In this document: positions 1 to 40,822 of the stretch, piece by piece
How the letters are laid out: each line of letters opens with the position of its first letter
Numbering within the stretch: the first letter of the stretch is position 1
The notes under the pieces: generated by a model
Databases searched by the model: none
What the model saw: the letters and a program-made list of their open reading frames with translations, nothing else
What the model was told of the DNA's origin: nothing
Source: an uncultured Selenomonadales bacterium
GTDB taxonomy: Bacteria; Bacillota; Negativicutes; Selenomonadales; Selenomonadaceae
Assembly: GCA_947165185.1 (NCBI GenBank)
Contig: CAMUZL010000001.1
Coordinates: 1 to 40,822 of the forward strand
DNA length: 40,822 nucleotides
Direction: 5' to 3'
Program-made: the position numbers and the translations under genes

Positions 1-96
1 TTGGCGATTTTCGGCGCGGCGGCTCAAGGCGTCACGCTTGACGACGAAACTTGCGTTGATATTTCCTACCCGAACTTTTTCGAGGAGCTGAGCTGA
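1..96 (+). CDS. aroA: C-terminal end of an upstream gene, probably 3-phosphoshikimate 1-carboxyvinyltransferase (partial; 5' end outside the window)
   Basis: Frame 1 reads LAIFGAAAQGVTLDDETCVDISYPNFFEELS then TGA at 94-96, abutting the cmk ATG at 97. The SYPNFFEEL tail resembles AroA C-termini, and aroA-cmk adjacency is common. Only 31 aa are visible. Confidence 0.4.
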   Translation: MAIFGAAAQGVTLDDETCVDISYPNFFEELS

Positions 97-753
97 ATGA
101 AAAAAATTATTGCGGTCGACGGCCCCGCAGGCGCGGGCAAAAGCACCGTCAGCAAAATCGTCGCGAAAAAACTTTCCTACACCTACATTGACACGGGCGC
201 AATGTATCGCGCTGTCGGCTTGAAAGTTTTGACTCGCGGCGGAAATTTCGACGAAAATTTTATTGTCGACACGGCGCGGGACATTGACATAAAACTTGAC
301 GCGGCGGGAAAAATTTTTCTTGACGGCGCGAACGTTACGCAAAAAATTCGCACGCCCGAAGTCAGCAAGGCGGCTTCCGACGTGGCGAAAGTCGGATTCG
401 TGCGAAAAAAATTAACTGAACTGCAACGCGAAATGGCGGCTCTCGGTTCGGTCGTCATGGACGGGCGCGACATCGGCACGCAGGTTTTGCCCAACGCCGA
501 TTTGAAAATTTTTTTGACGGCTTCCGTCGACGAACGTGCGCGGCGTCGTTTCGAGGAACTCAAAGCCAAAGGTCACGCGGCGGAATTCGACACGATTCGC
601 GAAGAAATTATTTTGCGTGACAAGCAAGATTCGCAACGGGAAATTGCGCCGCTCAAACAAGCTGAAGACGCGATACTTTTGGACACGACAAATTTATCGA
701 TTGATGAAGTCGTCGCGAAAATTTTGGAGCTTGCCGGCAACGTGACGTGTTAG
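97..753 (+). CDS. cmk: cytidylate kinase
   Basis: 218 aa. P-loop at the N-terminus (IAVDGPAGAGKST). YIDTGAMYRA and GRDIGT motifs are typical of Cmk. Ends at TAG 751-753. Confidence 0.93.
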   Translation: MKKIIAVDGPAGAGKSTVSKIVAKKLSYTYIDTGAMYRAVGLKVLTRGGNFDENFIVDTARDIDIKLDAAGKIFLDGANVTQKIRTPEVSKAASDVAKVGFVRKKLTELQREMAALGSVVMDGRDIGTQVLPNADLKIFLTASVDERARRRFEELKAKGHAAEFDTIREEIILRDKQDSQREIAPLKQAEDAILLDTTNLSIDEVVAKILELAGNVTC

Positions 754-767
754 CTTTTAGCTTTTAG
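751..767. repeat. heptanucleotide tandem repeat (TAGCTTT) x2.4, starting at the cmk stop codon
   Basis: The sequence reads tagcttt tagcttt tag. TAG recurs at 751, 758 and 765, i.e. in all three frames, and is followed by TGA 769-771 and TAA 772-774. Confidence 0.8.
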
Positions 768-820
768 GTGATAAGTTATCGCCGCGTTCGGACGTTGCGA
801 AAATCTTCGGAGGTCGCTTG

Positions 821-1420
821 ATGTTTTACAAATTCTTCAAGACGCTGTGTCGCCTGTGGTTCGGGAAAATTTTGCACACGGACGTTATCGGCGCAGAAAA
901 TATTCCCGCAGACGGCGCGTTTATTTTGGCGGCGAATCACGTCAGCAATTTCGACCCGCCGTTTCTCGGCACGTTCATTGACCGCGAAGTTTGTTACATG
1001 GGCAAGGAAGAACTTTTTAAAAATCCCGTCATGGCGTGGATTTGCCGACATCTGCACGTTTTCCCCGTCAAGCGCGGAGCCGCCGATAAAACTGCAATTA
1101 AAACTGCCGTGAAAATTTTGCGCGACGGAAAATGTTTAGGCATCTTCCCCGAAGGCACGCGCTCGAAAACCGGCAAGCTCGGCAAAGCCGAATCGGGCGT
1201 CAGTTTAATCGCGGCAATGACCAAAGCGACGATTATTCCCGCCGCTATCGTCAACACGGAGAAAATTTTTTCCGCCGAAAAGAAATTTCCGCGTCTGGCA
1301 GTCGTTTACGGCAAGCCGATGAAATTTTCCGGCTCAACCAAAGACAAAGACGCGTTGGCGAATTTCGCGCAAGAAATCATGACTGAAATTGCCAAGCTTA
1401 AAAAGCAATGCGAAATTTGA
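821..1420 (+). CDS. plsC: 1-acyl-sn-glycerol-3-phosphate acyltransferase
   Basis: Acyltransferase HX4D motif (NHVSNFDPP) and FPEGTRS motif. GGAGG at 809-813 favours the ATG at 821 over the TTG at 818. Confidence 0.88.
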   Translation: MFYKFFKTLCRLWFGKILHTDVIGAENIPADGAFILAANHVSNFDPPFLGTFIDREVCYMGKEELFKNPVMAWICRHLHVFPVKRGAADKTAIKTAVKILRDGKCLGIFPEGTRSKTGKLGKAESGVSLIAAMTKATIIPAAIVNTEKIFSAEKKFPRLAVVYGKPMKFSGSTKDKDALANFAQEIMTEIAKLKKQCEI

Positions 1421-1439
1421 GGCCGTCACGGATGACGGC
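1419..1439 (+). repeat. 21-nt GC-rich hairpin repeat (gaggccgtcacggatgacggc), copy 1
   Basis: An identical 21-mer recurs at 29118-29138. Both copies sit just downstream of a plus-strand stop codon: copy 1 overlaps the plsC TGA, copy 2 lies 24 nt after the kinase TAA. Stem ggccgtca/tgacggcc with loop cgga. No U-tract follows. Confidence 0.7.
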
Positions 1440-1524
1440 TTCCGCCCGCAATTGAAACAGGATGTTTCACTTGCGGACACATGCGGCACGCGTTGCGCAC
1501 AATTCCGAACAGCGAACGAGTAAC

Positions 1525-1553
1525 GCCCTCCGCGCAGGAGGGTCTTTTCTTTT
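1525..1553 (+). terminator. rho-independent terminator downstream of plsC
   Basis: Stem ccctcc/ggaggg (1526-1531 / 1537-1542), loop gcgca, followed by tcttttctttt. Confidence 0.7.
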
Positions 1554-1573
1554 GGTTACTTTTCTTTGCTTGC

Positions 1574-1787
1574 TTGAATGTACAATCTAAGTGCAACCGA
1601 AGCCCCGTGAACTCAAGCACAACGCCGAAGAATATTTGCCGAGCAAAGCGCAAGCCGCCTATTGCAAACGACGGAAAAAATGTCGCCCGTACAAACTGCT
1701 TGAACAGCCCGATTTATTCGCCCTCGTGAAAAAAATTTTTCTCGAACATATTTTTCCGCTAGGTTGCACTTCGCTTGATTATTCAAG
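1574..1787. repeat. 26-nt imperfect inverted repeats flanking a 163-bp non-coding segment
   Basis: Left arm cttgaatgtacaatctaagtgcaacc (1574-1598). Right arm ggttgcacttcgcttgattattcaag (1762-1787). 21 of 26 positions are complementary, including perfect 10-nt inner and 7-nt outer blocks. Confidence 0.6.
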
Positions 1788-1824
1788 ATTGGGATTTGTT
1801 TCGGCGAGCTGTAATTCCACATTC

Positions 1825-1856
1825 AAAAAAAAATCCCGCCGCTTTCGACGACGAGA
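1825..1856 (-). terminator. rho-independent terminator of RTX paralog A
   Basis: The minus strand reads tcgtcg aaag cggcgg (G-U containing stem) followed by a U-run of 9 (plus-strand A-run 1825-1833). Confidence 0.6.
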
Positions 1857-1909
1857 GATTTTGTTGCAGAAAAATATTTCGTCCGGAAAAATTTTCTCCA
1901 CGCAGATTT

Positions 1910-4900
1910 TTATTTTCGCTTCAGTGTTGAGCCGCTGATTGAGTAATCGAATCCGTTGATCTTGAATGTTGTCGCCGTAAAATCTTTCAGCGTCAAAGCG
2001 TTGGCAGTTGAGCCGACCTTGAACGCAAGTTCTTTCTTTGAGCTGTTGTAGCTTGCAGAAAATGCGCCCGTTATCAAAAGCATGTCGGAGTTTTCAAAGC
2101 CGTAGATAACGTCTTTGCCTTCGCCTTCAAAATAAAGGAAAGTGTCCGCGCCTTTGTTGCCCCACAACGAATCGTTGCCGGAGCCGCCGTAGATGGTATC
2201 CGCGCCCGTGCCGCCGACGATCGAATTCGCCGCAGTGTTGCCCGTGATTTTAATCGCCTTCGTGCGCAAGGAAGCGTCAGCGGTTTTGATATCCGAATCG
2301 AGCGTTACGGGGGACGCGCTGGAATTGTCGAGCGTCAACACGTCCGACGAGCCGCCGCTGATAATCGTCGTGAAAATGTCGCCATACGAATCAACCAGTC
2401 GCAAAGTTTTATCTGCGCCATCTTTGACGGTCAAAGTATTTCGTCCGACGACAAATACAACGTCCGAGCCTTTGACGGAGGATTTTGAAATTGCCGCGCC
2501 GAGAGAAATTTTGTCGCCCGTCGTGTAATCGGCGATAACGTCGTTGCCTGCCTCGTAGATGAAAACGTCATTGCCCGCGCCGCCCGTGAGTGTGTCGTTA
2601 CCCGAACCGCCGTTGAGACTGTCCGCGCCCGCGTCGCCGAAAAGTTTATCGTTGCCGTTGCCGCCGAACAATTTATCGTTGCCGGAGCCGCCGTAGATGG
2701 TATCCGCGCCCGTGCCGCCGACGATCGAATTCGCCGCAGTGTTGCCCGTGATTTTAATCGCCTTCGTGCGCAAGGAAGCGTCAGCGGTTTTGATATCCGA
2801 ATCGAGCGTTACGGGGGACGCGCTGGAATTGTCGAGCGTCAACACGTCCGACGAGCCGCCGCCGATTATTGTCGTGAAACTGTCGCCGTACGAATCAATC
2901 AAGTTCAAAGTTTTGCCTTTGCCGTCTTTGATTGTCAAAGTATTTCGTCCGACGGTGAAGACAACGTCCGAGCCTTTGACGGAGGATTTTGAAATTGCCG
3001 CGCCGAGAGAAATTTTGTCGCCCGTCGTGTAATCGGTGATAACGTCGTTGCCCGCCTCGTAAATGAAAACGTCATTGCCGTTGCCGCCCGTGAGCGTGTC
3101 ATTGCCGCTGCCGCCGTTGAGCGTGTCGTTGCCCGCGTCGCCGAACAATTTATCGTTTCCGTTGCCGCCGTAAAGTGAATCATTGCCCGCCCCGCCGTAG
3201 AGCGTATCAGCCGCCGTGCCGCCGATGATTGTGTTCGCCGCAGTGTTGCCCGTGATTTTAATCGCCTTCGTGCGTGAGGAAGCGTCAGCGATTTTGACGC
3301 CCGAATCGAGCGTGACGGGGGACGCGCTGGAATTGTCGAGCGTCAACGCGTCCGACGAACCGCCGCCGCTACTGCCGATAATCGTCGTGGAACTTTTACC
3401 CGCAGAATCAATCAACTTTAAAGTTTTGCCTTTGCCGTCTTTGACGGTCAAAGTATTTCGTCCGACGACAAATACAACGTCCGAGCCTTTGACGGAGGAT
3501 TTTGAAATTGCCGCGCCGAGAGAAATTTTGTCGCCCGTCGTGTAATCGGTGATAACGTCGTTGCCCGCCTCGTAAATGAAAACGTCATTGCCGTTGCCGC
3601 CCGTGAGCGTGTCATTGCCGCTGCCGCCGTTGAGCGTGTCGTTGCCCGCGTCGCCGAACAATTTATCGTTTCCGTTGCCGCCGTAAAGTGAATCATTGCC
3701 CGCCCCGCCGTAGAGCGTATCAGCCGCCGTGCCGCCGATGATTGTGTTCGCCGCAGTGTTGCCCGTGATTTTAATCGCCTTCGTGCGTGAGGAAGCGTCA
3801 GCGATTTTGACGCCCGAATCGAGCGTGACGGGGGACGCGCTGGAATTGTCGAGCGTCAATTCGTCCGACGAGCCGCCGCCGATTATTGTCGTGAAACTGT
3901 CGCCGTACGAATCAATCAAGTTCAAAGTTTTATCCGCGCCATCTTTGACGGTCAAAGTATTTCGTCCGACGATAAAGACCACGTCCGAGCCTTTGACGGA
4001 GGAATTTGAAATATCCGCGCCGAGAGAAATTTTGTCGCCCGACGCGTAATCGGTGATAACGTCGTTGCCCGCCTCGTAGATGAAAACGTCATTGCCGCCG
4101 CCGCCCGTGAGTGTGTCGTTGCCCGTGCTGCCGTTGAGCGTGTCCGCGCCCGAACCGCCTTTGAGTGAATTTGCCGATTCGTTGCCGGTGATGTTGACGC
4201 CCGTCTTAAGCGCGGAAGCGTCGACGGTTTTGACAAGCGGGTCGAAATCCGCAAGATCAATGTCCGTGCCCGTGAATGCAGTCGACGCCGTCAAAATTGA
4301 GCGCGAAGAATTGTAGCTCAAGCCTTCCGGTAACTCGTCGTCGGGTGTGCCGTCCGAATAATTTTTCGCGAAGTAACGAAACACGGCGTAATTGTAAGCT
4401 AAACCGTAATAAAAATGAGCGTAATCAGTAGTAGAAGAATCGTCGTAGCCGCCGACAATTTGCCACAGACCCATGGGAATGTCAGACGGCAATTTTTCGG
4501 GGTAATACAAATTCGCATCCAAGGCCATTTCGGTGAACGCCTGCAAGAAAAGCCTGTCGAGATAATTTGTATACTGGTAGTAGTTGTTGCTGAACCGGGA
4601 GTAGAGACTGTTGGCATAATAACTGTTGACGTCGCCGTTTTTGTCGGTATCCGCAAGCGTATAAAGTTTACTGGCGTCAATATTCAGCGTTAAAGCCGAG
4701 ACACGTCCCACGTCATAGGAAGTGTCCAAACGCATGAGATTACTATACCCAGATGAATCATAAAAACCACCGTTCACAAATTTTATGTCGATTTCGTTGA
4801 CGCTTGCCCGCCCGTCCGTGAAGTTAATTCCGAGCGATTCATTGATGAGATCGAGAGCTTCAGGCAACCACCAGTTGTAAAGATTTTTCACGACGAGCTT

Positions 4901-5323
4901 TTGTTTCGCCAAGTAATTTTCGCCGTCGTAACCGAAATTTTCGCCCGGGGAATTATTCGTGACGTATTGGATATTAACGGTGAGTCCGTTTTTCGTGAAG
5001 GAATTGTATTCGTCGTCGGTGAGTTCTTTGGCGGCGGCGGTTTCGGGAATGATTGTGTCGACGGTTTTGGTTGTCTTGCCGCCCGCGTCCGAGCCGGTGA
5101 TCGCGCCGGTGTCTTTGTTGTTGAGCCGAACGCCGCATTTTTGCTCAAGAAAATCTTGTTGCGAGAGATCGCTTTTCGCGCCTTCAAATTCTCTGAGGAA
5201 AGCGGAATAGCCTCCGCTTATGCCGAAATTTTTTAAAGCTTCGTCGACGGCTTCAGTGCCGGTTTTCGTCGTCTTCGTCAAGGAATCGACAAGTTTTTTA
5301 ATGATGCCGACCGGCGTAGACAT
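1910..5323 (-). CDS. RTX/beta-roll repeat protein, paralog A (1137 aa): N-terminal degenerate gluzincin-like domain plus 5 RTX modules and the family C-terminal module
   Basis: Canonical nonapeptides GGxGxDxUx (LYGGAGNDSLYGGNGNDKLFGDAGNDTLNGGSGNDTLTGGNGND). GGAG at 5333-5336 fits the ATG at 5323 (9-nt spacing) better than the ATG at 5332. No signal peptide. Confidence 0.9.
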   Translation of the reverse strand: MSTPVGIIKKLVDSLTKTTKTGTEAVDEALKNFGISGGYSAFLREFEGAKSDLSQQDFLEQKCGVRLNNKDTGAITGSDAGGKTTKTVDTIIPETAAAKELTDDEYNSFTKNGLTVNIQYVTNNSPGENFGYDGENYLAKQKLVVKNLYNWWLPEALDLINESLGINFTDGRASVNEIDIKFVNGGFYDSSGYSNLMRLDTSYDVGRVSALTLNIDASKLYTLADTDKNGDVNSYYANSLYSRFSNNYYQYTNYLDRLFLQAFTEMALDANLYYPEKLPSDIPMGLWQIVGGYDDSSTTDYAHFYYGLAYNYAVFRYFAKNYSDGTPDDELPEGLSYNSSRSILTASTAFTGTDIDLADFDPLVKTVDASALKTGVNITGNESANSLKGGSGADTLNGSTGNDTLTGGGGNDVFIYEAGNDVITDYASGDKISLGADISNSSVKGSDVVFIVGRNTLTVKDGADKTLNLIDSYGDSFTTIIGGGSSDELTLDNSSASPVTLDSGVKIADASSRTKAIKITGNTAANTIIGGTAADTLYGGAGNDSLYGGNGNDKLFGDAGNDTLNGGSGNDTLTGGNGNDVFIYEAGNDVITDYTTGDKISLGAAISKSSVKGSDVVFVVGRNTLTVKDGKGKTLKLIDSAGKSSTTIIGSSGGGSSDALTLDNSSASPVTLDSGVKIADASSRTKAIKITGNTAANTIIGGTAADTLYGGAGNDSLYGGNGNDKLFGDAGNDTLNGGSGNDTLTGGNGNDVFIYEAGNDVITDYTTGDKISLGAAISKSSVKGSDVVFTVGRNTLTIKDGKGKTLNLIDSYGDSFTTIIGGGSSDVLTLDNSSASPVTLDSDIKTADASLRTKAIKITGNTAANSIVGGTGADTIYGGSGNDKLFGGNGNDKLFGDAGADSLNGGSGNDTLTGGAGNDVFIYEAGNDVIADYTTGDKISLGAAISKSSVKGSDVVFVVGRNTLTVKDGADKTLRLVDSYGDIFTTIISGGSSDVLTLDNSSASPVTLDSDIKTADASLRTKAIKITGNTAANSIVGGTGADTIYGGSGNDSLWGNKGADTFLYFEGEGKDVIYGFENSDMLLITGAFSASYNSSKKELAFKVGSTANALTLKDFTATTFKINGFDYSISGSTLKRK
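2170..4240 (-). repeat. in-frame tandem repeats, period 504-519 bp, about 5 copies (RTX module plus spacer domain)
   Basis: 2171-2358 is identical to 2675-2862 (188 bp, offset 504). 2961-3346 is identical to 3474-3859 (386 bp, offset 513). Confidence 0.9.
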
Positions 5324-5479
5324 AAAAACCATCTCCTTTCAAAATAAACAAACCAAAATCAAGAGTGTAACCTTGCTATAAATCTAATTTATTCGTTGGA
5401 ATTTTTCAAGTGATTAAACTGTGACAAATAGTATCATTTTTTCTGACGGCACTGTCGGCTATTGCCTCGCAAGGTTTGC

Positions 5480-5509
5480 AAAAAAAATCCCGCCGAGTTT
5501 TCGACGGGA
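5480..5509 (-). terminator. rho-independent terminator of RTX paralog B
   Basis: The minus strand reads tcccgtcg aaaact cggcggga followed by U8 (plus-strand A-run 5480-5487). Confidence 0.75.
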
Positions 5510-5530
5510 AATGAATTTTAAATTTCGCGC

Positions 5531-8500
5531 TCAACTTTTTACGAGTTTGGTGCCGCTGATTTTGTAATCGTCGCCGTTGATATTGAAAGTTGTCGCCGTG
5601 AAATCGCGTAAAGTAATCGCGCTTGCCGTCGACCCGACTTTAAACGCAATTTGATTCTTTGACTTGTTGTAACTCGCCGAGAACGCGCCGGTAATTTCGA
5701 GCATGTCGGTATCGTCGAATCCGAAGATGACATCTTTGCCGTCGCCGCTTGAGTAGATGAAGGTGTCCGCGCCCGCGTCGCCCCAGAGTGAATCGTTGCC
5801 CGCGCCGCCCCAGAGCGAATCGCTGCCTGCGCCGCCGTAGAGTAAATCGTTGCCGACTTCGCCGAAAAGTTTATCGTTGCCGTTGCCGCCGCGAAGTGTA
5901 TCGGCACCTTTGCCGCCGTAAAGCGAATCATTTTTCGAGCCGCCGACGATTGAGTTTGCCAAATCGTTGCCGGTAATTTGAATTGCCTTCGTGCGTTTGG
6001 AGGCGTCCGCAGTTTTGTACGACGAGCCGAGCGTAACTTTCGCGCTTGAAGAATCGCTGTAAGTGAAAACGTCGCCGCCGAAAATCGTCGAAGACTCTTT
6101 ACCTGCAGAATCAATCAGATTGAGCGTCTTACCCTTGCCGTTTTTGACGGTGAGCGAGCCGCTGCCGATTGTGAAGACAACGTCGGAGCCTTTGACGGAG
6201 GATTTAGAAATCGCCGCGCCGAGAGAAATTTTATCGCCCGTCGCGTAATCTGCAATGACATCTTTGCCCGCGCTGTAGATGAAAATGTCATCACCGTCGC
6301 CGCCCGTGAGCGTGTCGTTACCCGTGCCGCCCGAAAGTAAATCGTTGCCGACTTCGCCGAAAAGTTTATCATTGCCGCTACCGCCGCGAAGTGTGTCGGC
6401 ACCTTTGCCGCCGTAAAGCGAATCATTTTTCGAGCCGCCGACGATTGAGTTTGCCAAATCGTTGCCGGTAATTTGAATTGCCTTAGTGCGTTTTGAGGCG
6501 TCCGCAGTTTTGTATGACGAGCCGAGCGTAACTTTCGCGCTTGAAGAATTGCTGTAAGTGAAAACGTCATTGCCGAAAATTGTCGAAGATTCTTTGCCCG
6601 CCGAATCAATCAAGTTGAGCGTTTTACCTTTGCCGTTTTTGACGGTGAGCGAACCGCTTCCGATTGTAAAGATAACGTCGGCGCCTTTAACGGAGGATTT
6701 TGAAATTGCCGCGCCGAGAGAAATTTTGTCGCCCGTCGCATAATCCAAAATGACATCCTTGCCCGCGCTGTAGATGAAAATGTCATCACCGTCGCCGCCC
6801 GTGAGCGTGTCGTTACCCGTGCCGCCCGAAAGTAAATCGTTGCCGACTTCGCCGAAAAGTTTATCATTGCCGCTACCGCCGCGAAGTGTGTCGGCACCTT
6901 TGCCGCCGTAAAGCGAATCATTTTTCGAGCCGCCGACGATTGAGTTTGCCAAATCGTTGCCGGTAATTTGAATTGCCTTAGTGCGTTTTGAGGCGTCCGC
7001 AGTTTTGTATGACGAGCCGAGCGTAACTTTCGCGCTTGAAGAATTGCTGTAAGTGAAAACGTCATTGCCGAAAATTGTCGAAGATTCTTTGCCCGCCGAA
7101 TCAATCAAGTTGAGCGTTTTACCTTTGCCGTTTTTGACGGTGAGCGAACCGCTTCCGATTGTGAAGACAACGTCGGAGCCTTTGACGGAGGATTTAGAAA
7201 TCGCCGCGCCGAGAGAAATTTTGTCGCCCGTCGCATAATCGGCGATAACATCTTTGCCCGCGCTGTAAATGAAAACGTCGTTGCCATCACCGCCCGTCAA
7301 AGTGTCATTACCTGCACCGCCCCAGAGGAAATCGTTGCCGACTTCGCCGTAAAGTTTGTCATTGCCCGCGTTGCCGAGAATTGAGTCGTTACCTTTGCCG
7401 CCGTAAAGCGAATCATTTTTCGAACCGCCGACGATTGAGTTTGCCAAAGCGTTGCCCGTGATTTTGACTGCTTTCGTGCGTTTGGAGGCGTCGACAGTTT
7501 CAACAGCCGAGCCGATTGTTACGGGCGAAGAAGTTTTGTCGGTGACGGTTAATTTTGTCGGATCTGTCTGCTTGCCGATTACGTTGACAGACGACAAACT
7601 CGCCGCGCCTTGCAAAGTTATCTTACCCGTGCCGACCGTGACGATAACGTCGTTGCCGCTCTTCGTCGAAGAATAATCGCTACCCGAAATTGACAACGTT
7701 GACGTAGCGTTAAAGCCTTCGATAATGTCATTGCCGTTGCCGCTTGAATATTGGAAGATAACTTTGTTGCCGCGATTTTTGATTGTGTCGTTGCCCGCGC
7801 CGCCGATTATTTTTGAGTTGTCGCCGTTGTAATTGCTGTCGTTGGAGGCATAAAAATAGTTCCCCGACTCATGGTAGCGATAGCCGTTGTAAATCAAATC
7901 GTCGTTGTCGCCGCCGTCGAGCACGGAGTTGGAGCCGTGGCTTGTGATTGTGTCGTTGCCGTTGCCGCCCGTGACGGAAAAATTCTTGCCGCCGCGTTCG
8001 CTTTCAAAATAGCCGCCGTTGACGATTATGTCATTGTTATCGCCGCCGTCAACCGAAACCGAATTGCCGTAGTTGTAGACAGAATCATTGTCAGAGCCCG
8101 CGCTTATTAAAACGCTGTTGCCGCGATTTGTAATTTTATCATTGCCTCTGCCGCCGATTATTGTCGAGTTGTCGCCGTTGTAATTGCTGTCGTTGGAATC
8201 GTAAAAATAATTTCCCGATGCGTAGTAGCGATAGCCGTTGTAAATCAAATCGTCGTTGTCGCCGCCGTCGAGCACGGAGTTGGAGCCGTGGCTTGTGATT
8301 GTGTCGTTGCCGTTGCCGCCCGTGACGGAAAAATTCTTGCCGCCGCGTTCGCTTTCAAAATAGCCGCCGTTGACGATTATGTCATTGTTATCGCCGCCGT
8401 CAACCGAAACCGAATTGCCGTAGTTGTAGACAGAATCATTGTCAGAGCCCGCGCTTATTAAAACGCTGTTGCCGCGATTTGTAATTTTATCATTGCCTCT

Positions 8501-25962: not shown

Positions 25963-28900
25963 ATGAACAGCTCATTGCCGTTTGACACTGCGAAATTTAA
26001 TGAAATTACAATCGCCGCAATCATTTGCGAGCCTGTTTTAAATATCGGCGGTTCTTTGCGCGACTATCGGATTGTTTTCGGCAATGAAGCTTTTGCGCAC
26101 ATTTGGCACACATTCGGGCGCGTTGAAGATTTTGTCGGCGAGTTGGTCATTGAAAACGGTTTGGCAAGCAACGAAATTTTGACGCCGTCGCAAGCGTTTT
26201 TGAAAACTTTGCGTCGCGGTGAGCTTTGCGTGCATTTTCAGCCGATGAACGAGTTGCCCGCGCCTTATGTCGGATTTTTTTTGACGAACGTTTCAGAGTA
26301 CGAAAAAATTTCCGCGCAGGAACATTTTTTGCGTTCGATTCGTCAAATGGAGGGCGCGTCAATACTCATGCGCGAAAATATCGGCGGACGTTTGGAAGTA
26401 ATTTTCGTGTCGAAAAATTTCGCCCGCATGATGGAATGTTCCGTTGACGACGCGTTGAAACTTTTGAACGGGCGCGGAGTTATCGCCTTCACGCACCCCG
26501 ACGACCGACTTGCCGTCAAGCGAATGTTGCGCCGCCGCGTTTCCGAAGAGAGCACGAAAGATTTGACGATTCGCCAGATCACAGCGAAAGGCAACGTCGT
26601 TTGGTGCAACGTGAATTATACTTTCGTTGACGATTTCGGCGAACATTACGTTTATTGCACATTTTTTGACGTGACGAGCCTGAAAGTTTACGCGCAACGC
26701 CTTCAAACGACTTACATGGCTGTCGGCGACAATTTTTATCGCGCCAACGAAAAAACGCTGTCGATGTTCCGCGTCAACCTCACCCGCAACAAAGTCGAAG
26801 ATATTCAAGGCAAAGATTTATTCGGCACGGATTCGGTGATTCGCCCGTATTCGGAGCTGATTAATTTGCGTGCGAAAAATTATCCGATTGACGAGGAGCG
26901 CGAAAATTTTTTGGCGACGTTCAACCGCGACCGAATCAAAGAAAAATTTTTGCGCGGCGAAACTTCGCTGGCAATGTATTTATTTTCGCGGCGCAAGGAC
27001 GGGCATTATTGTTACGTGCATTATCGGGCGGTCTTCACGCGTCACCCGATTTCAAACGAAATTATTATTTTTATCGCCGAACAGGAAGCCGGCAAGGAGA
27101 AAGTTGAAGGTGCCCTGCTCGATAAAATTTTGGCGCGGCAATTCGACATGGTTGCGTACATTGCGAACGAAAAATACAGCGTGGTTGTCGGCGACGCGGC
27201 TTTAATCGGCAAAGGCAGCATTTTTCCGCATACCCGCGAAGGAATTTACGAAGAATATTTGCGCAACCAAGTTTATCCCGTGCTTGAAGGCGATCACGAA
27301 GTCAAAAAAAATCTTCGCGAAGCTTTGACTTTCGACGCCGTCAAGAAAAATATCGCGAAGTCTGAACCTTACGTCGTCAACATTGCGTGTAAAATCGGCG
27401 GAGAAATTTTTTACAAGCGGCTGGATTTTTATTCAATCGACCCCCGCGCAGATTTTTTCATCCTGCTCAAGAGCGACACGACCGAAATTCAGCGCAAACA
27501 AATCGAACAGAACGAACGACTCAAAGCCGCGTTGACCGAAGCCAAACAAGCCAACGTCGCGAAAACGGCTTTTTTGTCGCGAATGAGCCACGAAATCCGC
27601 ACGCCCATGAACGCAATTATCGGGCTGGACAACATCGCGCTACACGAAAAAGATTTGTCGCCGACGCTGACGAAACATCTTGAACAAATCGGCACAAGCG
27701 CACGTTATCTGCTGTCAATCATCAACGACATTTTGGATATGTCACGGATTGAGAGCGGACGAATGACTTTCCGCAACGAAGAATTTTCTTTCCCGTCGTT
27801 CGTCGACCAAATTAAAACGCTCGTCGACGGGCAATGCCGTGACAAAGGTTTGACGTTCGATTGTGAAACTCGCGGCTCAATCGGCAAATATTACATCGGC
27901 GACGATACAAAACTTGAACAAGTTTTGATTAACATTTTGGGCAACGCCGTCAAGTTCACCGACACGGGCGGAAGAGTTTCTCTGCTGATTGAATGCACCG
28001 CGCAATACGACGGGCAATCGAATTTCCGCTTCACGATTAAAGACACGGGCATCGGCATGAGCAAAGATTATCTGCCGAAAATTTTTGAGCCGTTCAGCCA
28101 AGAGGACGACACCACAACTTCGCGCTACGGCGGCTCCGGTCTCGGCATGGCGATAACGAAAAATATTGTCCAGATGATGAACGGCTCGATTGTCGTTGAG
28201 TCCGAAAAGGGCGTCGGTACGGAATTTACCGTCAATGTTCCGCTCAAAGACTCAAGCCGCAGTGACGACGACAATTCCGAAGAAATGCGCCCGCAAGATT
28301 TTTCCGTGCTGATTGTCGACGACGAACAACTTGCCCGCGACCACGCAAAATCCGTGCTTGAGGAAGTCGGCATTTCGGCGGAAACCTGCGCGAGTGGCAA
28401 GGAAGCTTTGGAACTGATTCAACTGCGCCACGCCCGCCGCGAAGATTACAATTTGATTTTGGTAGATTGGCTTATGCCCGAACAAGACGGAATTTCGCTG
28501 ACCCGCGAGATTCGCAAAATTTTGGGCAACGACACGGCGGTTATCGTGCTGACGGCTTACGATTGGTTTGAAGTCGAGGACGAAGCTGTTAAAGCGGGCG
28601 TCGATACTTTCATGGCGAAGCCGCTCAACGCCGCAAATGTTTTGTACGAATTCCAACAGGCGTTCCACCGCAAGAAACAAATTCAGCCCGAAAAGAAACT
28701 TGCCGCGCTTGAAGGCAGAAAAATTCTCGTCGTCGAAGATATGCCCGTCAACGCCGAAATCATGATGATGATTTTGGAAATGCGCGGAATGGTCTCGGAT
28801 ATGGCGGAGAACGGGAAAATTGCCGTCGACAAATTTGCCGCGTCACCGCCGAAACTTTACGACGCAATTTTAATGGATATCCGAATGCCCGTCATGGACG

Positions 28901-29094
28901 GATTGGCCGCCGCCGCCGCGATTCGCGAACTCGACCACCCCGATGCCAAAACCGTGCCGATTATCGCAATGACTGCCAACGCCTTTGACGAAGATGTTCA
29001 ACGCTCACTGAAAGCCGGCATGAATGCGCACTTAACGAAGCCCGTCGACCCCGAACAACTTTACAAAACTTTGCAAGAACTGATTCGCGACTAA
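25963..29094 (+). CDS. hybrid sensor histidine kinase with PAS-like N-terminal region and two C-terminal receiver domains
   Basis: H-box FLSRMSHEIRTPMNAIIG. N/G boxes ILGNAVKFT, DTGIGM and GGSGLGMAI. REC1 LIVDDEQ...LILVDWLMPEQDG. REC2 LVVEDMPVN...AILMDIRMPVMDG...TANAF...KP. Confidence 0.9.
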   Translation: MNSSLPFDTAKFNEITIAAIICEPVLNIGGSLRDYRIVFGNEAFAHIWHTFGRVEDFVGELVIENGLASNEILTPSQAFLKTLRRGELCVHFQPMNELPAPYVGFFLTNVSEYEKISAQEHFLRSIRQMEGASILMRENIGGRLEVIFVSKNFARMMECSVDDALKLLNGRGVIAFTHPDDRLAVKRMLRRRVSEESTKDLTIRQITAKGNVVWCNVNYTFVDDFGEHYVYCTFFDVTSLKVYAQRLQTTYMAVGDNFYRANEKTLSMFRVNLTRNKVEDIQGKDLFGTDSVIRPYSELINLRAKNYPIDEERENFLATFNRDRIKEKFLRGETSLAMYLFSRRKDGHYCYVHYRAVFTRHPISNEIIIFIAEQEAGKEKVEGALLDKILARQFDMVAYIANEKYSVVVGDAALIGKGSIFPHTREGIYEEYLRNQVYPVLEGDHEVKKNLREALTFDAVKKNIAKSEPYVVNIACKIGGEIFYKRLDFYSIDPRADFFILLKSDTTEIQRKQIEQNERLKAALTEAKQANVAKTAFLSRMSHEIRTPMNAIIGLDNIALHEKDLSPTLTKHLEQIGTSARYLLSIINDILDMSRIESGRMTFRNEEFSFPSFVDQIKTLVDGQCRDKGLTFDCETRGSIGKYYIGDDTKLEQVLINILGNAVKFTDTGGRVSLLIECTAQYDGQSNFRFTIKDTGIGMSKDYLPKIFEPFSQEDDTTTSRYGGSGLGMAITKNIVQMMNGSIVVESEKGVGTEFTVNVPLKDSSRSDDDNSEEMRPQDFSVLIVDDEQLARDHAKSVLEEVGISAETCASGKEALELIQLRHARREDYNLILVDWLMPEQDGISLTREIRKILGNDTAVIVLTAYDWFEVEDEAVKAGVDTFMAKPLNAANVLYEFQQAFHRKKQIQPEKKLAALEGRKILVVEDMPVNAEIMMMILEMRGMVSDMAENGKIAVDKFAASPPKLYDAILMDIRMPVMDGLAAAAAIRELDHPDAKTVPIIAMTANAFDEDVQRSLKAGMNAHLTKPVDPEQLYKTLQELIRD

Positions 29095-29117
29095 AAATTA
29101 AATTATCGCAACCAAAA

Positions 29118-29141
29118 GAGGCCGTCACGGATGACGGCCTC
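29118..29141 (+). repeat. 21-nt GC-rich hairpin repeat, copy 2 (10-bp stem gaggccgtca/tgacggcctc)
   Basis: Identical to 1419-1439 over 21 nt. Located 24 nt after the kinase stop codon. Confidence 0.7.
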
Positions 29142-29361
29142 TGCCGACGCATTTGCGTGACGCAAATTCCGTCGGCCAAAAAGTTTCACGACAACATTTA
29201 GGATTTACGAAAACGCAGTCCTCGCCCGCCGCGTAGGCGGCAACGTAGACGTTGCATCCAATTTGGGTTGGCGTTTTCGTTTAAAAGGCGAATCGGCTAT
29301 CCAAACTGTTCCCCCCGCTTTTAAAGCGGGTCTTTGCCGTCAAAGAAAAGTAACATAAAAA

Positions 29362-29811
29362 CTACCAGCGCAATTTCCGTTGCCACGCCAGCAAATCTTT
29401 TTTGCTCAGCGGCAAATCAATCGACTGCCCGTTGTCGTAATAAAATTTTACGCGCACTTCTTTGGCGACAAGCAAATCTTTCAAGCTCGATTTCGGCAGG
29501 TGAACAAAAAATTTATTTTCGTTGCGCAAACCTTTGGAAGTTTGTTTCGTGATAATATCCAACTCCCACGGCGCGCCGTCCGTGAAAAGAATCGCCTTGT
29601 TTAAAAGTTTCGACTTGTCGTAACGATAATCCCACAAACTCAGCGTTGCACTTTCCCAATTTCCGTCGCCGTCGCGGGCAACTTGAAATTCCGTCGCCGC
29701 GTACTTGTCCAGAGTGTCGGCTTCGCGGTGGTCATAATGCCAAGTGTAGCTTGCGCCGAAAATTCCCAGCAGAATCAGCGAAACGCCCACCCCCAACAAA
29801 ATTTTTTGCAT
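29362..29811 (-). CDS. hypothetical membrane-anchored protein (149 aa)
   Basis: GGAGGT RBS and ATG at 29811. One N-terminal hydrophobic helix (ILLGVGVSLILLGIFGASY). No recognisable motif. Confidence 0.55.
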   Translation of the reverse strand: MQKILLGVGVSLILLGIFGASYTWHYDHREADTLDKYAATEFQVARDGDGNWESATLSLWDYRYDKSKLLNKAILFTDGAPWELDIITKQTSKGLRNENKFFVHLPKSSLKDLLVAKEVRVKFYYDNGQSIDLPLSKKDLLAWQRKLRW

Positions 29812-29830
29812 GACCGACCTCCGCTTTTGC

Positions 29831-29880
29831 TTTACATTTCGCTCGTTCTTATAGTACAATACGCACGGTGTATTTTTCAA
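29831..29880. promoter_or_regulatory. overlapping divergent sigma70-like promoters
   Basis: Plus strand: TTTACA (29831-29836), 18 nt, TACAAT (29855-29860). Minus strand: TTGAAA (29880-29875), 18 nt, TACTAT (29856-29851). Confidence 0.4.
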
Positions 29881-29905
29881 TAATTTTTTCGGGGGGAGTT
29901 CTTTT

Positions 29906-30286
29906 ATGCTCAGACCGCGCTTTGATGACGAAGAAGAAGTTTATATTCCGGAGATAGGCGAAGACGATTCCGATTTCAACATGCACGACCGCATTCCGCA
30001 TTCCAACGCGGGCATTGCACTCGGTTGGTCGGCTCTCGAACAACAAATGTTCGACATGCTTTTGTTAAATCGTTTTGCAGCCGACGATCAAGAATTGCTT
30101 GACGAGACGGCGCGCACAATTTCCCGACTGGTTGAAACTTTCGAGGCTCACGAAATCGCCCGCATCATGTCGGTGGCGATGATGTCATTTCAGCTTGCCG
30201 CCGCCGAAGAAAAATCTTTCGAGGACGAATACAACAAGTACCGCGATTATATCAAGAAACACCCCGAAGACGTGGAAGAAATTTAA
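29906..30286 (+). CDS. hypothetical acidic protein (126 aa)
   Basis: GGGGGAG RBS 8 nt upstream, and the gene is followed by its own terminator. No recognisable motif. Confidence 0.55.
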   Translation: MLRPRFDDEEEVYIPEIGEDDSDFNMHDRIPHSNAGIALGWSALEQQMFDMLLLNRFAADDQELLDETARTISRLVETFEAHEIARIMSVAMMSFQLAAAEEKSFEDEYNKYRDYIKKHPEDVEEI

Positions 30287-30310
30287 ACGTTCGGCAATCG
30301 GATTGAAACG

Positions 30311-30346
30311 AAGTCGCAGGATTCTTTCGGCGGCTTATTTTTTTTT
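30311..30346 (+). terminator. rho-independent terminator
   Basis: aagtcgc (30311-30317) pairs with gcggctt (30330-30336, one G-U pair), followed by a and T9. Confidence 0.65.
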
Positions 30347-30412
30347 GAGAGGTATTAATTTGGCTTTACCAATAATGCGCCACGAAAGATATGAAGTGGC
30401 ACAAAAAAATTC

Positions 30413-30441
30413 TTGTCATGCTTTAATCGTCCTTATATAAT
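30413..30441 (+). promoter_or_regulatory. near-consensus sigma70 promoter with no downstream ORF
   Basis: TTGTCA (30413-30418), a 17-nt spacer, then TATAAT (30436-30441). Confidence 0.55.
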
Positions 30442-30447
30442 AAGAAA

Positions 30448-30746
30448 AATTTTTTGAATATGAGTGGTGAATAATTTTTGGGGACAGACCAGTCGTTAAA
30501 GGCAGTTCAAACTCTACCCGGACGACCAGTAAAACAGCTGTAGCAGCGGCCGAGCCTTTCGACCCCTGTCGCCCACCACAACGCCAAGATGGAGGAGACC
30601 CCATCAGACTTCGCTTTCATTAGAAGCTTTGGTTGTTGATAACGGAATCCGCCGGCTTTTGCCGTGGGGAGTATGTCAAGGCAAATTTTATATAAGCGCA
30701 CGATCTGCGTGATTATTATCCCGTCACGGCGACGGGATATTTTTTT
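30448..30746 (+). ncRNA. candidate structured small RNA of unknown class (~300 nt, promoter to terminator)
   Basis: Bounded by the promoter above and a plus-strand terminator (8-bp stem 30718-30725 / 30731-30738 plus a T-run 30740-30746). Long helix: 30480-30487 pairs with 30566-30574, and 30492-30503 pairs with 30554-30563. Hairpin 30588-30605 is capped by a GAGA tetraloop. No ORF with an RBS. Locally GC-rich. Confidence 0.45.
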
Positions 30747-30815
30747 GCCAAAAATTTTTCGGCGGGCTGTCGACGATTCAGCCGGTATCGAAAAGTTTCG
30801 GAATTGTGTCGTGTG

Positions 30816-33782
30816 TCATTTGCTCAGCGTCTTGCCGTTGATGTGATAAATTTCGCCGTTGATATTGAAGGTCGACGAAGAATCAACGCCGCTGAAAATA
30901 ATTTTGCCGCCGCCTTTAACGTTGAGCGTCAGATTGCTGCTTGAAAATGTCGCCTTGGTGAACTTGCCCGTTGAGCCGTCCGCGTTGAGAATTTGCAACA
31001 GATCATCTTCCGCGAAGTCGAAAATTTTATCGGTGCCGCTGTTCGCGAAGTAAACGAACGTGTCGGAGCCGTCGCCGCCCCAAAGTGAATCGTTGCCCGC
31101 ACAGCCGTTGATTGTCGAACCTGCGTCGCCCGCGTAAATTTTATTGGCCTTGGCGTTGCCGGTGATGTCGGTGACGTTGCCCGTTGCGGTGAAATTGGTT
31201 TTCGACGAACCGAGCGTCGCGGAAGTTTTGCCCGCGTCGTAAAAAATTCCGCCGTCAAAAATTTTCGTTCCGTCATTATCCGTAAAGGTGACTGTCGACG
31301 AATCTTTGACGGTGATTTTTTTTGAGCCGACTTTTAAGTAAGTGTTGCCGCTTGAAACGGAGCCGTCCGAAACCGCGCCCGTGATTGATAAGTTATCGTC
31401 CGCGCCGAAATTCATCAAAGTATCGTTGCCGCCCTTCGCCCAGATAAAAATATTTTCGTCGCCGAGGTAAATTTTGTTCGCTTTGGAATTGCCTTTAATC
31501 GTCGCGTTTGAAGTCAAGCCCGCGTTAATCGTGACAATGTTTGAATCCGCCGTGTAATTTTTCGTCGACGCGCTCAAGGTAACCGCCGTGCCCGCCGTGT
31601 TTAAAATTTCGTCGTCCGTGAAAATATTCGCCGTGGTCTTGCCGCCCGAAACGAGAGAAATTTTTTTGCCCGCGCCGTTGGCAATCGTCACTGAACCTTC
31701 GGCAAGGTTGAGCACAACATTTCCGCCCGTGACGGAAAAATTTTCGAGTGACGAACTCAACGAAATTTTGTCGTAACCTGTGCCGTAATCTGTGATGAAA
31801 TCGTTGCCGCCCGCCGTGACAAAGGTGTCGTTGCCCGTGCCGCCCGTCAAAGTCGCGCCCGCCGCGTTTGAAATAATTTTGTTGGCTTTGGAATTGCCGA
31901 TAATGGAAATAATTCCGTCCTCCGCCGTGTAGTTGCTTGCCGACGAGCCGAGCGTTGCGGAAGTTTTTGCCGCGTCGTAAAAAATTCCGCTGTCGAAAAT
32001 TTTTATGCCGCTTGAATCGGCGAACGTGACGAGCGAAGAATTTTTGACGGTGATTTTATTCGAGCCGACTTTTAAATAAGTTGTGCCGCTTGAAACAGAG
32101 CCGTCCGAAACCGCGCCCGCGATTGAAATTAAATCGTCCGTGCCGAAATTGTAAAGCGTGTCGTTGCCGCCTTTTGCCCAGACGAAAACATTTTCCGCGC
32201 CGAGTGAAACTTTATTGGCTATGGAATTTCCGTTGATTGTCGCGTTTGAAGTCAAGCCCGCGTCAATCGTGACAACTTTTGAATCCGCCGCGAAATTTTT
32301 TGTCGACGCGCTCAACGTGACGGAAGTGCCCGCCGAATTAAAAATCCCGTCGTCCGAATAAATTTTGCCGGAAGTGACGGAAATTTTTTTGTCCGCCGCG
32401 CCCGTCAAAATCAACGAGCCGTTATCAAATTCAAAAACAAAATCATCGCCGTTCGCGCCGAAATTTTTCAGCTGAGCCGAGCCGATTGAAATTTTGTCGT
32501 TGCCCGTGCCGTAGTCCGTGACGGTATCGTTGCCCGCGCTCCAAATGAAAATGTCCGCGCCGGTGCCGCCCGTCAAAACGTCGTCGCCTTTGCCGCCGTC
32601 GAGCGTGTCGGAATTTTTTCCGCCCGTGATTGTGTTGGCAAGCGCGTTGCCCGTAATTTTAACTGCCTTCGTGCGCGTGGAGGCGTCAACAACTTTAATC
32701 GCGGAATTTATCGTGACGGGCGAACTTGTCGAGTCTGTGACGGTCAAAGTTGTACTCGCCACAGTGTCGTTGTCCGTGCCGCCGCTCACCGTGCCCGTGC
32801 CGGTCGAGTTGGCAGCCTGATAAGCAAGGTAGCGCAGGAAAATATATCCGCCCGCGTAACTCGCCGAAGTGACGCCCGAAACGCTGACGGTGTTCGTGTT
32901 CAAGACAATCGCTTGACTAAGTTTCGTTGACGAGCCTGCCAAAGTTTTCAGCGAAGCCGAGCGCGTGTCGTCGATGCCGTGCGTTAAATCCGCCATACCT
33001 TCCTTGAGGAACGCGGGCAGATAATCAAACCAATCGATATTCGCACGCATGACGGCATGGGTCAATTCGTGCGCGATTGTTCGGTCGAGATATTTTTGCC
33101 CGTTGTTCGACTCGCCGTCTTCGCCCGAAACATTTCCGTAATAGTACGTGTTGATGTGGAGCTTTAAATCGTTCGTGGATTTCTGCGCGTTGCCGGGACC
33201 GCCCCACGTCACCGCCAAAGAGCCCGCGCCTTCGTCGGCAAGGACAACCCAAAGCGTTTTGGTGACGGCGGAACTTTTGGAAGTGAAGCTGTAATTTTCA
33301 CCGTAACTTTCGGCAATGAGGTCAAGTCCGCCCGCAAGCCACCACGTGTAAAACGACTGCCAAATATAAATTTCGTTGTCGCTCAAGTCGCTGAAACTTC
33401 TTGCAACGGTTTTGCCCTCGGAATCGACTTGCCCCAGCTTGACGGTCAGTCCGTTCGTCGTGAAAGAATCGCCCGTGAAATTTATAAGCGCGCTGCTTTC
33501 GGGCACGATTGATTCAGCAGTCTTGACAGTCGAGCCGCCCGCGTCCGCGCCGGTTATCGCGCCCGTGTCGGAGTTGTCCAAAATTATTCCGCAGTAATTT
33601 CGCAAAAAATTATCGGCACTGCCCGCAGTTTTGCAATCGCTCAAAAGTTGCGCACGAAAATCCGCGTAGCTTGAAAAATTCGAGACAGCCGAAATCGCCG
33701 CGTCCAAAGCGTCTTCGCCTTTTTCGGTCGTCGTGTCCAAAATCGCCATGAAATTTTTTATAACGTCCTGTTGAGTCGCCAT
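30816..33782 (-). CDS. RTX-family paralog E (988 aa): N-terminal HExxH gluzincin-like domain, short RTX block, beta-rich repeats and the family C-terminal module
   Basis: HELTH at 33057-33071 followed by EGMAD. GGKNSDTLDGGKGDDVLTGGTGADIF nonapeptides. GGGAGGGA RBS before the ATG at 33782. Confidence 0.88.
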   Translation of the reverse strand: MATQQDVIKNFMAILDTTTEKGEDALDAAISAVSNFSSYADFRAQLLSDCKTAGSADNFLRNYCGIILDNSDTGAITGADAGGSTVKTAESIVPESSALINFTGDSFTTNGLTVKLGQVDSEGKTVARSFSDLSDNEIYIWQSFYTWWLAGGLDLIAESYGENYSFTSKSSAVTKTLWVVLADEGAGSLAVTWGGPGNAQKSTNDLKLHINTYYYGNVSGEDGESNNGQKYLDRTIAHELTHAVMRANIDWFDYLPAFLKEGMADLTHGIDDTRSASLKTLAGSSTKLSQAIVLNTNTVSVSGVTSASYAGGYIFLRYLAYQAANSTGTGTVSGGTDNDTVASTTLTVTDSTSSPVTINSAIKVVDASTRTKAVKITGNALANTITGGKNSDTLDGGKGDDVLTGGTGADIFIWSAGNDTVTDYGTGNDKISIGSAQLKNFGANGDDFVFEFDNGSLILTGAADKKISVTSGKIYSDDGIFNSAGTSVTLSASTKNFAADSKVVTIDAGLTSNATINGNSIANKVSLGAENVFVWAKGGNDTLYNFGTDDLISIAGAVSDGSVSSGTTYLKVGSNKITVKNSSLVTFADSSGIKIFDSGIFYDAAKTSATLGSSASNYTAEDGIISIIGNSKANKIISNAAGATLTGGTGNDTFVTAGGNDFITDYGTGYDKISLSSSLENFSVTGGNVVLNLAEGSVTIANGAGKKISLVSGGKTTANIFTDDEILNTAGTAVTLSASTKNYTADSNIVTINAGLTSNATIKGNSKANKIYLGDENIFIWAKGGNDTLMNFGADDNLSITGAVSDGSVSSGNTYLKVGSKKITVKDSSTVTFTDNDGTKIFDGGIFYDAGKTSATLGSSKTNFTATGNVTDITGNAKANKIYAGDAGSTINGCAGNDSLWGGDGSDTFVYFANSGTDKIFDFAEDDLLQILNADGSTGKFTKATFSSSNLTLNVKGGGKIIFSGVDSSSTFNINGEIYHINGKTLSK
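31000..32480 (-). repeat. diverged in-frame duplication, period 738 bp (246 aa)
   Basis: gtcgacgcg landmarks at 31564 and 32302. Protein segments (A/S)VTLSASTKN(F/Y)..DS..VTI(D/N)AGLTSNATI.GNS...SSGxTYLKVGSxKITVK occur twice. Confidence 0.75.
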
Positions 33783-33805
33783 AGCCGTTCCCTCCCGAAA
33801 AACTT

Positions 33806-33845
33806 TGCTAACAGCTGAAAGCTAAAAGCTGAAAGCTGAAAGCTA
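33806..33845. repeat. heptanucleotide tandem repeat (AGCTRAA) x5.7 in the 5' leader of paralog E
   Basis: The sequence reads tgctaac agctgaa agctaaa agctgaa agctgaa agcta. Confidence 0.8.
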
Positions 33846-33890
33846 TCTTCGCAGACAGTTTATAAAAATTTTCGCGTCGACGCAACCGCC

Positions 33891-33919
33891 TTGAAACTTT
33901 ATTTGAAGCGTGTTACTAT
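33891..33919 (+). promoter_or_regulatory. sigma70-like promoter for ilvN
   Basis: TTGAAA (33891-33896), 17 nt, TACTAT (33914-33919). Confidence 0.45.
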
Positions 33920-33956
33920 TCGCCGTGAAATTTTTTTTGGAAGGAGTCGGCAACTC

Positions 33957-34487
33957 ATGAAGCACGTTTTGTCGGTCTACGTCGAAAATCAACCCGGCGT
34001 CCTCGTGCGCGTGGCAAGCATGTTCAGCCGCCGCGAATTTAATATTGACAGTCTTTCGGTCGGGATAACGCAATCGCCCGAATTTTCGCGAATAACGGTT
34101 GTCGTGCACGGCGACGCAAATTATATCGATCAAGTCATTAAGCAACTGGAGAAAATGCCCGTCGTTCAGGCGGTTCAGCGTCTTGATTCGGCGACGGCGG
34201 TCACTCGCGGCATGACGATGATTAAAGTTTCCGCCGACGACACCACGCGCCTCGACGTTTTGAAAATGGCGGAACTTTTTCGCGCTCACGTTGTCGACGT
34301 TCAGCCGACGACACTTATCTTTGAAATTACGGGCAACGACGAAAAAGTCACGGCATTTACGCGGTTGCTCGCGCCCTACGGAATTTTGGAAGTTATTCGC
34401 ACGGGATTAATCGCCCTTGAGCGCGGCGAAAACACAATCAACGATTATCGGCAGGTCGGCGAATACTACAGCAAAAATCTTTTGTAG
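33957..34487 (+). CDS. ilvN: acetolactate synthase small (regulatory) subunit
   Basis: ACT-domain N-terminus MKHVLSVYVENQPGVLVRVASMFSRREFNIDSLSVG, typical of IlvN/IlvH. GGAAGGAG RBS. The ATG at 33957 is preferred over the ORF-track start. Confidence 0.88.
   Translation: MKHVLSVYVENQPGVLVRVASMFSRREFNIDSLSVGITQSPEFSRITVVVHGDANYIDQVIKQLEKMPVVQAVQRLDSATAVTRGMTMIKVSADDTTRLDVLKMAELFRAHVVDVQPTTLIFEITGNDEKVTAFTRLLAPYGILEVIRTGLIALERGENTINDYRQVGEYYSKNLL

Positions 34488-40822: not shown

Follow-up and report, generated by a model that had tools for sequence, protein, structure and literature searches.

Insertion sequences of the IS200/IS605 family, together with the gene-less elements derived from them, are the closest described counterparts of the locus discussed here. 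IS608 of Helicobacter pylori inserts 3' of the tetranucleotide TTAC, and its right end is a TCAA located 10 nt from the foot of the right hairpin (PMC3201880). In ISDra2, the RNA used by TnpB (known as omega-RNA or reRNA) consists of the 3' end of tnpB and the right end of the element, with ~16 nt of flanking DNA acting as the guide (PMC8612924). PATEs have IS200/IS605 ends and several copies but no protein gene; according to Meers et al. 2023 (10.1101/2023.03.14.532601), they 'often encode omega-RNAs', which are used in trans. Halobacterium offers a described case of an RNA derived from a PATE (PMC4615843).

We analysed a 40,822-nt stretch of DNA (hereafter the window) from an uncultured rumen member of the Selenomonadaceae (GCA_947165185.1, contig CAMUZL010000001.1). 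The original prediction described an orphan, promoter-driven RNA of unknown class in this window. The region is indeed non-coding, structured, conserved and without an Rfam family; its class, on the other hand, can be named, as it is an IS200/IS605-type element with tnpB-bearing relatives. Our verdict is that of a real, structured and conserved non-coding unit, a guide-RNA relic of a mobile element. In particular, we consider it probable that 30370-30679 is a non-autonomous, IS608-type derivative of the IS200/IS605 family, with its own promoter and an omega-RNA part usable by a TnpB supplied in trans. Since both the promoter and the structured omega-RNA part of the parent element are retained, the unit does not represent a new RNA class. 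What appeared to be a new ~300-nt class is thus resolved as a transposon-derived guide-RNA unit, and such units are likely to be met often when genomes are scanned for orphan structured RNAs. All features below lie on the plus strand.

The element is 310 bp long, its limits being those of similarity to seven further short copies (376-426 bp) found at unrelated loci of rumen Selenomonadaceae. These copies were collected through scans with exact conserved 19-mers and 20-mers and a search with a spurious antisense ORF of L014, giving a set of eight (the window copy, L013, L014, L015, L017, L018, L022 and L024). The gene contexts differ among the eight, and two of the copies share one metagenome-assembled genome. 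Upstream and downstream flanks are likewise unrelated, and similarity stops at ...GTATGTCAA in every copy. Mean pairwise identity is 0.86-0.91 in the transcribed part, 0.73 in the left end, 0.60 in the promoter and 0.66 in the leader, and it falls to 0.43 and 0.32 in the flanks. A match in L016 (Pirellulales) was set aside as a chance 19-mer. Matches from the genome and metagenome scans were few, and the family is rare. Searching plasmids and phages with the region by blastn gave no match, viral contigs yielded nothing, and neither metagenome nor genome contigs contained a match to the long helix written as a purine/pyrimidine-degenerate pattern.

The two ends of the element carry the traits of an IS608-like transposon: subterminal palindromes, a TTAC or TTAT flank, a TCAA end, sharp limits and multiple copies at unrelated loci. 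The TTAC at 30366-30369, in the left flank, is the putative insertion target, left cleavage site and expected TAM of TnpB. This tetranucleotide precedes the first conserved base in six of the eight short copies (TTAT in the other two), as well as in L019 and in an element of Megamonas funiformis, the tnpB-bearing relatives discussed below. A left-end hairpin (30377-30402, GCGCCAC...GUGGCAC) was delimited from the copy alignments and a right-end hairpin spans 30648-30670. Both keep their pairing through compensatory changes. On the right, four of nine pairs show such changes. On the left, three pairs of the window stem are altered on both strands relative to the consensus GCGGCGU...ACGCCGC, with pairing preserved, and its apex lacks 19 nt relative to the remaining copies. 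The element closes with the presumed right-end cleavage motif TCAA (30676-30679), which is invariant in all 11 elements and beyond which similarity stops. To judge by the sequence, neither end is an inverted repeat of the other; the right flanks lack a repeated TTAC, and no target duplication is seen.

These features parallel IS608 (PMC3201880) closely, namely in the TTAC target and left cleavage site, the TCAA 10 nt past the foot of the right hairpin, the subterminal hairpins at both ends and the absence of target duplication. Unlike IS608, the window element has its TTAC 7 nt from the left hairpin (19 nt in IS608), lacks tnpA and tnpB, and shows no detectable sequence similarity to IS608. 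Neither gene was found within the element or elsewhere in the 40.8-kb window. Given that elements with the same ends, at L019 and L026, do encode TnpB, the window copy is best described as a non-autonomous derivative rather than an autonomous insertion sequence. A Y1 transposase (TnpA) made elsewhere could mobilize it through its two retained hairpins. It also agrees with the definition of a PATE, as IS200/IS605 ends enclose 310 bp without a credible ORF, the family has several copies, and the RNA-coding right end is kept, although any TnpB using it would have to come from elsewhere. It differs from PATEs in keeping the strong former tnpB promoter, hence its own RNA start, and in an extra ~100-nt domain (P1) not found in tnpB-bearing relatives. 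Coming from uncultured rumen Selenomonadaceae, it provides a bacterial instance in which a gene-less IS200/IS605 derivative retains a strong promoter dedicated to omega-RNA.

These boundaries bear directly on the idea of a stand-alone chromosomal gene for a new small RNA, running from the promoter to the terminator at 30746. The region between the two is free of ORFs and has no Rfam match, as such a gene would require. Yet the conserved unit stops at 30679, 38 nt ahead of the terminator stem, and the downstream sequence is unrelated between copies; the transposon ends and tnpB-bearing relatives also speak against it. Comparison with related genomes points the same way. The left flank shares 29351-30344 with relatives, after which they have a different gene, and similarity on the other side breaks off exactly at the stop codon of the convergent RTX gene (~30815-30816). 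The unit thus lies between two blocks of synteny, and it is missing from this locus in the closest relatives on either side. In L011 and L012 the gap on the RTX side is filled by unrelated DNA; one contains tandem repeats and the other a tRNA. No empty site was recovered from synteny comparisons through the left flank gene and the RTX gene; the insertion-free target is predicted to read ...GGCTTTAC|GGCAAATTTT... Boundary and copy data already contradict the stand-alone gene, to which we give hardly any credence.

The promoter is a relic of the same ancestry. As originally proposed, a TTGTCA-17-TATAAT promoter is present at 30413-30441 (-35 at 30413-30418, -10 at 30436-30441), with a predicted start near 30448; it is the sole 11/12 sigma-70 match on either strand of the whole 40.8-kb window. 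Its -10 TATAAT is invariant in 8/8 copies, and six of them (window, L014, L015, L024, L018 and L017) also have a TTG-type -35, 17-18 nt further upstream, the -35 region being lost in L013 and partially matched in L022. The spacers have diverged between copies while the hexamers were kept. At the equivalent place L019 has TTGAAA-17-TATAAT ahead of its tnpB, and the window promoter is homologous to the tnpB promoter of this full-length relative. The following 30462-30474 (GAGUGGUGAAUAA) aligns with the ribosome-binding site and ATG of tnpB in L019 (GAGGTGATGATAAATG), and is what remains of the tnpB start region. The window copy has no usable start codon there; an in-frame GTG occurs only in L015 and L022.

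Coding potential is poor. The absence of an ORF preceded by a ribosome-binding site was confirmed, and no gene is called here in the protein collection, where an exact look-up likewise found none of the region's spurious ORFs called in the window. A small protein was rejected because the frame-1 ORF has a start codon in just two of eight copies, and an antisense ORF because its ends are inconsistent between copies. The interior is GC-rich, as the original prediction had it (0.59 at 30500-30599 versus 0.29-0.31 just upstream).

The tnpB-bearing relatives reveal what the interior derives from. In L019, a tnpB (PF01385 and PF07282) lies between the same ends as in the short copies, with identities to the short elements of 96% in the left end and 91.5% over the final 118 nt. 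This is the only closely related tnpB found, and it contains an in-frame TAG. An intact 369-aa TnpB (WP_008540208.1) lies between ends of the same type on plasmid NZ_CP048628.1 of Megamonas funiformis JCM 14723, a member of the same bacterial family. That element has homologous ends (TTAC|CAATAAC...; ...GGAGTATGTCAA) and homologous scaffold hairpins a, b and right-end hairpin, but it lacks P1 and is too diverged for blastn. A decayed intermediate copy of ~780 bp is also present in L015. Window positions 30606-30679 align with the right ends of the L019 and Megamonas elements, on the tnpB strand, and the last ~115 nt of these two elements occupy what appears to be the position of the TnpB omega-RNA scaffold. 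The right-end hairpin (30648-30670) would have two roles, as the TnpA recognition hairpin and as the last stem of the omega-RNA scaffold. The original prediction of a hairpin at 30649-30667 is borne out by this structure.

Within the scaffold, hairpin b (30609-30626, CUUC...GAAG) covaries across the 11 elements. Its variants are CUUC/GAAG, CUUAA/UUAAG, CCCCG/CGGGG and CUGCUA/UAGUAG, with three of four pairs altered on both sides. A long-range helix closes the central domain (30579-30638), joining CAACGCC at 30579-30585 to GGUUGUUG at 30631-30638 (helix 5 of the RNAalifold model); being nearly invariant, it receives no support from covariation. In the window copy, the central domain is cut down to two hairpins and the scaffold is incomplete relative to other family members. 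Hairpin a, kept in all ten other elements including the tnpB-bearing ones, is lost. The hairpin with a GNRA loop at 30588-30605 (GAUGGAGGAGACCCCAUC), which figured in the original prediction, does exist but is confined to the window copy. It marks the junction of an internal deletion, flanked by two AGGAG repeats, and replaces ~95-100 nt (helices 6-8) present in the seven other short copies. Having lost both this stretch of the central scaffold and the left hairpin's apex, the window copy may no longer serve TnpB. Conversely, natural scaffold variants (the ~95-nt deletion, as well as the intact relative in the cultured Megamonas funiformis) could help to establish how small the scaffold can be in this TnpB lineage.

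Fold stability by itself is unremarkable: the 299-nt RNA scores z = -1.5 and the long hairpin -1.56, and predicted folds are overall not more stable than those of shuffled sequences (z 0 to -1.5). It is conservation in seven other copies that marks the unit as more than chance. The helices also covary above shuffles. Over the whole RNA, 8 of 64 pairs show two-sided changes versus 3.7 +/- 1.2 in shuffles (reached in 1/500). In the three hairpins of the right-end scaffold the figure is 10 of 19 versus 4.3 +/- 1.3 (0/500), and 1-3 when pairing partners are slid. The statistics are modest because they draw on just 8-11 sequences, and the end hairpins could have been selected as single-stranded DNA rather than as RNA.

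Could the element then be an inert relic? That is, a dead insertion sequence whose transcript is a by-product, with copies that resemble each other through recent spread and not selection. The two internal deletions of the window copy fit such decay, as do the stop codon in the L019 tnpB, the decayed 780-bp copy in L015 and the rarity of the family in genome and metagenome scans. Against this, conservation is strongly uneven (0.86-0.91 in the scaffold versus 0.60-0.66 in promoter and leader), promoter hexamers were kept as spacers diverged, the left stem of the window copy still pairs through three double changes, and helices covary. We regard inertness as unlikely, though still deserving some weight, and favour an omega-RNA unit usable in trans.

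Comparison with known RNA families assigned none. In an Rfam search (including IS605-orfB-I (RF03065), HgcC (RF00062), HEARO (RF02033), tmRNA, RNase P, SRP, 6S, riboswitches and T-box), neither the window nor L013-L015 reached the gathering score of any model, and E <= 10 brought only chance matches. HgcC scored only at the right end of L019, with 16.6 bits against a gathering score of 50, and neither RF03065 nor RF00062 matches the window element. The statement that the RNA resembles neither tmRNA, RNase P, SRP nor a riboswitch thus stands, with ARAGORN negative too. A tRNA- or tmRNA-like end (GGGG...CCCACCA) was considered and dropped on that ARAGORN result and because A30575 of its 'ACCA' is paired, to U30479, and the two covary, L013 and L024 having G opposite C there. 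Motifs reminiscent of RNase P (ACGACCAGU..AACAG) are not collinear with RNase P and gave no Rfam match at E <= 10.

The ISDra2 omega-RNA (PMC8612924) suggests how the unit may work, since the window RNA has the same orientation and position relative to the right end. The scaffold shares homology with that of the family's tnpB-bearing elements and is followed by copy-specific flank at the place of the guide. Unlike ISDra2, the window element has no tnpB in cis and part of its scaffold is missing. From its own promoter, the predicted RNA would be ~230 nt in the window and ~330 nt in other copies, versus ~150 nt bound by ISDra2 TnpB. Transcription would start near 30448 and yield a short A/U leader, P1, the central domain and the right-end scaffold, before crossing the transposon end at 30679 into host DNA. 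The first ~16-20 flanking bases (30680 to ~30699) would then serve as the omega-RNA (reRNA) guide, a role we infer from PMC8612924. The sequence after TCAA is different in every copy, which the guide model requires, and 30680-30699 is unique in the window. A TnpB from another element would cut the empty site (TTAC plus flank) left by excision, and recombination after the cut would restore the element. Such a unit lends weight to the notion that guide RNAs can persist, and also spread, by parasitizing TnpB encoded elsewhere.

Read-out would be ended before the RTX gene by a host intrinsic terminator at 30717-30746. The original prediction correctly placed a plus-strand terminator ahead of the convergent RTX gene; its stem is 9 bp (30717-30739, then T7), not 8 bp at 30718-30738, and it ends 69 nt ahead of the RTX stop codon. 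As the 3' end of an RNA gene, however, it fails, because the conserved block stops at 30679 and the terminator is host DNA, with no conserved equivalent in other copies, which are followed by unrelated sequence. A hairpin proposed at 30686-30700 amounts to weak A/U pairing at best, and folding gives 30696-30710 instead. This part of the locus might also suggest a riboswitch or attenuator leader left by rearrangement, with GCCGUGGGGA (30660-30669) as antiterminator of the 30717 hairpin. The length is leader-like and 30660-30669 is partly complementary to 30719-30731. On the other hand, the would-be antiterminator coincides with the 3' half of the right-end hairpin, which is conserved, whereas the terminator belongs to host DNA particular to this copy. 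Nor does any riboswitch or T-box match, even at E = 10. We rejected this reading on the boundary data, and its probability is close to nil.

A further possibility is that the element acts as a mobile, outward-facing promoter or regulatory insertion, with read-out antisense to the RTX gene in the window and sense into a LysR gene in L013. The promoter does point out of the right end towards the RTX gene, and in L013 the LysR gene begins just downstream, its start codon 17 nt past the element end. The strong host terminator stands between the window element and the RTX gene, however, and downstream contexts are inconsistent (a terminator in L014, a gene with its own promoter in L015), making this very unlikely.

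Within the probable omega-RNA unit, P1 is an extra domain. This interrupted hairpin domain of ~100 nt (30479-30575) is the best conserved part of the element, with a mean identity of 0.91 and 34 nt that are invariant in six of eight copies, L013 and L024 having one A-to-G change. The long interrupted helix seen by the original prediction (GGGGACAG/CUGUCgCCC, GUCG/CGAC and AAAGGC/GCCUUU) recurs in the minimum-free-energy fold. P1 is missing from L019, the Megamonas element and the 780-bp copy; Rfam gives no match to it, and no homologue turned up beyond the short elements. An origin as a tnpB tail fits the frame 1 that runs open through P1 in all copies, the alignment of its stop codon with the L019 tnpB stop, and indel lengths of 6 and 9 nt. 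Global alignment with the last 190 nt of L019 tnpB is weakly significant (z 2.0-2.8) and local alignment is not. A search of 1.8 billion representative proteins for a TnpB with a matching C-terminal tail recovered only another short-element ORF, and we therefore do not take P1 for the tail of a known TnpB.

Alternatively, P1 could be cargo, an RNA with its own function (a 5' stabilizing or processing domain, or a protein-binding RNA) to which the omega-RNA part is secondary. Its conservation exceeds that of any other segment, its high GC content sets it apart from tnpB coding DNA, it is missing from the relatives just named, and the window copy keeps it whole despite the scaffold deletion. The lack of an Rfam match or of a homologue beyond these elements, and the open frame, aligned stop and 6- and 9-nt indels that fit a tnpB tail, weigh against this, and we think it rather improbable. 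It is similarly doubtful, perhaps marginally less so, that P1 is a previously undescribed functional RNA module, the real cargo of these gene-less elements. It might be a 5' domain that stabilizes or processes a 'guide-only' parasite of TnpB, or an RNA acting independently of TnpB. If true, such a module would explain both the top conservation of P1 and its survival in a copy that lost a third of its scaffold. Two pairs of P1 covary: the closing pair U30479-A30575 becomes C-G in L013 and L024, and the second alternates between G-C and A-U.

The original prediction described 30413-30746 as an orphan promoter-to-terminator unit encoding a structured RNA of unknown class. Its promoter holds: TTGTCA-17-TATAAT (+ strand, 30413-30441, identified by sequence match) agrees with sigma-70 at 11/12 positions, and no other site on the two strands of the 40.8-kb window does so. 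No ORF preceded by a ribosome-binding site lies between it and the intrinsic terminator (+ strand; 9-bp stem at 30717-30739, then T7, unit to 30746), and the protein collection contains no gene ever called there. GC content inside the unit reaches 0.59 versus ~0.30 directly upstream, in line with the GC-rich interior first noticed. ARAGORN finds neither a tRNA nor a tmRNA in the unit, and Rfam assigns no family at gathering scores (chance matches only, at E <= 10), which agrees with the lack of a tmRNA match in the original prediction. The predicted fold contains the long interrupted helix as well as two of the hairpins, 30588-30605 and 30649-30667. Its stability is ordinary (z = -1.5 for the RNA, -1.56 for the long hairpin), and the opposite strand folds as well.

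The window derives from a Selenomonadaceae/Quinella-like genome of an uncultured rumen bacterium. Comparison with relatives shows what is conserved around the unit. On the left, similarity ends at 30344, the terminator of a 126-aa gene, after which relatives carry a different gene. On the right, the match to the relatives' RTX homologues breaks off precisely at the RTX stop codon (30815). From either flank, then, the 470-nt interval lacks a counterpart at the same place in relatives, and plasmid and phage collections contain no match to it. To the left of the unit, a divergent pair of small genes (29362-29880, - strand; 29906-30286, + strand) is kept in relatives; it has no Pfam match and stays together amid rearranged surroundings. 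The 126-aa protein recurs at 87-95% identity in >100 rumen contigs (222 hits). In one relative (L001) a cobalamin riboswitch (2992-3165, 74 bits) adjoins the conserved pair. In another (L012, 3643-3716) a tRNA gene lies in the gap beyond the 3' end of the RTX homologue; in a third (L011, 9304-9815) a ~125-nt unit is repeated about three times in tandem between the RTX homologue and folD. Each repeat has a small hairpin with a T run after it, as well as an RBS-plus-ATG-like motif in reverse complement (GGAGGTTTGAACATGTCGG). The convergent RTX-repeat gene (30816-33782, - strand), whose stop codon lies 69 nt from the terminator end, encodes a 988-aa protein that has an HExxH motif around residue 250 and forms a cluster of its own at 90% identity. 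It is one of five RTX-repeat (HemolysinCabind) genes in 40 kb, all on the - strand (the others at 1910-5332, 5531-11032, 11229-16748 and 16974-18386); two adjacent ORFs encode ~1830 aa each, with long internal repeats.

Copies of the unit occur elsewhere. A degenerate pattern of the long helix matched nothing in the contigs searched. A 19-mer of the apical region, searched for exactly, led to L013, L014 and L015, which are three loci in two Selenomonadales MAGs (a fourth match was discarded as a chance hit). Searching the protein collection with the translated open antisense frame yielded L017, L018 and L019-L021, a sense-frame protein search L022, and a 20-mer scan of metagenomes L024. Eight short copies (310-426 bp, window included, two in one MAG) sit beside varying neighbours, such as gltX and a LysR gene, glgB, or Fic/WYL genes. 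Similarity begins directly after TTAC (TTAT in L017 and L022) and ends in every copy at ...GGGGAGT(A/T)TGTCAA. These limits place the window element at 30370-30679 (+ strand). Pairwise identity is 0.86-0.91 inside, versus 0.43 in the left flank (a stretch including TTAC) and 0.32 in the right, and no target duplication surrounds the copies.

The ends are those of a known kind of transposon. Each has a subterminal hairpin whose pairing is kept through compensatory changes; in the left hairpin of the window copy, three stem pairs are altered on both sides relative to the consensus. In IS608, TTAC is both target and left cleavage site, with the right cleavage site, TCAA, at a distance of 10 nt from the right-hand palindrome (PMC3201880). 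The copies match this architecture, including the spacing: 10 nt separate the foot of the right hairpin from the end of TCAA. Given these ends, the unrelated loci and the tnpB-bearing relatives, the notion of an orphan RNA gene of unknown class has to be abandoned.

The window itself contains neither tnpA nor tnpB. In L019, ~1.2 kb encoding a TnpB (PF01385 OrfB_IS605, PF07282 Cas12f1-like_TNB) lies between the left end of the short elements (96% identity) and their final 118 nt (91.5%). This tnpB (4333-5442, - strand) has one in-frame TAG, between ...IIINN and AYRYFKS..., and is either a fresh pseudogene or carries a recoded stop. A tblastn search with its protein led to a plasmid of Megamonas funiformis, a member of the same bacterial family as the window source; the plasmid encodes an intact 'RNA-guided endonuclease TnpB family protein' of 369 aa (56% identity). 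The ends of the element around it are homologous (TTAC, then CAATAACGCCG..., and ...GGAGTATGTCAA). A second element in L015 (4417-5190, - strand; ~780 bp, TTAT flank, right end ...GAGTTTGTCAA), ~2.9 kb away from the short copy in that contig, is decayed and retains an N-terminal tnpB fragment; full, decayed and short elements thus form a deletion series. The short-element promoter aligns with the L019 tnpB promoter (TTGAAA-17-TATAAT), and the motif GAGAGGTGA(n)GTG/ATA with the start codon of that gene and the ribosome-binding site before it. Hence the short elements derive from tnpB-bearing ones by deletion of the gene, with its promoter retained.

Elements with and without tnpB can be aligned over the ~115 nt that precede TCAA, a segment that forms three hairpins. 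Here 10/19 pairs changed on both sides, versus 4.3 +/- 1.3 in shuffled alignments (0/500) and 1-3 with partners slid. Two of the three covarying hairpins are internal, distinct from the transposase-binding palindrome. Judged by sequence, this segment occupies the position of the TnpB omega-RNA (reRNA) scaffold. Such reRNAs derive from the tnpB 3' end and the right end, and their last ~16 nt, taken from the flank, direct the nuclease to a target next to a TAM (PMC8612924). The L019 scaffold (4199-4317, - strand) gives a weak Rfam match to HgcC (RF00062, 16.6 bits versus a gathering score of 50), a family earlier linked to right ends of IS1341-type tnpB elements (PMC4615843). Over the whole short-element RNA, RNAalifold predicts 11 helices, with 8/64 pairs compensatory (3.7 +/- 1.2 shuffled, 1/500). 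The closing pair of the long helix, U30479-A30575, is C-G in L013 and L024; an 'ACCA' considered as a tRNA-like end was rejected, as its A30575 is this covarying partner. The inner GUCG/CGAC stem, part of the helix as first drawn, is unique to the window (other copies have GGCG, a mismatch).

Conservation between the copies is uneven. The -10 hexamer is invariant (8/8), and a TTG-type -35 lies 17-18 nt upstream in 6/8 (window, L014, L015, L017, L018, L024), lost in L013 and only partly matched in L022. Spacer and leader have diverged (identity 0.60-0.66, versus 0.86-0.91 in the transcribed scaffold). The pattern points to selection acting both on expression and on the RNA, and speaks against recent copying alone. 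The unit is real and conserved in eight copies, and it is structured and non-coding as originally proposed.

The window copy is peculiar in several respects. About 95-100 nt of its central domain are missing: helices 6-8, among them scaffold hairpin a, present even in the Megamonas element. Its left hairpin apex is 19 nt shorter. The scaffold deletion, bordered by two AGGAG repeats, may have left this copy inactive; its junction forms the hairpin at 30588-30605 that was first read as GNRA-capped. The terminator, correctly recognized as a structure (30717-30746), is host DNA beyond the element, and sequences downstream of other copies are unrelated: L014 has its own terminator, and L015 is followed by a gene with its own promoter. 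The 'promoter-to-terminator unit' is thus a composite of mobile element and host terminator.

The best-conserved part (identity 0.91) is P1, a ~100-nt GC-rich interrupted hairpin domain (30479-30575); 34 nt are invariant in 6/8 copies, and L013 and L024 differ there by one A-to-G change. The domain is absent from L019, the Megamonas element and the ~780-bp L015 copy. Descent from the tail end of a tnpB gene would fit its frame 1, open in all copies and closed by a stop codon aligning with that of L019 tnpB, its indels of 6 and 9 nt, and a global alignment with the 3'-terminal 190 nt of L019 tnpB, which scores weakly above shuffles (z 2.0-2.8). Against this, local alignment is not significant, and no TnpB with such a tail turned up among 1.8 billion representative proteins. 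P1 may be the scaffold's 5' part in diverged form, or an acquired module.

Most likely, the element is a gene-less IS200/IS605 derivative with an omega-RNA, akin to palindrome-associated transposable elements (PATEs), and so of a known kind rather than a new RNA class. PATEs 'often encode omega-RNAs', which need TnpB from other elements in trans (Meers et al., 10.1101/2023.03.14.532601), and a PATE-derived RNA is reported in Halobacterium (PMC4615843). Transcription would start near 30448 and run through P1 and scaffold past 30679, with 30680-~30699 as putative guide. After TnpA-mediated excision, a trans-encoded TnpB would cut the TTAC-flanked empty site, and recombination would restore the element. 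The points of interest are P1 and the natural scaffold deletion. In L013 (2245-2273) the LysR start codon lies 17 nt past TCAA. A flanking UUGACA is complementary to the element's last bases, UGUCAA, and their pairing would place the GGAG ribosome-binding site of the LysR regulator in the loop.

What the first reader, a model, noticed from the sequence alone, without database searches (positions are those of the whole stretch)
32790..33782. Thermolysin-like HELTH...EGMAD domain fused to the N-terminus of an RTX protein
Paralog E starts with a ~330-aa domain containing IAHELTHAVM (33057-33071). Eighteen residues after the second His comes KEGMAD, giving HExxH plus ExxxD. This is the zinc-ligand arrangement of gluzincins (thermolysin has HELTHAV...NEAISD). 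Upstream it carries a conserved CGIILDNxDTGAITGxDAGG..K motif that I do not recognise from characterised M4 or serralysin proteases. RTX-linked proteases are normally metzincins (serralysin, HExxHxxGxxH), so a gluzincin-type head on a beta-roll tail would be an unusual architecture and possibly a new peptidase family.
Basis: partly seen in the sequence, partly recalled or inferred. Interest (0 to 1): 0.7.

Follow-up and report, generated by a model that had tools for sequence, protein, structure and literature searches.

The report
Rearranged flagellinolysin protease on RTX protein
The N-terminal 330 residues of this rumen-bacterium RTX protein are a zinc protease of the "flagellinolysin" family (MEROPS M101), so far described only inside flagellar filaments; here its two halves are in swapped order and it sits on a calcium-binding secreted protein, so it is a new setting for a known enzyme family, not a new family.

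Summary
ORF 30816..33782 (minus strand, 988 aa) begins with a ~326-aa domain carrying HELTH (aa 238-242) and EGMAD (aa 261-265), followed by RTX repeats. The domain is a gluzincin on a beta-roll carrier, but it is neither thermolysin-like (M4) nor a new family. It matches NCBIfam NF033876 "flagellinolysin" (MEROPS M101) at E = 7e-46.

The domain is circularly permuted relative to the flagellinolysin profile. Window aa 5-115 match profile positions 219-317, and aa 138-330 match positions 43-221. Canonical flagellins read flagellin-N, catalytic part, motif part, flagellin-C.

The family is large: 1385 clusters at 50% identity, nearly all from rumen Selenomonadales, with several copies per genome. 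H-E-H-E is kept in 245 of 252 domains, and dN/dS against an ortholog is 0.23.

Three window paralogs carry the domain, and one of them (A) has lost all four catalytic residues. No signal peptide is visible. All five RTX paralogs share a C-terminal module, and a type I secretion operon sits next to one relative. Together these point to type I export.

Verdict: a new variant of a known kind, of moderate interest.

The parts
30816..33782 (-). Gene E: 988-aa protein made of a permuted M101 peptidase unit, a Ser/Thr-rich linker, an RTX/beta-roll repeat region and a conserved C-terminal module
   Evidence: ORF list. Pfam HemolysinCabind. NCBIfam flagellinolysin. A syntenic ortholog in L001 is about 90% identical in the domain by protein (91% by tblastn), with dN/dS 0.23.
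33790..33796 (-). Ribosome-binding site GGGAGGG, 7 nt upstream of the ATG
   Evidence: Read directly from the sequence. Homologs start at the same MATQQ.. residues.
33423..33782 (-). 'seg' half of the peptidase unit (aa 1-120): four helices, a conserved loop and a beta-hairpin
   Evidence: On its own it matches NF033876 profile positions 219-317 at E = 2.9e-14. The AlphaFold model has helices at 4-17, 22-33, 39-52 and 56-64 and strands at 106-127.
33522..33593 (-). Family signature C64-G-I-I-L-D-N-S-D72-T-G-A-I-T-G-A-D80-A-G-G-S-T-V-K87
   Evidence: C64 is kept in 251/252 domains, D72 in 252/252, G74 in 251/252, D80 in 247/252 and K87 in 248/252. The motif is kept in the catalytically dead paralog A. 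The loop has low pLDDT, 53-62. Its function is unknown.
32805..33422 (-). 'cat' half of the peptidase unit (aa 121-326): beta-sheet plus the HExxH helix, the Glu helix and C-terminal helices
   Evidence: On its own it matches NF033876 profile positions 43-221 at E = 1.2e-32. The model has helices at 232-248 and 257-268.
33057..33071 (-). HELTH (H238, E239, H242): two zinc ligands and the general base
   Evidence: Each of the three residues is kept in 247/252 domains. They correspond to H233/E234/H237 of FliA(H), where E234A abolishes activity (PMC5595980).
32988..33002 (-). EGMAD (E261 as third zinc ligand, A264 as the 'basement' residue)
   Evidence: E261 is kept in 246/252 domains, G262 in 252/252 and A264 in 237/252. 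This is the same E..A (E+3) spacing as E262/A265 of FliA(H) (PMC5595980).
32667..32804 (-). Ser/Thr/Gly-rich linker (aa 327-372)
   Evidence: Sequence composition. The end of the model has pLDDT below 50.
30999..32666 (-). RTX/beta-roll region (aa 373-928), including a ~225-aa internal duplication (aa 455-673 and 696-920, 63% identical)
   Evidence: Pfam HemolysinCabind. GGxGxD matches at aa 396, 405, 442, 647 and 902. Internal repeat found by BLAST.
30819..30998 (-). C-terminal ~60-aa module shared by all five RTX paralogs; inferred type I secretion signal
   Evidence: The C-termini of paralogs A to E align (..TLKDF..T.F.ING..Y.ISG..L.K). The homolog P0001 ends the same way.
9203..10123 (-). 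Paralog B (gene 5531..11032, 1833 aa): internal copy of the same permuted peptidase unit (aa 304-610) with HEMTH and EGMAD intact
   Evidence: NCBIfam flagellinolysin E = 9.9e-20.
4247..5323 (-). Paralog A (gene 1910..5332, 1140 aa): N-terminal copy with all four catalytic residues replaced (H,E,H,E to Q,A,E,M) but the seg motif intact; a pseudo-peptidase
   Evidence: Alignment A2. HMM column read-out 'QAEM'. NCBIfam hit through the seg part only.

Best explanation
Gene E encodes a secreted zinc metalloprotease. Its N-terminal ~326 residues are a circularly permuted member of the flagellinolysin family (MEROPS M101, a gluzincin).

Catalytic mechanism (inferred by homology): H238 and H242 on one helix and E261 on the next hold the zinc. 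E239 is the general base. A264 lies beneath the metal.

Topology (shown): in canonical flagellinolysins the order is flagellin-N, catalytic half, helical/DTGAITG half, flagellin-C. Here the helical/DTGAITG half comes first and the catalytic half second, as one compact domain.

Carrier and export (inferred): the carrier is a Ca2+-binding RTX beta-roll protein rather than a flagellin. It has no signal peptide, and its C-terminal module is shared by all RTX paralogs in the window. Export is therefore most likely through a type I secretion system encoded elsewhere in the genome. In that route the C-terminus leaves first, the RTX part folds on extracellular calcium, and the protease head emerges last.

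Family context (shown): the gene belongs to a large, multi-copy family in rumen Selenomonadales. That family includes catalytically dead copies.
For: Shown by tool results:
- Homology to NF033876 flagellinolysin at E = 7.3e-46.
- Each half matches separately and in swapped order: seg to profile 219-317 at E = 2.9e-14, cat to profile 43-221 at E = 1.2e-32.
- BLAST against an NCBI-named flagellinolysin gives two HSPs in swapped order.
- Canonical flagellins P0256 and P0259 match the profile collinearly in one stretch. P0372, P0374 and P0408 read flagN-cat-seg(-flagC).
- The AlphaFold model of aa 1-331 has pLDDT 87.8 and pTM 0.89, so both halves form one body.
- The only Foldseek leads are zincins: MMP-11, leishmanolysin, M1 aminopeptidases and BoNT/E.
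- H-E-H-E is kept in 245/252 domains, and dN/dS is 0.23 against the L001 ortholog.
- RTX repeats pass the Pfam cutoff, and the C-terminal module is shared by paralogs A to E.
- An ABC / HlyD / C39-ABC operon lies directly upstream of a family member in L060.
- The tandem seg-cat-seg-cat protein P0123 gives a route to permutation.

From the literature: FliA(H) and HgrFlaMP are active Zn/Ca-dependent proteases, and E234A is inactive (PMC5595980, PMC7643111).
Against: - The score of 157 bits is below the curated equivalog cutoff of 205 for NF033876.
- No solved structure matches, and Foldseek finds nothing at E<=1e-3. The fold assignment therefore rests on homology to a family that has no solved structure that I found.
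- No type I secretion genes are in the window, and only 1 of 80 related loci shows them adjacent.
- Activity, metal dependence, export route and substrates are untested.
- I could not measure the distance between the termini or superpose models, so the permutation is shown at sequence level only.
Confidence: 0.75

Rival explanations
1. One reading: a thermolysin-like (M4-type) head, or the founder of a new gluzincin family, fused to an RTX tail.
For: The local string HELTHAV plus E-x-x-x-D 19 residues later resembles thermolysin (from my own knowledge of the thermolysin active-site sequence). Pfam gives only a sub-threshold Peptidase_MA_2 hit. There are no PDB matches.
Against: There is no Pfam M4 or M9 hit at E<=1. 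A strong, two-part match to the existing flagellinolysin model places it in M101. Identity to named flagellinolysins in the catalytic half is 39-44%.
Confidence: 0.04
2. The domain is an active protease whose job is internal to the system. It would process, release or mature the RTX proteins themselves (in cis, or on paralogs A to D), rather than degrade external proteins.
For: The domain sits at the very N-terminus, or inside, giant RTX proteins clustered in one locus. Dead copies that keep the seg motif coexist with live ones. Some proteins carry two tandem copies.
Against: There is no direct evidence. Characterised flagellinolysins are broad-specificity enzymes acting on external substrates such as casein and peptide libraries (PMC5595980, PMC7643111). 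About 370-aa forms with no RTX part also exist.
Confidence: 0.15
3. In E the domain is no longer an enzyme. It would serve as a binding or structural head of an RTX adhesin or surface-layer protein.
For: Paralog A and about 3% of family members have lost the catalytic residues yet are maintained with an intact seg motif. The seg motif is more invariant than the zinc site.
Against: E itself keeps H238, E239, H242, E261, G262 and A264. Its ortholog keeps them too, and dN/dS is 0.23. 245 of 252 domains keep H-E-H-E.
Confidence: 0.06
4. The gene is a degraded or chimeric flagellin (a flagellinolysin remnant), exported by the flagellar apparatus.
For: NCBI names one close relative 'flagellin' (P0101). 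Hybrid forms exist, such as P0091 (seg-cat-seg'-flagellin C).
Against: E has no match to the flagellin N or C domains. 125 of the ~250 family proteins surveyed carry three or more RTX motifs, and only 2 carry flagellin parts. The conserved C-terminal module is RTX-type.
Confidence: 0.02

Closest known systems
Flagellinolysin (FlaMP; MEROPS M101), e.g. Clostridium haemolyticum FliA(H) and Hylemonella gracilis HgrFlaMP
   Same: The peptidase unit is homologous (NF033876, E = 7e-46). It shares HExxH, the downstream Glu and the E+3 Ala. It also shares the helical segment with the N-x-D-T-G-A-I-x-G-x-D-A-x-G motif. Selenomonas and Anaerovibrio are among the known hosts (supplement of PMC5595980).
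   Different: There is no flagellin N or C domain. The carrier is an RTX protein and the presumed export route is type I rather than the flagellar type III system. The two halves are in the opposite order (circular permutation). The spacing from the second His to the Glu is 18 residues, against 24 in FliA(H). The score is below the curated cutoff.
Seg-cat flagellinolysins of Selenomonadales (L081:4533-6308 from a Schwartzia MAG; P0229)
   Same: They have the same permuted order (seg then cat), 41-44% identity to E, and pass the NF033876 cutoff.
   Different: They are embedded between the flagellin N and C domains. They form their own clade (91/100 bootstraps) that is separate from the cat-seg flagellins.
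Serralysins (MEROPS M10B), the classical RTX-linked proteases
   Same: The architecture is N-terminal zinc protease plus C-terminal RTX beta-roll, and the presumed route is type I secretion.
   Different: Serralysins are metzincins (HExxHxxGxxH with a Met-turn). E has HELTHAVMRAN with no third His, and uses a Glu ligand instead. The protease parts are not homologous.
Clostridial collagenases (M9) and thermolysin (M4)
   Same: They share the gluzincin ligand set. The 2017 paper names M9 as the closest structural template for flagellinolysin at about 13% identity. Two distant flagellinolysin hits carry precomputed Peptidase_M9 matches.
   Different: E itself has no Pfam M9 or M4 match. Neither appears among the listed (top 50) Foldseek hits.

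Membership tests
MEROPS M101 / NCBIfam NF033876 flagellinolysin | Significant sequence homology of the peptidase unit to the family profile | tested here: met
   E = 7.3e-46 for aa 1-331. The two halves match separately at E = 2.9e-14 and 1.2e-32.
MEROPS M101 / NCBIfam NF033876 flagellinolysin | Score at or above the curated equivalog cutoff (205 bits) | tested here: not met
   157.3 bits. The flagellin-flank positions of the profile are unmatched, and the match is split in two by the permutation.
MEROPS M101 / NCBIfam NF033876 flagellinolysin | HExxH plus a downstream Glu zinc ligand and an Ala at Glu+3 | tested here: met
   H238, E239, H242, E261 and A264 are present and conserved in 245/252 relatives.
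MEROPS M101 / NCBIfam NF033876 flagellinolysin | Peptidase unit inserted in a flagellin hypervariable region between Flagellin_N and Flagellin_C | tested here: not met
   E has no flagellin domain. RTX repeats follow the peptidase unit instead.
MEROPS M101 / NCBIfam NF033876 flagellinolysin | Collinear order: catalytic half, then helical/DTGAITG half | tested here: not met
   The order is reversed in E. P0256, P0259, P0372, P0374 and P0408 are collinear with the profile.
MEROPS M101 / NCBIfam NF033876 flagellinolysin | Zn2+/Ca2+-dependent endopeptidase activity | not testable with these tools
   Needs recombinant protein. Shown for FliA(H) and HgrFlaMP only (PMC5595980, PMC7643111).
Serralysin (M10B) | Metzincin motif HExxHxxGxxH and a Met-turn | tested here: not met
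   E reads HELTHAVMRAN, with no Gly or His at the required positions. The serralysin NCBIfam hits on the paralogs lie in the RTX part only.
Thermolysin (M4) | Match to Pfam Peptidase_M4 / Peptidase_M4_C | tested here: not met
   No such hit at E<=1. No thermolysin chain appears in the PDB sequence, PDB profile or Foldseek searches.
RTX protein / type I secretion substrate | Ca2+-binding GGxGxD nonapeptide repeats | tested here: met
   HemolysinCabind at 40.9 bits against a cutoff of 23. Motifs at aa 396, 405, 442, 647 and 902.
RTX protein / type I secretion substrate | Uncleaved C-terminal secretion signal and no N-terminal signal peptide | tested here: inconclusive
   The last ~60 aa are conserved among paralogs A to E. 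The N-terminus is helix 1 of the folded domain. No signal-prediction tool was available.
RTX protein / type I secretion substrate | Cognate ABC transporter, HlyD-type fusion protein and outer-membrane channel | tested here: inconclusive
   None in the window. An ABC, a HlyD-family protein and a C39-ABC lie directly upstream of a family member in L060. The rest of this genome was not available.

The most novel reading that the evidence does not exclude
In Selenomonadales the M101 protease is a mobile module that moves between two unrelated export vehicles: RTX proteins (type I secretion) and flagellins (flagellar type III export). It would do so by tandem duplication and circular permutation. 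On this reading the large RTX-borne, non-flagellin pool is the long-sought free-standing source of the flagellinolysin insertion, or at least its closest surviving relative. Eckhard et al. (2017) left that source 'undetermined'.
Probability: 0.35. Interest if true: 0.7.

Novelty: new variant of a known kind. Interest (0 to 1): 0.55.

Why it matters
**Origin of flagellinolysin.** In the papers I could search, flagellinolysin is described only as a flagellin insert, and its ancestral protease is called undetermined. A large non-flagellin branch of the same family gives a concrete comparison set for that origin question. The set includes both permutation orders, tandem-duplicated intermediates and flagellin hybrids, all within one bacterial order.

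**A natural permutation series.** It offers a worked example of how circular permutation adapts one domain to terminal fusion versus internal insertion.

**A second kind of RTX protease.** It adds a second, non-metzincin type of RTX-linked protease alongside the serralysins.

**Practical side.** These multi-copy secreted proteases are candidates for extracellular proteolysis by rumen Selenomonadaceae. Many are currently annotated as 'hypothetical protein' or wrongly as 'flagellin'.

Tried and rejected
**Searches with no useful result**
- PDB sequence searches with the single sequence and with the profile found nothing meaningful.
- Foldseek of the high-confidence model against the PDB found no hit at E<=1e-3, only weak zincin leads.
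- Pfam gave only a sub-threshold Peptidase_MA_2 hit.
- The supplements of the two flagellinolysin papers hold no sequences. I therefore could not align FliA(H) directly. I relied on the NCBIfam profile, the published residue numbers, and flagellinolysins recovered by search.
- P0259 is not on record for a context look-up.

**Ideas considered and dropped**
- Cysteine switch: C64 follows a helical bundle, which recalls an MMP-type latency switch. C64 is near-invariant in Selenomonadales, but it is absent from the distant flagellinolysin P0408 and is kept in the dead paralog A.
- Aspartic-protease signature: I read the 'DTGA' string as a coincidence. It lies in a predicted loop after four helices, not in a beta-rich fold.
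- Adjacent type I secretion genes as a general rule: a motif scan of 82 loci found ABC ATPases near only a few. Only L060 has a real type I operon next to a family member.
- The second structure-prediction job was not used, because no tool here can superpose two models.
Full report
**1. The observation**

- The minus-strand ORF 30816..33782 encodes 988 aa. It starts at an ATG 7 nt downstream of GGGAGGG.
- HELTH is aa 238-242 (window 33057-33071). EGMAD is aa 261-265 (32988-33002), with 18 residues between the second His and the Glu.
- The CGIILDNSDTGAITGADAGG...K motif is aa 64-87.
- RTX repeats follow and pass the Pfam cutoff (HemolysinCabind 40.9 bits against 23).
- The window holds five RTX paralogs on the minus strand: A 1910..5332, B 5531..11032, C 11229..16748, D 16974..18386 and E.
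- The peptidase-like unit is present in A (N-terminal), B (internal, aa 304-610) and E (N-terminal). It is absent from C and D.

**2. What the domain is**

- Pfam gives only a sub-threshold Peptidase_MA_2 hit (E = 1.3e-3).
- NCBIfam gives a strong hit to NF033876 'flagellinolysin': E = 7.3e-46 and 157 bits, against an equivalog cutoff of 205.
- Flagellinolysin is a gluzincin metallopeptidase found in the hypervariable region of flagellins. It is classified as MEROPS M101 (PMC7643111).
- In C. haemolyticum FliA(H) the ligands are H233, H237 and E262. E234 is the general base (E234A is inactive) and A265 is the 'basement' residue (PMC5595980).
- The window protein has the same pattern: H238, E239, H242, E261 and A264.
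The domain belongs to an existing family. It is neither M4 nor a new family.
- There is no Pfam M4 or M9 match at E<=1. There is no PDB sequence match with either the sequence or the family profile.

**3. Structure**

- AlphaFold2 with a 21-sequence alignment gives pLDDT 87.8 and pTM 0.89 for aa 1-331.
- The predicted elements, in order:
  - four N-terminal helices;
  - a low-confidence loop, which is the most conserved motif;
  - a beta-hairpin;
  - a long helix;
  - a beta-sheet;
  - the HExxH helix (232-248);
  - the Glu helix (257-268);
  - three more helices.
- Foldseek against the PDB finds nothing at E<=1e-3. The best leads are all zincins: MMP-11 (probability 0.92), leishmanolysin, ERAP1/APN and BoNT/E.
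- I found no solved structure for this family.

**4. Circular permutation**

- The NCBIfam hit comes in two stretches in swapped order. I tested each half separately.
  - Window aa 5-115 match profile positions 219-317 (E = 2.9e-14).
  - Window aa 138-330 match profile positions 43-221 (E = 1.2e-32).
- BLAST of the domain against P0256, which NCBI names 'flagellinolysin' (Anaerovibrio), gives two swapped alignments: aa 153-330 to 4-169 and aa 22-95 to 195-270.
- P0256 and P0259 match the profile collinearly in one stretch and score above the cutoff.
- P0372, P0374 and P0408 read flagellin-N, cat, seg(flagellin-C).
- The published position of HExxH at residue 233 of FliA(H) also fits cat-first (inference).
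- The window domain is therefore a circular permutant of the canonical flagellinolysin unit. The pTM of 0.89 says the two halves form one body.
- The permuted order is not unique to RTX proteins.
  - The full ORF L081:4533..6308 (a Schwartzia MAG) reads flagellin-N, seg, cat, flagellin-C. The database entry P0258 is a truncated call of this gene.
  - P0229 reads the same way.
- Tandem seg-cat-seg-cat proteins (P0121-P0124) and the hybrid P0091 (seg-cat-seg'-flagellin C) look like duplication intermediates, which give a route to permutation.

**5. The family**

- A profile search of 1.84 billion cluster representatives finds 1385 clusters at E<=1e-3 and 709 at E<=1e-30.
- The species-representative genome scan finds 283 loci. 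The best 80 are all from Negativicutes, almost all rumen Selenomonadaceae or Quinella MAGs, with 3-5 loci in several genomes.
- L001 (Selenomonadaceae RGIG5694, from sheep) holds a syntenic ortholog next to the acetolactate synthase small-subunit gene. Its domain is about 90% identical by protein (91% by tblastn), and dN/dS over the domain is 0.23.
- In about 250 family proteins the unit is N-terminal in 188, C-terminal in 33 and internal in 30. 125 have three or more RTX motifs. Only 2 carry flagellin parts.
- H-E-H-E is kept in 245/252 domains. C64 (251/252), D72 (252/252) and K87 (248/252) are even more invariant.
- Window paralog A reads Q-A-E-M at the four catalytic positions yet keeps the seg motif, so it is a pseudo-peptidase.
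- The distant canonical flagellinolysin P0408 keeps NLTNSDTGAIGGADADGG but not the Cys.
- A neighbour-joining tree was built on re-ordered halves.
  - The cat-seg flagellins form a clade in 92/100 bootstraps.
  - The seg-cat flagellins form a clade in 91/100 bootstraps.
  - The flagellin-borne domains never form a single clade (0/100).
  - P0091 nests next to the non-flagellin family member P0139.
  - This suggests repeated exchange between carriers. The tree is small and unrooted, so this is suggestive only.

**6. How it most likely works**

- Shown: homology, ligand conservation, purifying selection, the RTX repeats, and a C-terminal ~60-aa module shared by paralogs A to E.
- Inferred:
  - Zn-dependent endopeptidase chemistry as in FliA(H) and HgrFlaMP.
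  - Export by a type I system. There is no signal peptide, and the N-terminus is helix 1 of the fold.
  - No secretion genes lie in the window. An ABC, a HlyD-family protein and a C39-ABC lie directly upstream of a family member in L060.
- Substrates are unknown. Options are external proteins (as for characterised flagellinolysins), other cells' surface structures, or the RTX paralogs themselves.
- The role of the invariant DTGAITGxDAGG loop is unknown. A Ca2+ site or a substrate-cleft element are guesses.

**7. Novelty**

- The full-text library has 8 papers mentioning flagellinolysin. None of those I checked describes a non-flagellin, RTX-borne or permuted member.
- The 2017 survey searched only flagellin N-HVR-C architectures, and it states that the ancestral protease is undetermined (PMC5595980).
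- I rate this a new variant of a known kind. The peptidase family and the carrier are both known. The combination, the topology and the scale of the expansion are new.

Noticed in passing
window 1910-5332 (-), paralog A, aa 4-362: A catalytically dead copy of the peptidase unit. H,E,H,E are replaced by Q,A,E,M, but the CGVRLNNKDTGAITGSDAGGKTTK motif is intact. About 3% of family members (7 of 252 domains) lack the full H-E-H-E set. The motif half may have a role independent of catalysis.
   Followed up: partly
window 16974-18463 (-), paralog D: The 470-aa RTX ORF D is preceded by an in-frame stop (MADINNT*) and a frameshift into ORF 17933..18463. It is probably a pseudogene or a sequencing or assembly error in a longer RTX gene.
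   Followed up: partly
window 33807-33845: A short tandem repeat (GCTAAAAGCTGAAA, 2.7 copies; 7-nt period, 5.6 copies) lies in the 108-nt gap between the divergent starts of gene E and the acetolactate synthase small-subunit gene. It could be a regulatory or slippage-prone element.
   Followed up: no
L081 4533-6308 (Schwartzia MAG JAFSWT010000030.1): The database protein P0258 (435 aa, 'flagellin') is a truncated gene call. The full ORF is a 591-aa flagellin with the permuted (seg-cat) peptidase unit. The gene immediately upstream (2973-4496) is a flagellin with a VWA domain in its variable region.
   Followed up: partly
P0121-P0124, P0128, P0091 (proteins): Some proteins carry two complete tandem peptidase units (seg-cat-seg-cat). 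One has a scrambled series of partial units (P0128). One is a seg-cat-seg'-flagellin-C hybrid with no flagellin N domain (P0091). These look like intermediates of permutation by duplication.
   Followed up: partly
P0071, P0096, P0099, P0103, P0113, P0119 and others (alignment A1, columns 360-446): About 370-aa stand-alone forms have no RTX repeats. They end in a conserved acidic tail (..ENNFI.QDSLS.ILPEKS..). Their export route is unknown.
   Followed up: no
window 5531-11032 and 11229-16748 (-), paralogs B and C: The last 70 residues of B and C are identical except for the final residue. Overall identity is only about 48%, which suggests recent gene conversion of the C-terminal module between neighbouring RTX genes.
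   Followed up: no
window 36437-36697 and 36681-37007 (+): Two overlapping short ORFs with similar sequences. The second matches Pfam DUF805. This looks like a tandem pair of small membrane proteins between the pyrroline-5-carboxylate reductase-like gene and the large ORF at 37023..39383; neither neighbouring ORF was scanned against Pfam.
   Followed up: no
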